From positions 17,987 through 81,986 of the forward strand of contig JAFSGU010000008.1 in NCBI GenBank assembly GCA_017440665.1: a stretch of DNA of 64,000 nt. The letters are read 5' to 3'. The position numbers and the translations under genes were made by a program. Below are positions 1 to 64,000 of this stretch, one piece after another. Numbering within the stretch: position 1 is the stretch's first letter; every line of letters starts with the position of its first letter. This DNA comes from Clostridia bacterium (lineage in GTDB: Bacteria; Bacillota; Clostridia; Oscillospirales; CAG-272). The notes beneath the pieces are model-generated. The model saw nothing but the letters and a program-made list of their open reading frames with translations, was not told the DNA's origin and did no database searches.

Positions 1-587
1 CGGTTCTTGTCGATACGAACGTAGTAAACGTCGGAAGCGTCGGTCTCGTACTCGAGCCATGCGCCTCTGTAAGGGATGACAGTTGCGGTAAAGGTTCTCT
101 TACCTGTCTTGTCAACTGCGCTGTCATAGTACATTCCGGGAGAACGTACGATCTGGGAAACGATAACACGCTCCGCACCGTTGATGACGAAGGTACCCTT
201 GTCTGTCATCACGGGGAAGTCACCCATGAAGATAGAAGACTGCTTTACTTCACCGGTGGCTTTATTGGAAAGGCGTACGTCGACCTTTAAGGGGATAGAG
301 TAGGTAACGACACGTTCCTTGCACTCCTCAACGGGGTACTTGGGAGGTGTGTCGAGAGAATAGCCTACGAATTCGATAATGAGATTTCCGGAGTAATCCG
401 TAATAGGGGAAACGTCGTGTAAGACTTCCATGAGGCCTTCGTCGAGGAACCACTTATATGAATTCTTCTGGATCTCGATAAGATTGGGCATTTCCAAAAC
501 TTCATCGATCTTTGAGAAGCTCATACGGGTCTTCTTACCGACACTGTGAGGCTTCACCATTTTTTCGACCTGCTGCGGTTTGATCAT
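1..587 (-). CDS. rpoB: DNA-directed RNA polymerase beta subunit, N-terminal part (gene runs off the window start)
   Basis: Hand translation of the minus strand from ATG (complement of 585-587) gives [52 protein letters not shown]...[19 protein letters not shown], a typical RpoB N-terminus. It is open to position 1, so it is absent from the ORF track. Confidence 0.93.
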
Positions 588-837
588 TTGAGCTATCACT
601 CCATTCTTTGAGTTGCCTTATTATAATTAAGGATAAAAAGGTGATTTTTTATAGAAAAACACCGAAAAATCATGCAATAGAAACACTTATGGCGCTTCTT
701 TAGCAGTTTACTATTTTACCACACTCGTTGTCTAATGTCAATAAAAAAAAGAAAAATCAAGATAAAAAAGCATTTATTTACAAAAGAGACCGAGAAAGTT
801 TACAATTAATTTAAATGTAAACAAATCGTAAACTTTA

Positions 838-869
838 CCCCGTGGCATCTTCTGCGAGACGTCACGGGG
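838..869 (-). terminator. Hairpin downstream of the lipoprotein gene (possible terminator)
   Basis: CCCCGTG (838-844) pairs with CACGGGG (863-869). The U-tract on the minus strand is weak. Confidence 0.4.
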
Positions 870-907
870 CGTTGTTTTAAGTATTTGGTTGTGCTTTCGT
901 GGTCTTG

Positions 908-2266
908 TTACTCATAGAGAGCGTCGAGGATATCTGAAAGATAACTGTTACCTTTTGTTTTATATGCATTGTATTTACCTTCAGATGTAGGTATGAGGAA
1001 CAATTCCGAATTGCTTGAGAATGCGTAGTTCTGTGTGGAACCGTCCTCGTATACGTATTCGATATACTTGTGATCGACATCGATCGACGTGCGGTAGAAG
1101 TCGGAGAGGATTTTTTCAGGAAGGAGATTAGCCTTAAAGAAAATCGCGTCAGCAACCTTCAAATAGCAACGCTGGTTGGCTCTTAAAATATCTGCATATT
1201 CTGTGGTGCCTTTGGCAAATTCCTTATTTCCGGAAGCACTGTGAACGACGATCTTGTCGGGATTGGGATATATATACTTTTCAGCGAGAACTTCTTCGCC
1301 TGTCAGACTCTCATCATAAAGATGGAGCAGGTAGCACTGGGTGGGGAAGTTTCCTTGGCTTACCAAAGTTCCTTCCTTTGCACGCAATTCCCTGGCGGAT
1401 TCGAGTATCTTTTCGAAATATGTCTGCGCCTTCTTTTCGTCCTCTGGCTTATAGTCAATGCTTTCCTCGGTCTTTTCAAGCATATCCTCGAGTGCGCGGT
1501 AGAGCACGTATGCCTTGGGAGAATCTGCTTCACCGTTTAAGAACTGTCCGATGACGTAGTCCATAGCTAAATGTGTGTCAAGGAACTTATTGTAGATATC
1601 TTTGTGCTTGGTTATAATAGGTTTGTAGCTGTCGGTCACTGCAGTTGCGTTGATCATCTCAGCGATGAGATTGTCGCAGTAGGTGATGTAACGATCGTAG
1701 TCGAGGAGGTAGATATTGCCGTCCTTTGTGTATCTGTAAGGGGTATGCTCGGTGTCTGTGTATCCGTTCTTGACCGCATCAGCGTCACCGAATACTCCGT
1801 CAGCGGCAGTGAGAGCCTCGTCGATAGAAGAAAACTCCTTGTAGCTTACGGTAGTGTATCCGTTTTCTGCTTTAGTGAGTGATATAAGGCAATACATACC
1901 TAAGTCGCGGTAGTCAAAGTAGTTACCCGTGTCAGGCTCGAAATAGTACGTCATACCTCTGTGGGCGAGTACGTCAAAGCTGTTTGCGTCTTCTTCAAAT
2001 GTACTTGCCACTATGTTGTGATTTTCACAGAAGTAGCAGGTGGGGACATCGGGATAAGTAACGCCGTTGCCTTCCGTAATAGCTATAGTCACCGCATCGT
2101 TAAGAGCATCGATGGAATGCGGCTCATCGGTGATGGGCTTTATTTCATAGTTAAAAGTGGTTTCCTTGGGGACTTCGTCTTCCTTGCCACTCTTGCATCC
2201 TGCAAGGACTGTGAGGCAAAGAATAAGCGAAAGCAGTACTGAAATTAATTTGATCGTGTTTTTCAT
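908..2266 (-). CDS. Hypothetical lipoprotein
   Basis: ORF 908..2293. The internal start gives MKNTIKLISVLLSLILCLTVLAGC, with a lipobox LAGC after a hydrophobic signal peptide. I recognise no domain. Confidence 0.7.
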   Translation of the reverse strand: MKNTIKLISVLLSLILCLTVLAGCKSGKEDEVPKETTFNYEIKPITDEPHSIDALNDAVTIAITEGNGVTYPDVPTCYFCENHNIVASTFEEDANSFDVLAHRGMTYYFEPDTGNYFDYRDLGMYCLISLTKAENGYTTVSYKEFSSIDEALTAADGVFGDADAVKNGYTDTEHTPYRYTKDGNIYLLDYDRYITYCDNLIAEMINATAVTDSYKPIITKHKDIYNKFLDTHLAMDYVIGQFLNGEADSPKAYVLYRALEDMLEKTEESIDYKPEDEKKAQTYFEKILESARELRAKEGTLVSQGNFPTQCYLLHLYDESLTGEEVLAEKYIYPNPDKIVVHSASGNKEFAKGTTEYADILRANQRCYLKVADAIFFKANLLPEKILSDFYRTSIDVDHKYIEYVYEDGSTQNYAFSSNSELFLIPTSEGKYNAYKTKGNSYLSDILDALYE

Positions 2267-2360
2267 AGGGGTGTCTCCTTGAATAAAATACATCTACTAT
2301 TATAAACCTTGGAAGGCGTTAAGTCAAGCGGATTGTTTGAAATAACGCGTGGCAGACATG

Positions 2361-2397
2361 AAAAATCCCCGTGAAAACATATCACAGGGATTTTTTG
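2361..2397 (-). terminator. Intrinsic terminator after the VOC gene (bidirectional shape)
   Basis: The stem ATCCCCGTGA / TCACAGGGAT is flanked by an A-run (2361-2365) and a T-run (2391-2396). It lies directly downstream of the stop at 2399. Confidence 0.7.
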
Positions 2398-2398
2398 A

Positions 2399-2797
2399 TT
2401 ACTTAACGTGGAAGAATTCCACTTCTTCGCCGACGGGGCCTATACAGAAACCGATCCTTGCGGGATAAGGTATCTCAGAGGGGATAACGATATCCGTGGG
2501 CTCCATAGTAACCTCGTAGCCTGCCGCACGTACTGCTTCTATGCAAGCGTCGGTGTCCTCTACCTGAAATGCCAGATGACGGAGCGCGCCCTGGCCGGGA
2601 TAATCCTCGCCGTTTGCGAAGATTTCAAGAAGTCCCGCTCCGGTGTCGATCATCATTGCGCTGTTGCCTCCCTCGCCCCACGTTCTTGCCACGGGAAGTC
2701 CGAGGATCTCTGTGTAAAACTTTACGAGCTTTGCATAGTCTTCAAGTCCGCAAGCCTTCAGCGCGATGTGGTGGATGCCTGTGATCTTAGGTGCCAT
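2399..2797 (-). CDS. VOC (glyoxalase/bleomycin-resistance/dioxygenase) family protein
   Basis: The 132-aa ORF has GIHHIALKA near the N-terminus and LRHLAFQVED in the second half, which is the paired beta-alpha-beta-beta-beta VOC pattern. Confidence 0.75.
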   Translation of the reverse strand: MAPKITGIHHIALKACGLEDYAKLVKFYTEILGLPVARTWGEGGNSAMMIDTGAGLLEIFANGEDYPGQGALRHLAFQVEDTDACIEAVRAAGYEVTMEPTDIVIPSEIPYPARIGFCIGPVGEEVEFFHVK

Positions 2798-2855
2798 AAC
2801 TTTTCTCCTTTATATGTATATGATTTTATATTATCTGAAGCCATGAAAGCACAAC

Positions 2856-2887
2856 GGCAGAGCCTTCACCGAAATGAAAGCTCTGCC
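2856..2887 (-). terminator. Hairpin downstream of asd
   Basis: GGCAGAGC (2856-2863) pairs with GCTCTGCC (2880-2887), an 8-bp stem. The U-tract is poor. Confidence 0.4.
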
Positions 2888-2895
2888 ACATGTAT

Positions 2896-3975
2896 TTATG
2901 CAAGGTAACCCTGTCTGTAAAGAAGCTCTGCGATAAGAACAGCACCGCCTGCCGCGCCGCGGAGAGTGTTATGAGACATACCGACGAACTTATAGTCGAA
3001 CATTGTGTCGGGTCTGAGTCTGCCCACGGATATACCCATACCGCGGTAAAGATCGCGGTCGATACCGATCTGAGGACGGTTCTCTTCCTCAAAATAGGTT
3101 ACGAACTGATCGGGAGCGGAGGGGAGGCCGAGGAGCTGAGGCGCACCGCGGTAGCTCTTCCACGCTTCGATGATAGCTTCCTTGGGAGGCTTGTTTTCAA
3201 AGTTTACGAATACAGCCGCAGTATGACCGTCGGTTACGGGAACGCGGATGCACTGTGTGGTGATAATGGGAGCTTCTGCGGGAACGATGATACCGCCGCG
3301 AACTTCACCCCAAATTTTGAGGGGCTCCTTCTCGCTCTTTTCCTCTTCACCGCCGATGTAGGGGATGATATTGTCTACCATCTCGGGCCATGACTCAAAA
3401 TTCTTACCTGCTCCGGAGATAGCCTGATATGTGGTGGCAACAACTTCCTTAATGCCGAACTTGAGAAGGGGAGTGAGGATCGGAACATAGCTCTGGATGG
3501 AGCAGTTGGGCTTGACTGCGATAAAGCCGCGCTTTGTACCGAGACGCTCTCTCTGGCTCTTGATGACCTCAAGGTGAGAGTCGTTGATCTCGGGAATTAC
3601 CATGGGAACGTCACTGGTCCAGCGGTTAGCGGAGTTGTTGGAGATTACGGGAACTTCAGCCTTGGCGTAAGCTTCCTCGAGGACGAGGATCTCGTCCTTC
3701 TTCATATCAACTGCGCAGAATATAAAGTCGCACTCAGCCTTCATCGCTTCGATGTCTGCCGCGTCCTTTACGATCATGTTTTCAGCTTCTGCGGGGATGG
3801 GACCTTTCATCTTCCATCTGCCCTCAACTGCCTCCTTGTAAGGAACGCCTGCGCTTCTCTTACTTGCGGCAACAGCTGTAAGTTTGAAATAGGGGTGGTT
3901 CTCGAGAAGAGTGATAAATCTCTGACCGACCATACCTGTGGCGCCTACGACGCCTGCTCTTGCTTTATTGTTCAT
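2896..3975 (-). CDS. asd: Aspartate-semialdehyde dehydrogenase
   Basis: ORF 2896..4023. The start at MNNKARAGVVGATGMVGQRF carries the NAD(P)-binding GxxGxxG motif. The protein also has an active-site-like VKPNCSIQ and HNTLRGAAGG near the C-terminus. Confidence 0.92.
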   Translation of the reverse strand: MNNKARAGVVGATGMVGQRFITLLENHPYFKLTAVAASKRSAGVPYKEAVEGRWKMKGPIPAEAENMIVKDAADIEAMKAECDFIFCAVDMKKDEILVLEEAYAKAEVPVISNNSANRWTSDVPMVIPEINDSHLEVIKSQRERLGTKRGFIAVKPNCSIQSYVPILTPLLKFGIKEVVATTYQAISGAGKNFESWPEMVDNIIPYIGGEEEKSEKEPLKIWGEVRGGIIVPAEAPIITTQCIRVPVTDGHTAAVFVNFENKPPKEAIIEAWKSYRGAPQLLGLPSAPDQFVTYFEEENRPQIGIDRDLYRGMGISVGRLRPDTMFDYKFVGMSHNTLRGAAGGAVLIAELLYRQGYLA

Positions 3976-4062
3976 GTATGTGTACCATACCTTTCTTCCG
4001 AGTTTGCGGGATGTGGGTATCAATAATTTGCCGTTTTATTACGGAAAAATATTAATGATGAC

Positions 4063-4091
4063 ATTTTACCACAATCACGATGCCGTGTCAA
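4063..4091 (-). promoter_or_regulatory. Sigma-A type promoter for asd
   Basis: The minus strand reads TTGACA (complement of 4086-4091), a 17-nt spacer, then TGgTAAAAT (-10 is the complement of 4063-4068). Confidence 0.5.
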
Positions 4092-4264
4092 CTTCTTTTT
4101 GGTTAAAAAGCCGTGCTGATTTATCTTCTCCGTATGCTACAGAAAATATTCCGCATATGAGGGATTAGTTGGTCATATTTGTTATAAATACAACCGAAAA
4201 TGTATAATTATACTGCGAGACCGTGAAAAAATTCATCCGTATTTGAAGTTATATCCAAACGATA

Positions 4265-4291
4265 CGCCCCGTTCCGAGAAAGAACGGGGCG
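4265..4291 (-). terminator. 10-bp GC hairpin downstream of the Cys-rich micropeptide ORF
   Basis: CGCCCCGTTC (4265-4274) pairs with GAACGGGGCG (4282-4291) around a 7-nt loop. The following U-tract on the minus strand is modest. Confidence 0.5.
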
Positions 4292-4320
4292 TCGGTTATA
4301 CGTTACCGCTGACTTTTGAC

Positions 4321-4443
4321 TCAGCAACCGCAGCCGCAGCCGCGGCCGTTACCGCAGCAGTTGCCGCAGGAAACGATAAGAATAGCAAGAATTACGAACC
4401 AGATGAAATCGTCGCTGTTAAAAAGATTGCAAAGGCATCCCAT
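4321..4443 (-). CDS. 40-aa Cys/Gly-rich membrane micropeptide (below the ORF-track cutoff)
   Basis: Hand translation gives MGCLCNLFNSDDFIWFVILAILIVSCGNCCGNGRGCGCGC. AAAGGA lies about 10 nt upstream of the ATG (complement of 4441-4443). A hydrophobic core is flanked by Cys clusters, and a hairpin lies downstream. Confidence 0.55.
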   Translation of the reverse strand: MGCLCNLFNSDDFIWFVILAILIVSCGNCCGNGRGCGCGC

Positions 4444-4554
4444 AGTATAATATCCTTTTCATTTATAATGATCCGAGGAGAGCTTTTGCTCTTCTCTCTG
4501 AGCACGTTTTCCGTACTCTGATATTATTCTATGCAGGGACGTGACTTTTGCTAC

Positions 4555-5190
4555 TCAGGTGAGGGTGATGCTGTCTGCGTTCAGAAAATCCTGTGCCGCA
4601 GAAAGGCTGCCCGCGCGGACTGCGTATTCGGCACCGCATTTTTTGCACACGACGAAAACGTCCTCGTCGCCCAGCTGAAGCTCGTAGTCGCCTCCGTCCT
4701 CGCATCTGCAATGGATGTTCCCCTCATCCTCAAGCTCCTTGAGAGTATACATTATTATATCAAGTACCTGAGGGTCGGTGAGGGACTCTCTCTCTCCTCT
4801 GTTGTCGGAAAACTGACGGAGGGCATCCTCGCCCGCGATCTCGATCAGCTCTTCCTCGCTCATGCGGATCTCTCTTTCCACACCCTTTTCGCTTCCGATG
4901 AAGCATACACCAAGACCCGAATACGTGCAGGCGAGCGTAAACGCTTCGCGCTCGAAGAAGACGTCACCTGAGATAACGTATGAGTGGGGAGCGGGGCAAA
5001 CGATACAAGGCACGGTGATACGTACCTTTTTGTCATGAGTATATACGATGTCAAGGGCAGAGGCTCCGCAGGGACATTTCAGCTTGATCATATCTGCCGA
5101 AAGGGAGAAAACGCCCACAACGCTGCGTACGATAGCTCCGCAATCGGGACAGCGGTAAGCGATGGTTGTCTGTTTGCGTATGATAGACAT
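4555..5190 (-). CDS. Hypothetical protein with zinc-ribbon-like Cys pairs
   Basis: ORF 4555..5235. The start at MSIIRKQ follows an AAAGGA RBS. Motifs are CPDCG..CPCG near the N-terminus and CRC..CKKCG near the C-terminus. Confidence 0.65.
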   Translation of the reverse strand: MSIIRKQTTIAYRCPDCGAIVRSVVGVFSLSADMIKLKCPCGASALDIVYTHDKKVRITVPCIVCPAPHSYVISGDVFFEREAFTLACTYSGLGVCFIGSEKGVEREIRMSEEELIEIAGEDALRQFSDNRGERESLTDPQVLDIIMYTLKELEDEGNIHCRCEDGGDYELQLGDEDVFVVCKKCGAEYAVRAGSLSAAQDFLNADSITLT

Positions 5191-5225
5191 GGGATATGTC
5201 CTTTCTTTGCGTAGGTGAAATTGCT

Positions 5226-5260
5226 GTTCCCCCACCGCGGCAGGGGAACAGTTTTATTTT
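5226..5260. terminator. Hairpin plus T-run between glyA and the zinc-ribbon gene
   Basis: GTTCCCC (5226-5232) pairs with GGGGAAC (5243-5249). The T-run (GTTTTATTTT) follows on the plus strand only, so a role as the glyA terminator is uncertain. Confidence 0.4.
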
Positions 5261-5278
5261 AGTATGATGGGGTATCAA

Positions 5279-6520
5279 TTATTCCGTGTAAATGGGGAAT
5301 TTTGCGCAGATAGCCATTACCTCGGCGGAAACGCGTTCGCGGTTACCCTCGAAGTCGCGTGCGATGTCGCCGATGAAGCGTGCGATCATTCGCATCTCAT
5401 CCTTTCCGAAGCCGCGGGTGGTAACTGCGGGAGTACCTATTCTGATACCGCTGGTTACGAAGGGACTCTGGGGATCGTTGGGGATCGCGTTCTTGTTTAC
5501 TGTGATGTGTACCTCGTCAAGTCTTTTCTCCATATCCTTACCGGTGATGCCGAAGGGGCGGAGGTCAACGAGCATAAGGTGGTTGTCTGTGCCTCCGGAA
5601 ACGAGTCGGAAACCTTCCTCGATCATTGCGTCTGCAAGAACAGCCGCGTTTTCGGCGATAGCGCGCTGATACTCGCGGAACTCCTCAGTGAGAGCCTCGC
5701 CGAAGGCAACTGCCTTTGCGGCAATAACGTGCTCGAGGGGACCGCCCTGGGTTCCGGGGAATACGGCCTTGTCGATCTTCTGTGCAAGCTCAGCAGTACA
5801 GAGGATAAGACCGCCTCGGGGACCGCGCAAAGTCTTATGAGTAGTGGTTGTGACTATATGTGCGTGCGGTACGGGACTGGGATGCACTCCTGCGGCAACA
5901 AGTCCTGCGATATGCGCCATGTCGACCATAAGGTATGCGCCGACCTCGTCTGCGATCTCACGGAGGCGCGCGAAATCGATGACTCTTGAATATGCGCTTG
6001 CACCTGCTATGATCATCTTGGGGCGGCATTCAAGAGCGGTTTCGCGGATCTTACCGTAGTCAAGCATCTCTGTGTCGTCGTCAACACTGTAGGGGACGAT
6101 GTTGAAATACTTGCCGGAAATATTTACAGGAGAACCGTGTGAAAGATGACCGCCGTGAGCAAGGTTAAGACCCATGACCGTATCACCGGGATTGACGAGG
6201 GCGAAAAATACCGCAAGGTTTGCGTTAGCACCGCTGTGGGGCTGAACGTTTGCGTGCTCTGCACCGAAGAGCTTTTTTGCTCTCTCACGTGCGATATTCT
6301 CTACAACGTCCACACACTCACAACCGCCGTAGTAGCGTTTGCCGGGGAGACCCTCGGCATACTTGTTGGTGAGGGGGGTGCCTGCGGCGAGGAGGACGGC
6401 TTTGGATACGATATTTTCTGACGCGATAAGCTCAATGTTATGCTGCTGACGCTGAAATTCCGCGTCACACGCTGCAGCTACCTCAGGGTCGTAATTTTTA
6501 AGTTCTTCGAAAAAAAGCAT
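5279..6520 (-). CDS. glyA: Serine hydroxymethyltransferase
   Basis: ORF 5279..6559. The start at [14 protein letters not shown] follows [16 protein letters not shown] and the PLP-lysine region [14 protein letters not shown] are diagnostic. Confidence 0.95.
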
Positions 6521-6576
6521 TTTTTGATTCCTTTCTGATTGCGGGCGTGGTCCCGCCAAAAAATAAACACGGGTTT

Positions 6577-6605
6577 ATTGTAACATATTTTTTCTGAAAG
6601 TTAAA
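6577..6605 (-). promoter_or_regulatory. Possible glyA promoter
   Basis: The minus strand carries TGtTACAAT (-10 is the complement of 6577-6582). The -35 is weak (TTTAAC) at a 17-nt spacing. Confidence 0.3.
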
Positions 6606-6874
6606 GGCTTTTATGAAAAAATCTGAGGAAAATTTTGAGTTTTTTTCAGCGTCCATGAGGCGCTTTTCAAGCATTGGCTGAAGCTCAAACTGACACGCCC
6701 GCGAGCAGGAACGGTGAGAGCGCGGTTCGCAGGTTGCACAAATGCACTTGTTAAAATGCTCAAATGTGGATTTTCAGTGAACGGTATCAGACGCGGCTGA
6801 TTGTGTAAATTGTACATCACATACAAATAAAGTTACAAAATGCATAGAAAACTCAAAAATATTCCAAATGAGGC

Positions 6875-6903
6875 TTGACAATCATGTTAAGTCATGATAT
6901 AAT
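6875..6903 (+). promoter_or_regulatory. Consensus extended sigma-A promoter driving the ORF-less region
   Basis: TTGACA (6875-6880), a 17-nt spacer, TG (6895-6896), then TATAAT (6898-6903). The upstream flank is A/T-rich (AAAAATATT). Confidence 0.8.
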
Positions 6904-7732
6904 AAAGACACAGAGAAGAGATGAAAACAAAAGGACCTGACAAGAGCCGGGTCGGAAATCATCAAATAAATTAAGGGAGGTGTCGGACATGATTTTCAGC
7001 AGTGTTAAGTTACGTGCCGTGTGTGAACGGGACAAGTACAGATCATCGGTCCCGACATATCCAATAAAACGTATTTAATATCGCGGCACGCAGACTAAGT
7101 TGACAAAAGGTCGGTGTGTCGCTTTTTCGTTCCCCGCAAGGCTCACAGAAGCAAGCGGAAGACCCGACAGCGCAAAGATCAAACACTTTTTGACACGGAA
7201 GCGGATCACGAAGTATTTTTTAAGTAAGACCTAAGGTTACCGAGGAGGGACCGCAGGAATTACACCTGCAAGGCAAAAGAAAAACCTGAGCGAGAAGTCA
7301 GATGCGAAGATAAAGCATATGACGAAGATAAGCAGAGGTGAATACAGACCGAGGCGGGTATCCGGTATGCAGTAAGCCGATGTGTAAGGCTTAGACGGTA
7401 TCATAAAAAATACGGGGCTCGGATAAAACTAAGGTTTGAGCTTATCGCGAAGATAAGTGTCCCGAACAAAACGGGAGAGCACAGATCAAGTACGTAGAAA
7501 ACTTCAGAAAACCTCAATACGGCCTTCGTTCCGAAATAACGAATAGAATTAATGAGATGGATTAGACGAAGATGTGATTGAATATGCGTAAAAGGGTAAT
7601 TAAAACTGAATAACAACTGAATAATAAGATGATCTTTAAAATAGATTTAAGCAGGTTTTTCGCAGTATCGTAGGAAAGGACCACCCGCATGAAAAACGTG
7701 AAAAACTTTATAAAAGCTAAAATCTAAAGAGC

Positions 7733-8114
7733 GGAGGTACACTCCAATGAACACGTTAAACTAAAACTCAGACAGTTTATAAGCTACAGAGAAAAGAAAA
7801 AGTATAGTCCGGTGAACTTACCGGCTTGAACCTAAGTCAAATAAGAATATCCGAAAACGATAAGAAACAGGTATGGACCAATGAACGGTTAAAACTAAAC
7901 TTATAAGTAAGATACCCGAACAAGTGGACAGATAGGTATACACCAATGAACAGTTAAGTTAAACGGATAAAAGTTATAAGTAAGTAATTCGGAAAAAAGG
8001 TACAGACCCATGAACTGATTAAGTAAAACCTAAATATCATCATCTAAGGACAGACGGTGGATCGATACCGTCAAGGAAAAACTCAGATAAAGGTACAGGC
8101 CAATGGAAAAGTAA
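7733..8114 (+). repeat. Degenerate tandem modules (R1-R5): AGG-hairpin-CC-AATG plus a mini-ORF. A sixth copy lies at 8409-8439.
   Basis: R1 7733 GGAGGTACACTCCAATGAACACGTTAAACTAA. R2 7869 AGGTATGGACCAATGAACGGTTAA. R3 7934 AGGTATACACCAATGAACAGTTAA. R4 7998 AGGTACAGACCCATGAACTGA. R5 8091 AGGTACAGGCCAATGGAAAAGTAA. R6 8409 AGGAGGATATCCAATGGACAATCAGTTTTGA. R2-R3-R4 are spaced 64-65 nt apart and also share TTATAAGTAAG between motifs. Confidence 0.75.
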
Positions 8115-8437
8115 AGTTCACACAAGAAAAAATAATCGGTTGAAGATCACGTAAGCGATTCTTTGGGAAAAGAAACACAAGCAAAAGTAAAAGCGGAATA
8201 ACCGAAATATATGTTAAATTAAGTAATTTTTCATGCCTCACATGATAAAGGTAAAATTATTAGCGTTCGCTTCAATGATCGTGGACCGAGATAAGAGAAA
8301 GGAACGTAAAGGACTATATAAAAATATATGTAGAGATAAACTCGTCAGATAATAACAGGCGAAATAAGTAAAGTAAGAAACACAACAGAATATAGGGTGA
8401 CGAAAGTCAGGAGGATATCCAATGGACAATCAGTTTT

Positions 8438-8472
8438 GACACCCCGGCCGTGATGAGGTCGGGGTGTTTTTA
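8438..8472 (+). terminator. Intrinsic terminator of the ORF-less transcription unit
   Basis: ACACCCCGGCC pairs with GGTCGGGGTGT in an 11-bp stem (one G-U pair) around the loop GTGATGA, followed by TTTTTAT. A-residues rather than a U-tract follow on the minus strand, so it is oriented for the plus strand. Confidence 0.85.
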
Positions 8473-8513
8473 TGCTTTCGTCCATCTTCAGCGTACTGTC
8501 TGCCGTCAATATG

Positions 8514-8550
8514 AAAAAGACGCGAACCCTGAATCGGTCCGCGTCTTTTG
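8514..8550 (-). terminator. Intrinsic terminator of the YidC-LtaS-like gene
   Basis: AAGACGCGAACC pairs with GGTCCGCGTCTT (one mismatch). On the minus strand it is followed by TTTTT, 4 nt after the stop at 8554. Confidence 0.75.
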
Positions 8551-8553
8551 AAT

Positions 8554-11362
8554 TTACTTTACTGTGGGAGCTACGTGCTCTTTCAGAACGACCCACGGAC
8601 GGTGAAGTACCCAATTCTCGGGATCGTATATATCGTCCTTTACGCTTGCCCAATATGATTCGTTGAAGGAGTTACCCTTGTGCGATGTGACGTCAAAGCT
8701 GCGGGAGATACAGATGAACTGATCGTGCGCTGTCTTTTCGTCGCTGTTTATGGGCTTTCCTGTAAAGGGATTTACGGGATCTTTGATAAGACCGCTCGCT
8801 GCCAGCGTGGGAACGTCTGCGTTTGTCATAAACTCATTTGACGTGACAAACTCACTGCTGCCGATCTCTTTTACCATAAGGAGGGGATAGTAAGCCTCTG
8901 TGTTTCTCAGGTCCTCGATGTGAGTCATCTCGTCCTCGTATTCGTCGAGCCAAAATCCTTCCAGATGGTTGATGTTCTGGCTTCCGTGGTCGGAAACAAG
9001 AATGATCTTGGTGTTGTCGTAGACGTTATTATCACGGAGGTAGTCAAACCAATCTGCAAGACGGAGAAGAGCTGATGTTAGCGTGGTAATGGAGCATCTG
9101 ATACTGCGTCTCAACCTTCAGCGTTACGCCGTCCACCGTGAATCTGTCAGCGTGTTCTGCGTCGTACTCCTCGTTGTCTACTACCTGAGAGGGTAAGTAG
9201 TCGGGGGTCTGCAGAAGGATGGGGTCATGGGTGGTATCGTTTGAGAGGAAGAGGAACGTGTTCTTTTTGTCGGATGATATTTTTGTCATCTGAGACATAT
9301 TGGCGAGCACGTTATAGGGATTCATGAAGATGGAGTCAAGGCCTGTCGCGTGGGAAAGATCCGTGCGCTCCTGACCTGCGTATTCTACGACTGCCGAGCT
9401 TGACTGCAGACGGTTGTAGGTTCCGTTGTCATAAACGAATCTCTGAAGAAGTGTGGGCATGGACTTCATAATGCCGAAGCAGAAGAAATTTCTGTGATTG
9501 CTGTCTATGGCTGACTGCTTCTGAACAGGATCACCGAAGACGCCCTTGGTGATGTATGCGTCAATATCGGGATACTCGTCGAATATGGAAAGATCGGGTA
9601 TCCATGAGTAGTTTGCATATGTGGGGTCGCATACCGTTACGTCAAAACCGTTTTCGGAGAACAATACCGGCATGACCTTCAGCGCCTCGTTATGCTTTGA
9701 GACAAGGGATTCTGTGTCTCTCTTGTTGATCTCAACGGGAGTGTACTCATATCCGCCCAGAAGTGCGGGGATCGCCATATTGGTCTTAGGCGCGAAGGAT
9801 ATCGTATTTTTGTAGTAGGTAAATCCTGCGAATCTTTCCGCAAGCTCAGGCTTTTCGGAGAAGATATAGGGTATATATTCACCCATTGCACGGTCAAGCA
9901 TTATGACCACCACGTTTTCACCCTCCGTGCTGAGGTCGAAGTTGGGAACTCCGTTTGACTTCATACTTTCTGCGGAGGTGAGGGTATTGACTGATGAAGT
10001 AATGGTGCTCACGTTGAGAACAGCCATGCCGAAAACTGCAACTGCCGCGGTCAAAAGCACCGTGGTGCAGACCTTCGTCCATTTCATGGAGATGAAGAGG
10101 AATACTGCGATGACTGCGATGATCACGAGAAGGTTGACAAGATGCTCCTTGCCTGAGAAGCTGAGTCCCGTTTCGTACTGAAGCTGAGCGGAAATGGTAC
10201 CGAGCTTTGTGCCGAAGAACATATAGTTTACGATGGAGACACCGCTGAGTATCCACATAAGTCTTGTGAAGAAGACCTTGCCGGCGGGATTTGCAAGCCA
10301 GTAGAACACGCCGAACCAGACGAGGAAGAAGCCCGCGCTCATGGCAGCAGTGCTTGCGATATACCACATGGGATTGTGGAAGTAGGTGACGTCGATGTAT
10401 TCAAGGGTAGATGCTGAGATATAAGCTGACGGGATGAGCACACCTACGAGGACTGTCATAAACACTCCGCCCAGGATGAACATTCCGGTGTTCGGACGGT
10501 ATTCCTTCTTCTTTGCGCACACACGTACCTTTGAACTGATAAGATTCAGTATCAGAGGAAGCATGAGAGCCGCACCCAGAAGTACGATGAAAGCCTTCTT
10601 TAAAACGGAAGCGTCAAAGAACACCGCACCGAATACAACACCCACGGCACCTACGGCAAAGGTGAGTATGCGAAGGACCTTCTGAGGATTCTTTATTTTG
10701 TAGAAAATGTTCTTTACAAGAGAGAAAACGTTATTGAGCGTCCAGTAGAATACAAGACCTGCGGGAGACGTCCAGAGGAAAACAAGGAAGAAAAGGGCGA
10801 TTCCGTAAAGCTGGAGCTTGGTCTTGAGCGGGAAGCCTTTCAGGTAGATGGCACTTGAGATAACGTTGATAAGTGTCATCAGCACAGGGAGCAGATTGAT
10901 GGCAAAGCCGCCGATGACGATAAGTCCGTCGGGCGAGCCAAGGTCTGCGATGGGACCGAATGACACACCGTTCAGTATGTCTAAGTGGGAGAGGAACTGA
11001 TATGCCGCCATAAAGAAGGGGATCTCCAACAGGAGCGACACCGAGCCGTTCAGCGATGACGTAGGCTTATAATTATTCTGCTTGTAGTACGCCTGAAGCA
11101 TCATCATTCGCTCGTCGCCGGTGAAGGTCTTTTTGATGTGGTCAACACCTGCCTTCAATCTGGCTTCGGTATCACGGGCCTCTTCCTGCATTGCATCCGC
11201 TCTTTTGTAAAGCGGAAGAACGAGGATGTTCATTGCAAGGCTCAAAAAGATTATGGCAAGTCCGGGGTTTGAGACGAATCTGTTGGCGATGCCGAAAATG
11301 ATCTCAAACACAAGCTTAAGCGGACCGATAAACAAGGTACTTAATATTGAAAGAATACTCAT
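8554..11362 (-). pseudogene. YidC/Oxa1 insertase domain fused to a polytopic membrane region and an LtaS/sulfatase-like domain, interrupted by a +1 frameshift near 9070-9076
   Basis: ORF 9044..11464 starts at MSILSILSTLF (11362, AAGGAGA RBS). Its N-terminal ~240 aa look like the YidC core (LPLYKRADAMQEE...PFFMAAYQFL...GLVFYWTLNNVFS), followed by further TM segments and VVVIMLDRAMGEY...FLFLSNDTTHDP. The same domain continues in ORF 8554..9114 (ALLRLADWFDYLRDNNVYDNTKIILVSDHG) in another frame. Joining them requires skipping 1 nt. Confidence 0.65.
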
Positions 11363-11504
11363 GCTTTTCTCCTTGGTGAAAAATATCGTAAGAGTATGCA
11401 GGTATTGCAAAAGCGTTCTTGCAACACCACTTATAATGATAACATATTTTGAAGAGAAAATCAAGGAGTTTGAGTAAAAAGAGAACTGTACGGAGTATGA
11501 TATA

Positions 11505-11547
11505 AGCGTCTGCTCTGCTTTGTAAAAAACAAAACAGGGCAGACGCT
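11505..11547 (-). terminator. Long hairpin downstream of spoIVA
   Basis: AGCGTCTGCTCTG pairs with CAGGGCAGACGCT (about 13 bp with one G-U). It lies 10 nt after the spoIVA stop. Confidence 0.55.
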
Positions 11548-11556
11548 TTGACTATT

Positions 11557-13050
11557 TTAAAGTAAGATACAGATAAGTCCCGAAGCTCCTTCGTTTATTA
11601 CTTTTGAAAGGGTTTCTCCGAAGCGCTCGCGGGCGTCCTCAGGCATATGCTCAAGCTTTGCATGCAGACCGTCGCTTACAAGCTCGTATATGGATCTGCC
11701 GAAAAGATTAGTGTTCCAAATGCTGTGGGGGTCTTCCTCAAATTCCGAGAGAAGTGAACGGACAAGCTCCTCGGACTGCTCTTCCGTGCCTACGATGGGG
11801 CTGAGCTCCGTTTCTATCTGTGCCTTTATCATGTGTATGGACGGGGCGGTGGCGCGGAGCTTTACTCCGTATCCTCCCGAATGCTTTACTATCTCGGGTT
11901 CGGCTAAAGTGAGGTCATCCATCCGTGGCATAACGATCCCGTAACCCTTGCTTTCCGCATCACGTACCGCCGAGGCAAATCTGTCGTAATCCTTTTTTGC
12001 CAGAGACAGGGACGTGAGATTTCTGACGATGTCGGACTCGTCGCTGATATCAAGACCCGACAGCTCCTGCAGAGTTTTATAAAACAGCTCCTTCGGTAGC
12101 TCCACGGAAAGGTATGCGTTGCCGTTACCCATGTTTACCTCACGGGTAGTGCACTCGCCCCCTCCGAGAGTCTCGCACAGGCTGTCTGTGAGTATCTTGC
12201 GCATACGCTTTACGTCTCCCATGCGGGATATCCCCGAAAGTGAGCTTTTCAGCATATCGGTAACACTTCGTCTGATAAGATGTCCGCTGTCAAGGGCTGA
12301 AGTCCAGCATGGCAGAGATACGCTTAATTCCTTTATTGGAAATTCCGTGATAAGCAGCTTCATTATCTCGCATACGTCTGCGCTGTCAAGCTCCTGGCAG
12401 TTGAGCAGAGCCACGGGGGCTGTGTATTTTCCTTCAAGCTCCAGCGCTAATGCCTCGGCTTCAGGGGTGTGGGGTTCGGCTGAATTTACCACTATCACAA
12501 ATGGCTTGCCAAGCTCCTGAAGCTCTCTGACGGTGCGGCTTTCGGCATCCACGTAGTTTTCACGCGGGATGTCACCCACGCTTCCGTCGCTTGTGACTAT
12601 GATCCCCACGGTGGAATGCTCTGCGATGACCTTTCTCGTTCCTATCTCCGCCGCCTCGTTAAAGGGAATGGGCTCGTGGCTCCACGGAGTATTGACCATT
12701 CTGACCTGTCCGTTTTCCGTGTCTCCGATAATGTCGGGGATTATGTAGCCTACGCAGTCGATGAGCTTTACCTTAGCCGTGTTTCCCTCGCCGAATGTGA
12801 CTTCCACGGCTTCGTCGGGGATAAACTTTGGCTCCGTTGTCATAACCGTCCTTCCGCCTGCGCTTTGGGGAAGCTCGTCAGCCGCACGGATGCGGTCCTT
12901 TTCGTTCCTGATACCGGGAAGGACGGTGCTTTCCATGAATTTTCTGATAAAGGTGGATTTGCCGCTCCTGACCGGACCTGTAACGCCTATGAAGATCTCG
13001 CCGTCCGTTCTGGTTGAAATATCCTTGTAAATACTCTGACTCTTTGTCAT
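11557..13050 (-). CDS. spoIVA: Stage IV sporulation protein A (spore coat morphogenetic ATPase)
   Basis: ORF 11557..13116. The start at MTKSQSIYKDISTRTDGEIFIGVTGPVRSGKSTFIRKF includes the Walker A motif. The rest is collinear with SpoIVA, ending GASGLICILL. Confidence 0.93.
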   Translation of the reverse strand: MTKSQSIYKDISTRTDGEIFIGVTGPVRSGKSTFIRKFMESTVLPGIRNEKDRIRAADELPQSAGGRTVMTTEPKFIPDEAVEVTFGEGNTAKVKLIDCVGYIIPDIIGDTENGQVRMVNTPWSHEPIPFNEAAEIGTRKVIAEHSTVGIIVTSDGSVGDIPRENYVDAESRTVRELQELGKPFVIVVNSAEPHTPEAEALALELEGKYTAPVALLNCQELDSADVCEIMKLLITEFPIKELSVSLPCWTSALDSGHLIRRSVTDMLKSSLSGISRMGDVKRMRKILTDSLCETLGGGECTTREVNMGNGNAYLSVELPKELFYKTLQELSGLDISDESDIVRNLTSLSLAKKDYDRFASAVRDAESKGYGIVMPRMDDLTLAEPEIVKHSGGYGVKLRATAPSIHMIKAQIETELSPIVGTEEQSEELVRSLLSEFEEDPHSIWNTNLFGRSIYELVSDGLHAKLEHMPEDARERFGETLSKVINEGASGLICILL

Positions 13051-13085
13051 ATCGGTGAATTCCTTTCCATGCTGAAGCTTGGTAA

Positions 13086-13112
13086 AGGATATGCGGGGAG
13101 TGAAAAAAATAT
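13086..13112 (-). promoter_or_regulatory. Sigma-E-like promoter upstream of spoIVA
   Basis: The minus strand reads ATATT (complement of 13108-13112), a 14-nt spacer, then CATATCCT (complement of 13086-13093). The B. subtilis sigma-E consensus is ATATT-N14-CATACAnT, and spoIVA is sigma-E dependent there. Confidence 0.45.
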
Positions 13113-13134
13113 GCACGGCGGATGCCGTGCATAT
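13103..13134 (-). terminator. Intrinsic terminator of the M32 carboxypeptidase gene
   Basis: ATATGCACGG (13109-13118) pairs with CCGTGCATAT (13125-13134), a perfect 10-bp stem. On the minus strand it is followed by T7. Confidence 0.8.
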
Positions 13135-13142
13135 TGGTAGCG

Positions 13143-14645
13143 TCAGATACCGTAGATATCGGAATACTTCTTTTCAAGATAATCGGTATAGAACGTGGGG
13201 TCGAAATCTGTTCCGAGAGCGTTCTTCAAAAGCTCGGAGGGCGTTTTCATGCAGCCGTGACGCCATATATTTTGGCGGTTCCACTCGTTAATGGCAGTGA
13301 AGTCGCCGCTTGCGAGGCAAGCATCAACGTCAACGGTCTTTCTCATCTCGGCGAGAAGCTGTGCGCCGTATGCACTTCCGAGAGCGTAAGAGGGGAAGTA
13401 GCCGATGCCGCCGCCGGACCAATGGCTGTCCTGAAGTACGCCGTGACGGTCGTCGGGAACGTCTACGCCCAAATATTCCTTGTAAAGTCTGTTCCACTCG
13501 GCAGGGAGATCGCACACCTTAAGCTCGTCTGTCATAACGCGGCGCTCAAGCTCGTAGCGGATCATTACGTGAAGACAATAGGTGACCTCGTCTGCCTCGG
13601 TGCGGATGAGAGAGGGGGTTACAAGATTCACCGCGCGGTAAAGATCCTCTGCGGTATATCCTCGGGTCTGCTCGGGGAAGCATTTTTGAACGGCGGGGAA
13701 GATGAAGCGGCAGAAGGGAAGGCTTCTTCCGATAAGATTCTCGTAAAAACGGCTCTGGCTTTCGTGGATACCCATCGAAACGCCGCCGTCAAGAACGGTG
13801 TATGCGAAGCTGTCATCTGAGTTCATGTCATAGAGGGCGTGTCCTCCCTCGTGGATGACGCTGTACATGGAATGGGTGAAGTTATCTTCCTTATAATTAG
13901 TGGTGATACGTACGTCGCGGTGTGAGCCGATGCTTGTGGTGAAGGGATGCTCTGTGGTACCGAGACCGCAAAGATCGGTGTCGATACCAATGGTGCGCAT
14001 CAGTTCATAAGAGAATTTTTCCTGCTCGTCTGCAGGGAAGGTGCCGTGTGCGATGGAGTCGTCTACCTGAGGTGCAGACGTGATCTTTGCAATGAGGGGA
14101 ACAAGACGGCTTCTGAGAGCGCTGAAAAACTCGTCGCATTTTTCACAGGTGAGACCCTCCTCGAACTTGTTAAGACAATAGTCGTAGGGCTTCATGTCGG
14201 GGGCGCAGTACTTAGCGAAACGCTTCTGCGTTGCAAATATCTCCTCAAGCACGGGTGCGAAAAGAGGAAAGTCGTTCGTTTCCTTCGCTCTGTGCCATAC
14301 GTCGTCGGCTTTTACGAGAAGCTCCTCGTATGCCACGTACTCGTTCATGGGGATCTGCTTCATCTCCTTGATGTCGCGGTACATAAGCTCCACTACGCGG
14401 CGGTCCTTTTCGCAAAGCGCTTCCTTTTCGCCGTCAAGCTCTTCGAGAAGACTTACCACCTCGTCGCTTGTGGAGATCTTGTAGCTTTCCTCGGAAAGTA
14501 TACCGAGAGCGTGAGCGCGGTTCTCCGCGGTCTTCTTAGGCGCAGTTGTAGCGCCGTCGTAGAAGATGAGGGACATAGCATGGCTATACGCGCTGAGGCG
14601 GGACTGCACGGCGTAAAGCTTTTCCATTTTTTCTGTCAGATTCAT
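13143..14645 (-). CDS. Carboxypeptidase, M32 family (Taq-like metallocarboxypeptidase)
   Basis: ORF 13143..14711. The start at MNLTEKMEKLY follows GAAAGGAAA. The protein has the HEGGHALY zinc motif, HESQSRFYEN, and IRTEADEVTY. Confidence 0.88.
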   Translation of the reverse strand: MNLTEKMEKLYAVQSRLSAYSHAMSLIFYDGATTAPKKTAENRAHALGILSEESYKISTSDEVVSLLEELDGEKEALCEKDRRVVELMYRDIKEMKQIPMNEYVAYEELLVKADDVWHRAKETNDFPLFAPVLEEIFATQKRFAKYCAPDMKPYDYCLNKFEEGLTCEKCDEFFSALRSRLVPLIAKITSAPQVDDSIAHGTFPADEQEKFSYELMRTIGIDTDLCGLGTTEHPFTTSIGSHRDVRITTNYKEDNFTHSMYSVIHEGGHALYDMNSDDSFAYTVLDGGVSMGIHESQSRFYENLIGRSLPFCRFIFPAVQKCFPEQTRGYTAEDLYRAVNLVTPSLIRTEADEVTYCLHVMIRYELERRVMTDELKVCDLPAEWNRLYKEYLGVDVPDDRHGVLQDSHWSGGGIGYFPSYALGSAYGAQLLAEMRKTVDVDACLASGDFTAINEWNRQNIWRHGCMKTPSELLKNALGTDFDPTFYTDYLEKKYSDIYGI

Positions 14646-14717
14646 TTGGTGTTTTTCCTTTCTGCAGTGAGTAGAATAAGGGTCTGCCGTATTAAGGCGA
14701 AAAACGTACAAATTACT

Positions 14718-14832
14718 GTAGGGACCGGCGTCACTGTTTGCAGAGCAAACAAAACGGTCCGTTTCGTTAGGTTAAGACTTACTATATGTCTTTGATCCTT
14801 CGCTACGGACCGTCGGGGACGCCGGTCCCTAC
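14718..14832. repeat. 115-nt nested inverted-repeat element (REP/MITE-like or structured RNA)
   Basis: The outer arms are a perfect 15-bp pair: GTAGGGACCGGCGTC (14718-14732) and GACGCCGGTCCCTAC (14818-14832). The inner pair is ACGGTCCGT (14754-14762) with ACGGACCGT (14805-14813). A local hairpin TGTTTGcagagCAAACA starts at 14735. Confidence 0.6.
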
Positions 14833-14890
14833 GTTTATTTGGCGTTTGACGATTATTCTTTTAAATACGACAATCCCTTAAAAAATCTGA

Positions 14891-16099
14891 TTAAAGCGCG
14901 GAAACGATAGCCTCTGTATCGGAAGCGATCATGAGCTCCTCGTTTGTGGGGATAAGGTAAACCTTAACCTTGGAGTCCTCTGTGGAGAGAACAACAACGT
15001 CGGACTGATGATGTGCGTTAGCATTTACCTCGGTGTCGATCTTGATGCCGAAGAACTCCAGGTCACGGCAAACTCTCTCTCTGAGCTCGGGGTTGTTCTC
15101 ACCCATACCTGCTGTCCAAACAACAGCGTCGAGACCGTTCATAGCGGCGGTGTAGGAACCGATGAACTTCTTGATCTGGTATGCAAGAGTTGTAGCTGCA
15201 AGCTCAGCTCTGTAGTTACCCTCGCGGATAGCAGCCTCGATGTCACGGCTGTCGGAGGAGATACCGGAGAGACCGAGGAAGCCGCACTTTTTGTTCATGT
15301 ACTCATCCATCTCAGCGGGAGTGTAGCCCTCCTTGTCCATGATGTAGGTAACGATAGCTGGGTCGATAGCGCCGCAGCGAGTACCCATAAGCACACCGTC
15401 AAGGGGAGTGAGACCCATGGATGTATCCATTACCTTGCCGCCCTTTACAGCGGAGATAGAGGAACCGTTACCGATGTGGCAGGTTACGATCTTGGTGTCC
15501 TCAGCAGGCTTGCCGAGAAGCTTGATGCACTCTCTTGTAACGTATCTGTGAGATGTACCGTGAGCACCGTAGCGGCGGATCTGATACTTCTCGTACATGT
15601 CGTAGGAAACACCGTAGGTGTATGCCTGAGCGGGCATTGTCTGATGGAAAGCGGTGTCGAATACGAGAACCTGAGGCTTCTCGGGCATTACTGCGAGACA
15701 GCCCTTGATACCCATGATGTGAGCGCCTGTGTGGAGGGGAGCAAAGCTGCGGCAAAGCTCCAGCTTCTCAAGAACCTCGTCTGTGAGGAGAACGGACTCA
15801 AAGAAGTAGGGACCACCGTGTACGACGCGGTGACCTACAGCCTCGATCTCGTTCATATCGGTGATAACACCGTGCTCGGGGCTTGTGAGGTATTCGATAA
15901 CGTACTTTGTAGCAACTGCGTGATCGGGCATGGGAAGCTCGACCTTAAGCTTTTCGCCGTCCTCACCCTTTCTGTGCTCCAGCTTACCGTCGATACCGAT
16001 TCTCTCGCAAATACCCTTAGCGAGTACGGATTCGGTAGCGGTGTCAAAAAGCTGATACTTGAGGGATGATGAACCTGCGTTTACAACAAGAACCTTCAT
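14891..16099 (-). CDS. ackA: Acetate kinase
   Basis: ORF 14891..16114. The start at MKVLVVNAGSSSLKYQLF follows GGAGA. HRVVHGG and EELMIA are conserved motifs. Confidence 0.95.
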   Translation of the reverse strand: MKVLVVNAGSSSLKYQLFDTATESVLAKGICERIGIDGKLEHRKGEDGEKLKVELPMPDHAVATKYVIEYLTSPEHGVITDMNEIEAVGHRVVHGGPYFFESVLLTDEVLEKLELCRSFAPLHTGAHIMGIKGCLAVMPEKPQVLVFDTAFHQTMPAQAYTYGVSYDMYEKYQIRRYGAHGTSHRYVTRECIKLLGKPAEDTKIVTCHIGNGSSISAVKGGKVMDTSMGLTPLDGVLMGTRCGAIDPAIVTYIMDKEGYTPAEMDEYMNKKCGFLGLSGISSDSRDIEAAIREGNYRAELAATTLAYQIKKFIGSYTAAMNGLDAVVWTAGMGENNPELRERVCRDLEFFGIKIDTEVNANAHHQSDVVVLSTEDSKVKVYLIPTNEELMIASDTEAIVSAL

Positions 16100-16157
16100 T
16101 TTAAAAGTCTCCATTCCGCCGATTTGGGATCGGCTTTATTAATTGAAAATTGAATAA

Positions 16158-16213
16158 TTGACAATAAGCGCAATATCATATATAATTATATATGATATTA
16201 ACTATAATTACAA
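16158..16213. promoter_or_regulatory. Overlapping divergent promoters (tmcAL plus, ackA minus) embedding a 26-bp perfect palindrome
   Basis: Plus strand: TTGACA (16158-16163), 17 nt, TATAAT (16181-16186). Minus strand: TTGTAA (complement of 16208-16213), 17 nt, TATAAT (complement of 16185-16190). The palindrome ATATCATATATAATTATATATGATAT spans 16173-16198. Confidence 0.6.
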
Positions 16214-16248
16214 GTGCAATTATCTATTATTGGAGGAATTTACAAATT

Positions 16249-17385
16249 ATGTGTGAAAAAATAGCAATAATATGTGAATTTAATCCACTTCATAACGGGC
16301 ATAAAGCAATTCTTGAGTATGCACGTGAGGCGGGCGAGTGCGTTATCGCGGTAATGAGCGGCAATTTCACACAAAGAAGCACGCCTGCGGTATACGATAA
16401 ATACAGAAGAGCTGAAGCTGCTCTGCGCGCAGGTGCTGATGCGGTGTTCGAGCTGCCCATGCCCTGGTGCTCGGGAAGCGGTGAGTTTTTTGCGACCGGT
16501 GCCGTTGCCATAGCGGCGGGGCTCGGCGTAAAAAGTTTCGTTTTCGGAAGTGAGACGGGGGATACGGAGCACGTAATAAAAGCGGCATCTGTCGCTGACA
16601 GCGAAGAGTACAGGGCGCTTCTCGGATGTGAGGCGTCTGATCACGTAGGTACTGCGGTGTTTCACGACGGACTTATGGAAAAGTTCGGTGTAAAGCTCGG
16701 CAGTAACGACAAGCTTGCCGCGGAATACGTGAGAAGTGCCGCGAAGCTTGGACTTGATGCAAGGTTTTCCGCCTACAAGAGGATGGAGACGGACGGACTT
16801 TATAAAAGTGCCACGGAGCTTCGTGAGATGCTTTACAGCGGGGCGGATGACGTTTTTTCGTACGTACCCCGTGACGTATACGAGGGGGATGACATGGTGC
16901 CCCACGTGAAGCGCGGTGAATACGAAAAGCTCCTTTTTAACTATTTCAGACTTTTGAACGGTGTGTCGGGCGTGAGTGCCTTTGACGCAGGCGGCGGAGT
17001 TGCCGAAAGACTGTGGCATGCCGCCGGAGAGGCGTCGTGTGCCGAAGAGTTTTTCGAAAAGGCGGCGACGAAAAGGTATACGGATTCAAGACTTCGCCGC
17101 GCCGCACTTTATACCGTCCTGGGGGTCACGGAGGATGAACTCAGACAGCTGCCTCTGTTTACGGTGCTCCTTGGTGCAAACGAAAAAGGAAGAACATTCC
17201 TGAAGAAAACGAAAAAGACGAGAAGCATCAATGTCATCACAAAGCCGTCGGAATTTTCTCCTGCCCGTGAGGTGGAAAAAAAGCAGTATGAGACGTGGAA
17301 AAGGGCGGATGAGCTGTATTCATTATGCCTGACGGACGGAGTGCGGAGAGGTGAATATTTAAGACGCGGTCCCCATATTATATAA
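16249..17385 (+). CDS. tmcAL: tRNA(Met) cytidine acetate ligase (YlbM/UPF0348 nucleotidyltransferase family)
   Basis: ORF 16192..17385. The start at MCEKIAIICEFNPLHNGHKAIL follows GGAGGA. EFNPxHNGH is the HxGH nucleotidyltransferase signature of this family. Confidence 0.8.
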   Translation: MCEKIAIICEFNPLHNGHKAILEYAREAGECVIAVMSGNFTQRSTPAVYDKYRRAEAALRAGADAVFELPMPWCSGSGEFFATGAVAIAAGLGVKSFVFGSETGDTEHVIKAASVADSEEYRALLGCEASDHVGTAVFHDGLMEKFGVKLGSNDKLAAEYVRSAAKLGLDARFSAYKRMETDGLYKSATELREMLYSGADDVFSYVPRDVYEGDDMVPHVKRGEYEKLLFNYFRLLNGVSGVSAFDAGGGVAERLWHAAGEASCAEEFFEKAATKRYTDSRLRRAALYTVLGVTEDELRQLPLFTVLLGANEKGRTFLKKTKKTRSINVITKPSEFSPAREVEKKQYETWKRADELYSLCLTDGVRRGEYLRRGPHII

Positions 17386-17442
17386 TGTAGGATCGTGAAC
17401 TTTGACGAGCAGAACAAAATATGAACAAAGTGTAAACTCTCT

Positions 17443-17480
17443 GAACATATGTTTACACAATTCAAATATTGTGGTATAAT
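17443..17480 (+). promoter_or_regulatory. lexA promoter overlapped by a Cheo/SOS box
   Basis: The box tGAACATATGTTTa (core 17443-17454) matches 11 of 14 positions of CGAACATATGTTCG. The promoter is -35 TTTACA (17452-17457), 17 nt, then TGgTATAAT (-10 at 17475-17480). Confidence 0.6.
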
Positions 17481-17628
17481 ACTATTGTAAAAATGCACAT
17501 AAATGATATTTATACAGTTTGTAATTTGACCATAATAAGACAAACTGCACGAATTGACAGTTCGCACAGCGGATATGTGGCTCTGCGGAAGGTATTTCCG
17601 TGTTATTTGGCAGAAAGGCGTGGCTGAA

Positions 17629-18237
17629 ATGACGGGTTTAAGCGAAAAAGAACAGGTCATACTTAACTATATAAAGAGTGTTATAGCGGAAAAGGGCTAT
17701 TCACCGTCGATCAGAGATATCAGGAGCGATCTTGGTATCAAGAGTACGTCTACGGTCCATACATATCTTGAAAAGCTTGAGAAAAAAGGATATATTCAGA
17801 AGGACGGCGGAAAAAGCCGCTCTCTCAGAGTTGATACCCCCGATGCGTCATCTTCAAACACGCTCATTCCCCTTGTGGGCCGTGTTACGGCGGGTGTGCC
17901 GATCCTGGCAGTTGAAAATCATGACGGGTACGTTGCGTATCCCTTCGATAAAAAGGGTATGCACGGACGAGTTCTCTTTGCGCTCCGCGTTATGGGAACC
18001 AGCATGATCGAAGCAGGTATACTGGACGGAGACATCGTTATCGTTGAGAAGACGAGAGTCGCCGAAAACGGGGATATTATTGTTGCGCTTATCGATGATG
18101 AGGCAACGGTGAAAACATTTTATAAGGAAGACGGTCACTACCGTCTGCAGCCGCAGAACAGTACGATGGAGCCAATTATCGTTGACTCCCTGTCGGTTCT
18201 CGGCAAGGTAATCGGTTCGATAAGGTCTTATGAATAA
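17629..18237 (+). CDS. lexA: LexA repressor
   Basis: ORF 17554..18237. The start at MTGLSEKEQVILNYI begins a winged-helix N-terminus. The cleavage region is VGRVTAGVP, and the S24 peptidase motifs GTSM and TVK are present. Confidence 0.93.
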   Translation: MTGLSEKEQVILNYIKSVIAEKGYSPSIRDIRSDLGIKSTSTVHTYLEKLEKKGYIQKDGGKSRSLRVDTPDASSSNTLIPLVGRVTAGVPILAVENHDGYVAYPFDKKGMHGRVLFALRVMGTSMIEAGILDGDIVIVEKTRVAENGDIIVALIDDEATVKTFYKEDGHYRLQPQNSTMEPIIVDSLSVLGKVIGSIRSYE

Positions 18238-18538
18238 GACCGTGGCATTACGGCGTGCATCTGCACGTCAACCCCTGTGGCACCGGACTGCACCTCTTGA
18301 TCTTTTGAGATGTATATTTTATTATAAAATAGTAAGTTTACGGTGACACGGTTATTGTGTTGCCGTATTTTGTTTATTTGGCCTCCCTTTCGGAAATAAA
18401 AACGGTACGGCGCGACAGCAAGCGACACATTATTTACCCGTTGTAAGTATATAATACTGTGTCAGCCAACTCATGAAAAATAAGTTAAATCGGCGGTGTC
18501 GGCTGCCTTCTCGGCGCTGATGCCTGAAGAAAAGGACG

Positions 18539-20644
18539 GTGAAAATATTGACGAAAAGAAGCGAGTCTGATGCTTTTCAGGCGTATTTGTTTCATCAGGG
18601 TACCAACTTCGCTTCATACGAATACCTGGGCGCACATGAGACGTTCAATAAAACGTCGGGTGAATACGAATGCACCTTCAAGGTGTGGGCTCCCAATGCG
18701 ATAGACGTGACTCTTGCCTCTGATTTTACGGGGTGGAACACTCCTAAAATGATGGAGAGAGAAACGGAAGCGGGTGTGTGGAGCGTAACGCTTGCCTCTG
18801 AAAACAGCTTTCAGGGAATGAAGTATAAATATGCGGTGACAGGACGCGACGGTATCACTCACATGAAGGCTGACCCGTATGCTACGTCTTCTGAGACTCT
18901 CAAAAATACCGCATCCATCGTGTGCGACATAAGTACTTTTAAATGGAACGACAGAAAATGGCTGAACAGACGCCGCGGCAGACCCGAGCGCGACTGGAAA
19001 AAGGGACATTTCTATCCCGAACCCATGAATATCTACGAGGTACACCTTGCCTCATGGAAGACGGAAAACGGTGAGAGCACCGAAGAAGGTGAAAACTACA
19101 TATCCTACAGACGTGCGGCAGACGAGCTGGCACCCTATCTTACCGAGATGGGGTACACTCACATCGAGCTTCTGCCCATCATGGAGCATCCCTTCGACGG
19201 CTCGTGGGGATATCAGGTGACGGGTTATTACGCGCCCAGCGCAAGATTCGGCGAGCCTGCGGATTTTGCATACTTTGTAAACAAGATGCATGAAAGCGGC
19301 ATCGGCGTTATCCTTGACTGGGTACCTGCCCACTTCCCCAAGGACAGAGCGGGACTTTTCGAGTTTGACGGACAGCCTCTCTATGAGTATCAGGGAGCAG
19401 ACAGAATGGAGCACAAGGGATGGGGCACGAGATGCTTCGACGTTGCGCGCAACGAAGTTCAGTCCTTCCTCATATCAAACGCGCTTTTCTGGATGCGCAA
19501 GTACCACGTTGACGGACTTCGCATAGATGCGGTAGCATCAATGCTGTACCTTGATTACGACCGTGATCCGGGCGAGTGGATACCCAACAGCGAAGGCGGA
19601 AACCACAACTTTGAGGCGATGGCTTTCTTCCGCAAGCTGAATTCTGCTGTATTCGGAGAATTCCCCGATATGCTGATGATAGCGGAGGAATCTACCTCAT
19701 GGCCTATGATCACCAAGCCTGCTTACGAGGGCGGTCTCGGCTTCAACTTCAAGTGGAACATGGGTTGGGCGAACGATATGTTCGAGTACGTTGAGCTTGA
19801 TCCCATCTACAGACAGTATAACCACAGTAAGCTGACCTTCCCGCTGATGTACGCCTTCGGCGAGAATTACGTGCTTCCCGTATCCCACGACGAGGTGGTA
19901 CACGGTAAAAAGTCGCTCATCCACAAGATGCACGGCGAGTATGATACCAAGTTTGCCGGAATGCGAGCGTTCCTTGTGAATATGATGACCCTTCCCGGTA
20001 AGAAGCTTACCTTCATGGGTACGGAATTTGCGCAGTGGCGTGAGTGGGACTTTGCAAATCAGCTGGAGTGGTTCATGCTTGAATATCCGAGACATACGGA
20101 GATGCAGCGGTTCGTGAAGAAGCTGAACCGCGTATACGTTGACTCTCCCGAGCTTTGGGAGATAGACGACGGTTGGGACGGCTTCAGATGGATATATGCC
20201 AACTCAGACGACATGAACATGGTAGCCTACGCCAGACGTTCAACGTCGGGCAGTGAGATCTTGTCGGTGGTGAACTACTCACCCGTTACCCGCGGAAACT
20301 TTATAATCGAGGTGGACGAGGCCGGCGTTTACGACGTTATCGTAAACTCCGACAAGCCTGAATTCGGCGGCAAGAATATCATGCCTTACGAATACATCAC
20401 TTCAGAGGTGCGCGAGGAAGACGGACGAAACGTTCTCCGCTTCGACCTTCCCGAGATGTCCGGCGTGATGCTCAAGAAGAGAGTCAAGAAGCGCGGCAGA
20501 CCCAAGAAGAGCGAGGCGGACGGGGCTGATGAGCAGGTTAAGAAAGCTCCTGCAAAGAAAGCTCCCGCAAAGAAGACCGGGACAGCAAAGGCCGACGCCG
20601 CACCTAAAAAGAGCGGCGGCAGACGCAAAAAGACTGAAGCCTGA
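18539..20644 (+). CDS. glgB: 1,4-alpha-glucan branching enzyme with a Lys/Ala/Pro-rich C-terminal tail
   Basis: The 701-aa ORF starts with GTG. GH13 motifs present are LDWVPAHF, GLRIDAVASM, AEESTSWP and VSHDEVVHGK. The last 56 aa are KKRVKKRGRPKKSEADGADEQVKKAPAKKAPAKK.... Confidence 0.93.
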   Translation: MKILTKRSESDAFQAYLFHQGTNFASYEYLGAHETFNKTSGEYECTFKVWAPNAIDVTLASDFTGWNTPKMMERETEAGVWSVTLASENSFQGMKYKYAVTGRDGITHMKADPYATSSETLKNTASIVCDISTFKWNDRKWLNRRRGRPERDWKKGHFYPEPMNIYEVHLASWKTENGESTEEGENYISYRRAADELAPYLTEMGYTHIELLPIMEHPFDGSWGYQVTGYYAPSARFGEPADFAYFVNKMHESGIGVILDWVPAHFPKDRAGLFEFDGQPLYEYQGADRMEHKGWGTRCFDVARNEVQSFLISNALFWMRKYHVDGLRIDAVASMLYLDYDRDPGEWIPNSEGGNHNFEAMAFFRKLNSAVFGEFPDMLMIAEESTSWPMITKPAYEGGLGFNFKWNMGWANDMFEYVELDPIYRQYNHSKLTFPLMYAFGENYVLPVSHDEVVHGKKSLIHKMHGEYDTKFAGMRAFLVNMMTLPGKKLTFMGTEFAQWREWDFANQLEWFMLEYPRHTEMQRFVKKLNRVYVDSPELWEIDDGWDGFRWIYANSDDMNMVAYARRSTSGSEILSVVNYSPVTRGNFIIEVDEAGVYDVIVNSDKPEFGGKNIMPYEYITSEVREEDGRNVLRFDLPEMSGVMLKKRVKKRGRPKKSEADGADEQVKKAPAKKAPAKKTGTAKADAAPKKSGGRRKKTEA

Positions 20645-20714
20645 CGGCAGAGACACAAACAACGTTTAAAGTTTTACTTTAATATAAATTTATATAGAAA
20701 GAGCGGTAAATATC

Positions 20715-21917
20715 ATGTACAAGAAACAGCAGTGTGTTGCTATGCTCCTTGCCGGCGGTCAGGGAAGCAGACTTTACGCCCTCACCGAGAAGACTGCAAA
20801 GCCCGCAGTTCCTTTCGGAGGCAAATACCGTATTATAGACTTTCCCCTTTCAAACTGTGTAAATTCACACATTTTCACAGTAGGTGTGCTTACTCAGTAT
20901 CAGCCCCTCGTTCTTAACGAATACATAGGTAACGGACAGCCCTGGGACCTTGACAGAATGCAGAGCGGTGTTACCGTACTTCCTCCCTATCAGGGTAAGG
21001 ACGGCGCTGACTGGTACAAGGGTACGGCAAACGCAATTTATCAGAACCTTAACTTCATTAACAGATATGACCCCGACTACGTGCTCATCCTTTCCGGTGA
21101 CCACATCTACAAGATGGACTACAATGCAATGCTTCAGGAGCACATCCGCAAGGGTGCCGATTGTACCATCGCTGTCCTCAACGTATCTCTTGAAGAGGCA
21201 AGCCGCTTCGGTATCATGAACACCGACGCTGATATGAAGATCACAGAGTTTGAGGAAAAGCCCAAGCATCCTAAGTCAACCAACGCTTCCATGGGTATCT
21301 ACATCTTTAACCGTGACCTTCTTGAGAAGTACCTGACAGAGGACGAGGCTGATCCCACATCCTCCAATGACTTCGGTAAGAACATCATCCCCAAGATGCT
21401 TGCTGACGGCAAGAACATGTTCGCTTATCCCTTCGAGGGTTATTGGAAGGACGTTGGAACCATTTCTTCTCTTTGGGAAGCTAATATGGACCTTATCGGC
21501 GAAAAGCCCGTGTTCGATCTGGGTGACAAGAGCTGGAGGATCTACTCCCGCAATTCATCTCTCCCGCCTCAGCACGTTGGAGAGAAGGCTAAGGTGTCCA
21601 ACTCCCTTATCACAGAGGGCTGTGACATTGAAGGTGTTGTTGAAAACTCCATCCTCTTCAGCGGCGTAGTCGTTGAAAAGGGCGCATACATAAAGGATTC
21701 CATCATCATGAGCGGTGTTCGCGTAGGCGCAGGCGCTACCGTAAACTACAGTATCATTGACGAAAACTGCGACATCGGCGAAAACAGCGTTGTGGGCAGA
21801 ACCAAGTCTCAGGGTGACGAGGTCACCGTTATCGGTGCCGGTCTTAAGGTCGCAGATGAGAGCAACATCCCCGGCGGAGCTATGGTAAATCAGGATTGGC
21901 TTGACGGCAAAAAATAA
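20715..21917 (+). CDS. glgC: Glucose-1-phosphate adenylyltransferase
   Basis: The protein begins [39 protein letters not shown] and has a left-handed beta-helix C-terminus. Confidence 0.95.
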
Positions 21918-21984
21918 TTTTAAGCGTAACTCAGAAAAATATAGATTTAAATTGCCGCGGCAAGTCGGCAGAATGGAGAATAAA

Positions 21985-23118
21985 ATGTCAGCAACAGGTA
22001 TTATTTTTTCTAATATACATGATGCAAATCTGCCCGAGCTCACGAGAATAAGAACTCTTGCTTCCGTGCCCTTCGGTTGCAGATACAGATTCATAGATTT
22101 CGCTCTTTCAAATATGGTAAACTCCAATATTTACGATATCAGCGTTATCGCTCATTACAACTATCAGTCCTTAATGGACCACGTTGGAAGCGGTAAGGAC
22201 TGGGACCTTGCCCGTCGTTCAGGCGGTATCAAGATCCTTCCTCCCTACATCACCGCTCACGCAAATACACAGAATTCTCTCTACACCACACGTCTTGAGG
22301 CTCTCAAGAGTGTAAGCTACATCCTTGAAAGACTTACTGCAGACTACGTAGTGCTTTCCGACTGCGACGTTATCTGCAACGTTGACTTCAACGATCTTAT
22401 CAAGTTCCACAAGGAAAGCGGCGCTGACTTCACAATGGCTGTTAAGACAGTGGAGCTTGACGAAAAGACTGCTGAAGCAAGCACGGTATTCTATTCCGAC
22501 GAAAACGGAACAGTCACCGACATTCTTGCATTCCCCAAGAAGTTCAAGGGTACCGCAGACGTTTCTCTCAACATCAGCGTTGTTAACAGGACCTACCTCC
22601 AGCAGATGGTAATGGATGCTATCGCACACGGCTACACCAGCATGACAAAGGATATCATCCTGCGCAACCTCAACACCAACAAGTTCTGCGTATACAAGTA
22701 CGACGGTTACTTCGCTTGCATCCGCTCCTTTGCAGACTACTTCAAGTATAACATGGATCTCATAAACGATCCCGAGGCAAGAAAGTCTCTCTTTAACGTG
22801 CGCAACCGTCCCATCTATACAAAGGTGCGCAACTCCGTTCCCACCTACTTCAGTACGGATTCTATCGTGAAGAATTCCATGATCGCTGACGGATGCCGTA
22901 TCGAGGGTACAGTTGAAAACTCTATCCTCTTCCGCGGAGTTAAGGTAAGCCGCAACGCGACTGTTAAAAACTCCATCATTATGCAGGATACGTACATCGG
23001 AGAGGGATCATACATCAACTGCGTGGTAAGTGATAAGAATGCATTCGTACGCGACGGCAGACTCCTGTCCGGTACTGAAGAGCAGCCTTACTTTATCTCA
23101 AAGAAGATGACACTGTAA
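21985..23118 (+). CDS. glgD: Glucose-1-phosphate adenylyltransferase, GlgD regulatory subunit
   Basis: ORF 21901..23118. The start at MSATGIIFSN follows GGAGA. It is a GlgC paralogue lacking the GGxGxR motif, placed after glgC as in Firmicutes. Confidence 0.88.
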   Translation: MSATGIIFSNIHDANLPELTRIRTLASVPFGCRYRFIDFALSNMVNSNIYDISVIAHYNYQSLMDHVGSGKDWDLARRSGGIKILPPYITAHANTQNSLYTTRLEALKSVSYILERLTADYVVLSDCDVICNVDFNDLIKFHKESGADFTMAVKTVELDEKTAEASTVFYSDENGTVTDILAFPKKFKGTADVSLNISVVNRTYLQQMVMDAIAHGYTSMTKDIILRNLNTNKFCVYKYDGYFACIRSFADYFKYNMDLINDPEARKSLFNVRNRPIYTKVRNSVPTYFSTDSIVKNSMIADGCRIEGTVENSILFRGVKVSRNATVKNSIIMQDTYIGEGSYINCVVSDKNAFVRDGRLLSGTEEQPYFISKKMTL

Positions 23119-23135
23119 GTTAAATAAACCCCTGT

Positions 23136-23165
23136 CACGAACCGTTTCTGCGGAAACGGTTCGTG
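23136..23165 (+). terminator. Hairpin after glgD (possible internal operon terminator or attenuator)
   Basis: CACGAACCGTTTC pairs with GAAACGGTTCGTG, a perfect 13-bp stem with a 4-nt loop. T-rich sequence follows after about 15 nt. Confidence 0.55.
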
Positions 23166-23329
23166 CTGTTAAGGTGTATTTTTTGATAAATCGATGATTT
23201 TGTGAATTTTAGCGGCAGACTATTTAGTGCTTTAGCAAGTTAAAGTGTTAAATTTCAATAAAACCCTTGATTTTTTGGGATTTTACTGCTATAATGAATT
23301 TTCTAAGAAACTAAGAAAGGTTAACTGAT

Positions 23330-24769
23330 ATGAAAATTTTATATGTTGGCTCTGAAGCCCTTCCTTTTATTTCAACAGGCGGTCTTGCAGACGTTCTCGG
23401 TTCTCTTCCCGCGGCAGTTCGCCGTGCTACCGACGGTGACGCTGACGTTCGTGTCGTTATTCCCTTGTTCCCTAAGATAAAGGAAAATATGGATGATTCC
23501 TTTGAGCTTGTTTCTGAGGGTGAAGTTTATCTCTCATGGAGAAAGCTTTACTGCGCTATCTGGAAGACAGAGCGTGACGGTGTTACCGTTTATTTTATAG
23601 ACAACGAATATTATTTCAACCGTCCCTCACTCTACGGCAGCTTTGACGATGCCGAGAGATTTGCCTTCTTCGGCAAGGCGGTTATGTACCTTATGATGAA
23701 CACCGGCTTCGTTCCGGACATCATGCATGCCAACGACTGGCAGAGCGCACCTGCTGTTCTTTATCTGAAGCGCCAGATGTGCCACATCGAGACATACCGT
23801 TACGTAAAGGTACTCTTTACAATTCACAATATCGAGTATCAGGGCAAGTACGATATGGCTATCCTTAAGGACGTATTCGATCTTGACGGCGATGACCGTT
23901 CCATCGTTGAATACGACGGATGCATCAATCTCCTTAAGGGTGCTATCACCGTTGCCGATATGGTAAGCACGGTTTCCGAGCGTTACTCATGCGAGCTTAT
24001 GACTGAGTACTATGCAGCAGGTCTGCACGGTATCCTCAGAGACTCCAAGGACAAGCTCACAGGTATCACAAACGGTATCGACGTGGATTACTACGATCCT
24101 ACCACCGACCCCGACATCAAGGCTAACTACACCCCCACAAAGATCGCAGGTAAGGCTGACGACAAGGCAGACCTTCGTGAGATCTGCGGACTCGAGGGCG
24201 ACCCCAAGGCTCCTCTCATGGTCATGGTATCCCGTCTTGCGGGACACAAGGGCTTTGAGCTCGTTCGCCGCGTAATGTACGATCTGCTTGAGCAGACAAA
24301 TCTTACATTCGCTATCCTCGGAACAGGCGAGGCTGAGTACGAGGAATTCTTCAAGAAGGCTCAGGCTGATTATCCCGGCAGAGTTTGCATCAAGCTTGAA
24401 TACAATAAGGCTCTCTCCAAGAAGTTCTATGCGGGCGGTGACATGTTCCTTATGCCCTCTAAGAGCGAGCCCTGCGGTCTCTCTCAGATGATCGCATCAA
24501 GATACGGAACAGTTCCGATCGTTAGAGAAACAGGCGGTCTTTACGACACTATCAAGCCCTTTAACGAATTTACGGGCGAAGGAAACGGTTTCTCCTTTAC
24601 AAATTATAATGCGCACGACATGATGGCAGTAATTAAATACGCCATTGAAGTGTATAATAAGAAGCAGAAGTGGGCAGCACTCAGAAGAAAAGTGATGAAG
24701 GTAGACTTCTCATGGACTGCTTCAGCTAAAAAATACGTTAAACTTTATGAGGATATGTTAAACTCATAA
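23330..24769 (+). CDS. glgA: Glycogen synthase (ADP-glucose type)
   Basis: The protein begins MKILYVGSEALPFISTGGLADV (KxGGL-like) and has a GT5 fold with a C-terminal EPCGLSQM motif. Confidence 0.95.
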   Translation: MKILYVGSEALPFISTGGLADVLGSLPAAVRRATDGDADVRVVIPLFPKIKENMDDSFELVSEGEVYLSWRKLYCAIWKTERDGVTVYFIDNEYYFNRPSLYGSFDDAERFAFFGKAVMYLMMNTGFVPDIMHANDWQSAPAVLYLKRQMCHIETYRYVKVLFTIHNIEYQGKYDMAILKDVFDLDGDDRSIVEYDGCINLLKGAITVADMVSTVSERYSCELMTEYYAAGLHGILRDSKDKLTGITNGIDVDYYDPTTDPDIKANYTPTKIAGKADDKADLREICGLEGDPKAPLMVMVSRLAGHKGFELVRRVMYDLLEQTNLTFAILGTGEAEYEEFFKKAQADYPGRVCIKLEYNKALSKKFYAGGDMFLMPSKSEPCGLSQMIASRYGTVPIVRETGGLYDTIKPFNEFTGEGNGFSFTNYNAHDMMAVIKYAIEVYNKKQKWAALRRKVMKVDFSWTASAKKYVKLYEDMLNS

Positions 24770-24784
24770 AGCAGTGAGGTTTTC

Positions 24785-27268
24785 ATGAGCACTAAAGCAC
24801 AGACTAAAAAGCAAGTCAAGACAACTAAGAAATCAACAAAAATTACTGAAACTGTAGATAAAGCACAGGTCAAGGCATCTATCGAGGGTAAGCTTATCAG
24901 ATACTTCGGCGTTGAGCCGGATGAAGCATCCCCCGAGCAGATGTATAAGGCTGTTGTATACAGCGTTAAGGATATCCTTCAGCAGAAGAGAGGCGAGTTC
25001 CGCGAGAGGACGAAGAAGGCAAAGGGTAAGAAGATATATTACCTTTGCATGGAGTTCCTTGTGGGCCGAACACTCAAGAATGCTCTTATGAATCTCGGTG
25101 TTGAGGATGAATACAGAGCAGTTCTTGAAGAAATGGGGCATGACCTGAACGTGGCGTATGACTCCGACCCTGACCTCGGTCTCGGCAACGGCGGTCTCGG
25201 CAGACTTGCTGCGTGCTTCATGGATTCTCTGACCACGCTGGATTATGCGGCGACAGGATTTTCTATTTGCTATGAATACGGCTTCTTCAAGCAGAAGCTT
25301 CTTGACGGAAATCAGATCGAGCTTCCCGATATGTGGATGGAGAAGGGTGAGGCATGGCTGAACCCCAGAAACGATAAATCCTTCACGGTACGCTTCGGCG
25401 GAAACGTAAAGGAAAACTGGGAAGGCGAGAAGTGCGACATCATTTACGAGAACTACCAGGAGGTAAAGGCGCTTCCTTACGACCTTCTCATCTCCGGTTC
25501 CGGTACGGATGCCGTAAACAATCTCCGTCTCTGGAAGGCAGTTGATACAACTACCTTCAACATGAGCCTGATCTCTCAGGGTCAGTACGTAAAGGCTATG
25601 CAGGAGACCTCCAACGCTGAGATCATTTCCAAGGTTCTTTACCCCTCCGACGATCACGACGAGGGTAAGCTGCTCAGACTTTCTCAGCAGTACTTCCTCG
25701 TTTCCGCGTCTCTCCAGAATATCATCGCCGATCATCTTGCGGCATACGGTACCCTGAGCAATTTCGCAGATAAGGTTGCTATCCATATCAACGATACTCA
25801 CCCCGCTCTCTGCGTACCCGAGCTGATGAGGATCCTCATCGACACATATTCTTACACGTGGAACGACGCATGGCGTACCGTTACGAGAGTTATCTCCTAC
25901 ACCAACCACACCGTACTTCCCGAGGCGCTTGAGAAGTGGAACGTTGACCTGTTCAGACTTAAGCTCCCCAGAATCTACATGATCGTTGAGGAGATCAACC
26001 GCAGACTTTGCGCTGACCTTTGGAAGATGTATCCCGGTGACTGGGACAGAATCTCCCGTATGTCCATTATCGCGTACAATCAGGTACGCATGGCTAACCT
26101 TAGCGTAGTTGCGTCTCACACCATCAACGGTGTATCTGCGCTTCACTCCGACATTCTTAAGAAGACCGTATTCCACGACTTCTATAAGGCGTATCCCAAT
26201 AGATTTACGAACGTTACCAACGGTATCGCTCACAGACGTTGGCTCAATTACTCCAACCGCGGTCTGGCAAGCCTCCTTGACGAGACTATCGGTCCCGACT
26301 ACAGATGGAATCCGGAAAAGCTTGCCGATTTCAAGAAGTTCGAGAATGACGCTGCTGTTGCCGAAAGACTTCGCGAGATCAAGGCAGAGAATAAGCTTGC
26401 TTTCTCTAAGCATTGGTTCAACAAGACCGGTGTTGCTCTTGACGTAAACTCTGTATTCGACACTCAGGTTAAGAGAATGCACGAGTACAAGAGACAGCTT
26501 CTTAACGTGCTTAAGGTGCTCGCACTTTATGCTGAGCTTAAGAACAATCCCAATGCAAATATCACTCCCACCACCTTTATCTTCGGCGGTAAGGCTGCAA
26601 GCGGATACCAGATGGCAAAGAACATCATCCGCCTTATCTGGAGCCTTGGCGAGGAGATCGCAAAAGACCCCGTTGCACGTGATATCCTTAAGGTCATCTA
26701 CGTTGAGGAATACAACGTGACCGAGTCCGAGCTCTTGATGCCTGCTACCGATATAAGTGAGCAGATCTCACTTGCAGGTAAGGAAGCAAGCGGTACCGGC
26801 TGCATGAAGTTCATGATCAACGGTGCGCTTACTCTCGGTACTCTCGACGGTGCTAACGTTGAGATGCGTGAGGCTGTGGGTGACGACAATATCTATATCT
26901 TCGGTCTTACCGATCCTCAGGTCGAAGACCTTTGGAGACGCGGATATGAGTCCGTTAAGTACTATATGCAGAGCGACAGACTCCACGCTGCAATTGATCT
27001 TCTCTCACAGAAGACCTTCGCAGGCAACGATTTCAAGTCTATCGTAAGCTACCTGCTTTATTCTCACGGCGTATCTGATCCTTATATGTGTCTTGCTGAC
27101 TTTGATTCCTACATCACCACCTTCGACAGAATGATGAAGGATTATGCCGAGCCCGATAAGTGGACCAAGAAGTCCCTCATCAATATCGCCGGAGCAGGCT
27201 ATTTCGCTGCAGACCGCAGCATTAAGGATTATGCTGATAAGATATGGCACATAAACAAGATAAAATAA
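24785..27268 (+). CDS. glgP: Glycogen/maltodextrin phosphorylase
   Basis: The 827-aa protein has LGNGGLGRLAACF and the PLP-lysine region EASGTGCMKFMINGA. Confidence 0.95.
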   Translation: MSTKAQTKKQVKTTKKSTKITETVDKAQVKASIEGKLIRYFGVEPDEASPEQMYKAVVYSVKDILQQKRGEFRERTKKAKGKKIYYLCMEFLVGRTLKNALMNLGVEDEYRAVLEEMGHDLNVAYDSDPDLGLGNGGLGRLAACFMDSLTTLDYAATGFSICYEYGFFKQKLLDGNQIELPDMWMEKGEAWLNPRNDKSFTVRFGGNVKENWEGEKCDIIYENYQEVKALPYDLLISGSGTDAVNNLRLWKAVDTTTFNMSLISQGQYVKAMQETSNAEIISKVLYPSDDHDEGKLLRLSQQYFLVSASLQNIIADHLAAYGTLSNFADKVAIHINDTHPALCVPELMRILIDTYSYTWNDAWRTVTRVISYTNHTVLPEALEKWNVDLFRLKLPRIYMIVEEINRRLCADLWKMYPGDWDRISRMSIIAYNQVRMANLSVVASHTINGVSALHSDILKKTVFHDFYKAYPNRFTNVTNGIAHRRWLNYSNRGLASLLDETIGPDYRWNPEKLADFKKFENDAAVAERLREIKAENKLAFSKHWFNKTGVALDVNSVFDTQVKRMHEYKRQLLNVLKVLALYAELKNNPNANITPTTFIFGGKAASGYQMAKNIIRLIWSLGEEIAKDPVARDILKVIYVEEYNVTESELLMPATDISEQISLAGKEASGTGCMKFMINGALTLGTLDGANVEMREAVGDDNIYIFGLTDPQVEDLWRRGYESVKYYMQSDRLHAAIDLLSQKTFAGNDFKSIVSYLLYSHGVSDPYMCLADFDSYITTFDRMMKDYAEPDKWTKKSLINIAGAGYFAADRSIKDYADKIWHINKIK

Positions 27269-29142
27269 GAGAATATAAATATATTCTTCCCGACAATAAA
27301 GACGTATCTTTATTCGGTGCTCTGCGCGGCGGCTCTGTCTGCCGCGCGGAGATCCGCGTTCCGAAAAGCTACAACGCGCAAAGCGCTGCCATCCGTATTC
27401 ATTCAGATGGATACGAAGGAAACGTTAGGCATCTGTCTTATCCCCTTGATCGAATGGATGATAAGGACGGCGATGACGTCTTTTCCGTTATTCTCGATAC
27501 GGATGAGCTGTGCCGTGAGCTTGCAGACTGTGGGTACGGGCTTTTTTATTATGAGTACGTAGTTTCCGTGGGCGAATACGAGCTTCACTTAGGCGGAGAA
27601 TGTCCCACTGAGCTTGCAGACGCATGGAAACACGGTGAGAGACAGCTGATGGTTTACTCTTCCGCCGCATCCTCATCGGAGAGGATGAAGGAGGGTATCA
27701 TCTACCACATATTCGTGGACCGATTCAAAACAAGCGGAAGCTGTCCCGTAAAGCCCGGTGAGATACTTGACCCCGACTGGGACCACGGTATTCCTCAGTA
27801 CGGAGAATACCCGGGCGCTGAGGTGAAGAACAACGTGTTCTTCGGCGGTGACCTTTGGGGAATTGCCGAGGAGCTTCCTTATATCGCCTCTCTCGGTGCG
27901 TCTACCATATATCTCTCGCCCGTATTCGACGCGGCGTCCAACCACAAATACGATACGGCAGACTATCTTACCGTCGACAGTATGTTCGGCGGAGACGACG
28001 CTTTGCGCAATTTGTGTGCTGAGGCCCGAAAATACGGTATCTCCGTTATGCTGGACGGCGTGTTTAACCACACGGGAAGCGACAGCCTTTACTTTAACAA
28101 GGAAGGCAAGTACGACACCGTGGGCGCATATCAGTCAAAGAAGTCTCCCTATTACGACTGGTACTGCTTCAAAGAATATCCCGACAAGTACGATTCCTGG
28201 TGGGGCGTTCAGATACTCCCACGCGTCAACAGCTCAAACGACTCCTACATCGACTTCATCTGCGACGAGGTCATAGAAAAGTGGATGGATGCAGGCGTTT
28301 CCCATTGGCGTCTTGACGTTGCCGACGAGCTGTCCGATAAATTTTTGTCTTCCCTTGAGAAGAAGGTTCATTCCATATCCCCCGATGCTCAGATCATCGG
28401 TGAGGTGTGGGAGGATGCCTCCGATAAGGTCAGCTACGGCGCGCGCCGCCATTACCTTTCATCGGGTCAGCTTTCCTCCGTTATGAACTATCCTCTCAGG
28501 AATTCGGTAATTGCATATATCAATTTCGGAGACGTTCTAAGTCTCAGATACGCGACGGAAACTCTTTACAGACGTTATCCCAAGCACGTGTCCGACTCGC
28601 TGATGAACTTCCTCGGTACCCACGACACGGAAAGAGCTATCACCGTTTTCGGTGACGACGGATATTTCGATCTGACCAACGACGAGCTTTCCGTCAGACG
28701 TATGACGCATGCGGAGAAAGCCGCAGCAGCGAAAAAGCTGATAGAAGCATACGCCATCATATGTGCCCTTCCCGGAGTACCCTGCGTATTCTACGGAGAC
28801 GAGGCGGGACTTGAAGGCTACAGAGACCCATTCTGCCGTATGCCTTTTCCATGGAACAGTGTAGATGCTGAGATCTCCAAGGCTTATCGCGAACTTGGTA
28901 TGATTCGAAAGAATGAAAAGCTTCTCCGCGACGCATATTTCCGCATAGTTGAGCTTTCCCACGAAAGGTTCGTATTCGAGCGTACGGCTGTAGACGGCAG
29001 TGAGTCTCTCACCGCGGTCATCAACAATACGGATGCGGATATGACCTACACCTTCGAAGGCGTAAAGCGTGACGTACACGGCGAGAGCCATGACGGAAGC
29101 GTTACGTTGTCTCCAAGAGGTTGGGTATATTTGAAGGACTAA
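27244..29142 (+). CDS. GH13 alpha-amylase-family glycosidase (neopullulanase/cyclomaltodextrinase-like)
   Basis: GH13 regions present are DGVFNHTG, HWRLDVADEL, IIGEVWED and FLGTHDTER. The ATG at 27244 overlaps the glgP end by 25 nt, so the exact start is uncertain. Confidence 0.85.
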   Translation: MAHKQDKIREYKYILPDNKDVSLFGALRGGSVCRAEIRVPKSYNAQSAAIRIHSDGYEGNVRHLSYPLDRMDDKDGDDVFSVILDTDELCRELADCGYGLFYYEYVVSVGEYELHLGGECPTELADAWKHGERQLMVYSSAASSSERMKEGIIYHIFVDRFKTSGSCPVKPGEILDPDWDHGIPQYGEYPGAEVKNNVFFGGDLWGIAEELPYIASLGASTIYLSPVFDAASNHKYDTADYLTVDSMFGGDDALRNLCAEARKYGISVMLDGVFNHTGSDSLYFNKEGKYDTVGAYQSKKSPYYDWYCFKEYPDKYDSWWGVQILPRVNSSNDSYIDFICDEVIEKWMDAGVSHWRLDVADELSDKFLSSLEKKVHSISPDAQIIGEVWEDASDKVSYGARRHYLSSGQLSSVMNYPLRNSVIAYINFGDVLSLRYATETLYRRYPKHVSDSLMNFLGTHDTERAITVFGDDGYFDLTNDELSVRRMTHAEKAAAAKKLIEAYAIICALPGVPCVFYGDEAGLEGYRDPFCRMPFPWNSVDAEISKAYRELGMIRKNEKLLRDAYFRIVELSHERFVFERTAVDGSESLTAVINNTDADMTYTFEGVKRDVHGESHDGSVTLSPRGWVYLKD

Positions 29143-29155
29143 AATTTACAAAACG

Positions 29156-29202
29156 GTAATCCCTCGTGTCGGGTTTGTTTACACCCGATTACGAGGGATT
29201 AC
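29156..29202 (+). terminator. Terminator of the glycogen operon
   Basis: GTAATCCCTCGT pairs with ACGAGGGATTAC (12 bp) with an inner TCGGGT/ACCCGA helix. A/T-rich sequence follows. Confidence 0.6.
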
Positions 29203-29271
29203 ATATATTTACTTTATAATGATAGTACAGTATGAGAGACCGAACAAAATAATATATGGGAGAGAAAAGGA

Positions 29272-29673
29272 ATGAATATTGCGCTTTTATTGTCGCCTAA
29301 GGTCAACACGTCCTATCTGTACTATGATTCAACGGTCAGGCAGGGGATCGAGAAATTTAAAGCTCACGGCTTTACCGCAGTTCCCGTCCTTGACGACGGG
29401 GGCTTTTACGTGGGTACTGTGTCTGAGGGGGATTTTTTAAGGTATATTTTGTCGGTAGGTGAGCTGTCATTCAAAGGTATGGAAACAGTACGGATACGTG
29501 ACATAATGGTGCGGGACAAGAACCCGCCCCTGGGTATCGACGCCTGTATAGACGAGCTGACGCAGAGACTTTTCAATTGCAACTTTGTACCGATAACTGA
29601 CGCAAGAGGTGTGTACATAGGTATCGTCACGAGAAAAAGCCTTCTTGTTCACCTTGGCGAAAAGAAGGCATAA
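29272..29673 (+). CDS. CBS-domain pair protein
   Basis: The 133-aa protein has two CBS-like repeats (FTAVPVLDDGGFYVGTVSEGDFL and FVPITDARGVYIGIVTRKSLL). Confidence 0.75.
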   Translation: MNIALLLSPKVNTSYLYYDSTVRQGIEKFKAHGFTAVPVLDDGGFYVGTVSEGDFLRYILSVGELSFKGMETVRIRDIMVRDKNPPLGIDACIDELTQRLFNCNFVPITDARGVYIGIVTRKSLLVHLGEKKA

Positions 29674-29744
29674 AGCCTGTGAAGGTACTGGCTGCAGCGT
29701 TTTTGTAAAAATGCCCGCAAACTTATAAAACTCAGTTTACAAAC

Positions 29745-29786
29745 GGGGGGAAATGTGCTATTATATAAATAGCACGTTCCCCCCCC
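29745..29786. terminator. Long GC-clamped hairpin between the convergent CBS and spoVG genes
   Basis: GGGGGGAA...GCTATT...AATAGC...TTCCCCCC forms an extended hairpin. Confidence 0.55.
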
Positions 29787-29796
29787 GTAACGTAAA

Positions 29797-29827
29797 ATAC
29801 CTACGGGGATATCAGGACCGTAGGTAT
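29797..29827 (-). terminator. spoVG terminator
   Basis: ATACCTACGG pairs with CCGTAGGTAT, a perfect 10-bp stem. On the minus strand it is followed by TTTTAC. Confidence 0.7.
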
Positions 29828-29844
29828 CATGTTGATATTCTATT

Positions 29845-30159
29845 TTATTCGTCTAAATTATCCGCTGATGTCAAATCGAAGTCCGAAGACTCACTGATCG
29901 CACGTGCTGATTCCTCGTCGTACGCTTTAAGAACCGCCTCTTCGAGAGCTGCGCGGAAGTCCGCGGTGATGGGATGAACGATATCACGGTATGTTCCGTC
30001 GGGGTTCTTTCTGCTGGGCATTACAATAAAATGCTTCTCTCTAACGTTTATTACTTTAATGTCATGAAGTGCCAGCTGTCCGTCAAATGTAACCGAGACA
30101 ATAGCTTTCATGGGACCATCCTCAAAAAGCTTTCTTACTTTGATATCACTTATTTCCAT
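29845..30159 (-). CDS. spoVG: Septation/sporulation regulator SpoVG
   Basis: MEISDIKVRKLFEDGPMKAIVSVTFDGQLALHDIKVI...FIVMPSRKNPDGTYRDIVHPI is the canonical SpoVG core. An acidic C-terminal tail follows. Confidence 0.93.
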   Translation of the reverse strand: MEISDIKVRKLFEDGPMKAIVSVTFDGQLALHDIKVINVREKHFIVMPSRKNPDGTYRDIVHPITADFRAALEEAVLKAYDEESARAISESSDFDLTSADNLDE

Positions 30160-30362
30160 AGCTTTTCTCCAATCTTTATTAGATAGAATGGTTTCTGTCT
30201 ATAGTATAACGGAAGATTGTTACAAAAATACTACCATTTTATGTATAAATTATGAATTTAATAGTAGTTTTTGAGAAAAATAGCGACAAATTAATATAAT
30301 ATGTCTAAAATTACATATGAATGTAATAATCAATATATATTATTCCGAAAGGAAGATTTAAT

Positions 30363-31772
30363 ATGGCATTAGAAAACACACATTTCGGCTATGAAGCCAT
30401 AAAAAAGATCATGGGCGATGGGACGCGTAAGGTCTATTTCGCCGGTGTGGGCGGCATCAGTATGAACTCTCTTGCAAAGGTTTGCGTTCATAGAGGCCAC
30501 GCGGTATCAGGCTATGACAGAGTCAGAACTCCTATTACCGAGTCTCTGGAGGAGCTTGGCGTTACAATGTACTACGAGTCATCCGCTGACAACGTGAAGG
30601 ACGTTGACGTGTTCGTGTACACCGTTGCTATCCCCGCAGACGACCCTGCGTACGTGTACGCGGGCGAGGCGGGTATCCCCAGAATATCCCGTTCCGATTT
30701 TCTCGGATACATAATGAAGGGCTACGAAAGCCGTATCGGCATTTCGGGTATGCACGGAAAGAGTACCACTACGGGTATCACAGCCTCCGTATACGCGGCG
30801 GCGGGAGTCTGTCCCACCGTATTCGGCGGTGCTACGCTTAACGGTACGGGCTCGTCCAATATCCTGGGCGGTGAGCGCGCCTTTATCTTCGAGGCATGCG
30901 AGTACATGGATTCGTTCCTTGACTTCTATCCCTCCACCGCCGTCGTGCTTAACATCGAAATGGACCACGTGGACTACTTCAAGTCCATGGATCATATAAG
31001 AAGCTCCTTTGCCGCGTTTATGAAGAAGGCGGACAGAGCTGTTGTTAACCTTGCCGACGAGGACGTTATGCGCGCCGTCAAGATGGCGGGAGTTCCTGCG
31101 GTGACCTTCGGTCCCGAGGGAAGCGGGGCGGACTATACCTCCCGCGGCGAGAGATTCGTACACGGTTTTGCGGAGTTTGACATCCTCTTTAAGGGCGAGC
31201 TTCTCTGCCACGTAAAGATGCGTGTGCCGGGACATCATTTGGTAACGGACGCCATTGCGGTAGCCGCGGCGGCTCACACAGACGGCATCAGCGGCGAGGA
31301 TATTGCGGCGGGTCTTGAAGCCTACGGCGGTATCGGCAGACGTATGGAGCTGAAGGGTAAGACCTCAGCGGGCGCCGACGTGTTCGACGACTACGCTCAC
31401 CATCCCACGGAGCTTGTGACCACGCTGAAGACCGCCTCCGAGCTTGACTATGAGCATACGGTTTGCGTGTTCCAGCCTCACACATATTCGAGAACGGCAG
31501 AGCTTCTTGACGGATTTGCCAAAGCTCTCGGGGAAGCGGAGGTAGACGAGATAGTTCTCGCTCCCATTTACGCAGCAAGAGAGGTCAACACGTATGGTAT
31601 TTCATCCGAGGTACTTTGCCAGCGTATAGGTGAATACGGGAAAAAATGTACCGTTATTGATACCTTTGAGGGTATTGCTGAATATCTCGAGAAAACACTT
31701 GGAAGTGATGACTGCGCATTTATCGTAGGCGCGGGAGACATTATTAAGGTAACGGCATTTTTAGTGAAGTGA
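30363..31772 (+). CDS. murC: UDP-N-acetylmuramate--L-alanine ligase
   Basis: The protein has YFAGVGGISMNSLA and the Mur ligase P-loop GISGMHGKSTTTG, and is collinear with MurC. Confidence 0.93.
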   Translation: MALENTHFGYEAIKKIMGDGTRKVYFAGVGGISMNSLAKVCVHRGHAVSGYDRVRTPITESLEELGVTMYYESSADNVKDVDVFVYTVAIPADDPAYVYAGEAGIPRISRSDFLGYIMKGYESRIGISGMHGKSTTTGITASVYAAAGVCPTVFGGATLNGTGSSNILGGERAFIFEACEYMDSFLDFYPSTAVVLNIEMDHVDYFKSMDHIRSSFAAFMKKADRAVVNLADEDVMRAVKMAGVPAVTFGPEGSGADYTSRGERFVHGFAEFDILFKGELLCHVKMRVPGHHLVTDAIAVAAAAHTDGISGEDIAAGLEAYGGIGRRMELKGKTSAGADVFDDYAHHPTELVTTLKTASELDYEHTVCVFQPHTYSRTAELLDGFAKALGEAEVDEIVLAPIYAAREVNTYGISSEVLCQRIGEYGKKCTVIDTFEGIAEYLEKTLGSDDCAFIVGAGDIIKVTAFLVK

Positions 31773-31773
31773 A

Positions 31774-32277
31774 ATGGACTTACATGAACGGAAACATCCT
31801 CGTATAAAGGAATTTGATTATGGTGCAGCAGGCGCGTATTTTGTGACGATCTGTACGTATAACAGGCGATGTATATTATCTCGTGTTGTAGGGCAGGGGT
31901 TTACTCCTGCCGAAAATGGGGTTGAATATACAACGTTTGGGAAGATTGCAGAAAAACAATTATTGTTACTTACAGAACGCTATCCTTATCTTAGGTTAGA
32001 TAAATACGCAATAATGCCAAATCATATTCACGCTATTTTAATCCTTGGTGATAATACGGCGGGAGCAAGCCCCCGCCCTACATTAATGGATATAGTTTGC
32101 GCGTATAAATTATTAACAACGAGAGAGTGTAAGAAAAACGGGCTTTTGGATAAGTTATTCCAAACATCATTTTACGAGGATATAATACGAGGGCTTGACG
32201 ATTATAATGAAATTGCAAAATACATCTGCGAAAATCCTATCAGATGGTATTACGATGAATTATATATAAAGGAATAG
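31774..32277 (+). CDS. IS200/RAYT-like Y1 (HUH) transposase homologue
   Basis: The 167-aa protein has YFVTICTYNRR, the HUH motif MPNHIHAIL, and a C-terminal FQTSFYEDIIRGLDDYNEIAKYICENP carrying the catalytic-Tyr helix pattern of COG1943/RayT proteins. Its ATG begins 1 nt after the murC stop. Confidence 0.7.
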   Translation: MDLHERKHPRIKEFDYGAAGAYFVTICTYNRRCILSRVVGQGFTPAENGVEYTTFGKIAEKQLLLLTERYPYLRLDKYAIMPNHIHAILILGDNTAGASPRPTLMDIVCAYKLLTTRECKKNGLLDKLFQTSFYEDIIRGLDDYNEIAKYICENPIRWYYDELYIKE

Positions 32278-32307
32278 TATGTTTTAACGCTGAATCAAAA
32301 CACTACC

Positions 32308-32336
32308 GCCGCGGCTCGTGCCGCGGCTGTTTTGTT
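32308..32336 (+). terminator. Terminator of the murC-RAYT unit
   Basis: GCCGCGGC tcgt GCCGCGGC forms an 8-bp stem, followed by TGTTTTGTT. Confidence 0.7.
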
Positions 32337-32445
32337 ATTCACTTTTCCGTGCCGACGGCACAACTCATGATGCTGAGCATTAATTTACGAAAGACACTTT
32401 CAATTCATGCCGCAAAGCGGCAATTCACGCGAAGCCTTATGTATC

Positions 32446-33264
32446 TCAGTCGTTCTTAACGTGAACGTCAAGCTGAGGATAGGGAATGGAGATCGCGAAC
32501 TTATCGAGAACCTTCTTGCTGTCCTCCGTAAGGTCGAACCTAACGGTCCAGTAGTCTGCGTTAAGAACCCAAACGCGGAGCTGGAGCTTGATGGAGGAAT
32601 CTGCCTGCTCGGTTACGAATACAACGGGAGCGGGATCCTTCAGTACAAGGTCATGGCTCTCAGCGCTTGCGAGAAGTACCTTCTTTGCAAGGTCAATGTC
32701 AGCCTCGTAGGAAATTGAGAGGCTAATGTCAACTCTGCGCGTAGACTTTGCAGAGTAGTTGGAAATGGTGGAGTTGGAAAGAGAGGAGTTAGGTACACTT
32801 ACGGAGATGTTGTCGGGAGTTGTAAGCTTGGTGTAGAATACGCCGATCTTGGAAACTGTACCGTCTCCGAGAGGAGTGGAGATGTAGTCACCCTCGTGGA
32901 AGGGCTTGAAGAGCATGATGATAACGCCGCCTGCAAGGTTGGAAAGACCACCCTGAAGAGCAAGACCTACAGCAAGACCGCAAGAACCGAGAACGGCGAT
33001 GATGGTTGCGCTGGGAACACCGAGAAGCTCTACGACAACGATCACTATGATGGTGTTGAAGAGTACCTTGATGGTGTTCTTGATGAGTGACTGAATGTTG
33101 GTATCAAGCTTCTCGAAGAAGGGAGCCTTGCCAAGCTTCTTGACAAAGACCTTTGTAAGCTTGAAGCCTACGAGGAGGATCAGAGCAGCGCAGATGATTC
33201 TGATCACGAAGGGAACGGCAATGCCGTTCACAAAGCTTAAGAGGATGTTCCAAAATTTTTCCAT
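32446..33264 (-). CDS. Small-conductance mechanosensitive channel (MscS family)
   Basis: The 272-aa protein has three N-terminal TM helices. The pore helix region is GLALQGGLSNLAGGVIIMLFKPFHEGDYI. Confidence 0.88.
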   Translation of the reverse strand: MEKFWNILLSFVNGIAVPFVIRIICAALILLVGFKLTKVFVKKLGKAPFFEKLDTNIQSLIKNTIKVLFNTIIVIVVVELLGVPSATIIAVLGSCGLAVGLALQGGLSNLAGGVIIMLFKPFHEGDYISTPLGDGTVSKIGVFYTKLTTPDNISVSVPNSSLSNSTISNYSAKSTRRVDISLSISYEADIDLAKKVLLASAESHDLVLKDPAPVVFVTEQADSSIKLQLRVWVLNADYWTVRFDLTEDSKKVLDKFAISIPYPQLDVHVKND

Positions 33265-33300
33265 GATGTTTTAACCTTTCTTTATATAAAAATTTTTGGG

Positions 33301-35286
33301 TTACTTGGTTGTTTCCAGAATACGTATTCTGTCGCGGAGGAATGCCGCCTCCTCGAATCGAAGCTCTTTCGCAGCCTTCGCCATTTCTGCCTTGAGCTCT
33401 TCGATCTTTTGGAGCCTGTCCTCTGCATTTTTCGGCACGTCCGCCGTGGGGGTGGGACGTCCCTTTTTCTTTCCCTTTGAGTCGGGAGACGCGCCGATGC
33501 TGATAAGCTCGCGCACCTCCTTTTTGACGGTCTGCGGAGTGATTCCGTGAAGCTCGTAGTACTCACGCTGTATCTTGCGGCGGCGCTCCGTTTCGTCTAT
33601 GGCGGCGCGCATTGAACGGGTCACTCGGTCGGCATACATGATGACCTTACCGCCTGCGTTTCGGGCGGCGCGTCCGATGGTCTGGATGAGCGACTGCTCG
33701 CTTCGGAGGAATCCCTCCTTGTCCGCGTCAAGTATGGCAACGAGCGTTACCTCGGGCAAGTCGATACCCTCGCGGAGCAGGTTGATACCTACAAGCACGT
33801 CGTAAAGTCCGAGACGCAGATCGCGCAGAAGCTCCGTTCGCTCCATAGCCTCGATATTGTGGTGGATGTATTTAACGCGTATCTCCTGCTTTTCAAGATA
33901 CTCCGTTAAATCCTCCGCCATTTTTTTCGTAAGGGTGGTGACAAGTGTGCGTTCGCCTTTGTCAGCTCGCTTTTTGATCTCGCCGATAAGGTCGTCAACC
34001 TGTGTTTCGACGGGACGCACGTCGATCTCGGGATCAAGCAGTCCCGTGGGACGGATGATCTGCTCAACTATCTGCTCGCTTTTCGAAAGCTCGTAGTCGC
34101 CGGGGGTGGCGGATACGGTTATCACCTGGTTAAGCTTTTTCTCAAATTCCTCGAAGTAAAGGGGTCTGTTGTCGTATGCCGAGGGAAGTCGGAAGCCGTA
34201 TTCCACCAGATTCTTCTTTCTGGCAAGGTCTCCGCCGCTCATACCTCTCACCTGCGGAAGGGTGACGTGGCTCTCGTCTATGAACATGAGAAAGTCGTCG
34301 GGGAAGTAGTCGAGAAGGGTATAGGGAGTGGAGCCGGGGGCTCTGCCTGCGAATATGCGTGAGTAGTTTTCGATACCCGAGCAGTAGCCCACCTCGCGGA
34401 GCATTTCCATGTCGTATCTGGTGCGCTCCTCGATACGCTGAGCCTCGATAAGCTTGTCCTGAGAGCGGAACCAATCCACACGCTCTGCCATTTCCGTCTC
34501 GATCTCCTCGATCGCCTTTTCCTTGGAGTCAAGGTCCACCACGTAGTGGGTAGCGGGGAAGATGGCTACGTAGTTTAATTCCTCTATTACCTTGCCCGTC
34601 AGCGGGTCGAATTCACACACGCGGTCGATCTCGTCGCCGAAGAATTCAACACGGACAGCCTTTTCGGAATATCCCGACGGGAATACCTCAAGAGTGTCTC
34701 CGCGCAGACGGAAGTTGTTTCTCGTAAGGCTGACGTCGTTTCTGTCGTAATTTACTGCGATAAGCTTTGAAGCAAGCTCGTCGCGGGATATTTCAAGTCC
34801 CGGTCTGATACCGATGACCTGACGCTGATACTCCTCCGGGGGACCGAGAGAGTAGATGCAGGACACGCTTGCCACGATGATCACGTCCCGCCTTTCAAAC
34901 AAGGCAGAGGTGGCGCTGTGGCGGAGCTTGTCGATCTCGTCGTTGATGGAGGAATCCTTTTCGATGTACATGTCCTTTCCGGGGACGTACGCCTCGGGCT
35001 GATAGTAATCGTAGTAGGATATGAAAAACTCAACGGCGTTGTTTGGGAAGAACTCGCGGAACTCAGAGCACAGCTGAGCGGCGAGGGTCTTGTTGTGTGC
35101 AAGAACGAGGGTGGGACGGTTTACCTCGGCGATGATATTAGCCATGGTAAAGGTCTTTCCGCTACCCGTAACGCCGAGAAGAGTCTGATTTTTCATGCCC
35201 GCAAGAACTCCCGAGGAGAGCTTTGCTATGGCATCGGGCTGGTCGCCCGTGGGTTTATATGGGGAAACAAGTTCAAAATGATCCAT
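33301..35286 (-). CDS. uvrB: Excinuclease ABC subunit B
   Basis: The protein begins [20 protein letters not shown], has the Walker A motif [12 protein letters not shown], and ends with the UVR domain [13 protein letters not shown]. Confidence 0.96.
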
Positions 35287-35318
35287 TATTTTCTCTTTTC
35301 GGTGAAAGTGGATTTATC

Positions 35319-36080
35319 TTATATTCTTTCAGGGTAAAAGGATACTTTTCCGTCATAGGGTATCTTCCGATATCTTACGCCGAACACGCGGGGAAGCACG
35401 TCGGTTACCAGCACCTCATCGGGCGTTCCGGTGAAGATCACCTTTCCGTCTTCCATTACGGCAAGGCGGTCAGATATCGCAAGGGCATCGGACAATTCGT
35501 GCATAACTGCCGCGACGGCGCGTCCCTCGTCTGCAAGAGACCTCATAAGATCTGACATTGCATATCGGTGGGGTATGTCAAGATGGGTAAAGGGCTCGTC
35601 AAGGAGAATGTGGTCTGCATCCTGTGCGAGAGCCATTGCCACGTACGCCTTTTGACGCATACCTCCCGAAAGCTCGGCGAGGGGGACGTGTGATATGCTT
35701 TCAAGCCCGAGCTTTTTTATTGCAAGCTCAGACGCCGAAATATCGTCAAGGCTGTAGCTGTGCCCGAAGGACAGATGGGGAAAGCGTCCTTTCAGCACCA
35801 GATCTGCGACGGTCATCTCGGGTACGGGTCTGTCCTGTGGCAGATATGCCACGCGCACAGCACGGCTTTTCCTTGTAAGTGTGGAAAACTTTTCGCCGTC
35901 AAGGAGAATTTTGCCCGAACTTGGCTTGATTATTCCCGACAGAGCTTTCAGCAAAGTACTTTTACCGCATCCGTTGGCACCGACTACGGAAAGGATACTG
36001 CCGTTTTTTATATCAAGCGTTACTGAGTGAAGTATCTCCTTTTTACCGTAGCCTGCGCGAAGGTCTCTTATTTCTATCAT
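35319..36080 (-). CDS. ABC transporter ATP-binding protein (FepC/BtuD-like)
   Basis: Motifs present are GANGCGKSTLLK, LSGGMRQKA and ILLDEPFTHLD. It overlaps the upstream permease gene by 4 nt. Confidence 0.9.
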   Translation of the reverse strand: MIEIRDLRAGYGKKEILHSVTLDIKNGSILSVVGANGCGKSTLLKALSGIIKPSSGKILLDGEKFSTLTRKSRAVRVAYLPQDRPVPEMTVADLVLKGRFPHLSFGHSYSLDDISASELAIKKLGLESISHVPLAELSGGMRQKAYVAMALAQDADHILLDEPFTHLDIPHRYAMSDLMRSLADEGRAVAAVMHELSDALAISDRLAVMEDGKVIFTGTPDEVLVTDVLPRVFGVRYRKIPYDGKVSFYPERI

Positions 36081-37093
36081 GGCCGCTCACTCTCCTTTCC
36101 GCGGAATAGCAGAATGAGGAAAACGGGTACTCCGAACACTGACATGATGATGCCCACGGGGATCTCGTACGGTGCGAAGGCAGTCCTTGCCACAAGATCG
36201 CAAAGCGTAACGAAGCCTCCGCCCAGTATGGCGCAAAGGGGCAGAAGCATCTTCCCGTCGGTGACGTGAAGCCGTTTTACCGCGTGCGGCACGATGAGGC
36301 CCACGAATGACAGCAGACCTGCCATGGAAACGGCACATCCCGCAAGAAGTGCGGCGGCTGTAAGATACAGCATACGTGTAACGCCTGCGGAAAGTCCAAG
36401 GCCTTTTGCCACGTCGTCGCCAAGGGTGATAAGATCAAGTCTGTCGGCAAAGACGGTAACGGCTGTGACGGTTACGGTGATGATAACCGCCGCGGGGATA
36501 AGCTTTGAATAGGAGGATGAGGAAAAATCTCCCACGCGGAACTGCGTTGTCATATACGCCGTGTCGGGAACGAAGGTGACTATGGCGTCGGTCACCGCTC
36601 CGAACAGGCTGTTCATTGCGATGCCGAGAAGTATAACAGCTCCTCGGGATGCTTTAAACTTAACGGATGCGGCAACAACGACGCATACAGATAAAAACGC
36701 ACCGAGGAAGGCGGCGAGGGACAATGTCCATCCGCCCCAGATACCTAAAGACGTACACAACGTTACAGCCGCCACACTGCCCGAATTTACTCCTATGATA
36801 CCGGGAGATGCCAGCTTGTTTGAAAGAGCGCGCTGAATTACGGCGCCCGACGCGGCGAGCGCCGCACCTGCGAAGAAGCATGAAAGCGCTCGGGGCAGAC
36901 GCACGTACTTGAATATAGTATAGTCGACGCTTTCCGCACCGTTTACAAGACCCGATAAAACTGCGCCCGGAGATATTCGGCTGCTGCCGAAAATAATACT
37001 GAGGGCGAGTACGATCGCTACCGAAAGAACGGCTGAACAAATCAGACGGGCAGATTGCCGCTTATTCTTTGAAAATATCACAGAGCTGTTCAT
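36077..37093 (-). CDS. FecCD/BtuC-family ABC permease
   Basis: ORF 36077..37195 is polytopic and has the family-typical C-terminal GVPVFLILL. The start at MNSSVIF (37093) is chosen by context and 37114 is also possible. Confidence 0.85.
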   Translation of the reverse strand: MNSSVIFSKNKRQSARLICSAVLSVAIVLALSIIFGSSRISPGAVLSGLVNGAESVDYTIFKYVRLPRALSCFFAGAALAASGAVIQRALSNKLASPGIIGVNSGSVAAVTLCTSLGIWGGWTLSLAAFLGAFLSVCVVVAASVKFKASRGAVILLGIAMNSLFGAVTDAIVTFVPDTAYMTTQFRVGDFSSSSYSKLIPAAVIITVTVTAVTVFADRLDLITLGDDVAKGLGLSAGVTRMLYLTAAALLAGCAVSMAGLLSFVGLIVPHAVKRLHVTDGKMLLPLCAILGGGFVTLCDLVARTAFAPYEIPVGIIMSVFGVPVFLILLFRGKESERP

Positions 37094-38057
37094 AAGACGC
37101 CCGCCATTTCGCATTAGGTTTGATATTGAACAGTTTTCTGTCCATAAAATGTATTCTGTTCTGACGCACGGCGTCGAGAGACTGCCATGCGGCATTTTCG
37201 TTTATCATAGCGTTGAAGTTTGAGACGGCCTTTTCGGTGTCGTCACCCATAGTAACTACGAATATACGGTGGGGAGACGCACGGAGGACCGCTTCAACGC
37301 TTAAGTCTTCAAGGAGAGTAGTATCGCTGTCGGCAATATTGATGCATCCGATATCAGCGAGCATTTCACCAAGGACGGTGCCGCTGCTTCCCTTTGCCTT
37401 GATAAAGCCTGAGGAGGCGCGCAGAAGAAGAACGGTACGCTCGCTTTCGGAAAGTTTTCTTTCGTTAAACGCTTCCTTTATCCCGTCTATTTGTGCTTTA
37501 ACGTCAAGACCGTTCTTTTGGTAAAGATCCGCTCTGCCTGTGATATCTGTACAGATGCGGAGCATTTCAAGGTAATCCTCAAAGCTGTCCACGTCGAAAT
37601 ACGCCACAGTAATATCTGCCGCCTCAAGTGTCTCAAGAAGCTTCACGTTCGATGCGGTGGAGGCACTTGCAAGAACCAGCTGGGGGGAAGTGGCGATAAG
37701 TTTTTCTGCATTTGTCGAATGAGCTGTGCCCACGTTTACTGCGTCCGGAAGAGAAAGGTCAAAATCATCCCACGCATCCTCGGAGGTGGCGCACACGGTA
37801 CCGCCTGCAAGCTGCCATACGTCTGCAAAGCTACCTATGAGTGCCGCCACTCTTTCAGGTGAACGCTTTGCGTTTACCGTCCGCCCGAGGGCGTCGGTAA
37901 AGGTGACGGTGTCTGCTCCTGTGTCATTTTCGGACTGTGTGTCCGAAGCGGCGGGATCGGGGCGTGAGCAGGAAACGGCGGTGAACATGAGAAGCAATAT
38001 GGCAAACGCTATGAACAAAAGCTTACCTGTCCAGAATCTTTCGCTGTGCATAATCAA
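37062..38057 (-). CDS. ABC substrate-binding lipoprotein (cluster-8 Fe-siderophore/haem/cobalamin type)
   Basis: The signal peptide and lipobox read LLMFTAVSCS. The fold pattern is BtuF/FhuD-like (RVAALIGSFADVW...IFVVTMGD). Confidence 0.8.
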   Translation of the reverse strand: MIMHSERFWTGKLLFIAFAILLLMFTAVSCSRPDPAASDTQSENDTGADTVTFTDALGRTVNAKRSPERVAALIGSFADVWQLAGGTVCATSEDAWDDFDLSLPDAVNVGTAHSTNAEKLIATSPQLVLASASTASNVKLLETLEAADITVAYFDVDSFEDYLEMLRICTDITGRADLYQKNGLDVKAQIDGIKEAFNERKLSESERTVLLLRASSGFIKAKGSSGTVLGEMLADIGCINIADSDTTLLEDLSVEAVLRASPHRIFVVTMGDDTEKAVSNFNAMINENAAWQSLDAVRQNRIHFMDRKLFNIKPNAKWRASYEQLCDIFKE

Positions 38058-38952
38058 AACCGAGTCTTTCTACGGTGTCTGCGAATCGCTCTCCCTTTAC
38101 GCCTTCGTCGCGGAAGAAGAGTATTGCACGTTCGATCGCGTCAAGAACCTCTTCCTCAGATGAGAAGAGCACGGAGAGAGGCTTTGCAACGGCACACTTT
38201 TTACCCCAGCGGCCGCCGATACAAAGCTTATATGCAACCTCAGCCTCACCGAATACGCCGAAGGGACATTTCTCAAAGCATCTTCCGCAACGGTTACACA
38301 TGCTGTAGTCTACGCATATCTTTCCGTCAGTGAGCTTTGCCGCCTTCATGGGACAGGTCGTCTCTATCACACATTTTTTACATCCGCGGCAAAGCTCCGG
38401 GGACAGCTTTACTACCCGCTGACCGATAACACCGATGTCGTTTGTATCGGGCTTTACACAGTTATTGGGACAGCCGCCTACCGCGATCTTGAATTTGTGG
38501 GGGAGGGCTGTGTCGTGATATCCCTTGTAGAATCTTTCATGTATTTTAAGGCTGAGTCCCGCGGTGTCGATAAGACCGAAAACGCAGGTGGTACCCTTAC
38601 ATGCAACTACGGGACGTACTTTTGCACCCGTACCGCCTGTTTCAAGTCCGTGGGATGCGAGAAATACCATGAGGGGTGCGATATTGTCGTAGGGAACACC
38701 CTGTATTTCTACTGTGAGACGGCTTGTCATTGCAACCTCGGATGAGCCGAAGCGGTCTGCCGCCTCTGCGATTGCTCTCTGCTCGTCTGATGAAATTCTT
38801 CCGTTTCGTGTGATGACTCTTACGTTGAAAACGTCGTCGAAACGCTTATCTCTGAGGCATCCGTAGGACTTTACCTTTGTAATCTGCTCGCTTGTAAGCT
38901 TGCCGTTTTTTGGTGTAATGCCAAGTGCTTCTGTGGTGATCTTGTTATCCAT
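38023..38952 (-). CDS. Nitrite/sulfite-reductase-family 4Fe-4S/siroheme-type protein with a ferredoxin insert (AsrC/DsrA-like)
   Basis: ORF 38023..39021. The start at MDNKITTEA follows AAGGAG. Cys motifs are ACKGTTCVFG and GGCPNNC, plus two ferredoxin motifs, CRGCKKCVIETTCP and CNRCGRCFEKCP. Confidence 0.65.
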   Translation of the reverse strand: MDNKITTEALGITPKNGKLTSEQITKVKSYGCLRDKRFDDVFNVRVITRNGRISSDEQRAIAEAADRFGSSEVAMTSRLTVEIQGVPYDNIAPLMVFLASHGLETGGTGAKVRPVVACKGTTCVFGLIDTAGLSLKIHERFYKGYHDTALPHKFKIAVGGCPNNCVKPDTNDIGVIGQRVVKLSPELCRGCKKCVIETTCPMKAAKLTDGKICVDYSMCNRCGRCFEKCPFGVFGEAEVAYKLCIGGRWGKKCAVAKPLSVLFSSEEEVLDAIERAILFFRDEGVKGERFADTVERLGFDYAQRKILDR

Positions 38953-39035
38953 GATGTACTCCTTATGTAGTTGTTCTTTTTTGTCGTAGTAGGTAGGAAA
39001 GGGTGGAATCTGTAGCCACACATTCCCACAATACT

Positions 39036-39064
39036 ATGATAACACAATTGCCCACTTATGTCAA
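39036..39064 (-). promoter_or_regulatory. Promoter of the Fe-S protein / ABC importer operon
   Basis: The minus strand reads TTGACA (complement of 39059-39064), 17 nt, then TGtTATCAT (-10 is the complement of 39036-39041). Confidence 0.5.
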
Positions 39065-39109
39065 TGTGGGTGACGTTATTTGTGTCTTGTCTGTCTCTTT
39101 TTAAGTATA

Positions 39110-39148
39110 AAAAACGACCGTCCGAATACGGCGTACATACTCGGACGG
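39110..39148 (-). terminator. Terminator of the zinc-ribbon/coiled-coil gene
   Basis: CCGTCCGA (39118-39125) pairs with TCGGACGG (39141-39148). On the minus strand it is followed by TCGTTTTTTA. Confidence 0.65.
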
Positions 39149-39169
39149 ATACATTTTCCTATTTGTGAC

Positions 39170-39580
39170 TTAGTCGATGTCCTCGTCTGCTTCATCAGCA
39201 TCATCAACGTCATCGGCATCATCGCAGAGCTTCTCGCCGCATACGGGACAGAAAGTACATTCCTTTGATATCTCAGCAGAGCAAACGGGGCAAACGTTGG
39301 TCTTCTTGAGCTTTGCGGCCTCTGCCTTCATGCCTGCAATATCGCCGGCAAGCTTTTCTGCCTGCATGACAAGAGTCGCAGCCTCGCTCTCACGGTCAAC
39401 ACCGTTCTTTCTGATATCAAACCAGATCTTACCCATTTCCGCGTAGATGCGCTCCAGCTTCTTTTCGGATGAGTGGATGTTGTATTTCAGCTTTGCAAGG
39501 TCGCCAAGCTCAGTTGTTTTCTGAACTGTGAAATCGGTAGCCTCGCTGAGGGTCTTCTGAAGATCGTCCCAAAATGACAT
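39170..39580 (-). CDS. Hypothetical coiled-coil protein with a C-terminal zinc ribbon and acidic tail
   Basis: The 136-aa protein has CPVCSAEISKECTFCPVCG followed by DDADDVDDADEADEDID. Confidence 0.65.
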   Translation of the reverse strand: MSFWDDLQKTLSEATDFTVQKTTELGDLAKLKYNIHSSEKKLERIYAEMGKIWFDIRKNGVDRESEAATLVMQAEKLAGDIAGMKAEAAKLKKTNVCPVCSAEISKECTFCPVCGEKLCDDADDVDDADEADEDID

Positions 39581-39687
39581 AATTGCCTCCTGTATATTAA
39601 GGTTTACTTTATTTCTTTATCTTATTATAACAAATTATGCGCGAAATGTCAAATGTATGCGCGTTTTTTTACGCGATAACGAAAAAA

Positions 39688-41046
39688 CTACATTGAGAGC
39701 ATAACGGACGCGATGGCAAAATAGATGAGAAGTGACATTGCATCAACAATCGTGGTGATAAAGGGGCTTGCCATAACTGCGGGGTCAAATCCGATGGTCT
39801 TAACGAGCAGGGGCAAAATTCCGCCCACGAGCTTGGATATGATAACTACGGCACATACTGTCAGAGAGACTACGATAGCAGTCTGAATGGTAACGTTGTC
39901 GATAAGCAGCATCTTGCCGAAATTTACTACAGCAAGGGAAGCGCCGCAAAGCACGGACACGCGCATCTCTTTCCAAATGATGCTGAAGATGTCGCGAAGC
40001 TCGATCTCGTCAAGGCTGAGACCGCGGATGACCGTTACGGATACCTGGCTTCCCGCGTTACCGCCCGTACCCATCAGCATGGGGATGAAGGCGATCAGCG
40101 CCGCCTGCGCCGCAAGTGCCGTTTCGAAATGCTGAAGTATCTTACTTGTGAAGGTGGAGGATATCATAAGGAGCATGAGCCATGGGATACGCTTCAGCCA
40201 TGTCTCGAATACGCCCGTTTTAAGATAGGGCTTGTCGGTAGGCGTGATAGCCGCCATGATCTCGATGTCCTCGGTGTCCTCGCTTTCGATAATGTCCATA
40301 GCGTCGTCGTAGGTAAGGATGCCGACGAGACGGTTTTCGTTATCAACGACGGGAAGGGCGAGAAGGTCGTATTTAGAGAGCATCTTAGCGGCAGATTCCT
40401 CGTCCTCCGTTGTGGTGACGCTGATTATCTGCGTTTCCATAAGTTCAGCTACCGTTGCCTCTTCGTTTTGGCAAACGAGAAAGTCTTTGACCGTTACGAC
40501 GCCGATAAGATGACGGTATGAGTCGGTGACGTAGCAGGTATAAATGGTCTCCTTGTCAACGGCGGTACGGCGGATTCGCTTGAACACGTCCTCGTAGGTC
40601 ATGTCAGCCTTAAGCTCCACAAACTCGGTGGTCATGACCGCACCCGTGCTTCCCTTTGGATAAGCGAGTATCTGATTTATAGCCATACGCTTATCGTGAG
40701 GAGTCTGGCTGAGTATTCTTTTAACGACGTTTGCAGGCATCTCGTCGATCAGGTCGACGGTATCGTCGACGAAAAGATCCTCCATCACGTCGCTGAGCTC
40801 ACGGTCACTGAAGGATGAGATAAGAAGCATCTGATGGTCGCTGTCCATCTCAACGAAGCAGTCGGACGCAAGATCCTTCGGGAGTATCCTGAAAAGGAGA
40901 GGAATATCATCTTCGTCTATCTCGTCGAATATTTCCGCAATATCTGCAGGCTCGAATGCACTGAGATAACTTCGGAGAACCCTATAGTCCTTTTCTTCAA
41001 GCAAGTCTTCAATTTTTGAAACGGGTTCTCTGATATCGTCTATCAT
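39688..41046 (-). CDS. mgtE: Magnesium transporter MgtE
   Basis: The N-domain is followed by a CBS pair and a C-terminal TM domain with PMLMGTGGNAGSQ and ASPFITTIVD. Confidence 0.93.
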   Translation of the reverse strand: MIDDIREPVSKIEDLLEEKDYRVLRSYLSAFEPADIAEIFDEIDEDDIPLLFRILPKDLASDCFVEMDSDHQMLLISSFSDRELSDVMEDLFVDDTVDLIDEMPANVVKRILSQTPHDKRMAINQILAYPKGSTGAVMTTEFVELKADMTYEDVFKRIRRTAVDKETIYTCYVTDSYRHLIGVVTVKDFLVCQNEEATVAELMETQIISVTTTEDEESAAKMLSKYDLLALPVVDNENRLVGILTYDDAMDIIESEDTEDIEIMAAITPTDKPYLKTGVFETWLKRIPWLMLLMISSTFTSKILQHFETALAAQAALIAFIPMLMGTGGNAGSQVSVTVIRGLSLDEIELRDIFSIIWKEMRVSVLCGASLAVVNFGKMLLIDNVTIQTAIVVSLTVCAVVIISKLVGGILPLLVKTIGFDPAVMASPFITTIVDAMSLLIYFAIASVMLSM

Positions 41047-41086
41047 AGCCGTAATCTCCTTTCTTCAGTAAAATTTGTATCCCGGT

Positions 41087-41767
41087 TCAGTTCATATTTT
41101 CTTCTGCGATGCGGCGGAGCTTTGCAGTGTTCTCGAGTCTGTCATCTGTCTTAAAGAATGCGGTACCGACTACGAAGTTGTCCGCGCCCGCTTCCGCCAC
41201 AAGTCCGATGGTAGCTTCCCCGATGCCTCCGTCTACCTGTACGGAGATGGGGTGATCCGCGGCGTCAGCGATGAGCCGTGCCGCTTTTATTTTGGGAAGC
41301 ATGTCAGCCATGAACTTCTGACCGCCGAATCCCGGCTCCACGGTCATGATAAGAAACATGTCACAGATGTCGGCATAAGGATCAAGCTCGGATGCGTCGA
41401 AGCAGGGACGGAGAGAAAGTCCCGCCTTAAGGCCTGCCGCCTTTATCTGCTCAAGAGTGCTTCTGACTACGTCGGGAGTGTCGAAATCCGAGTGGACGGT
41501 AACTGACCAGACGCCCGCTTTTTTGAGAGTGTCGATATAAGCGTAGGGCTTCTTGATCATAAGATGAGCGTCGACGGGAATGTCGCTTACGCTGACGATG
41601 GATTTTATAATATCAAAGCCGAAGCTGATGTTGGGTACGTATACGCCGTCCATAACGTCGGCGTGGAAAATATCAGCCCCTGCGGCTACGGCACTTTTCA
41701 CCTCGTCCTCGAGATGAAGAAAATCACAGGCAAGAAGGGAAGGGGCGATGATCGCTTTGTTTTTCAT
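41087..41767 (-). CDS. rpe: Ribulose-phosphate 3-epimerase
   Basis: ORF 41087..41815. The start at MKNKAIIAPSLLACDF follows GGAGA. HADVMDG and VEPGFGGQKF are conserved. Confidence 0.93.
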   Translation of the reverse strand: MKNKAIIAPSLLACDFLHLEDEVKSAVAAGADIFHADVMDGVYVPNISFGFDIIKSIVSVSDIPVDAHLMIKKPYAYIDTLKKAGVWSVTVHSDFDTPDVVRSTLEQIKAAGLKAGLSLRPCFDASELDPYADICDMFLIMTVEPGFGGQKFMADMLPKIKAARLIADAADHPISVQVDGGIGEATIGLVAEAGADNFVVGTAFFKTDDRLENTAKLRRIAEENMN

Positions 41768-41953
41768 GTTTATCTCCGTTTTAGTCGCGGCGGGACGAAG
41801 CCTCCGCTGTGTCAAAGGTGGTGGGGTATTACATATTCTGTAGTTGAGCGGTATACGCTCCCAAAACAGTATCCGCCGCAGGCAGGGGAGGAAGTTTAAA
41901 AGAGGGGAAGTGTGATCGTTTCCCTGTGCCCTGGGGCTTTATATAGATGTGAC

Positions 41954-42424
41954 TTATTCGTCAAGAAGGCAGACTGCGTGAACGGCGATGCCCTCGCCGC
42001 TTCCCGTGAATCCCAGCTTCTCTTCGGTAGTCGCCTTAACGTTTATTCTGTCAACCGGGACGTCCATGGTCTCACTGAGACATTTTCGGATGCTTTCGAT
42101 ATGGGGAGCCATTTTCGGCCTTTGCGCTACCACCGTGCAATCGGCATAGCTGAAGCGGAGACCCTTTTCCGCGGCTTTTTCAAGCGCGGCTTTAAGTATT
42201 ATACGGCTGTCCATATTGAGAGTGTCCTCGGACGTGTCGGGAAAATAGTATCCGATGTCCCGCAGTCCCGCGGCACCGAGGATGGCGTCTGCAAGAGCGT
42301 GGATGAGCACGTCTCCGTCGGAGTGAGCTTTAAGTCCGAACTCGCAGGGGATGGTGACCCCTCCGAGAACGAGGCGGCGTCCCGCTTCCGTTCTGTGTAC
42401 GTCGTAACCGTGTCCGATTCTCAT
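41954..42424 (-). CDS. ispF: 2-C-methyl-D-erythritol 2,4-cyclodiphosphate synthase
   Basis: MRIGHGYDVHR and HSDGDVLIHALADAILGA are present. A GTG start at 42433 is an alternative. Confidence 0.93.
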   Translation of the reverse strand: MRIGHGYDVHRTEAGRRLVLGGVTIPCEFGLKAHSDGDVLIHALADAILGAAGLRDIGYYFPDTSEDTLNMDSRIILKAALEKAAEKGLRFSYADCTVVAQRPKMAPHIESIRKCLSETMDVPVDRINVKATTEEKLGFTGSGEGIAVHAVCLLDE

Positions 42425-42460
42425 TATTATCACCTGATACCTTTCTTTGAACTGCGGCGT

Positions 42461-43234
42461 TTACACGTCATTTTTCTCAGTCTGCTCTCTTGCGGTAAGT
42501 ATAGCCTCTGCTATTATCTTATCCGTAGCGTAGGTCAGCTTGATGTTTTCGTGTCCGCAGTCGACTGCGTGTACCTTGAAGCCCAGTCTTTCCACCAGCA
42601 TACAGTCGTCTGTTACCGAAGCGCCGTCCTTCAGGGCGGTATACACTCCCGCACGGTACATATTTGCGTTAAAGATCTGAGGTGTCTTCATAAGCCATAC
42701 GTAATTTCTGTCGATGGTCTTTTCGATAACACCGTGGCTGTCTGCGTATTTGACGGTATCCACTGCCTTTTCCGCGGCTGCGGCGGCACCTGTGTCATAT
42801 GCCTTCAGCAGTACGTTTTCTATGATGTCGCATGTGACAAGACAGCGTGCTCCGTCGTGGATGGCAATAAATTCGCTTTGGGGCGATATTTTTTCAAGTC
42901 CTGCCATGGCGGAATCCTGACGGGTGGCACCGCCGGGGATAACGCAGGTGAGCTTGGTTATCACGCCCTCGAGAAGCGTACGGGTATATTCCACGTCTGC
43001 CTCTCCCGTGACTACGATTATCTCGTCAATGAGAGGACATACTTCAAATGCAGTGACCGTGCGAAGAAGGACGGGCACACCGAGGATGGGAACGAACTGC
43101 TTTTTGATTCCCGTGAGCTCTCCGCTTCCTGCGGAAAACCTCTCACCGCTTCCTGCGGCAAGGATGACAGCGGACGTTTTTCTCTTTGTCCTGAGTGCGT
43201 CTGCTACGCGGCGAAGTAAGCTTTTATCCTTCAT
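42461..43234 (-). CDS. ispD: 2-C-methyl-D-erythritol 4-phosphate cytidylyltransferase
   Basis: AVILAAGSGERF...KQF and the rest of the protein are IspD-like. The RBS is GGAGGT. An unusual basic N-terminal extension is present. Confidence 0.9.
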   Translation of the reverse strand: MKDKSLLRRVADALRTKRKTSAVILAAGSGERFSAGSGELTGIKKQFVPILGVPVLLRTVTAFEVCPLIDEIIVVTGEADVEYTRTLLEGVITKLTCVIPGGATRQDSAMAGLEKISPQSEFIAIHDGARCLVTCDIIENVLLKAYDTGAAAAAEKAVDTVKYADSHGVIEKTIDRNYVWLMKTPQIFNANMYRAGVYTALKDGASVTDDCMLVERLGFKVHAVDCGHENIKLTYATDKIIAEAILTAREQTEKNDV

Positions 43235-43409
43235 TCCGTACCTCCGTCTTGTGCTTTTTTTGCTTTGGAATTACTCCTAAACTACATTATATCACAACTT
43301 GCCCGATTATTAAATATCTAAGTGAAGAAAAAATAAATTTTTACAAAATATTACGGCAAAGACGCGGCAGGGGGACAGTAGAAATATTTGTTAAAATACC
43401 GCGAAATAT

Positions 43410-43438
43410 TTGACTTTCACTATGTCTTGTGATATACT
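43410..43438 (+). promoter_or_regulatory. Promoter of the MBOAT/DHHW cluster
   Basis: TTGACT (43410-43415), 17 nt, then TGaTATACT (-10 at 43433-43438). Confidence 0.45.
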
Positions 43439-43509
43439 TAAAATAGCGGATTTTGGGCGTTTTTAAGTGGGCGCAAGATCCGACGAACAGAACTTAAACG
43501 GAGCTATTT

Positions 43510-44928
43510 ATGGTATTTACAAGCGAAGAATTTCTTCTCTTTTTCCTGCCTCTTTTATTTCTCATATATTTTGCCGTTCCCGCAAAGCTTCTTCAGGTGA
43601 GAAACGCGGTGCTTTTGGCATTCAGTATCGTTTTCTATGCTTGGGGCGGTGTCAGGTATCTTGCCCTTTTTGTACTCTCTTTGGCGGTAAACTATTTCGG
43701 CGGACTTGCGGTAGGACTTTTTAAGAACAGGACGCTGAAAAAGCTGTCCCTTGTTCTGACCCTTGCCGTAGGGCTGGGACTTCTCGGCGTGTTTAAATAC
43801 GCAGGCTTTTTCACGGGGATGCTTGAATCCGCGGGGATGATAGACAGGGCTGTGAGCTTTGCTCTGCCCATTGGCATCAGCTTCTACACCTTTCAGGGAC
43901 TCAGCTATGTTATCGACGTATACAGGGGGGACGCGGCTTGCCAAAAAAATCCCCTTGCGGTGTGTCTGTACGTTGCCCTTTTCCCTCAGCTCGTTGCGGG
44001 ACCCATCGTAAGATACACGGACGTTGAACGTGAGCTTGTGTGCCGTACGCATTCCTTCGGGGACTTTTCCGACGGTGCGGTGCGGTTTATGCTGGGATTC
44101 GGCAAAAAGATGCTCATGGCTAACCCCATGGGTGAGGTGGCGGACAAGGTGTTTTCCCTCACGGGAACCTCTTTACTTACTTCACCTGCCGCATGGGTGG
44201 GCGCGGCAGCATACGCATTCCAGATATATTTCGACTTTTCAGCTTATTCCGACATGGCGATAGGCATCGGAAAAATGTTCGGCTTTAAGTTCAACGAAAA
44301 CTTCAATTATCCGTACATATCCGCCTCCGTTACCGAATTCTGGAGACGCTGGCATATATCCCTGTCCACCTGGTTCAGAGATTACGTATACATCTCCCTG
44401 GGCGGAAACCGCTGTTCGGCAGGACGACATATCTTCAACCTTTCGGTGGTGTGGTTCCTCACGGGAATGTGGCACGGCGCGTCATGGAATTTTATTTTGT
44501 GGGGCGTATACTACGGCGTGCTTCTCATACTTGAAAAATACGTCTTCGCAGGCTTGATGAAGAAGATACCGAAACCGCTGTCGCACCTGTTGACCATGCT
44601 CATCGTGCTGGTGGGCTGGGTGTTCTTCCGCGCGGAGACCCTCGGCGACGCTGTTATTTACCTTTCTGCCATGTTTGCGGGTTCGCCCGACTTCCGCGAG
44701 GCGGAGTATCTTGTAAGACAGTACCTGCCTGAGCTCGTTCTCTGCTTTATAGGCATATTCCCCGTAAAGAGACTCATAGGCAGCTTCTTTGAAAAGAGAG
44801 GGGACAGGGCAGTATGGGTCGTGACAGGCGAGGTATTCGGAAAAGTATTCGCGGCGGCGGTGTTTGTGCTGTCTTATGCGAAGCTTGTTTCGGGAAGCTT
44901 TAATCCGTTTATATATTTCAGATTTTGA
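43510..44928 (+). CDS. MBOAT-family O-acyltransferase (AlgI/PatA/DltB-like), copy 1
   Basis: The 472-aa polytopic protein has FSAYSDMAIG, FWRRWHISLSTWFRDYVY and the catalytic-His region WHGASWNF. Confidence 0.9.
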   Translation: MVFTSEEFLLFFLPLLFLIYFAVPAKLLQVRNAVLLAFSIVFYAWGGVRYLALFVLSLAVNYFGGLAVGLFKNRTLKKLSLVLTLAVGLGLLGVFKYAGFFTGMLESAGMIDRAVSFALPIGISFYTFQGLSYVIDVYRGDAACQKNPLAVCLYVALFPQLVAGPIVRYTDVERELVCRTHSFGDFSDGAVRFMLGFGKKMLMANPMGEVADKVFSLTGTSLLTSPAAWVGAAAYAFQIYFDFSAYSDMAIGIGKMFGFKFNENFNYPYISASVTEFWRRWHISLSTWFRDYVYISLGGNRCSAGRHIFNLSVVWFLTGMWHGASWNFILWGVYYGVLLILEKYVFAGLMKKIPKPLSHLLTMLIVLVGWVFFRAETLGDAVIYLSAMFAGSPDFREAEYLVRQYLPELVLCFIGIFPVKRLIGSFFEKRGDRAVWVVTGEVFGKVFAAAVFVLSYAKLVSGSFNPFIYFRF

Positions 44929-44945
44929 TCGGGAGGGAAATTGAC

Positions 44946-46133
44946 GTGAACAGAATAAGAAAGATCTCCTCCGTTCTGATGACTGCGGTATTCGTAACGG
45001 CACTTTGCGCCGCGATGCTCATCTTCATCTTTTCGAAAAAGGATGACGTGAGCTATTACGAAAACAGAAGTCTTGCAGACCTTCCCGAATTCACGTGGGA
45101 CGGAGCTCTTGACGGCAGTCTGTTTGAGGAGCTTGGCTCTTACGTGAAGGACCATGCTCCCGCAAGGGATGGGTTTCTTGCGGCAACGACGTGGACGGAT
45201 ATCAACGTACTGCGCCGTCCCGTGGTGAATGATATATACTTAGGTGACGGCGTGCTTCTGCCGTATTTTCCCCATGAAGAGATCGACACCGTGGAAATAG
45301 CGGAAAAAGCGGCGGACGCGGCGGACAGGTTTTATGAAAGAGTCCGTCTTGCGGAAAGCTTCGGCGGGGAATACTACTTTGTGGCGATGCCGTGCCAGTA
45401 TACCTGCTACGCGGACAAGTACCCCTCTTACTTAAATAACAGAGACGAGTATTTGACCGCAGCAAGGGATGCTTTCCTCGGTGAGCTTGCAGAGAGGGGA
45501 GTCACTACCCTTGACGCAGGCGAGCTGTACGGGACCATGGGTCGTCCCGATTATTTTACTTCAACTGTTGACCACCATTTCGGCATCATGGGTGCGTACG
45601 AGACCTACAAGGCTATGCTCTCCCTACACATGGAAAAGACGGGGGACGTGCTCGACGTTCTTGAAGAAGACGAGTTTGAAGTTGAAAGTCTTCCGAATAA
45701 GTACGTGGGAAGCAGGCTCCGTAAAATATTCGGCATGTGGGAAAGTGACGAAAAGCTGGGAATCATAGTGCCGAAGGACGACGTTCCCTACACCCGTTAC
45801 AACAACGGGTACAATGTAGCATCCACCGTCGTCACTCTTCCCGAAAGCGAGGAGGACGACGTGCTGTACACCGCATACATGGGCGGAGACATTGCACATA
45901 CTGTTATCGACACGGGAAGGGACGAGCTTCCCACCGTGCTCATATACGGCGAGAGCTTTACCAATGCCATCGAGACCTTCGCGTGGCACGGCTTCAACGA
46001 GATGCACTCTCTTGACCTGAGATATGCTGAAGAGGGCGCGTACGAAGCCCTGATCGAAGAAGTCAAGCCGGATATCGTAATTTGTATAAGAGACTATTCC
46101 GTGCTTCTCGAAACGGAAGGCTACGGACACTGA
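44946..46133 (+). CDS. DHHW-family protein (AlgJ/PatB-like partner of MBOAT), copy 1
   Basis: ORF 44925..46133. I prefer the GTG at 44946, which lies 8 nt after GGGAGGG. The protein has an N-terminal TM anchor and the motif TVDHHFGIMGAY. Confidence 0.7.
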   Translation: MNRIRKISSVLMTAVFVTALCAAMLIFIFSKKDDVSYYENRSLADLPEFTWDGALDGSLFEELGSYVKDHAPARDGFLAATTWTDINVLRRPVVNDIYLGDGVLLPYFPHEEIDTVEIAEKAADAADRFYERVRLAESFGGEYYFVAMPCQYTCYADKYPSYLNNRDEYLTAARDAFLGELAERGVTTLDAGELYGTMGRPDYFTSTVDHHFGIMGAYETYKAMLSLHMEKTGDVLDVLEEDEFEVESLPNKYVGSRLRKIFGMWESDEKLGIIVPKDDVPYTRYNNGYNVASTVVTLPESEEDDVLYTAYMGGDIAHTVIDTGRDELPTVLIYGESFTNAIETFAWHGFNEMHSLDLRYAEEGAYEALIEEVKPDIVICIRDYSVLLETEGYGH

Positions 46134-46161
46134 TATAAGACGAAACGAAAGGAAAACAACA

Positions 46162-46818
46162 ATGACACCAAAGGCAGTAATTTTCGATCTTGACGGAACA
46201 CTTCTTGACACTCTGTCAGACCTTACCTATGCAGTAAACGTAACTCTTGAAAGACGCGGATATCCTACCCGTACCTCCGCCGAGGTGAGAAGCTTTATCG
46301 GCGACGGAGCTGAGATGCTCATCCGCCGTGCTCTCCCCGCAGTCACAGATGAAGCGGAGGTAAAGGCGGCAACTGCGGAATATAAGCAGATATACCTTGA
46401 TAATCTTCTCCGCGAGACTGCACCCTATGCGGGTATTCCCGAAATGCTGGCTGAGCTTAAGAGACGCGGCATCAAGAGCGCGGTCGTTTCAAACAAATAC
46501 TACAAGTCCACAAAGGAGCTGTGCGACATCTTCTTCAAGGATATCGACGGCGTGATGGGCGAGATGGAGGAGTGCGGCATCAAGCGCAAGCCCGCGCCCG
46601 ATATGCTTCTCCGCGTTATGGACGAGCTGGGAGCCGCGCCTGAAAACACACTTTACTCAGGCGACTCCGACGTTGACGTTATTACCGCGGGAAGAGCCGG
46701 TGTAAAATGTATTTCCGTCACGTGGGGCTTTCAGGATGAGGACAGACTTCGTTCTGCGGGAGCCGAATACGTGGCGCATCATCCCTCTGAGATCATAAGT
46801 ATTATCGACAGCATCTGA
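46162..46818 (+). CDS. HAD-IA hydrolase (phosphoglycolate phosphatase-like)
   Basis: The motifs are VIFDLDGTLLDT, VVSNK and GDSDVDV. Confidence 0.85.
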   Translation: MTPKAVIFDLDGTLLDTLSDLTYAVNVTLERRGYPTRTSAEVRSFIGDGAEMLIRRALPAVTDEAEVKAATAEYKQIYLDNLLRETAPYAGIPEMLAELKRRGIKSAVVSNKYYKSTKELCDIFFKDIDGVMGEMEECGIKRKPAPDMLLRVMDELGAAPENTLYSGDSDVDVITAGRAGVKCISVTWGFQDEDRLRSAGAEYVAHHPSEIISIIDSI

Positions 46819-46848
46819 GCTTCTGCTTGTTTTGATTGGAGTTAACTG

Positions 46849-48255
46849 ATGGTATTTTCGCATCCGTTTTTTGTGTACGCCTTTCTGGCGGTGCTTTTTG
46901 CAGCGTTCTTTGCGGTGAAGGGAAATGCCGTAAGACGCGGCATCCTTATCGCGTTCTCCCTTGTTTTCTACGGCTGGGGAGAGCCGGTGTACGTATTTTT
47001 GATGATCCTGACGGTAGGCTTTGACTACCTGTTCGGCAGACTGATAGACGTATATCGGGATCCTAAAATGAAAAAGCTGTGGATGGTGCTCTCCGTTGCG
47101 GTGAGTCTTGCGATACTTGGCTTCTTTAAGTATACGGGCTTTGCGGTGGAGACTGTCAACGCCCTTATCGGCACATCCATACCCGTGCCGAAGATAGTAA
47201 TGCCCATCGGCATCAGCTTCTTCATCTTCCAGGCTATGTCCTACGTTATCGACGTATACAGAGGGGACACTCCCGTGCAAAAGTCCTTTACCAGACTTCT
47301 TTTGTACGTATCCCTTTTCCCTCAGCTGATAGCAGGTCCCATCGTCCGCTACAAGGACATCGAGGATCAGCTTGACGACATGAGCGTGCGTCCATTCGAG
47401 ATTAACGACGGTATCTACCGTTTTGCGGTGGGTGCCGCGAAAAAGCTGCTTATTGCAGATACCTGCTTTGCGGCGGCTGAGTCGTTTTATGCTTTGACGG
47501 ACGTGACCGTCATGGGCCGATGGATCGGCGCAGTATTCTTCGCTTTGCAGATATACTACGACTTCTCGGGATACTCCGACATGGCGATAGGCCTTGGCAA
47601 AATGTTCGGCTTTAAGTTTAACGAGAACTTCAACTACCCCTATGCTTCGCGCAGTGCGACGGAATTCTGGAGACGTTGGCATATCTCACTTGGCACGTTC
47701 TTCAGAGATTACGTGTACATTCCTTTAGGCGGTAACAGACGATGCCACATAAGAAATATCGTGGTGGTCTGGTTCCTGACGGGTCTGTGGCACGGTGCGT
47801 CATGGAATTTCGTGCTGTGGGGACTGTTCTACGGTGTACTTCTCATTTTTGAAAAGAAATTTTTCCTTGGCTTTATGGAAAGAATAAATCCTGTAGTCAG
47901 TGAGATAATATCCCGTGTATACGTGGCGTTTATCACTGTGTTCGGCTTTGCGCTGTTTTACTTTACCGACGACACGGCAAAGTCCATCGGATACCTTTTC
48001 GGTATCGGTGTGGACGGCTTCAGCGATATTTTTGCAAGATCGCTGTTTATGGGTAACTTGAACCTGCTTATTGCAGGTATCCTGTTCTCCCTGCCGACGG
48101 TACCCTTCATCGTAAAGCTGTTCCGTTCCCGCTTTAAGGTATCCTATGAGGCGAGACGGTACGTTATGACGGCGGTGTCGATAGCTCTGCTTCTGCTGTC
48201 AACGGTCAGAATGATCGGCGACACGTACAGCCCGTTCTTATACTGGAATTTCTGA
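46849..48255 (+). CDS. MBOAT-family O-acyltransferase, copy 2
   Basis: The 468-aa protein is clearly paralogous to 43510..44928 (FSGYSDMAIG, FWRRWHISLGTFFRDYVY, WHGASWNF). Confidence 0.9.
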   Translation: MVFSHPFFVYAFLAVLFAAFFAVKGNAVRRGILIAFSLVFYGWGEPVYVFLMILTVGFDYLFGRLIDVYRDPKMKKLWMVLSVAVSLAILGFFKYTGFAVETVNALIGTSIPVPKIVMPIGISFFIFQAMSYVIDVYRGDTPVQKSFTRLLLYVSLFPQLIAGPIVRYKDIEDQLDDMSVRPFEINDGIYRFAVGAAKKLLIADTCFAAAESFYALTDVTVMGRWIGAVFFALQIYYDFSGYSDMAIGLGKMFGFKFNENFNYPYASRSATEFWRRWHISLGTFFRDYVYIPLGGNRRCHIRNIVVVWFLTGLWHGASWNFVLWGLFYGVLLIFEKKFFLGFMERINPVVSEIISRVYVAFITVFGFALFYFTDDTAKSIGYLFGIGVDGFSDIFARSLFMGNLNLLIAGILFSLPTVPFIVKLFRSRFKVSYEARRYVMTAVSIALLLLSTVRMIGDTYSPFLYWNF

Positions 48256-48268
48256 GAGGGGTGCAGGT

Positions 48269-50002
48269 ATGAACAATAATTTTAATAATAACAGCCGTCC
48301 TGCATTCCGCAAAGGACAGGTGAATGACAGAAGCACGGCGGGCATTAACCGTCCCGTGATGACTCCCGAGGAGCGAGCGAGACGGGAGAGGCTAAAGAGG
48401 GAACGCATCCGCCGTGAGATGATCCGCCGCAGAAAGCGTGCGGACTTCATATGTCTTGCTGTGGTGGCGGCAGTGTTCGGACTTATCGCTGTATTAAATA
48501 TGTTTCAGCTTGACCGTCCCACCGAGTCCGAGGTGGAAAAGCGCAAGCTGGCTGAGTTCCCACGCATTACGTTTGAGTCTCTCGTGTCGGGAGATTTTAC
48601 CGAGGGTATAAACCTTTATTTTGCGGATACGTTTTTGTTCCGTGATTCTGTGGTGTCTCTTTCAAAGAAGCTTGACAGCCTTAAAGGATATGAGCTTGAC
48701 CTTGGAGACGGCGGGTTTGAGGTCCTTGACCCCGGTACGTCAAAGGATGAGGACGATTCATCCGTGGGCGACATTCTTGCGGGACTTGAGGATAATACCC
48801 AGGCTGACACCTCAAAGCCTGACGAAGAGCCTGTGCCCGAGGGCGGTATACGCATCAACAAAACTGCCCTTACCCTTACGGTGGGCGGCGGTGCCGTTCT
48901 TACTGCTGAGCTTGACGAGACTGTAACGGATGACGTCACGTGGGAGGTCGATAACGCAGACGCAGTTGAGCTGACCTTTGACGAGGACGGCGCAAAGCTT
49001 AAAGCAAAGGCTTCCGGTGAGGCGGTGGTGACCTGCAGAGCGGGGGACGCCTCGGCGGTATGTAAGGTCAAGGTAGAGAGCATTGCCTTCGGCGGTGTCG
49101 ACAACGGCGGTACTGCAGACTTTATGACCAACGGTCTGTTCATATACGGCGACGCTGTGTACACACAGCCGTGGTATCTTGAAAACTACGCTTCCGAATA
49201 CGGTGACACGCTTGCGTATTACAAAAAGATATTCCCCGACTCCCGTGTCAGCGCGTGTGTTATCCCCACCTCGGCGATACGCATCGACAACGGGGAGATA
49301 AGGGAGAAACTACCCGATCAGGCGGAGATATTCACCCGTCTTGACGAGCTTATCGGCACCAAGGTCAATTTCGTAAACACCTATGCCGAGATGTACAACC
49401 ACCGCGACGAGTATATCTACTTCAAAAGCGACCACCATTGGACACAGCGGGGCGCGTACTATGCGTACAAGGCGTTTGTGGAATCCGTGGGGCTTGAGGC
49501 GGCTGAGCATGATGACTTCAACATCAAGGTGCTCACCGACAGCTACAGCGGTTCGATGTACGAATATACCAAAAACGACAAGGTGAAATCCTTCAAGGAC
49601 ACTGTTGAGGCGTTCATGACAAAGAAGAAGCTGACCATGACCGTTACCGACAGAAGCGGTGCGGTCACCGTGTACGACACGGCGATCATGGAAAGCAGTA
49701 AGACCTATTCGGCGTTCCTTTGCGGAGACAATCCCTACACGGTCATAAACGTTCCCGAAAACCCTCAGGACAGAAATATTCTGGTGCTGAAGGACTCATA
49801 CGGAAACGCATTCGTTCCCTTCCTTGCGGAGAACTACGGTAACATCATGGTAGTGGACACAAGATATACCACCATGAACGTGAAAGAGATGTTTGCTGAC
49901 TATGACCTTACCGACATTCTGTTTATAAACAATCTGGAGGCGGCAAACTCACCCGCGTGGGCAAAAATGTATCTGAGAGCGGCGGGAGTTGCGGTGGACT
50001 GA
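48269..50002 (+). CDS. DHHW-family protein with a Big_2-like Ig domain, copy 2
   Basis: The protein has a basic cytoplasmic N-terminus and a TM segment, then LTVGGGAVLTAEL...VTWEVDNADAV (Ig-like), then FKSDHHWTQRGAYYAY. Confidence 0.75.
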   Translation: MNNNFNNNSRPAFRKGQVNDRSTAGINRPVMTPEERARRERLKRERIRREMIRRRKRADFICLAVVAAVFGLIAVLNMFQLDRPTESEVEKRKLAEFPRITFESLVSGDFTEGINLYFADTFLFRDSVVSLSKKLDSLKGYELDLGDGGFEVLDPGTSKDEDDSSVGDILAGLEDNTQADTSKPDEEPVPEGGIRINKTALTLTVGGGAVLTAELDETVTDDVTWEVDNADAVELTFDEDGAKLKAKASGEAVVTCRAGDASAVCKVKVESIAFGGVDNGGTADFMTNGLFIYGDAVYTQPWYLENYASEYGDTLAYYKKIFPDSRVSACVIPTSAIRIDNGEIREKLPDQAEIFTRLDELIGTKVNFVNTYAEMYNHRDEYIYFKSDHHWTQRGAYYAYKAFVESVGLEAAEHDDFNIKVLTDSYSGSMYEYTKNDKVKSFKDTVEAFMTKKKLTMTVTDRSGAVTVYDTAIMESSKTYSAFLCGDNPYTVINVPENPQDRNILVLKDSYGNAFVPFLAENYGNIMVVDTRYTTMNVKEMFADYDLTDILFINNLEAANSPAWAKMYLRAAGVAVD

Positions 50003-50003
50003 T

Positions 50004-50648
50004 ATGGAATCACAAGTACTACCGATCCACAACCGTCACAGACAAAGACTCAGAGCGAAATTTGAGCGAGATGAGGCTACGATGTGTGACCACGAGATGC
50101 TTGAGCTGTTTCTCTTTGACGCGGTGCCAAGGCACAACACAAATACCATTGCTCACGCTCTGCTTGACCGATTCGGCTCCCTTCTCGGAGTGTTTGCGGC
50201 AGATAAGGCGGAGCTGATGATAATTCCCGGTGTTGGCGAGGGTGTTGCTACGTATATCAAGGAAACCTATGAGGAATACTGCGGCAGTATGCACGCGGCA
50301 TTGCCGAATGGGGAACCTGTCAGCTTGAGACAGGTGCGAAACTTCATGATATGGCACAGAATGCATGAGACAGTCCGACGGGGCGGCGATGCTTACGTGA
50401 CGGTGATCGCGTTATCCTATGGCAATGCGGTATCGGATATATACGATACCGACGACGAAGCAAGCGCCATAAAAAGCGCCATAAAAAACGAAAAGTCCTG
50501 CGGTACCCATGCCGTAATTATCGGCATTGGCAGCGGGACGGAGGATGCTGACGTTCTTCGGGACGACTGCTTCGTTACAGATGTGATCTGCGTAAACGGT
50601 ACGGTGGCGGAGAGTCTGCGCTGCGAGGATCTTACAAAAAACAAATAG
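50004..50648 (+). CDS. RadC-like protein lacking the JAMM motif
   Basis: The N-terminal half resembles RadC (HRQRLRAKF..., MLELFLF, LLDRFGSLLGVFAADKAELMIIPGVGEGVA, which is helix-hairpin-helix-like). I see no HxHPSG or JAMM His/Asp cluster in the C-terminal half. Confidence 0.55.
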   Translation: MESQVLPIHNRHRQRLRAKFERDEATMCDHEMLELFLFDAVPRHNTNTIAHALLDRFGSLLGVFAADKAELMIIPGVGEGVATYIKETYEEYCGSMHAALPNGEPVSLRQVRNFMIWHRMHETVRRGGDAYVTVIALSYGNAVSDIYDTDDEASAIKSAIKNEKSCGTHAVIIGIGSGTEDADVLRDDCFVTDVICVNGTVAESLRCEDLTKNK

Positions 50649-50653
50649 ATAAA

Positions 50654-50682
50654 AGGCTTCATGAGATACTCTCATGAAGCCT
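50654..50682. terminator. Bidirectional terminator between convergent genes
   Basis: AGGCTTCATGAGA tac TCTCATGAAGCCT forms a perfect 13-bp stem, with an A-run upstream and T-rich sequence downstream. Confidence 0.8.
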
Positions 50683-50703
50683 CAGCTTTTATATATCATA
50701 CCG

Positions 50704-52371
50704 TTACTCTGCGGTGCAGAATCGGAAGATGATGACTGCTACCTCTTCGCGTGTCGCATCATTCTTGGGTGCAAGAAAAGATTTGTCACCGGAGGACTGA
50801 CCCTTGATGAGTCCGACTCCGTTTGCCCACGCAAGCGCGTCTTTGGCATAGCTTCCGACGCTGCCGGCATCGGGGAAGGAGGAGATGTCGTTTTTGACAC
50901 CCGACACGTCAACCTTAAGATAGTTAACGGTATATCTGTAAAGGAAAGTGGCGATCTGTTCGCGTGTTACCTCGGCGTTAGGTGCGAACGTCGCAGCGCT
51001 CGTACCCGTTACGATACCGTTCTCATATGCCCAGACAACCGCGTTGTGATACCAGCTCTGTGCGGGGTCAAGATCGGTGAATGGGGACGCAGACAAAACG
51101 GTGGGTGAACCTGCCAGTCGGTAAAGGACGGTCACGAACATGGACCGGGTCATCTTTCCCGTTTGCTTGAAATCGCCGTTGCCGGTGTCGCCCATAAGCC
51201 CGTTGGAGCTTACAAAGTTGATACCGTCCTCGGACCAGCTCTTGGACACGTAATTTTTGTAGACGTCCTCTGCATGGACGTAGGGTATGGAAATGCGTTC
51301 ACTCTTAGCACCGCAGACAAGACAGATGCCGGATTTCTCTCCGCTTTGTACGGATGTAGCATATCGGTTGATACGAAAAGCTCCGTCTGAAATATGTCCT
51401 ACGTCCTTTAACTTATAGCTGTCGGTGGAGATGGGATATCTTGACGTGAACTCTGCGGTGAGGAAGCTTTCGTCGGCGATGTGGTCGTCAAACTCTTCGC
51501 TTCCGCAGAATATGTAGGCATATTCCCGATCTGCACGGATCCTCTGAGCATCCCATGTTGCGTCGAAAAGATAATAACGTCCGTCATCACCGCGGATGAT
51601 ATTCCAGGCGTGCGCTCCTCCGTTACCGATGCCGGAGATGATACGGCAATCGATCCCGAGCTCAAGAGCAAGCCTGTAGATGAGATTTGCGTATCCCTGA
51701 CAAACCGCAGTTTTGTTTAACAGCGCGGCATAGGCGGAATACTTAAGCTTGTAGCTGCTGTTGTTCAGGTTCTCGTTGTCGTACTCCGTATTGTTTGTTA
51801 CGAACCTGTATATTGCAATGGTCTTTTCGTAGTCGGTAGTGTAGTTTTGCTTGATTATTTGGACGATCTTTTCTACGGCACGGTCGACAGCAGCCTCTTG
51901 TTCGGTATTTGTGTAGTATTTCAAACTGAATGTAAATGTGTAGTAACATATACCGCTTCGCTTGAATCCTTCATAGGAGCATTTATAGTTGCTGTATTGG
52001 TAACGCAGATAATCTCCTCCGCGGGGGTCCCCCGTGTGCTGAAAGATGCGTTCGAACAGAGTGTCGAAAAATCCATCGTCGACAACGCTGTCGCGGGAGT
52101 ATTTCAAAACAATGTGCTCTTCCCGTTCCTCCATGCGGCGTACGATCTCACGTACGAAATCGTCGAAGGTGTCTATATACTCTGATCCTCCTGCTTCGGC
52201 GGAAACGCTTAAAGCGTATGGATCAGAGGTATGTGCTGTGATCCCGCCCTCATTCTCTACCGTGTAGGAACCGAGATATTCGGTGCCTGCGTCCAAGTTC
52301 GCAGCGGCAACGGGGAAACAGAGTGTGAGGCAGAGGATTAACGAAAGTGTGACTTTTGAAATTTTGGTCAT
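50704..52371 (-). CDS. Secreted transglutaminase-like (Cys protease fold) protein with C-terminal SLH domains
   Basis: The protein has a signal peptide. The core is CQGYANLIYRL...GGAHAWNII...LFDATWD (a Cys-His-Asp triad pattern). The C-terminal repeats FTDL...WYHNAVVWAYENGIVTG and TREQIATFLYRY are typical of SLH domains. Confidence 0.8.
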   Translation of the reverse strand: MTKISKVTLSLILCLTLCFPVAAANLDAGTEYLGSYTVENEGGITAHTSDPYALSVSAEAGGSEYIDTFDDFVREIVRRMEEREEHIVLKYSRDSVVDDGFFDTLFERIFQHTGDPRGGDYLRYQYSNYKCSYEGFKRSGICYYTFTFSLKYYTNTEQEAAVDRAVEKIVQIIKQNYTTDYEKTIAIYRFVTNNTEYDNENLNNSSYKLKYSAYAALLNKTAVCQGYANLIYRLALELGIDCRIISGIGNGGAHAWNIIRGDDGRYYLFDATWDAQRIRADREYAYIFCGSEEFDDHIADESFLTAEFTSRYPISTDSYKLKDVGHISDGAFRINRYATSVQSGEKSGICLVCGAKSERISIPYVHAEDVYKNYVSKSWSEDGINFVSSNGLMGDTGNGDFKQTGKMTRSMFVTVLYRLAGSPTVLSASPFTDLDPAQSWYHNAVVWAYENGIVTGTSAATFAPNAEVTREQIATFLYRYTVNYLKVDVSGVKNDISSFPDAGSVGSYAKDALAWANGVGLIKGQSSGDKSFLAPKNDATREEVAVIIFRFCTAE

Positions 52372-52393
52372 TAGGATATTCCTTTCCGGTATG

Positions 52394-53323
52394 TCAGCCG
52401 TTCTTCTTTGGAAGGATAATACGTGTAGCTGCGGGGATTATCTCGATCTCGGGATTTTCCATGACCTGAACTTCACCGTCAAACTGGATCGTTATGGGCT
52501 TGTCGGAGATCATTTTGATCTTCTTGCATCTTTGGTATTTGACGAAGGGCATCTTTTCGATATGTTCGCCTTTTTTGTATATGGAAACGTATTTAAGAAA
52601 TTCGAGACGGGAGATGGTTCGGATCGTTATGAAATCCATAAGTCCGTCGGAGATGTCAGCATAGGGTGTGGCTTTGAAGCCTCCGCCGTACCATTTTCCG
52701 TTACCCGCAACGGCAAGTGTGATATAATCACTGCCAACGGCAAGAGGAACACCGTCAAGCTCGAAGCTTATCTTGTTTTTCATAGCCGTCATAAAGGATA
52801 GTCCGAGGGCCACCTTATACGCCATGCCTCCTGAGATGCCGGGTACCTTTTTGAACGTCTTCTGCCTTGCGCCTACCACCGCGTCAAGACCCACGGAAAT
52901 GATGTTTACGCTGTAATAGTCTCCCGCGCGCATCACGTCGCAGGGGATAGTGTCGCCGCGGATACAAGCGGATATATCGAGAAAATCCTCTTTTTCGTAT
53001 CCGTCGAAGCATCTGACGAAGTCGTTTCCGCTTCCGACTGGTACAGGGCATACGGATACGTTTGTAAGACCTACGGCGGCACTTACGACCTCGTTGATGG
53101 TGCCGTCGCCTCCGCATGCGTAAATACGGACCTCATCCGCGTCGTCAGCGGCGGCTTTCGTAAATACGCCGGCGTCGCCCTTTGCGGCGGTGGTCTTTAT
53201 CTCAAAGATATTCGTTTCGGGATCGAGCGAGGCAATAGCTTCGTATATTTTGCGGCTGAGAGTGTCAAAGGAATTTGTTTTTCCTGCTACGGGGTTAATG
53301 ATAAAAAGGTGCTTTGTGATCAT
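52394..53323 (-). CDS. Diacylglycerol/lipid kinase family protein (YegS/DagK)
   Basis: ORF 52394..53362. The start is at MITKHLFIINPVAGK. The GGDGT motif appears as ACGGDGTINEV. Confidence 0.88.
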   Translation of the reverse strand: MITKHLFIINPVAGKTNSFDTLSRKIYEAIASLDPETNIFEIKTTAAKGDAGVFTKAAADDADEVRIYACGGDGTINEVVSAAVGLTNVSVCPVPVGSGNDFVRCFDGYEKEDFLDISACIRGDTIPCDVMRAGDYYSVNIISVGLDAVVGARQKTFKKVPGISGGMAYKVALGLSFMTAMKNKISFELDGVPLAVGSDYITLAVAGNGKWYGGGFKATPYADISDGLMDFITIRTISRLEFLKYVSIYKKGEHIEKMPFVKYQRCKKIKMISDKPITIQFDGEVQVMENPEIEIIPAATRIILPKKNG

Positions 53324-53642
53324 AACTGCTCCGTTCTGTGTCCCGTACGGTAGAGGGTACACAATTACTCATTATACTAAGTATATTATAAAACATTTTT
53401 TGTCGAATGTGAAGTGCTCTCCGCGAAAAAATGGTATTTTGAGCGTTTTTTTTACCAGCGTTGAAGGTTTTCAACAGTGTCATGGGAAAAGAAAAACAAA
53501 ATGAGCCGTATAGTAAGAAAAAATTGAATTATTACCCCCCGCATGGTTGTTTTACGTGAGAAAATATGTTATAATATTATATTATAATGGTATAGTTGTA
53601 TGTACATGCCGTCGGGCTGTACGGATAACGTTTGGAGAAGCG

Positions 53643-54167
53643 ATGAGAATTTTAGGAATAGACCCCGGTATCGCCATCGTGGGTTGGGGAGTTGTCGACT
53701 ACGTGGGCGGGAAATTCCGTCCCGTGGCATACGGAGCCATCCGCACGGAGGCAAACACTCCCACCGAGGACAGACTGAACTCGGTATACGAGGACCTTAC
53801 CACGGTGATAGAAAGATATAAGCCGGATACCCTGGCGATAGAGGAGCTTTTCTGGAACACCAACCAGAAGACGGGTATCATCGTAGCGGAGGCGAGAGGC
53901 GTCATTCTGCTTTGCGCCACACGCCACGGGCTGGACATAAACGAATACACACCTCTGCAGATAAAGCAGGCGGTGGTCGGATACGGAAGGGCGGAGAAAA
54001 AGCAGGTCATCAGCATGGTCACCATGATGCTTGGGCTGACAAAGCCTCCCTCACCCGACGATACGGCGGACGCCATTGCCGTGGCAATATGCCATGCGCA
54101 CAGCGGATCGTCAAGACTTAGGGATTTCTACAACAAACCTACGACCATGAAAGGAAAGATCGATTGA
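53643..54167 (+). CDS. ruvC: Crossover junction endodeoxyribonuclease RuvC
   Basis: ORF 53547..54167. The start at MRILGIDPGIAIVGWGVV follows GGAGAA. The catalytic region DTADAIAVAICHA lies near the C-terminus. Confidence 0.92.
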   Translation: MRILGIDPGIAIVGWGVVDYVGGKFRPVAYGAIRTEANTPTEDRLNSVYEDLTTVIERYKPDTLAIEELFWNTNQKTGIIVAEARGVILLCATRHGLDINEYTPLQIKQAVVGYGRAEKKQVISMVTMMLGLTKPPSPDDTADAIAVAICHAHSGSSRLRDFYNKPTTMKGKID

Positions 54168-54168
54168 T

Positions 54169-55068
54169 ATGTGGATTTGCGATAACTGGAAGGATTACGA
54201 GCTTCTCGACGCCTCCTGCGGTGAGCGTCTTGAAAGATGGGGAGATTACATACTGATACGTCCCGACCCGCAGATCATCTGGAATACACCTAAGAAGGAT
54301 CCCCTTTGGAAGAAGGCCCACGGTGTTTACAAGAGACGGGGAGGCGGCGGTGCATGGACTGTCGCAAATATGCCCGATATGTGGACCATAAATTACGGTA
54401 ACTACAAGTTCCAGATAAAGCCTATGGGCTTTAAGCATACGGGTATCTTCCCCGAGCAGGCGGCAAACTGGGACTGGGCATCATCCATCATCAGACGTGC
54501 TATCGAAACACAGCCCGAAAAGTACGAAAACGGCAGACCCTCCGTGCTGAATCTTTTCGCATATACGGGTGGTGCTACGGTTGCGTGCGCCGAGGCGGGA
54601 GCCGCCCTTTGTCACGTTGATGCATCCAAGGGTATGGTTGCGGCGGCAAAGGAAAATATGCGTCTGACGGGACTTGAAAATGCTCCCTGCAGATACATAG
54701 TCGACGACTGTAAGAAATTTGTTGAAAGAGAGCTTCGCCGCGGCAGACGCTACGACGCAGTTATCATGGATCCCCCCTCATACGGCAGAGGACCCAACGG
54801 TGAGGTGTGGAAGCTGGAGGAATGTGCCGCTGAGCTTATATCCCTTGTGGCGCAGGTGCTCACGGATGAGCCTCTCTTCTTCCTTATCAACTCATACACC
54901 ACGGGACTTTCCCCCGCTACCATGGGTTATATGCTCATGAGCAGTCTCGGCGAGCGAGGACGCAGCGGTGTCCTTGAAACGGGAGAGACGGGTATCCCCG
55001 TCAGAAACAGCGGACTTGTTCTGCCCAGCGGAGCAAGCGCAAGATGGACGTCAAAGAGCGTTCTGTAA
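54169..55068 (+). CDS. Class I SAM-dependent (rRNA large-subunit RlmI/RlmK-like) methyltransferase
   Basis: The SAM-binding region is VLNLFAYTGGATVACA, followed by DASKG and IMDPPSYGRG. Confidence 0.65.
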   Translation: MWICDNWKDYELLDASCGERLERWGDYILIRPDPQIIWNTPKKDPLWKKAHGVYKRRGGGGAWTVANMPDMWTINYGNYKFQIKPMGFKHTGIFPEQAANWDWASSIIRRAIETQPEKYENGRPSVLNLFAYTGGATVACAEAGAALCHVDASKGMVAAAKENMRLTGLENAPCRYIVDDCKKFVERELRRGRRYDAVIMDPPSYGRGPNGEVWKLEECAAELISLVAQVLTDEPLFFLINSYTTGLSPATMGYMLMSSLGERGRSGVLETGETGIPVRNSGLVLPSGASARWTSKSVL

Positions 55069-55114
55069 GGTTTTGATATTCAGTAAGACTGTAATGCTTG
55101 AAGAAAGGGTTCCG

Positions 55115-55993
55115 ATGGAAAATACGATCGAAGTTAAAAACTTGTGCTTCACATATGAGGGCTACGGCGACGTGCCCGACGTTGAAGCTTTGCATGACGT
55201 GAGCTTTACTGTGGAAAAAGGCTCCTTTACCGCGATCCTCGGTCATAACGGAAGCGGTAAGAGTACGCTTGCAAGCGTGCTGTGTATGCTGAGCGAGCCC
55301 GCTTCGGGTGAGGTATATATAAACGGTAAGCTGATGACGGGAGAGGACGTCACCGACGAGGATGTGTTTGACGCACGCCGCCGCGTGGGTATGGTGTTCC
55401 AGAATCCCGACAACCAGATAGTTGCCTCCGTAGTGGAGGAGGACGTTGCCTTCGGCTGTGAGAATCTGGGACTTCCTCCCGCAGAGATAAGACGCAGAGT
55501 GGACGACGCCCTTGAATGTGTGGGAATGAGAAAGTACGCGAGACATTCGCCCCACAAGCTGTCAGGCGGACAGAAGCAGAGAGTTGCCATTGCGGGAGTT
55601 ATCGCAATGAAGCGGGACTGCATCATTTTCGACGAGAGCACGGCGATGCTTGACCCCATGGGACGCCGCGAGGTCATGGAGACCATCGAATACCTTAACA
55701 AGGTGGAGGGCGTGACGGTGATCCTGATCACCCACTATATGGAGGAGGCGGCGAGAGCCGACCGCGTCATCGTCATGAACGGAGGACGGGTGCTGACGAC
55801 GGGCACTCCCGGAGAGGTCTTCTCCGAACCTGAGCTTTTGTGGGATGCCGATCTTGACGTGCCTCAGACCACCGAGCTTCTCTACCGAATGAAAAAGGCG
55901 GGACTTGACGTCCGTCTTGATATATTCGATTTTGAGGAATGCGCCGCTGAGATCGCACGCGCCGTTAAAAAACGTCAGAGTGAGGTGAAGTGA
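55115..55993 (+). CDS. ecfA1: Energy-coupling factor transporter ATPase
   Basis: ORF 54968..55993. The start is at MENTIEVKNL. The motifs are GHNGSGKST, LSGGQKQRVAIAG and IFDEST. Confidence 0.9.
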   Translation: MENTIEVKNLCFTYEGYGDVPDVEALHDVSFTVEKGSFTAILGHNGSGKSTLASVLCMLSEPASGEVYINGKLMTGEDVTDEDVFDARRRVGMVFQNPDNQIVASVVEEDVAFGCENLGLPPAEIRRRVDDALECVGMRKYARHSPHKLSGGQKQRVAIAGVIAMKRDCIIFDESTAMLDPMGRREVMETIEYLNKVEGVTVILITHYMEEAARADRVIVMNGGRVLTTGTPGEVFSEPELLWDADLDVPQTTELLYRMKKAGLDVRLDIFDFEECAAEIARAVKKRQSEVK

Positions 55994-55994
55994 A

Positions 55995-56843
55995 ATGGCT
56001 GAAATAAAACTCTGTGACGTAAATTATATCTACAACAAGGGTACGCCCTATGAGGCGCACGCCCTGAAAAACATAAACCTCACCATCGGTGAGGGTATCA
56101 CGGGCATCATCGGACATACGGGAAGCGGTAAGAGTACCATGGTACAGCTTTTCAACGGACTTGCAAAGCCTTCATCGGGAAGCGTGCTTCTGGACGGGCG
56201 TGATATCTGGGAGAAGAGCGAGAGGGTGAGGGAGGCGCGCTTTCGCGCAGGCCTCGTTATGCAGTATCCCGAGTATCAGCTCTTTGCCAATACCGTGTAC
56301 GAGGATATAGCTTTCGGTCCCCGCAATATGGGACTTTCCGAGGACGAGGTAAACAAACGTGTCATAGACGCTGCAAGATTTGCCAAGGTGCCCGAGGGCG
56401 TGATGAACCGCTCACCCTTCGACCTTTCGGGAGGTCAGAAGAGAAGAGTGGCTCTTGCGGGCGTTATCGCGATGAGACCTGAGTTTCTCATTCTCGACGA
56501 GCCTGCGGCAGGTCTTGACCCGGGCGGCAGACGCAGCATCCTCGGCGGTATCAAGGAATTCGGTAAGGCAAGCGGCACCTCCGTTATCGTGGTCAGCCAC
56601 AGTATGGAGGATATGGCAAGCTATTGCGACCGCATTATCGTTATGGCATCGGGTAAGATAATCATGGACGGCACTCCCGCTCAGGTGTTCAGCCGCTACA
56701 ACGAGCTGATCGGAGTGGGACTTGACGTGCCCCAGATAACCCGTGTGGCATCTGCACTGGCAGAGCACGGACTTGATATCGGACGCGACGTTTACACCGT
56801 GGGATATGCCGCAGGAAAGCTCTCCGAGCTTTTTGATAAGTAA
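55995..56843 (+). CDS. ecfA2: Energy-coupling factor transporter ATPase
   Basis: The motifs are GHTGSGKST, LSGGQKRRVALAG and ILDEPAAGLD. It begins 1 nt after ecfA1. Confidence 0.9.
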   Translation: MAEIKLCDVNYIYNKGTPYEAHALKNINLTIGEGITGIIGHTGSGKSTMVQLFNGLAKPSSGSVLLDGRDIWEKSERVREARFRAGLVMQYPEYQLFANTVYEDIAFGPRNMGLSEDEVNKRVIDAARFAKVPEGVMNRSPFDLSGGQKRRVALAGVIAMRPEFLILDEPAAGLDPGGRRSILGGIKEFGKASGTSVIVVSHSMEDMASYCDRIIVMASGKIIMDGTPAQVFSRYNELIGVGLDVPQITRVASALAEHGLDIGRDVYTVGYAAGKLSELFDK

Positions 56844-56883
56844 GTTTTTTCACTTGAGTTAACGAAGGAATGGTTTAACCGAT

Positions 56884-57711
56884 ATGAAAATGGATATAGC
56901 CTTTGGTCAGTACTGCGAGGGAAATTCCATCCTCCACAGACTTGACCCGCGGGCGAAGCTGATCATTTCTATAATATATATAGTAGTGCTTTTCCTCGCA
57001 AAGAACGTTTTTACCTTTGCGCTTCTTACGCTGACTACGATGGCACTCGTTATCCTGTCGGGTATATCGCTGAGAGTCATCGCAGGGGGACTTAAGCCAA
57101 TACTGTTTATCGCGCTGTTTACGGCGATAATAAATATTTTCTTCTTCACGGGAGACACGCTTTTAGTGGACCTGAAGATCGTGAAGATTTACCTTGAGGG
57201 ACTGTTTAATGCGGGACTTATCGTGCTCCGTATAGTCTTACTGATAGTGTCGACCAGTATGTTCCTCACATATACGACCACGCCCCTTGCTCTGACGGAC
57301 GGCATGGAAAGACTGCTTTCCCCTCTGGCGAAGATCGGCGTGCCCGTACACGATTTTTCAATGATGATGACCATTGCTCTGCGCTTCATTCCCACCCTTA
57401 TCGAAGAGACGGGAAAGATAATGAACGCGCAGAAGGCGAGGGGCGCTGATTTTACCTCAGGCGGACTTATAAAGCGCGCCCGTGCCATCATCCCCATCAT
57501 CATCCCGCTGTTCGTTTCCGCATTCAGACGCGCGGGCGATCTTGCCACCGCAATGGAGTGCAGATGCTACACGGGAGGCGCGGGAAGAACGCGAATGAAC
57601 GTGCTTCACGCCAAGTGGTACGACTTCGCATTCGTTCTTGCGGTCACAGCCCTCGGTGCGGCGGTGGTGCTTATGAATATATACCTCCCCGGCTACACGG
57701 TAACGATGTAA
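56884..57711 (+). CDS. ecfT: Energy-coupling factor transporter transmembrane subunit
   Basis: The polytopic 275-aa protein has ALRFIPTL..E...A...ARG coupling-helix motifs. It occupies the position after ecfA1 and ecfA2. Confidence 0.88.
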   Translation: MKMDIAFGQYCEGNSILHRLDPRAKLIISIIYIVVLFLAKNVFTFALLTLTTMALVILSGISLRVIAGGLKPILFIALFTAIINIFFFTGDTLLVDLKIVKIYLEGLFNAGLIVLRIVLLIVSTSMFLTYTTTPLALTDGMERLLSPLAKIGVPVHDFSMMMTIALRFIPTLIEETGKIMNAQKARGADFTSGGLIKRARAIIPIIIPLFVSAFRRAGDLATAMECRCYTGGAGRTRMNVLHAKWYDFAFVLAVTALGAAVVLMNIYLPGYTVTM

Positions 57712-57738
57712 GGGGAAGTGTTCCGAGAGGAAGGTTCT

Positions 57739-58536
57739 ATGAAAATACTTTTGAAGCTGATGTATCACGGCGGTGCATACCACGGCTTTCAGATACAGCC
57801 TGAAGTTGTGACCGTACAGGGTACACTTATGAGGTGTTTTGAGAAGGCATTCGGCTTTCCCTGTAAGGTAACGGGATGCAGCAGGACAGATGCGGGTGTT
57901 CATGCAAGAGGCTACTGCTGTACGGTGGAGCCTGACGAAAGTGCTTCTGTGCCGCAGGTGTGGTGTACCGTGCCCGCAGGGAAGATACACAGGTTTCTCG
58001 GTATCCACCTGCCCGAAGACATATCGGTGGTGGGTGCATGCTACGTAGATGACGGATTTCATCCCCGATATAACGCAAAAAGCAAGGAATACGTGTACGT
58101 TATCCGCGACAGCGCGGTGTGCGACCCGTTTCTTTCCGACCGACAGTATCAGGTGAAGCATTATATAGACGACACGGCTGTCGCGAAGATGAACGAGGCT
58201 GCCGAAAAGCTGCTGGGATATCACGATTTCGGTGCCTTCGTGGCAAGCGGCTCGTCTATTGAGGACACAAGACGGACCCTTCACAGACTTGACGCGCGCC
58301 GTACGGGTGAATTTGAAGTTACCGTTACCGCGGCGGCGGACGGGTTCTTATATAATATGGTAAGGATACTTACGGGCACGCTTTTAGAGGTGGCTGTGGG
58401 GAAACTGTCTCCCGATGATATGACGGATATTCTTGAAAGCTGTGACAGAAGACGTGCCGGATTTACGGCACCTGCCCACGGTCTGTATTTAAACCGTGTG
58501 GATTACGGAGACCTTATAAAATTTGCCGCTGACTGA
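57739..58536 (+). CDS. truA: tRNA pseudouridine(38-40) synthase
   Basis: ORF 57718..58536. The start is at MKILLKLMYHGGAYHGFQIQ. The catalytic Asp region is GCSRTDAGVHA. Confidence 0.92.
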   Translation: MKILLKLMYHGGAYHGFQIQPEVVTVQGTLMRCFEKAFGFPCKVTGCSRTDAGVHARGYCCTVEPDESASVPQVWCTVPAGKIHRFLGIHLPEDISVVGACYVDDGFHPRYNAKSKEYVYVIRDSAVCDPFLSDRQYQVKHYIDDTAVAKMNEAAEKLLGYHDFGAFVASGSSIEDTRRTLHRLDARRTGEFEVTVTAAADGFLYNMVRILTGTLLEVAVGKLSPDDMTDILESCDRRRAGFTAPAHGLYLNRVDYGDLIKFAAD

Positions 58537-58570
58537 CGGCGGTGCATTACCCGAATAAGGAGTTGAAAAA

Positions 58571-59893
58571 ATGCCTAAGAAACAGCCACGCGAAGTGGAA
58601 GAAAAGATACGGGTAGACAGTGAGATAAAAAGAAGGAAAAACAGATATTACGAGAAGGTCTCCGACCGGTACAGGACTGTGGGAGTTTTGATAATTCTCT
58701 GCCTTGCGGTCTTCGGCGGTGTTCTTCTTCTGAAGTTCGGCGAGTATATTACTTATGACAATTTCGTGTATCTCATGCGTGACTTCAGCAGCGTAACTGA
58801 GAGCGCATCGGACTTTACCGAGGTGTCGTATCAGGCGCAGGACTCCGACGTTTTCGTCCCCTTCAGAGACGGCTTTGCCGCCGTAGGCAACAGCCGCGTT
58901 CAGATATTTGACGTGGGCGGTTCGTCTCTTCTTACGGACTCGGTGTCGCTGTCATATCCCGCCGCTGCTTCAAGCGAGAAATATCTCCTTGTTTACGATA
59001 TAGGCGGTACGACTTATTCGATCTACAACTCGATAACCAGAGTCGTGAAATACGAGACCGATATGCCGATCGTCTGCGCATCCGTTGCCGACGACGGCTC
59101 GTACATTATCGTGACAGAGGGTAAGGAGTCCAAATATCTTGTAAAGTATTATAACTCCGCCTTCAAGCTTAAGATGACGGTGCGTAAGGATAAATACGTG
59201 ACCGACGGAGCCATAAGCCGCGACGGTGAATACTTTGCCGTGTCCTCGGTATATGAGGAGGGGGCGCTGTTTATGGGCGAGGTCTCCTTCTATAAGAGAG
59301 GCGCGGACAGCGAGGCGGCATCATACACGTACAGCACGTCAATGCCCGTTTCGGCGGTATCCCACAGTAACGGAGGCTTTACCGTGCTCTTTGACGACGC
59401 GGTGAGATTCTATAACGAAAAGGGCGAGAGCGCGGGAGAATGTGCTCTTTCAGGCGAGAAGGTGACGTACTTCGACGCCCGCGAGGACGGATGTGTTCTC
59501 GTATGCGAGACAAACTCCATCGGAACGGAAAACCGTGTTTACGTTTTTGACAGCGAGGGCAAAATAACCTTTGACAGAATGGTTTCGGGCAGAGTATACG
59601 GCGTGTGTATGTCTGTCAGCAACGGTGATGCTGCGGCATACGTCATGACCGCCGAGAGTATAAATTCTCTTGCTCATAACGGGGAGGATATCACTTATCC
59701 GCTCTATGCGGGAGCTGTTTCCCTTGTTGATACGGCATCAGGTCCCCTTTGCTTCACTCCCGACAGAGCGTTCCGCTTTGCTTTTGAAAAGGCTTCTGAC
59801 GGTGAGAGCGAAGACTCATCCGTTGATACGTCGGCGGAAACTGAAAACGGAGAAAACGATACCGAAGACACGGGGAAGACCCCCGCAAAGTAA
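58571..59893 (+). CDS. Hypothetical single-pass membrane protein with a repeat-rich (beta-propeller-like) ectodomain and acidic tail
   Basis: The 440-aa protein has a basic N-terminus and a TM segment (VGVLIILCLAVFGGVLLL). I recognise no catalytic motif. Confidence 0.6.
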   Translation: MPKKQPREVEEKIRVDSEIKRRKNRYYEKVSDRYRTVGVLIILCLAVFGGVLLLKFGEYITYDNFVYLMRDFSSVTESASDFTEVSYQAQDSDVFVPFRDGFAAVGNSRVQIFDVGGSSLLTDSVSLSYPAAASSEKYLLVYDIGGTTYSIYNSITRVVKYETDMPIVCASVADDGSYIIVTEGKESKYLVKYYNSAFKLKMTVRKDKYVTDGAISRDGEYFAVSSVYEEGALFMGEVSFYKRGADSEAASYTYSTSMPVSAVSHSNGGFTVLFDDAVRFYNEKGESAGECALSGEKVTYFDAREDGCVLVCETNSIGTENRVYVFDSEGKITFDRMVSGRVYGVCMSVSNGDAAAYVMTAESINSLAHNGEDITYPLYAGAVSLVDTASGPLCFTPDRAFRFAFEKASDGESEDSSVDTSAETENGENDTEDTGKTPAK

Positions 59894-59908
59894 AAACGGA
59901 GGTATACA

Positions 59909-60619
59909 GTGGGTTACGTAGTTGATTTAATAATAGTGGTCATAGCGTTCTGCGTTATCTTTAATGCGTGGAAAAAAGGATTCGTCAAGTCTGTGGCGGG
60001 ACTTGTAACGGGAGTCGTTGCGTTTATTGCGGCGTATGCTTTTACTCCCGTTTTGGGAGAGTATATCTATAAGAACTTTGCCCTCGAGACCCTGTCGGGA
60101 GGTATCGCAAAGACTATCGGCTCTCTTTCACGAACGGATGCGGGCAAGTTTGATCTGGCATCCATGTTCCAAGACATGCCCGATGCGCTTAAACAGATAA
60201 TTGAGAGATATTCCGTGAATACGGAAAAGTTCGGCGAAATGTGTGCGGGCGTTACCGAGGGCACGGAGGCTACCGTTGAAAAAGTTTCCGAATATATAGC
60301 GGCTCCCATCGCGGACACTCTTTCTTCTGCGGCGGCGTTCATCGCTATATTCGTAGCCGCGCTCATTGTGCTGAAGCTTCTCGTATTTCTCATTGACCTG
60401 ATCTTCAAGCTTCCCGTGCTTAACAGTACCAACAAAACTCTCGGACTTCTTTTCGGCGTGGGCGAGGCTCTTGTGCTGGCGGTGCTCATCAGCAGTGTGT
60501 CTGCGGCAGTTATTACGGCTCTCGGGTCAGTTGATCCCGAAGTTTTCGGTGCTTCCGTTGTAGAAAGATCGTATATAATGAAGGTGCTTTCGTCTATTGA
60601 CCTGTTCGGTCTGCTTTAA
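59909..60619 (+). CDS. cvpA: CvpA-family membrane protein
   Basis: The gene starts with GTG. The N-terminus VVDLIIVVIAFCVIFNAWKKGFVKS and four TM segments are typical of CvpA. Confidence 0.75.
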   Translation: MGYVVDLIIVVIAFCVIFNAWKKGFVKSVAGLVTGVVAFIAAYAFTPVLGEYIYKNFALETLSGGIAKTIGSLSRTDAGKFDLASMFQDMPDALKQIIERYSVNTEKFGEMCAGVTEGTEATVEKVSEYIAAPIADTLSSAAAFIAIFVAALIVLKLLVFLIDLIFKLPVLNSTNKTLGLLFGVGEALVLAVLISSVSAAVITALGSVDPEVFGASVVERSYIMKVLSSIDLFGLL

Positions 60620-60667
60620 GACGGAAAGACATTTTGACATAGCATAAGAAAGGCAAAGCAAAACCAG

Positions 60668-62983
60668 ATGATAATGTGTTCCAGATGCCATAAGAGAATG
60701 GCAGTAGTATTTTTGACAAAGATAGAAAACGGCGAGTCCAAGCAGGAGGGCCTGTGCATACAGTGCGCCAAGGAGCTTGGTATCAAGCCTATAAACGATA
60801 TTTTGGCTCAGACGGGAATGGACGACGAGACCATTGAAAAGCTGGGCGAGGAGATGGAAGAGCTGATGGGCAATCCCGATATGCAGTCTCTGATCGAGAG
60901 TGCAGAGTCCGACGAGGGCGCAGAGGGCAGAGCACCTATGCTTGACTTTAAAAAGCTGATGAACGAGGGGCTTTTCGGCGGTAAGCGTGAGGAAGGTGCC
61001 GACGCGTCAGAGAGTAAGAAGAAAAAAGGCAAGGGAAAGGACGCAGACGGAAAGAAGGCGTCGAAATTTCTCGGCACGTATACACAGAATCTGACCGACA
61101 GAGCAAAGGCGGGCGAGCTTGACGAGATCGTGGGCAGAGACCGCGAGCTGGAGCGAATGATGCAGATACTCTGCCGCAGACAGAAGAATAACCCGTGCCT
61201 TATCGGTGAGCCCGGTGTAGGTAAGACAGCTATCGCTGAGGCACTTGCCATAAGGATCGCAAAGGGACAGGTGCCCTTCAAGCTGAAGGGATGCGAGGTG
61301 TGCCTGCTTGATATGACCGCGCTGGTTGCCGGCACCCAGTTCAGAGGACAGTTTGAGTCCCGCATGCTGGGGCTTCTCGGTGAAGTGAAGGAGAGGGGCA
61401 ACGTTATCCTTGTTATCGACGAAGTACACAGCATCGTGGGCGCAGGCGACGCTGAGGGAAGCATGAACGCCGCGAATATTCTGAAGCCCGCACTTTCAAG
61501 AGGCGAGATACAGATAATCGGCGCCACCACCATGACCGAGTACCGAAAGCATATCGAGAAGGATTCAGCTCTTGAGAGACGCTTCCAGCCTATCGTTGTG
61601 GCTGAGCCTTCCGTTGACGACACCGCAAACATCCTCCGCGGTATCAAGGGATACTACGAAAAGTACCACGGAGTACAGATACCCGCTGCGGTAGCGGAAA
61701 CTGCCGCAAGACTCAGCGAAAGATATATTACCGACAGATATCTGCCCGATAAGGCAATCGACCTTATCGACGAGGCGGCGGCACACGTTTCCATGAACTC
61801 CCCCTGTATCGGTGAGAGACATGAGATCGTTATCCGTCAGCGTGCTCTGAAGGATGAGAGAGAACGCCTTGAGGCTGAGCAGCCCGAGGAGGGCCGTGAG
61901 GCGGAATATTATCACAAGCTTGCGGAGCTGAAGAGCGAGGAGCTTCGCATCGACGAAAGAATTTCCGAACTGGACGCAGAATGTGAAAAGATATATCTTA
62001 CCGAGTCCGATCTTGCCGACGTTATCGAAATATGGACGGGTATTCCCGCGTCCGACATTTCCGAGACGGATTTTGAGCGTCTTGAAAAGCTGGAGGAGCG
62101 CCTTTCCCTCCGTATAATCGGTCAGAGTGAGGCTGTAGGTGCGGTTGCCCGTGCGGTAAGACGCGGCAGAGCCGGCGTGTCCTACAAGAGAAAGCCTGTG
62201 TCCTTCATTTTCGCAGGACCCACAGGCGTGGGTAAGACCGAGCTTGTAAAGGTGCTCTCCCGTGACCTCTTTTCTTCCCCCGAGACACTTATCAGACTTG
62301 ACATGAGCGAGTTCATGGATAAGTTCTCCGTGTCCCGCATTATCGGTGCGCCTCCCGGATACGTGGGATACGACGACGCGGGTCAGCTTACGGAGAAGAT
62401 ACGCAGAAGACCTTATTCGGTAGTTCTTTTCGATGAGATCGAAAAGGCTCACCCCGACGTTATGAACATCCTTCTGCAGATACTTGACGACGGCAGGATC
62501 ACGGATGCTCACGGCAAGGAGGTAAGCTTCGAGAATACGGTCATCGTTATGACCACCAACGCCGGAAGTTCAAATTTCACCTCTCCCGTAGGCTTTGCGG
62601 GAAGTGCCTCCGAGGCGGCAAGTGAAAAAACGGCTAAGGCGCTGTCCGAATTCCTCCGTCCCGAATTTATCAACCGAGTTGACGAGATCATAACCTTCCG
62701 CGCGCTTTCAAAGGATGATTTCACGGAGATCGCGCGTATCATGGTGTCCGATATGAAGGAGCTTCTCAGTGAAAAGGGTATCGAGCTGACGGCAACGGAT
62801 GCACTTTACCGCCACGTGGCTGAGGCGTCCTATTCCGTAAAATACGGCGCACGCAATATGAGAAGATATATTCAGCGGGAGCTTGAAGACAAGGTAGCCG
62901 AGCTGATAATTTCCACCAGAGGAGCTGTGAGAAGCATCTCCGCCGATGTTGAAAACGGGGAGATAATTCTGAGAACTGTGTAA
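60668..62983 (+). CDS. ClpC/ClpA-type double AAA+ unfoldase with an N-terminal zinc ribbon in place of the Clp_N repeats
   Basis: The Walker A motifs are GEPGVGKTAIAE and GPTGVGKTELVK. PVGFAG matches the ClpP-docking loop. The N-terminus is CSRCHK...CIQCAKELG. Confidence 0.85.
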   Translation: MIMCSRCHKRMAVVFLTKIENGESKQEGLCIQCAKELGIKPINDILAQTGMDDETIEKLGEEMEELMGNPDMQSLIESAESDEGAEGRAPMLDFKKLMNEGLFGGKREEGADASESKKKKGKGKDADGKKASKFLGTYTQNLTDRAKAGELDEIVGRDRELERMMQILCRRQKNNPCLIGEPGVGKTAIAEALAIRIAKGQVPFKLKGCEVCLLDMTALVAGTQFRGQFESRMLGLLGEVKERGNVILVIDEVHSIVGAGDAEGSMNAANILKPALSRGEIQIIGATTMTEYRKHIEKDSALERRFQPIVVAEPSVDDTANILRGIKGYYEKYHGVQIPAAVAETAARLSERYITDRYLPDKAIDLIDEAAAHVSMNSPCIGERHEIVIRQRALKDERERLEAEQPEEGREAEYYHKLAELKSEELRIDERISELDAECEKIYLTESDLADVIEIWTGIPASDISETDFERLEKLEERLSLRIIGQSEAVGAVARAVRRGRAGVSYKRKPVSFIFAGPTGVGKTELVKVLSRDLFSSPETLIRLDMSEFMDKFSVSRIIGAPPGYVGYDDAGQLTEKIRRRPYSVVLFDEIEKAHPDVMNILLQILDDGRITDAHGKEVSFENTVIVMTTNAGSSNFTSPVGFAGSASEAASEKTAKALSEFLRPEFINRVDEIITFRALSKDDFTEIARIMVSDMKELLSEKGIELTATDALYRHVAEASYSVKYGARNMRRYIQRELEDKVAELIISTRGAVRSISADVENGEIILRTV

Positions 62984-63025
62984 AACCGAAGCTTTACGGC
63001 AGGTGCCGTAAGGTCAAAGAAAGGT

Positions 63026-64000
63026 ATGGGCAAAACAATGGCCGGATACAGTAACGAGTGGCATCTGCGAGACCCCGAGGCGGTAGCATCGGTGCTGAAA
63101 AGCGATATTTACAGAGGACTTGGCAAGTCCGAGGTAAAGCGCAGAAGCAGACGCGACGGAAAAAATAATATATGGCACGTCAAGCATACCTCCGCGTGGG
63201 AATACGCGGTGCGCAGTATGGGAGACCTGACCTGCGCCGTGCTGGTCATTGCCGCGCTTACAGCCGCACTTTTTGAAAGAAGCGTTATCGCCGCGGCTGT
63301 ATGCGTCATACTTCTTGCGGGTATCGTGTTCCGCGTCATGACCTACGTGAAGGCGCGGCACATCCTTGAGGCATTGGCTGACGAGGCTATCCCCAGCGCG
63401 ACCGTCATCAGAGACGGTACGGCATACGTTGTACGTGCGGACGGCATCGTGAAAGGTGACGTTGTAGTCCTCGGTACGGGTGACATCGTACCCTGTGACG
63501 GCCGTATCGTATACGGTGAAGAGGTACGCATCAGCGAAAAGGGTATAACGGAGAACAAAAGCTCCGTTATCAAGAGAGATACAGTAATACTTACGGATAC
63601 TCCCGGTGCCGAGATACCATGTGAATACAGAGTCAATATGCTGTTTGCAGGCTCGGTTGTCCTGGCGGGCGAGTGCCGTATAATGGCGACTGCCTGCGGA
63701 GACGACGCTCTCGTATCCATGAGACGCGGAGGTCTCCTTATCCCCTCGGGTGAGGACGTGCCCGTTATGACGTCTCTCTCCGAATGGTGCAGAAGAGGAA
63801 GTGTCATAACCTTGCTTCTCGTGTTCTTAATAAGCGGTCTGTCCATCGGACTGCATATGCTTCGCGGCGGTATATTCAGCCTGACGTCTGCGTTTATCGA
63901 TGCGATGGCACTGGCGGCGGCATCCCTCAGCAGTTATCTTATGACAACGGGGTATATCGCGCTTACGGTGCCCGTCAGACGTTTGGCAGAGGGCAAGAAG
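63026..64000 (+). CDS. P-type cation-transporting ATPase, N-terminal part (runs off the window end)
   Basis: Hand translation gives MGKTMAGYSNEWHLRDPEAVASVLKSDIYRGLGKSEVKRRSRRDGKNNIW, a cation-ATPase N domain. Two TM segments follow, then the actuator-domain pattern GDVVVLGTGDIVPCDGRIV. ATG 63038 is an alternative start. Confidence 0.8.
   Translation, partial: MGKTMAGYSNEWHLRDPEAVASVLKSDIYRGLGKSEVKRRSRRDGKNNIWHVKHTSAWEYAVRSMGDLTCAVLVIAALTAALFERSVIAAAVCVILLAGIVFRVMTYVKARHILEALADEAIPSATVIRDGTAYVVRADGIVKGDVVVLGTGDIVPCDGRIVYGEEVRISEKGITENKSSVIKRDTVILTDTPGAEIPCEYRVNMLFAGSVVLAGECRIMATACGDDALVSMRRGGLLIPSGEDVPVMTSLSEWCRRGSVITLLLVFLISGLSIGLHMLRGGIFSLTSAFIDAMALAAASLSSYLMTTGYIALTVPVRRLAEGKK

Follow-up and report, generated by a model that had tools for sequence, protein, structure and literature searches.

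CsrB/CsrC, RsmX/Y/Z and CrcZ are free-standing RNAs that carry many copies of a short motif resembling or overlapping a ribosome binding site, in variable number and without fixed synteny. The overall architecture of sponges of the CsrB, RsmZ and CrcZ type is a strong promoter, a terminator of their own and no shared synteny. The motif for CsrA and RsmA is a GGA in hairpin loops, and that for Hfq/Crc is A-rich (ANAANAA). To our knowledge, CsrB-type sponges have not been reported in Clostridia.

Other described elements engage the ribosome directly. Lambda bar and other minigenes of 2-8 codons have a Shine-Dalgarno sequence (SD), an AUG, one or a few sense codons and a stop, and their effect comes from the act of translation and not from the product (axe-txe, PMC8708949; PMC2490762). 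In Firmicutes, STAB-SD and 5' stabiliser elements are SD-like sequences that bind ribosomes without making protein, and in leader-peptide attenuators a ribosome on a short ORF occludes the terminator stem. Type III antitoxins (ToxI, CptI, TenpI) consist of direct repeats in tandem, flanked by a promoter and a terminator, and the cptIN family occurs in gut Lachnospiraceae (PMC3401426). Dual-function RNAs (Staphylococcus aureus RNAIII/hld, Bacillus subtilis SR1/SR1P, SgrS/SgrT) combine a structured RNA with a small conserved ORF, and OLE, GOLLD, ROOL, HEARO and raiA, from Firmicutes or the gut, are long, conserved RNAs with covarying helices and no long ORF.

Here we describe a conserved 1.56-kb RNA gene of an uncultured rumen-type Clostridia bacterium, found in a 64-kb stretch of its DNA (the window, to which all positions refer). 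A first-pass annotation had proposed a dedicated promoter-to-terminator RNA unit without read-through, and our analysis supports this. The promoter consists of TTGACA (6875-6880), a 17-nt spacer, TG and TATAAT (6898-6903), as claimed; it is the sole 12/12 site within 6000-9500 and is preceded by the A-rich tract CTCAAAAATAT, and transcription is predicted to start at ~6910. Judging from promoter quality, the unit is probably highly transcribed. Conserved blocks further upstream (Table 1) are possible regulator or UP-type elements; in L143, ATTGTGAATTAATTGTA lies directly upstream of the -35 box. The terminator is as strong as described, with 8 G-C among the 12 pairs of the stem (8438-8468), and an A-U pair shows a compensatory change to U-A in lineages L082 and L083. 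The separate hairpin ascribed to the convergent downstream gene was also found (8515-8549); it looks bidirectional, since an A-run lies on its 5' side and a T-run on its 3' side.

Table 1. Features of the RNA unit and its upstream region, in window coordinates
Feature	Position	Strand	Remarks
Conserved upstream blocks	6739-6783; direct repeat ATTGTGTAAATTGTACA at 6800-6816	+	In 5/5 lineages with upstream sequence; surrounding spacer diverges
Sigma-A promoter	6875..6903	+	12/12 consensus with TG; hexamers and TG invariant in 5 lineages
5' leader hairpin GACCUG/CGGGUC	6934..6953	+	Preceded by AAAACAAAAGG
SD and 29-codon ORF	6975..7078 (SD GGGAGGTG 6975-6982; ORF 6989-7078)	+	Encodes MIFSSVKLRAVCERDKYRSSVPTYPIKRI
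Structured core, ~650 nt	7083..7735	+	Best-supported hairpins 7297-7323, 7373-7393, 7440-7458, 7460-7476
12-codon ORF MKNVKNFIKAKI	7689..7727	+	In 3' arm of long hairpin
Module 1	7733..7764	+	GGAGGT SD, 8-nt spacer ACACTCCA, ATG AAC ACG TTA AAC TAA (MNTLN)
Long-range helix, 5' strand	7775..7810 (7775-7780, 7784-7788, 7802-7810)	+	Pairs with 8311-8341
Degenerate module AAGTATAGTCC-GGTG	7802-7810 (SD/spacer)	+	Last segment of long-range helix 5' strand
Module 2	7869..7892	+	AGGTATGGACCA ATG AAC GGT TAA (MNG)
Module 3	7934..7957	+	AGGTATACACCA ATG AAC AGT TAA (MNS)
Module 4	7998..8018	+	AGGTACAGACCC ATG AAC TGA (MN)
Module 5	8091..8114	+	AGGTACAGGCCA ATG GAA AAG TAA (MEK)
Conserved blocks GCGATTCTTTGGGAAA (8157-8172) and 8205-8262	8157..8262	+	Invariant or near-invariant in 5 lineages, variable surroundings
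Long-range helix, 3' strand	8311..8341 (GGACTATAT 8311-8319, TGTAG 8329-8333, ATAAAC 8336-8341)	+	
Terminal module	8400..8439	+	GAAAGTCAGGAGGATATCCA ATG GAC AAT CAG TTT TGA (MDNQF)
Intrinsic terminator	8438..8473	+	12-bp GC-rich stem, 7-nt loop, then TTTTT

Between promoter and terminator, the longest plus-strand ORF does not exceed 44 aa and stops recur 34-41 times in each of the three plus frames, which agrees with what had been read from the sequence. The compositional shift was also real: the unit has 39.9% A, 62.8% A+G and 39.3% GC, whereas GC in the flanking genes is 50%. No other 1.56-kb stretch of the window is as rich in purines, and the unit is C-poor. The minus-strand ORFs, taken in the annotation for mere products of the complement, are not conserved between lineages. 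We rejected a minus-strand protein gene: the public calls in two relatives cross the promoter and diverge from each other by a frameshift. Present gene callers put spurious antisense proteins across the unit. A protein-coding gene or pseudogene was likewise rejected, given those frameshifts, indels between lineages that are not multiples of three, and the lack of any shared open frame of at least 45 codons on either strand, save the frame that holds the 29-codon ORF.

The unit is conserved beyond this genome: related lineages share the interior, and four other full-length lineages (L011, L081/L090, L082 and L083) keep the promoter hexamers, the TG and the terminator. True spacer DNA adjoining the unit is just 46-72% identical. 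Positions 6979-7779 are 85-97% identical to L011, compared with 82-89% for the glyA coding sequence. The synteny with glyA is retained in a narrow range, as the unit stands beside this gene only where GlyA is at least 95% identical; GlyA relatives at 87-89% identity have other genes upstream and no RNA there, and among 80 genomes compared the homologue was present in one (L011). The gene that follows downstream, in the window as in its relatives, is a convergent YidC+sulfatase gene. The array half of the unit, described below, belongs to a much wider family that occurs in other Clostridia in different genomic contexts.

Searches with cmscan against the 4227 families of Rfam 15 at gathering thresholds gave no match in the whole window, OLE, GOLLD, ROOL, HEARO and raiA included, in accordance with the claim that no known RNA family is present; seven related loci also gave none. 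In E-value mode, 6700-8600 produced six chance-level matches (E at least 0.55), none to those large-RNA families; five of the six were at the 3' end, and four of these overlapped the terminator. Distant-mode blastn against 50,697 phage and 72,556 plasmid records found no match, and scanning viral contigs with the 29/30-aa peptide of the unit revealed no relatives; a phage or plasmid origin was rejected on these grounds. A literature search for the motif string, tandem SD/mini-ORF arrays, start-stop elements and minigenes found no description, and the module arrays match no described RNA family that we found.

The annotation had called the locus a non-coding or micro-ORF-only RNA. The micro-ORF wording was near the mark, and the unit is not functionally ORF-less: the ORF-less reading missed the conserved SD-led small ORFs and the tandem module array, its most distinctive feature. 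The 5' leader hairpin shows C-G to U-A compensatory changes at one pair and a U·G to C-G change at another, and the leader motif AAAACAAAAGG is common to units in Blautia. After it comes a 29-codon ORF (30 codons in relatives) that is intact in 6 lineages, with the strongest SD of the region (duplex energy -15.6 kcal/mol; median for long ORFs -7.7). A predicted helix (6976-7062) joins its SD and AUG to the 3' part of the ORF. The sole match of the peptide among 1.84e9 representative proteins was P0122, from the same locus in another lineage; Pfam and NCBIfam gave no family match, and an exact-protein look-up with the 32-aa ORF gave no record. The many peptide matches in P0121, a 4271-aa repeat protein, were judged to be chance similarity amplified by its ~62-aa tandem repeats. 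The 12-codon ORF keeps its start and frame in 6 lineages, with the stop changed from TAA to TGA in one, and has an SD of -10.0 kcal/mol.

The longer ORF raises the question of an ordinary mRNA that encodes a 29/30-residue basic protein and has a long structured 3' untranslated region. Its strong SD, its intact frame, the 7 synonymous against 4 non-synonymous codon changes between lineages and its annotation by gene callers in two assemblies argue for coding. However, none of the substitutions in the ORF disturbs the predicted hairpin in which it lies, which confounds the synonymous bias; the ORF is likely coding, though coding selection is inseparable here from structural constraint. The ~1.4 kb downstream equal or nearly equal the ORF in conservation and have conserved signals of their own, the ORF is missing from the related array families, and its peptide matches no family of Pfam or NCBIfam. 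We regard the plain mRNA as quite improbable.

The structure test by covariation gave statistical support to the core. In 6905-7735, RNAalifold predicted 211 pairs, with 96.5% of cells paired and 29 double-change pairs, versus 11.8±2.4 in shuffles (0/500 reached it) and 3-7 in slid controls. The core also includes a long hairpin at ~7642-7725, and its single-sequence folding z-score is -3.06. Its most invariant part is a module-like block without ATG, AGGT-GAA-TACAGACC-GAGG (7336-7354), predicted to lie partly within an internal loop. Six local helices listed in the annotation fared unevenly. The one at 7371 (7373-7393) is backed by compensatory changes and that at 7441 (7440-7458) by one-sided G·U changes, while the helix at 7252 is supported in part, with a G-C to A-U change in one lineage and mismatches in others. 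The helix at 7525 is uninformative because it is invariant between lineages, the one at 7809 lies inside the degenerate module and is conserved just in part, and the one at 8053 is present in some lineages only.

The long-range helix encloses a ~530-nt domain that displays modules 2-5. Its 20/20 pairs are 100% paired in five lineages, with one compensatory change in the window itself (GTATAGTCC/GGACTATAT) and one-sided G·U changes at four pairs. In block 8205-8262 a hairpin is predicted, and an internal site there weakly resembles a promoter (8228-8257, score 9/12). A further reading places the unit with OLE, ROOL or GOLLD as a large structured non-coding RNA, for example a ribonucleoprotein scaffold; its function would lie in the covarying core and the long-range architecture, with modules and small ORFs accessory or incidental. 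The core covariation, the enclosing helix, folding z-scores of -3.1 and -4.4, an interior more conserved than neighbouring coding sequence and the empty Rfam search favour this idea. Yet only 6 lineages, a single narrow clade (GlyA at least 95% identical), have the core, distant core-less families share the modules, the terminal module and the leader, and the array half is without net covariation (term +0.84). We consider a structured RNA of this kind unlikely.

The array half has five intact tandem modules, RGGTAYRnnCC-A-ATG followed by 1-4 codons and a stop, plus one degenerate copy; the initiation-region pattern was written as AGGTAYRGNCCAATG. The motif RGGTAYRnnCCAATG matched five times in the window versus 0.06 expected by chance. 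Repeats are spaced 52-134 nt apart and are 68-74% alike. Besides the 29/30-codon ORF, the unit has seven or more other conserved ORFs of 2-12 codons that are led by an SD. SD energies range from -5 to -15.6 kcal/mol (random ATGs, -3.9). Module 1 (-13.4 kcal/mol) encodes MNT[LFS][NSE] with the same stop codon position in 6/6 lineages. Module 2 reads MN[GFSRD] and a stop in 6 lineages, TAA and TGA alternating; module 3 reads MN[SNKR] and TAA or TGA in five, the stop being lost in one; module 4 reads MN or MN[GKR], and module 5 ME[KGQ] or ME, each with a stop in 6 lineages. At the site of the degenerate module, relatives have an intact AGGTATAGACC-AATG module (MN or MRS). The terminal ORF (SD -11.0 kcal/mol) is the same in five lineages save one synonymous AAT to AAC change.

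Homologous units that run from promoter through array and terminal module to terminator, but lack the core, turned up in a metagenome scan, most of them in human-gut Blautia (loci L114, L116, L135, L137, L144, L155, L164, L169, L173, L174 and L180 were excluded as unrelated tandem repeats or chance matches). Every array family has a TTGACA -35 box, a TG-extended -10 box and an A/T-rich upstream tract. Units have 5-12 modules, and whole modules are inserted or deleted between close relatives. An ATG stands at the fixed distance in 132 of the 190 unique modules, a count biased by the search pattern, which demanded ATG in two neighbouring modules; the stop statistics are not biased in this way. 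A stop follows after 2-3 codons in that frame in 165 of the 190, with no such peak in the other two frames (the chance expectation of a stop within 3 codons is ~0.2). Among 51 unique Blautia-type units, AGGTA, ATG and the stop triplet show zero variability, whereas codons 2-3 and the spacer do vary. The stop position is constant between lineages while its identity varies among TAA, TGA and TAG, and codon 3 is free to vary. The 8-nt spacer UAYRG(A/U)CC is common to Oscillospirales and Blautia. Outside the window's clade, ATG is absent from ~30% of modules (CCA, CCG, AAG or ATC instead); 46 of 58 such modules retain a TAA or TAG triplet at the same distance, their other conserved positions are also kept, and one has switched from TAG to TAA between lineages.

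No covariation or conserved hairpin was found within the modules, and Blautia-type units fold no better than shuffles (z = -0.95); accessible single-stranded module sites fit these two results. An intramodule hairpin (GGT/ACC or AGGTA/TACCT) was rejected, since A and T are about equally frequent at position +7 and there is no covarying column pair.

We tentatively favour, at somewhat less than an even chance, a probably highly transcribed, free-standing decoy RNA whose translation-initiation-region modules are predicted to engage ribosomes. Each module presents an unstructured A-rich stretch, an SD-like RAGGT, a fixed 8-nt spacer, an AUG and an A-rich second codon, with an in-frame stop after just 1-4 further codons. 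Ribosomes would load repeatedly on the modules and no protein would be made. The RNA would act through this engagement and could buffer or report the translation-initiation capacity of the cell; bound ribosomes could also keep a long gene-less RNA covered. The window's clade has gained ~800 nt (the small ORF and the folded core) that separate the shared leader from the array, and the long-range helix brackets modules 2-5. This addition points to a regulated or scaffolded form of the simpler Blautia arrays.

Some observations count against the decoy reading: ATG-less modules that retain the stop triplet are not explained by translation alone, a conserved spacer and an invariant ATG-less block in the core should be needless for a generic ribosome site, and the SDs of modules 2-5 are only moderate. 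The main rival is a sponge of a sequence-specific trans-acting factor, an RNA-binding protein or small RNA, whose target initiation region the modules would mimic, SD, spacer, AUG and second codon included; the immediate stop would be selected only so that initiating ribosomes make nothing. This account is possible, and nearly on a par with the decoy reading. It is favoured by a spacer conserved between bacterial families, by ATG-less modules that keep every other conserved position, by the ATG-less core block in its predicted internal loop, by the gain and loss of whole modules among close relatives, and by the strong promoter, own terminator and lack of shared synteny. On the other hand, interchange of TAA, TGA and TAG in frame, and of ATG and TTG in the terminal module, is predicted by selection for translation and not by a binding motif. 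An isolated copy of the motif before a genuine gene was found neither in the window nor in 1.86 Mb of loci, a small and biased sample, and no candidate partner gene adjoins the array in any family; the neighbours are glyA, the YidC-sulfatase gene, enolase, RNase R and pdaA.

Homologous terminal modules, GAAAGT[CG]AGG…CC[AC][AT]TGGA, occur in Blautia-type, L201-type and L138 units; two families start the module's ORF with ATG, and two more have TTG in that position. In four separate families the stop lies against the terminator stem or overlaps it; in the window, the TGA (8437-8439) overlaps the first two bases of the stem. A ribosome finishing this ORF would melt or block the hairpin, and the 3' end of the RNA would be tied to translation because the terminal mini-ORF ends inside the hairpin foot. 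The same arrangement would suit a cis-acting leader or attenuator of a downstream gene, as in ribosome-mediated attenuators, and in Blautia a pdaA-like deacetylase gene lies on the same strand 150-290 nt beyond the terminator. In the window and all relatives, however, the next gene is convergent and is preceded by the bidirectional hairpin, which in the window would stop read-through, so that attenuation of a downstream gene is not the purpose in the window. A variant of this idea, a repeat antitoxin like those of type III toxin-antitoxin systems, draws on the resemblance of the tandem repeats between promoter and terminator to ToxI/CptI arrays; no toxin-like ORF follows any array, and the repeats are widely spaced and diverged, not near-identical short units. 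Both versions seem very improbable.

Extending the decoy reading to the whole family, it is possible, if doubtful, that gut Clostridia (Oscillospirales and Blautia) have undescribed abundant RNAs built of minimal-cistron arrays that capture initiating ribosomes, a 'ribosome sponge or sensor' with a translation-coupled 3' end; the window's 1.56-kb member would have, in addition, a small protein and a folded domain acting as sensor or scaffold. Should the modules act by engaging ribosomes, or else a factor that recognises initiation regions, bacteria would possess a new RNA-based way to regulate or buffer translation, present in some of the most abundant Firmicutes of the human gut and rumen. 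It is directly testable, as cultured Blautia species carry the simpler 0.65-kb version, and the module array is an easily searchable signature absent from Rfam. The window member is among the longest conserved bacterial RNAs without a long ORF and with covariation support.

The unit resembles the CsrB-type sponges as a free-standing RNA gene with a repeated motif, whose 5-12 copies vary between relatives. Unlike their motifs, the module is unstructured and spans ~25 nt that comprise SD, spacer, AUG and stop. A CsrA sponge was rejected, as most modules lack GGA (among those of the window, it occurs in module 1 and the terminal one only), no module hairpin is conserved and Blautia-type units are not unusually folded. 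The architecture of minigenes is found in modules 1-5 and the terminal module (MNTLN, MNG, MNS, MN, MEK, MDNQF). Known minigenes, however, occur singly in other transcripts and work through peptidyl-tRNA drop-off of one particular tRNA. Here a dedicated RNA carries 5-12 units in a row, and their last sense codon is not conserved, which argues against the targeting of one tRNA.

STAB-SD elements and attenuators are single cis elements before a gene, whereas in the window such elements are multiplied and no gene follows. The terminal TGA lies inside the stem that begins at 8438, as in three other families; the same-strand downstream gene of an attenuator is missing in the window and found in Blautia-type loci only. 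Type III antitoxins have a downstream toxin gene, and their near-identical ~34-45-nt repeats are shorter, less diverged and more evenly spaced than those of the unit, whose copies lie 64-134 nt apart; we rejected this class for the lack of a toxin gene and of such repeats. In the manner of the dual-function RNAs, the unit combines a conserved SD-led ORF, whose coding role is putative, with a supported structure and a promoter and terminator of its own. It is large and modular like RNAIII, but three times its length and with arrayed mini-ORFs, and where C-rich loops of RNAIII pair with target SDs, the window RNA displays SD-like purine motifs. Compared with OLE, GOLLD, ROOL, HEARO and raiA, it is longer than any of them, and an unstructured array of repeats with translation signals makes up half of it.

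The RNA unit between glyA and the convergent YidC-sulfatase gene is 1563 nt long. The first-pass annotation had placed an essentially perfect extended sigma-A promoter and a strong plus-oriented intrinsic terminator at its ends, and both were recovered (see table). It had also described the interval as lacking a long plus-strand ORF, purine-rich and lower in GC. This was confirmed: no plus-strand ORF exceeds 44 aa, each plus frame contains 34-41 stops, and the composition is 39.9% A, 62.8% purine (the highest of any equal-length stretch in the window) and 39.3% GC, compared with 50% GC in the flanking genes. The separate terminator ascribed to the convergent gene was likewise found, and the runs on its two sides make it look bidirectional; it probably ends transcription both ways, insulating the unit from the YidC-sulfatase gene. 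The least likely reading, a cis leader or type III antitoxin, is contradicted in the window: the next gene is convergent, a second terminator intervenes and no toxin gene is present.

Features of the RNA unit and of the adjoining convergent gene end (window coordinates)
Feature	Position	Strand	Remarks
Sigma-A promoter	6875-6903	+	TTGACA, 17-nt spacer, TG, TATAAT; sole 12/12 match within 6000-9500
5' leader with AAAACAAAAGG and hairpin	6934-6953 (hairpin)	+	Compensatory changes
Small ORF, 29 codons	6989-7078	+	Behind SD GGGAGGTG
Structured core	7083-7735	+	RNAalifold, covariation
Conserved ORF, 12 codons	7689-7727	+	
Long-range helix, 20 bp, three segments	7775-7810 with 8311-8341	+	Brackets modules 2-5
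Terminal module, GAAAGTCAGGAGGATATCCA-ATG GAC AAT CAG TTT TGA		+	TGA falls within terminator stem
Terminator	8438-8468 (hairpin)	+	12-bp GC-rich hairpin, then TTTTT; strongest terminator-like site
Hairpin of convergent gene	8515-8549		A-run on 5' side, T-run on 3' side

From glyA synteny, the source was recognised as an uncultured Oscillospirales/Acutalibacteraceae-like bacterium of ruminant-type gut samples. Only one of 80 related genomes had a homologue (L011, GlyA 95% identical). Four more loci (L081, L082, L083 and L090), with the order YidC-sulfatase / RNA / glyA, were reached via close GlyA relatives, and one additional lineage (L212) through the small ORF. GlyA relatives at 87-89% identity had other genes upstream, and the RNA was not found there. 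Identity to L011, computed per 100 nt, was 82-89% in the glyA coding sequence and 46-72% in true spacer; within the unit it was 85-97% over 6979-7779, 58-81% with insertions and deletions over 7779-8379, and 94% over 8379-8479. The promoter hexamers, the TG and the terminator were invariant among lineages, except for a compensatory A-U to U-A stem change. At the sequence level, the unit is conserved beyond what is expected of spacer or a pseudogene.

No long frame was common to the lineages on either strand. Antisense genes are called over the RNA 5' end and promoter in the public assemblies of L081 (3350-3928, plus strand, 192 aa) and L082 (3421-4023, plus strand, 200 aa), equivalent to window ~6560-7180 on the minus strand. 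These calls pass through the promoter; as they are of low complexity, have non-ATG starts and diverge from each other by frameshifts, they were considered spurious and a minus-strand protein gene was rejected. Among the neighbours, the YidC (60KD_IMP) and sulfatase gene (8554-11464, minus strand) consists in the window of two ORFs of 806 and 186 aa overlapping by ~70 nt, and in L081, L082 and L083 of one gene of 935-936 aa; the split comes from a frameshift on the window's side, and the window holds either a pseudogene or a fault of assembly there. Downstream of glyA, aspartate-semialdehyde dehydrogenase is called in two pieces in L082 (157 and 161 aa, 6533-7612). In L081 and L083 the call is 359 aa long, and the L082 assembly probably carries a frameshift. 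Conserved blocks upstream of the promoter (6739-6816) include the direct repeat ATTGTGTAAATTGTACA; L143, an unrelated array locus, carries ATTGTGAATTAATTGTA directly 5' of its -35, and this type of repeat may be a common regulator binding site.

RNAalifold, applied to the six-lineage alignment of 6905-7735, predicted 211 pairs, with 96.5% of cells paired. Both sides had changed in 29 pairs, against 11.8±2.4 in column shuffles (none of 500 reached 29) and 3-7 in slid controls. The core covariation is real; the overall topology, modelled from only six sequences, is provisional. The long-range helix was 100% paired in five lineages and has one compensatory change particular to the window. That the unit is a large scaffold RNA comparable to OLE or ROOL, acting through the core, is an improbable reading. 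The variable 3' region holds a nearly invariant block with a predicted hairpin (8205-8262); a short 3' RNA of its own, ~220 nt long, could start from the weak promoter-like site in this block (TTTTCA-18-TAAAAT, 8228-8257).

The SD of the small ORF has a duplex energy of -15.6 kcal/mol; the median of long ORFs is -7.7, and random ATGs give -3.9. The ORF is intact in six lineages, with seven synonymous and four non-synonymous codon changes. Every substitution is also neutral for a predicted 19-bp helix that would sequester the SD and AUG, so that a coding function is likely, though unproven. The 29-aa peptide matched no Pfam or NCBIfam family, and its only relative among 1.84 billion representative proteins came from the same locus in another lineage. 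That search also returned P0121, a giant protein (4271 aa) of ~62-aa tandem repeats (SSVRFTVLCWNDSYLSNVPT…), with over 20 matches to residues 7-26 of the peptide (42-58% identity each); these were judged to be chance similarity, multiplied by the repeats. A plain mRNA for this peptide is a quite unlikely account of the unit.

The array of the window contains five intact modules and a degenerate one, each intact module consisting of an SD-like motif, an 8-nt spacer, ATG, 1-4 additional codons and a stop (RGGTAYRnnCC-A-ATG; five matches, 0.06 expected by chance). They encode MNTLN, MNG, MNS, MN and MEK; across lineages the stop keeps its position, while its identity and codon 3 vary. The consensus of 190 unique modules was AA-G/A-RAGGTAYRG(A/T)CCA-ATG-RAA-NNN-TAA. 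The ATG was at the fixed position in 132, and 165 had a stop (TAA, TAG or TGA) after 2-3 codons in its frame, with no comparable peak in the other two frames; the value expected from base composition for a stop in the first three codons is about 0.2. Among 51 unique units of the Blautia type (without core), variability was zero at AGGTA, ATG and the stop triplet and non-zero in the spacer and codons 2-3. No covariation was seen inside modules, and an entire unit of the Blautia type shows no folding advantage over shuffled sequence (z = -0.95). These sequence patterns are characteristic of accessible translation-initiation regions that a stop closes at once.

Our tentative first choice, in which expression, translation and function are all inferred from sequence, is a highly expressed decoy RNA. 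Its initiation-region modules would engage ribosomes again and again, and the terminal mini-ORF would couple the RNA 3' end to translation. Three observations do not fit a pure translation model: beyond the window's clade, ~30% of modules carry CCA, CCG, AAG or ATC in place of ATG, at an unchanged distance from TAA/TAG; conservation of the 8-nt spacer extends across bacterial families; and nowhere is the core more invariant than in a module-like block without ATG (7336-7354). For these reasons a sequence-specific partner, besides or in place of the ribosome, is suggested. Rated almost as high as the decoy reading, itself tentative, is a sponge that binds some protein or sRNA recognising this initiation-region-like sequence, in which the stops would serve only to abort translation. 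No isolated motif copy preceded a real gene in 1.86 Mb of loci; a sample of this small size could have missed a mimicked target.

A two-module DNA pattern matched at least 120 loci in metagenome contigs, and the HMM of the window's clade aligned with these loci over its array part only. With unrelated repeats removed, the matches comprised several sequence families. The largest (at least ~90 loci among the matches listed) has the synteny rnr-eno / array / pdaA, and its downstream PdaA-like protein is 89% identical to 'delta-lactam-biosynthetic de-N-acetylase [unclassified Blautia]'. Family units have an A/T-rich upstream tract, a promoter with TTGACA and a TG-extended -10, a short A-rich leader, 5-12 modules and a homologous terminal module (5-8 codons, ATG or TTG start) ending at the intrinsic-terminator foot. 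Given this common layout, the window's RNA looks like a member with ~800 nt (small ORF and core) inserted between leader and array.

The Blautia-type units (~0.65 kb; L103 7344-7995 and ~90 similar ones among the loci listed, from human-gut contigs) lie between a divergent enolase gene and a same-strand pdaA-like spore-cortex deacetylase gene. Close relatives differ by gain or loss of entire modules, and the first 2-3 modules consistently have CCACC[AG] in place of CCAATG. L143 (999-2135, plus strand; JGI metagenome) is a second long member of ~1.1 kb and, like the window's unit, purine-rich. Its ~12 modules fall into three subtypes, one with 5-codon MDTAK ORFs, one with MK ORFs and one of AAGGAG variants that lack ATG.

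Rfam gave no match for the related array loci checked, and neither Rfam, phage and plasmid collections nor the full-text literature searched held a description of such a unit, so we rate it as a putative new kind of RNA locus. With a small ORF inside a structured RNA, it may be akin to RNAIII or SR1. The module design resembles that of lambda bar minigenes, with a last sense codon that varies, which argues against the targeting of one tRNA. In overall architecture the unit resembles CsrB/RsmZ sponges and at its 3' end leader-peptide attenuators, and it lacks a defining feature of each.

Follow-up and report, generated by a model that had tools for sequence, protein, structure and literature searches.

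Tandem arrays of Shine-Dalgarno-AUG mini-ORFs as modules of a predicted, unstructured RNA gene family in gut Clostridia

The array in the window

What kind of element is a run of very short open reading frames, each preceded by a Shine-Dalgarno (SD)-like sequence, and what could an RNA made of such repeats do? The question was raised by a first-pass annotation of the 64-kb window (the whole stretch of DNA that was analysed), which had described six modules consisting of an SD, a short hairpin and an AUG that opens a mini-ORF of 2-5 codons. Reading the sequence directly, we recovered all six mini-ORFs (R1 to R6) at the positions given there, and found a seventh copy with a GTG start (R0) that was absent from the earlier list. 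The array lies in an ORF-poor predicted transcript of ~1.56 kb, with a predicted start at ~6910, that is bounded by a promoter and an intrinsic terminator. It starts ~830 nt 3' of the promoter, after a small ORF (sORF1), a terminator that resembles an attenuator, and a structured domain. The promoter is kept in the close relatives L001, L005, L006 and L007 and in L034. The elements that delimit and compose the array are:

6875-6903, + strand: sigma-A promoter, TTGACA, 17 nt, TG-n-TATAAT, a perfect match (12/12)
7733-7764, + strand: R1, GGAGGT, 8-nt spacer, ATG AAC ACG TTA AAC TAA (ORF 7747-7764); sequence, motif scan, repeat search
7801-7829, + strand: R0, degenerate, AAGTATAGTCCG GTG AAC TTA CCG GCT TGA; PWM score 13.8
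7869-7892, + strand: R2, AGGT, spacer, ATG AAC GGT TAA (ORF 7881-7892); sequence, motif scan, orthologues
7934-7957, + strand: R3, AGGT, spacer, ATG AAC AGT TAA (ORF 7946-7957); sequence, motif scan, orthologues
7998-8018, + strand: R4, AGGT, spacer, ATG AAC TGA (ORF 8010-8018); sequence, motif scan, orthologues
8091-8114, + strand: R5, AGGT, spacer, ATG GAA AAG TAA (ORF 8103-8114); sequence, motif scan, orthologues
8155-8262, + strand: two invariant blocks between R5 and R6, GCGATTCTTTGGGAAA at 8155-8170 and AGTAATTTTTCATGCCTCACATGATAAAGGTAAAATTATTA at 8222-8262; five-genome alignment
8399-8439, + strand: R6, terminal module, mini-hairpin GACGAAAGTC, AGGAGG, ATG GAC AAT CAG TTT TGA; sequence, orthologues
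8438-8478, + strand: intrinsic terminator, its 5' arm overlapping the R6 stop codon

The ORFs of R2 to R5 are 2-3 codons long and those of R0, R1 and R6 five. The motif AGGTAYNNNCCAATGRA, with at most one mismatch, occurs five times in the window, always on the + strand and always between 7735 and 8107, against 0.06 copies expected, and none of 100 shuffles reached five, which answers the earlier concern that such a count might arise by chance. R6 escapes this pattern because its SD spacing differs. A repeat search grouped these five copies into a single 31-nt family with 68-74% mutual identity and spacings of 134, 65, 64 and 93 nt. It also recovered the inter-motif segment AAA(C/G)TTATAAGTAAG that the copies had been said to share and, together with the arrays of other genomes, it supports the suggestion that units of ~65 nt were duplicated in tandem. 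R6 combines a GNRA-looped mini-hairpin (GACGAAAGTC, 8399-8408) with AGGAGG at 8409-8414 and an ORF at 8422-8439, and indeed ends within the 5' arm of the terminator, its TGA (8437-8439) overlapping a stem that begins at 8438. In L001 and L007 this terminator carries a compensatory A-T to T-A change.

A family of arrays in gut Clostridia

A scan of 185,579 species genomes with a strict motif-pair pattern, which demanded ATG in two adjacent modules, yielded 79 loci against ~0.5 expected by chance (an estimate that assumes uniform base composition). About 74 of the 79 lie in gut Clostridia (Blautia, Eubacterium ramulus, Ruminococcus and Oscillospiraceae), where each locus holds 2-11 modules on the same strand, 50-75 nt apart; many of these loci are closely related, so that module and locus counts do not represent independent events. 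A human-gut metagenome scan gave at least 120 matches. The only match in a scan of viral contigs was an unrelated GC-rich coding repeat, and a BLAST comparison of the Blautia RNA with plasmids gave no match. Comparison of the modules gave as consensus an A-rich leader, (G)GAGGU or AGGU, the spacer AC(A/G)G(U/A)CCA, AUG, a purine-rich codon 2, a free codon 3 and a stop.

In 56 of 75 loci a near-consensus sigma-A promoter precedes the first module by 15-235 nt, compared with 20 of 75 for the control strand, and many loci have their first module 15-130 nt from the -10 element. The RNA of Blautia wexlerae is ~620 nt long and consists of modules almost throughout. The predicted transcripts of Blautia, of the E. 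ramulus group and of several further lineages comprise modules and a terminator and almost nothing else. At least 31 of 54 loci have a terminal ORF that is equivalent to R6 and touches the terminator; such an ORF commonly has 5-10 codons. Taken together, the sequence comparisons identify the repeats of the window as modules of a conserved predicted RNA gene family of gut Clostridia that spans Lachnospirales and Oscillospirales.

Across the family (77 loci) the arrays have no conserved neighbour in common, and the downstream genes vary by lineage. A DUF1292 gene adjoins the array in seven loci, all of one group, and in L037 array and DUF1292 gene share a predicted transcript. A leader-peptide attenuator or upstream regulatory ORF was rejected, as the window array precedes a terminator and a convergent gene and downstream genes differ between lineages. 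A type III antitoxin array was likewise dismissed, since none of the 77 loci has a conserved neighbour of the ToxN, CptN or TenpN type and the gene downstream in the window is convergent. Nor do the arrays qualify as CRISPR, given repeats that are only 68-74% identical, inter-repeat segments that are orthologous between genomes and the lack of a cas-like neighbour.

Searches of Rfam 15 with the window, the array region and ten family loci gave no match at the gathering score and only chance-level matches in E-value mode. Full-text literature searches on minigenes, mini-ORFs, start-stop elements, ribosome sponges or decoys, structured-RNA surveys and Blautia small RNAs turned up no account of such arrays. 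The family is absent from the RNA catalogues, in which it is a large gap, and it was missed by structure-based searches because it is unstructured.

Structure of the arrays

The proposal that the GG of the SD pairs with the CC before the AUG, with weak covariation at a third pair, was not sustained by pair counts over 355 family modules. The two G-C pairs never vary and are therefore uninformative, and at the third pair the 5' base is an invariant T that faces T in 218 modules, A in 127 and G in 7, so that there is no covariation and the pair can form in only 38% of the modules. No pair of columns within the module had a mutual information above 0.19. The SD-hairpin element thus lacks covariation, and its third pair is missing from most family members. 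Fold z-scores of the arrays (-1.07 in the window, +1.53 in Blautia and ~0 for pairs of units) rule out a structured-RNA reading as well: the arrays are unstructured. For the idea that linkers have evolved so as to leave the cores unpaired, accessibility differed by a mean of 0.013, with a positive difference in 18 of 26 loci.

A CsrB- or RsmZ-like design with GGA in hairpin loops is not supported either: the window modules read AAAGGTA, CAGGTA or TAGGTA and contain no GGA, and no conserved hairpin or covariation was found. Of the earlier interpretation, the SD-AUG mini-ORFs and the tandem duplication stand; the SD-hairpin, the structure and the CsrB/RsmZ-like design do not.

Anatomy of the modules and selection on their reading frame

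Since the strict pattern demanded ATG in two adjacent modules, the frequency of ATG in the family is biased upward; ORF length, stop frame, codon 2 and terminal peptides were part of neither the search pattern nor the PWM. Among the 257 AUG modules, 228 have an ORF of 2-3 codons, compared with 15 in the +2 frame, and in 237 (92%) the first triplet that resembles a stop falls in frame, at offsets of 6, 9 or 15. Stops at codon 4 are TAA (138), TGA (25) or TAG (14), and the three swap among orthologues. Codon 2 is AAA, AAC, AAG, GAA, AGA, GAC or GGA. All modules match the SD consensus exactly over at least 4 nt, and 92% over at least 5 nt, at a constant distance. In short, the modules show the SD, spacing, AUG, one or two sense codons and stop that define a minigene by sequence.

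In the five genomes of the window clade the core (AGGT to ATG plus codon 2) has a pairwise identity of 89%, compared with 55% for the linkers and 54% for codon 3. Despite this drift of codon 3, an in-frame stop closes all 35 orthologous mini-ORFs; in R2, for instance, codon 3 is GGT, TTT, AGC, AGG or GAT and is followed by TAA, TGA, TGA, TAA and TAA, respectively. In R1 the stop is fixed at codon 6 in the five genomes and codons 4-5 drift, and its counterpart in L034 has an ORF of three codons. R0 corresponds in four close relatives to an ordinary AGGTATAGACC(A/G) ATG module with an ORF of 2-3 codons (after the start AAC TGA or AAC TAA in three of them and AGA AGT TAA in L005). The terminal R6 encodes the same peptide, MDNQF, in L034, with two synonymous changes and TAA for TGA, and in an Oscillospiraceae group the terminal peptide MLDIKSEQK is conserved with synonymous changes. 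The contrast between core and linkers in close relatives, along with conservation across orders, amounts to purifying selection, and the comparative data bear out modules of an SD, an AUG and a 2-5-codon ORF as selected rather than accidental. Of the alignment pattern that had been anticipated for homologues, the conserved AUG core and the drift of codon 3 were found, and covariation of AGG with CC was absent.

Two features do not fit initiation as readily. A start codon (ATG, GTG or TTG) is missing from 82 of the 355 modules (23%), and alternative starts are only ~2.6-fold enriched among single-base variants of ATG. Fifty of these 82 belong to a conserved CCA/CCG class (GGTACAGACCACC(A/G)), which as a rule opens the array in Lachnospiraceae and in which 39 of 50 modules keep a stop in the same register, with TAA/TAG swaps; ordinary initiation does not explain this register. 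The spacer AC(A/G)G(T/A)CCA, moreover, is conserved across orders. Translation initiation normally leaves the spacer sequence unconstrained, and its conservation hints at another binding partner.

Possible function of the arrays

We give an even chance to the view that the modules are genuine ribosome-loading minigenes, perhaps with the RNA as a sink for ribosomes. Each module of 50-75 nt is an idealised initiation region, with its A-rich unstructured leader, SD, fixed 8-nt spacer, AUG and purine-rich codon 2, and with a stop in the same frame two or three codons on; the stop of the terminal 5-10-codon ORF usually touches the terminator hairpin. Pairing of SD and anti-SD would recruit 30S subunits to each module; a 70S ribosome would assemble, read 2-3 codons and terminate a few nucleotides from the SD, leaving the same site available for re-use. 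Ribosomes would thus follow one another along the RNA, with modules at least 50 nt apart and so room for one 70S on each, and no protein would result; fMet-tripeptides and possibly peptidyl-tRNA would be by-products. Minigenes of 2-3 codons with a strong SD are translated and re-initiated very efficiently, as known from lambda bar and other minigene work. As the Blautia-type RNA is almost nothing other than modules, the modules must be the function, and their most likely role would be to buffer, or act as a sink for, ribosomes and initiation capacity. A bolder view, on balance doubtful, is that of dedicated ribosome-trapping RNAs, natural tandem minigene arrays with near-consensus promoters, in which start-stop cycles of SD-tethered 70S ribosomes would buffer or sequester translation capacity, or deliberately load Pth and tRNA pools, or release fMet-tripeptides, the terminal ORF-terminator coupling occupancy to the fate of the 3' end. 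All three of the earlier candidate functions (a sponge for ribosomes or an RNA-binding protein, a minigene array, and ribosome loading that protects the RNA) are live hypotheses.

It is rather unlikely that the array serves as a sponge or decoy with, in place of the ribosome, an RNA-binding protein or a C-rich small RNA as the partner that reads single-stranded (A/G)GGUAC(A/G)G(U/A)CCA and a downstream UAR, in which case the resemblance to start sites would stem from natural targets being start regions. Such a partner would account for a core that is conserved, spacer included, well past the needs of SD and AUG, and for the conserved start-less modules with the UAA or UAG of the CC class at the same distance, and a free-standing, unstructured, multi-site RNA with predicted strong expression has the classic layout of a sponge. 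It accounts poorly for stops that range over TAA, TGA and TAG and shift by whole codons while remaining in frame, and for the synonymous substitutions in the terminal peptides. Moreover, ~674 kb of DNA that flanks the arrays contains almost no isolated cores at gene starts, apart from one at a DUF1292 gene and a weak match at asd; linkage of the arrays to a gene for a candidate protein was not seen; and the absence of GGA from the window modules counts against CsrA.

We consider it improbable that the modules are cis stabilisers only, with parked ribosomes or 30S subunits that, as on STAB-SD elements and the hbs leader, block RNase J1 and RNase Y and so guard an RNA that functions elsewhere (through sORF1 and the structured domain in the window, and the DUF1292 gene in L037). 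The first module is close to the -10 element in many loci, the start-less CC modules at the 5' end look like STAB-SD elements, both of these arrays appear co-transcribed with a real gene, and protection from RNase J1 by initiating ribosomes at a strong SD is documented for B. subtilis (PMC5737220). The arrays of Blautia, the E. ramulus group and other lineages, however, leave nothing else to guard, and one 5' element would suffice against RNase J1, yet up to 11 are retained. It is scarcely credible that the repeat is non-functional or mis-assigned, whether as the remnant of a decaying gene, as a neutral minisatellite, as a degenerate CRISPR array or as type III antitoxin repeats. The tandem period of 52-70 nt does resemble CRISPR repeat-spacer units, and type III antitoxins are tandem RNA repeats that are present in Lachnospiraceae (PMC3401426). 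The conservation pattern effectively refutes this reading: the core is under purifying selection and conserved across orders, the repeats are diverged from one another and their would-be spacers are conserved between orthologues. The arrays are accompanied by neither a cas nor a toxin gene, nor by any further conserved neighbour, and no ORF or plasmid similarity was found. A pseudogene and a neutral minisatellite are ruled out by conservation pattern and genomic context together.

If ribosomes do occupy the modules, theirs would be the first family of RNAs in nature to have ribosome occupancy itself as product, and it would imply trans-acting control of the level of free ribosomes or of initiation capacity. 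To our knowledge, such control has so far been known only from protein hibernation factors and from the 'burden' of synthetic biology. Minigenes, until now a curiosity of phages and the laboratory, would then become part of conserved bacterial physiology. Should a protein or small RNA bind the core instead, the arrays would be an unusual multi-site sponge RNA of Clostridia, which would also be new. The carriers include abundant commensals of the human gut (Blautia wexlerae, Eubacterium ramulus and Ruminococcus), and as some of them are named strains the idea should be directly testable.

Comparison with known systems

The closest likeness is to the lambda bar and synthetic 2-3-codon minigenes, reportedly the subject of work by Hernandez-Sanchez (1998), Heurgue-Hamard (2000) and Tenson (1999), with which the modules share the order of SD, AUG, one or two sense codons and stop, a strong SD near the stop and a preference for an A-rich codon 2. 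The bar minigene, however, is single, phage-borne and defined by its toxicity in Pth-limited E. coli, whereas the arrays comprise 2-11 tandem chromosomal copies in a dedicated RNA with a strong predicted promoter, conserved across two orders of Clostridia, and have in addition a spacer of conserved sequence and an ORF-terminator module at the end. Start-stop elements and very short regulatory uORFs are similar in being minimal ORFs in which translation matters rather than the peptide, but these act in cis on a downstream gene, whereas the arrays end in a terminator and have no consistent downstream gene.

STAB-SD stabilisers (cryIIIA, and hbs, PMC5737220) resemble the modules in having an SD-like 5' element to which a 30S subunit or ribosome binds as a potential block to RNase J1, but they are single and stand in the leader of a protein-coding mRNA, whereas the modules are arrayed, mostly complete mini-ORFs and often make up the whole RNA. 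Many family members have the first module within 15-130 nt of the -10 element, and modules of the CC class lack a start codon; the window array begins ~830 nt from its promoter. CsrB and RsmZ are likewise free-standing RNAs with many repeated SD-like sites and, as predicted for the arrays, high expression, but their sites are GGA in hairpin loops ~10-30 nt apart, whereas the modules are unstructured, in many cases without GGA, 50-75 nt apart, and contain an AUG and an in-frame stop. Type III antitoxin RNAs (ToxI, CptI) also consist of tandem direct repeats, and the cptIN family occurs in Lachnospiraceae; their repeats, however, are 34-45 nt long, near-identical and directly 5' of a toxin gene, whereas those of the present family are diverged save for the SD-AUG core.

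Other elements of the window transcript

Between promoter and array, the predicted transcript contains three further elements:

6989-7078, + strand: sORF1, 29 codons (MIFSSVKLRAVCERDKYRSSVPTYPIKRI), with SD AAGGGAGGTG at 6973-6982, at the 5' end of the transcript
7083-7130, + strand: terminator-like hairpin GCGGCACGCAGAC...GTCGGTGTGTCGC with a U-run, 4 nt 3' of the sORF1 stop
7136-7735, + strand: middle domain, clade-specific, conserved and partly structured; pair prediction and alignment

In comparison with L034, codons 18-29 of sORF1 have five synonymous and no non-synonymous changes, and three of four substitutions inside the close clade are synonymous, a pattern that marks it as a genuine small protein-coding gene. 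No match to sORF1 was found in Pfam or NCBIfam, and tblastn detected it in the window clade and L034 only. The exact glyA protein of the window had no database record, and glyA homologues with 87-89% identity lack the RNA at the corresponding position. The middle domain is shared beyond the close clade by L034 only (61% identity); 25 of its 120 predicted pairs show compensatory changes, and it includes a long hairpin (~7640-7727) around a 12-codon ORF, MKNVKNFIKAKI (7689-7727). The hairpin that follows sORF1 is unchanged across the close clade (L001, L005, L006 and L007) and retained in L034 with one compensatory change of A-U to G-C and one of G-U to A-U, and it is possibly an attenuator that gates read-through into the remaining RNA.

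The array and its transcript in the window

The six modules of the first-pass annotation, each consisting of an SD, an AUG and a mini-ORF, were recovered at the positions it had assigned to them (R1 at 7747-7764, R2 at 7881-7892, R3 at 7946-7957, R4 at 8010-8018, R5 at 8103-8114 and R6 at 8422-8439), and the terminal module R6 indeed ends in the terminator, its stop codon overlapping the first stem bases at 8438. Five matches to AGGTAYNNNCCAATGRA with at most one mismatch lie in the 64-kb window, all of them within the array and on the plus strand, against an expectation of 0.06; none of 100 shuffles reached five. A repeat search of the window united the five copies in one 31-nt repeat family and also returned the inter-motif segment said to be shared, as the linker piece TTATAAGTAAG. 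A window scan with an ATG-free position-weight matrix identified the same five copies and a sixth, degenerate module with a GTG start (7801-7829), and outside the array gave scattered, weak matches only.

The array sits in a stretch of about 2 kb in which the longest ORF has at most 71 codons. A promoter and a terminator define a transcript of about 1.56 kb. The plus strand is strongly purine- and A-rich. L034 ('uncultured Ruminococcus sp.') carries a distant orthologue of this entire 1.5-kb RNA, the 5' domain of which is 61% identical. The features are:

5279-6520, minus strand: glyA, flanking the array stretch on one side
6875-6903, plus strand: perfect extended sigma-A promoter
6989-7078, plus strand: sORF1, 29 codons, MIFSSVKLRAVCERDKYRSSVPTYPIKRI, with a strong SD, conserved and opening the transcript
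7083-7130, plus strand: intrinsic-terminator-like hairpin, 4 nt past the sORF1 stop, kept in L034 with one compensatory change
~7640-7727, plus strand: long, nearly invariant hairpin, with one compensatory change in L034
8438-8478, plus strand: strong terminator
8554-11464, minus strand: YidC-like/phosphodiesterase gene, flanking the array stretch on the other side

The substitutions in sORF1 are mostly synonymous and mark it as a real gene, the final 12 codons showing five synonymous and zero non-synonymous differences from L034. It matched no known family. The layout of sORF1 and the hairpin behind it points to translational control of read-through into the array. The approximately 600 nt after this hairpin contain helices with compensatory changes relative to L034, and the long hairpin encloses the SD and the start of a conserved 12-codon ORF, MKNVKNFIKAKI (7689-7727), the stop of which varies between TAA and TGA among relatives. 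In the window, then, the array forms the 3' portion of a composite transcript, where it may be reached only via attenuator read-through. The 5' domain was absent from all family loci outside the window clade and L034. An Rfam search of the window gave zero matches at gathering score and chance-level matches only in E-value mode.

Comparison with close relatives

The entire RNA is present, at 78-83% DNA identity, on four MAG or metagenome contigs that have the same gene order and a GlyA that is 95-96% identical. Conservation varies along the RNA and is high in the 5' ~850 nt. Among the five genomes the module cores (AGGT..ATG and codon 2) are 89% pairwise identical, the linkers 55% and codon 3 54%, and an in-frame stop closes all 35 of the 35 orthologous mini-ORFs. 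R4 and R5 alternate between two and three codons by gain or loss of whole codons. A varying codon 3 with a persisting stop is the pattern expected if the frame and the stop were selected and the peptide was not.

Codon 3 and stop codon of R2 and R3 in the five genomes
R2, codon 3: GGT / TTT / AGC / AGG / GAT
R2, stop: TAA / TGA / TGA / TAA / TAA
R3, codon 3: AGT / AAT / AAG / AAA / AGG
R3, stop: TAA / TAA / TAA / TGA / TAA

Two blocks between R5 and R6 on the plus strand (8155-8170 and 8222-8262) are invariant in the five genomes amid variable surroundings; the latter overlaps a weak promoter-like match (8228-8257).

Distribution of the family

Genomes of 185,579 species, one for each, were scanned for two adjacent copies of the form AGGTAYNNNCCNATGRA, N35-65, GGTAYNNNCCNATGRA, for which we estimate a chance expectation of about 0.5 at uniform base composition. 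The scan yielded 79 loci, a count that overstates independent events because many loci are closely related. Four of these (L069, L071, L078 and L081) proved to be unrelated coding or GC-rich repeats; the others belong to Clostridia of animal and human guts, including Blautia wexlerae and other Blautia, Eubacterium ramulus, Ruminococcus species, Oscillospiraceae, Lachnospiraceae, Acutalibacteraceae and Flemingiibacterium. Since an array needed two canonical modules side by side to be found, the true distribution is wider, and less ATG-rich, than sampled. The same pattern had at least 120 matches in metagenome contigs, mostly human-gut assemblies; its sole match in viral contigs was unrelated to the family. 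Loci contain 2-11 modules, always on the same strand and mostly spaced 50-75 nt apart. Rfam gave no match for ten family loci, such arrays were not described in anything found by full-text literature searches, and to our knowledge free-standing RNAs made of tandem minigenes have not been described as a family. Two contigs are probably mis-binned: L053, labelled Holdemanella biformis, is 85-92% identical to Blautia loci, and L012, labelled Dysosmobacter segnis, shares 90-95% identity with loci of the Eubacterium ramulus type.

Anatomy and structure of the module

The consensus of 227 strict copies reads A-rich leader, (A/G)(G/A)AGGTA(C/T)(A/G)G(T/A)CCA, ATG, (A/G)A(N), NNN, T(A/G)A. A matrix that excludes the ATG and everything downstream collected 355 modules across 77 loci, so that ORF length, stop and codons 2-4 played no part in module finding. 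The start position holds ATG in 257, GTG or TTG in 16, CCA or CCG in 50 and another triplet in 32, the ATG frequency being biased upward because the genome scan demanded ATG in two neighbouring modules. At least four consecutive SD consensus bases lie at a fixed distance from the start in all modules, and at least five in 92%. Among the 257 ATG modules, ORFs of three codons prevail (n=173), besides those of two (n=55) and five (n=15), whereas the +2 frame is closed within three triplets in only 15; the first stop-like triplet is in frame in 237, at offsets of 6, 9 or 15, i.e. whole codons. Codon 4 reads TAA (n=138), TGA (n=25) and TAG (n=14), codon 2 reads AAA, AAC, AAG, GAA, AGA, GAC or GGA, and codon 3 is free. 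The short-ORF pattern is seen individually in 68 of the 77 loci.

The first-pass annotation had also proposed a short GG..CC hairpin with weak covariation in its third pair. The family modules gave this pairing no support: the two G-C pairs are invariant, and at the third position the 5' base is invariant as well, with U opposite U in 218 of the 355 modules. Among the family modules no column pair had mutual information above 0.19. Folding was no better than that of shuffled sequence (z = -1.07 for 7725-8125 of the window, +1.53 for a Blautia array and about 0 for unit pairs from five lineages). A test of the linkers for selection to leave the cores unpaired gave a mean difference of 0.013, with 18 of 26 loci positive. 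The module is therefore a linear, single-stranded motif.

Architecture of the array RNAs

In 56 of 75 loci the first module is preceded, at a distance of 15-235 nt, by a near-consensus sigma-A promoter; the opposite strand of these segments has one in 20 of 75. No neighbouring gene is conserved family-wide; neighbours differ by lineage (enolase and RNase R in Blautia, secA in the E. ramulus group, glyA in the window clade). The array RNAs are free-standing genes. That of Blautia wexlerae, about 620 nt, consists almost wholly of modules from promoter to terminator. In Lachnospiraceae arrays the order is fixed:

first: one or two start-less 'CC' modules, GGTACAGACCACC(A/G)
second: three to seven 3-codon AUG modules
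third: a terminal module that starts with TTG or ATG and has an ORF of 5-6 codons

The CC modules (L029, L015-L017, L023, L024, L060 and others) lack a start codon but retain UAA/UAG in register; between species of Blautia, TAA and TAG are exchanged and whole codons are inserted or deleted.

An SD-bearing ORF of 5-10 codons ends -5 to +2 nt from the terminator stem in at least 31 of the 54 loci where a crude terminator finder worked, and R6 is the window's terminal module of this kind. L034 encodes the identical peptide, MDNQF, although two synonymous changes and a switch from TGA to TAA separate the sequences, and changes in the terminal ORF MLDIKSEQK of an Oscillospiraceae group are mostly third-position. 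This is direct comparative evidence that the terminal ORFs, at least, are read as codons.

An Oscillospiraceae subgroup (L020, L027, L035, L045, L047, L048, L059, L064 and L065, and also L039, L040, L044 and L085) has a conserved terminal ORF, (M)LD(I/F)KSEQK, the last codons of which form the terminator stem, and shares a downstream element, ACACGGCGGTGT(T)ACGC. A DUF1292 (YrzB-like) gene adjoins the array in seven Ruminococcus/Acutalibacteraceae-type loci, upstream, co-transcribed and with a module-like start region in L037 (5512-5826) and L041, and divergent in L021, L026, L031, L043 and L083; this may be a functional link or merely shared synteny.

Possible function

What these RNAs do we infer from sequence. 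On the best-supported reading, which has about an even chance of being right, the modules are true sites of ribosome loading and carry minimal ORFs, in view of SD strength and spacing, the purine-rich codon 2, frame-specific interchangeable stops, whole-codon indels, lack of structure, a module spacing suiting one 70S each and terminal peptides conserved through synonymous changes. Some RNAs consist of nothing but modules, which must then themselves be the function. This speaks for a ribosome or initiation sink, or for a minigene-like action on peptidyl-tRNA, rather than for protection alone. A dedicated ribosome-trapping function is a stronger claim, which we consider less likely than not. 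The modules might instead be a sponge whose core binds a non-ribosomal partner, protein or sRNA; this is rather unlikely but is sustained by two observations at odds with simple translation, namely that the spacer is conserved across orders and that 23% of modules have no start codon, the CC class retaining its stop register all the same. That the modules are cis-stabilisers only is less probable again, though the array may work partly like STAB-SD-like stabilisers. A non-functional repeat is hardly credible.

In architecture the modules match lambda bar and synthetic minigenes, the defining feature of which is Pth-dependent toxicity. The array differs by design from Csr/Rsm sponges, its modules having no GGA in loops, from type III antitoxins in having no toxin gene, from CRISPR arrays in that its repeats are diverged and its 'spacers' conserved, and from leader uORFs in having no regulated downstream gene.

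Other features of the window genome

SpoIVA and other markers identify the host as a spore-forming Clostridia bacterium, the nearest public relatives of which are 'Eubacteriales bacterium' MAGs. The YidC-like/phosphodiesterase gene consists of two overlapping ORFs of 186 and 806 aa and is single, with 935-936 aa, in the four relatives; the split in this genome is due to a frameshift (pseudogene) or else to an error of assembly. The asd start region (~3966-3999, minus strand, GAAAGAAAGGTATGGTACACATACATGAAC) bears a weak resemblance to a module, its spacer being longer, and is conserved in the clade (also in L001, L005, L006 and L007); the resemblance is probably coincidental.
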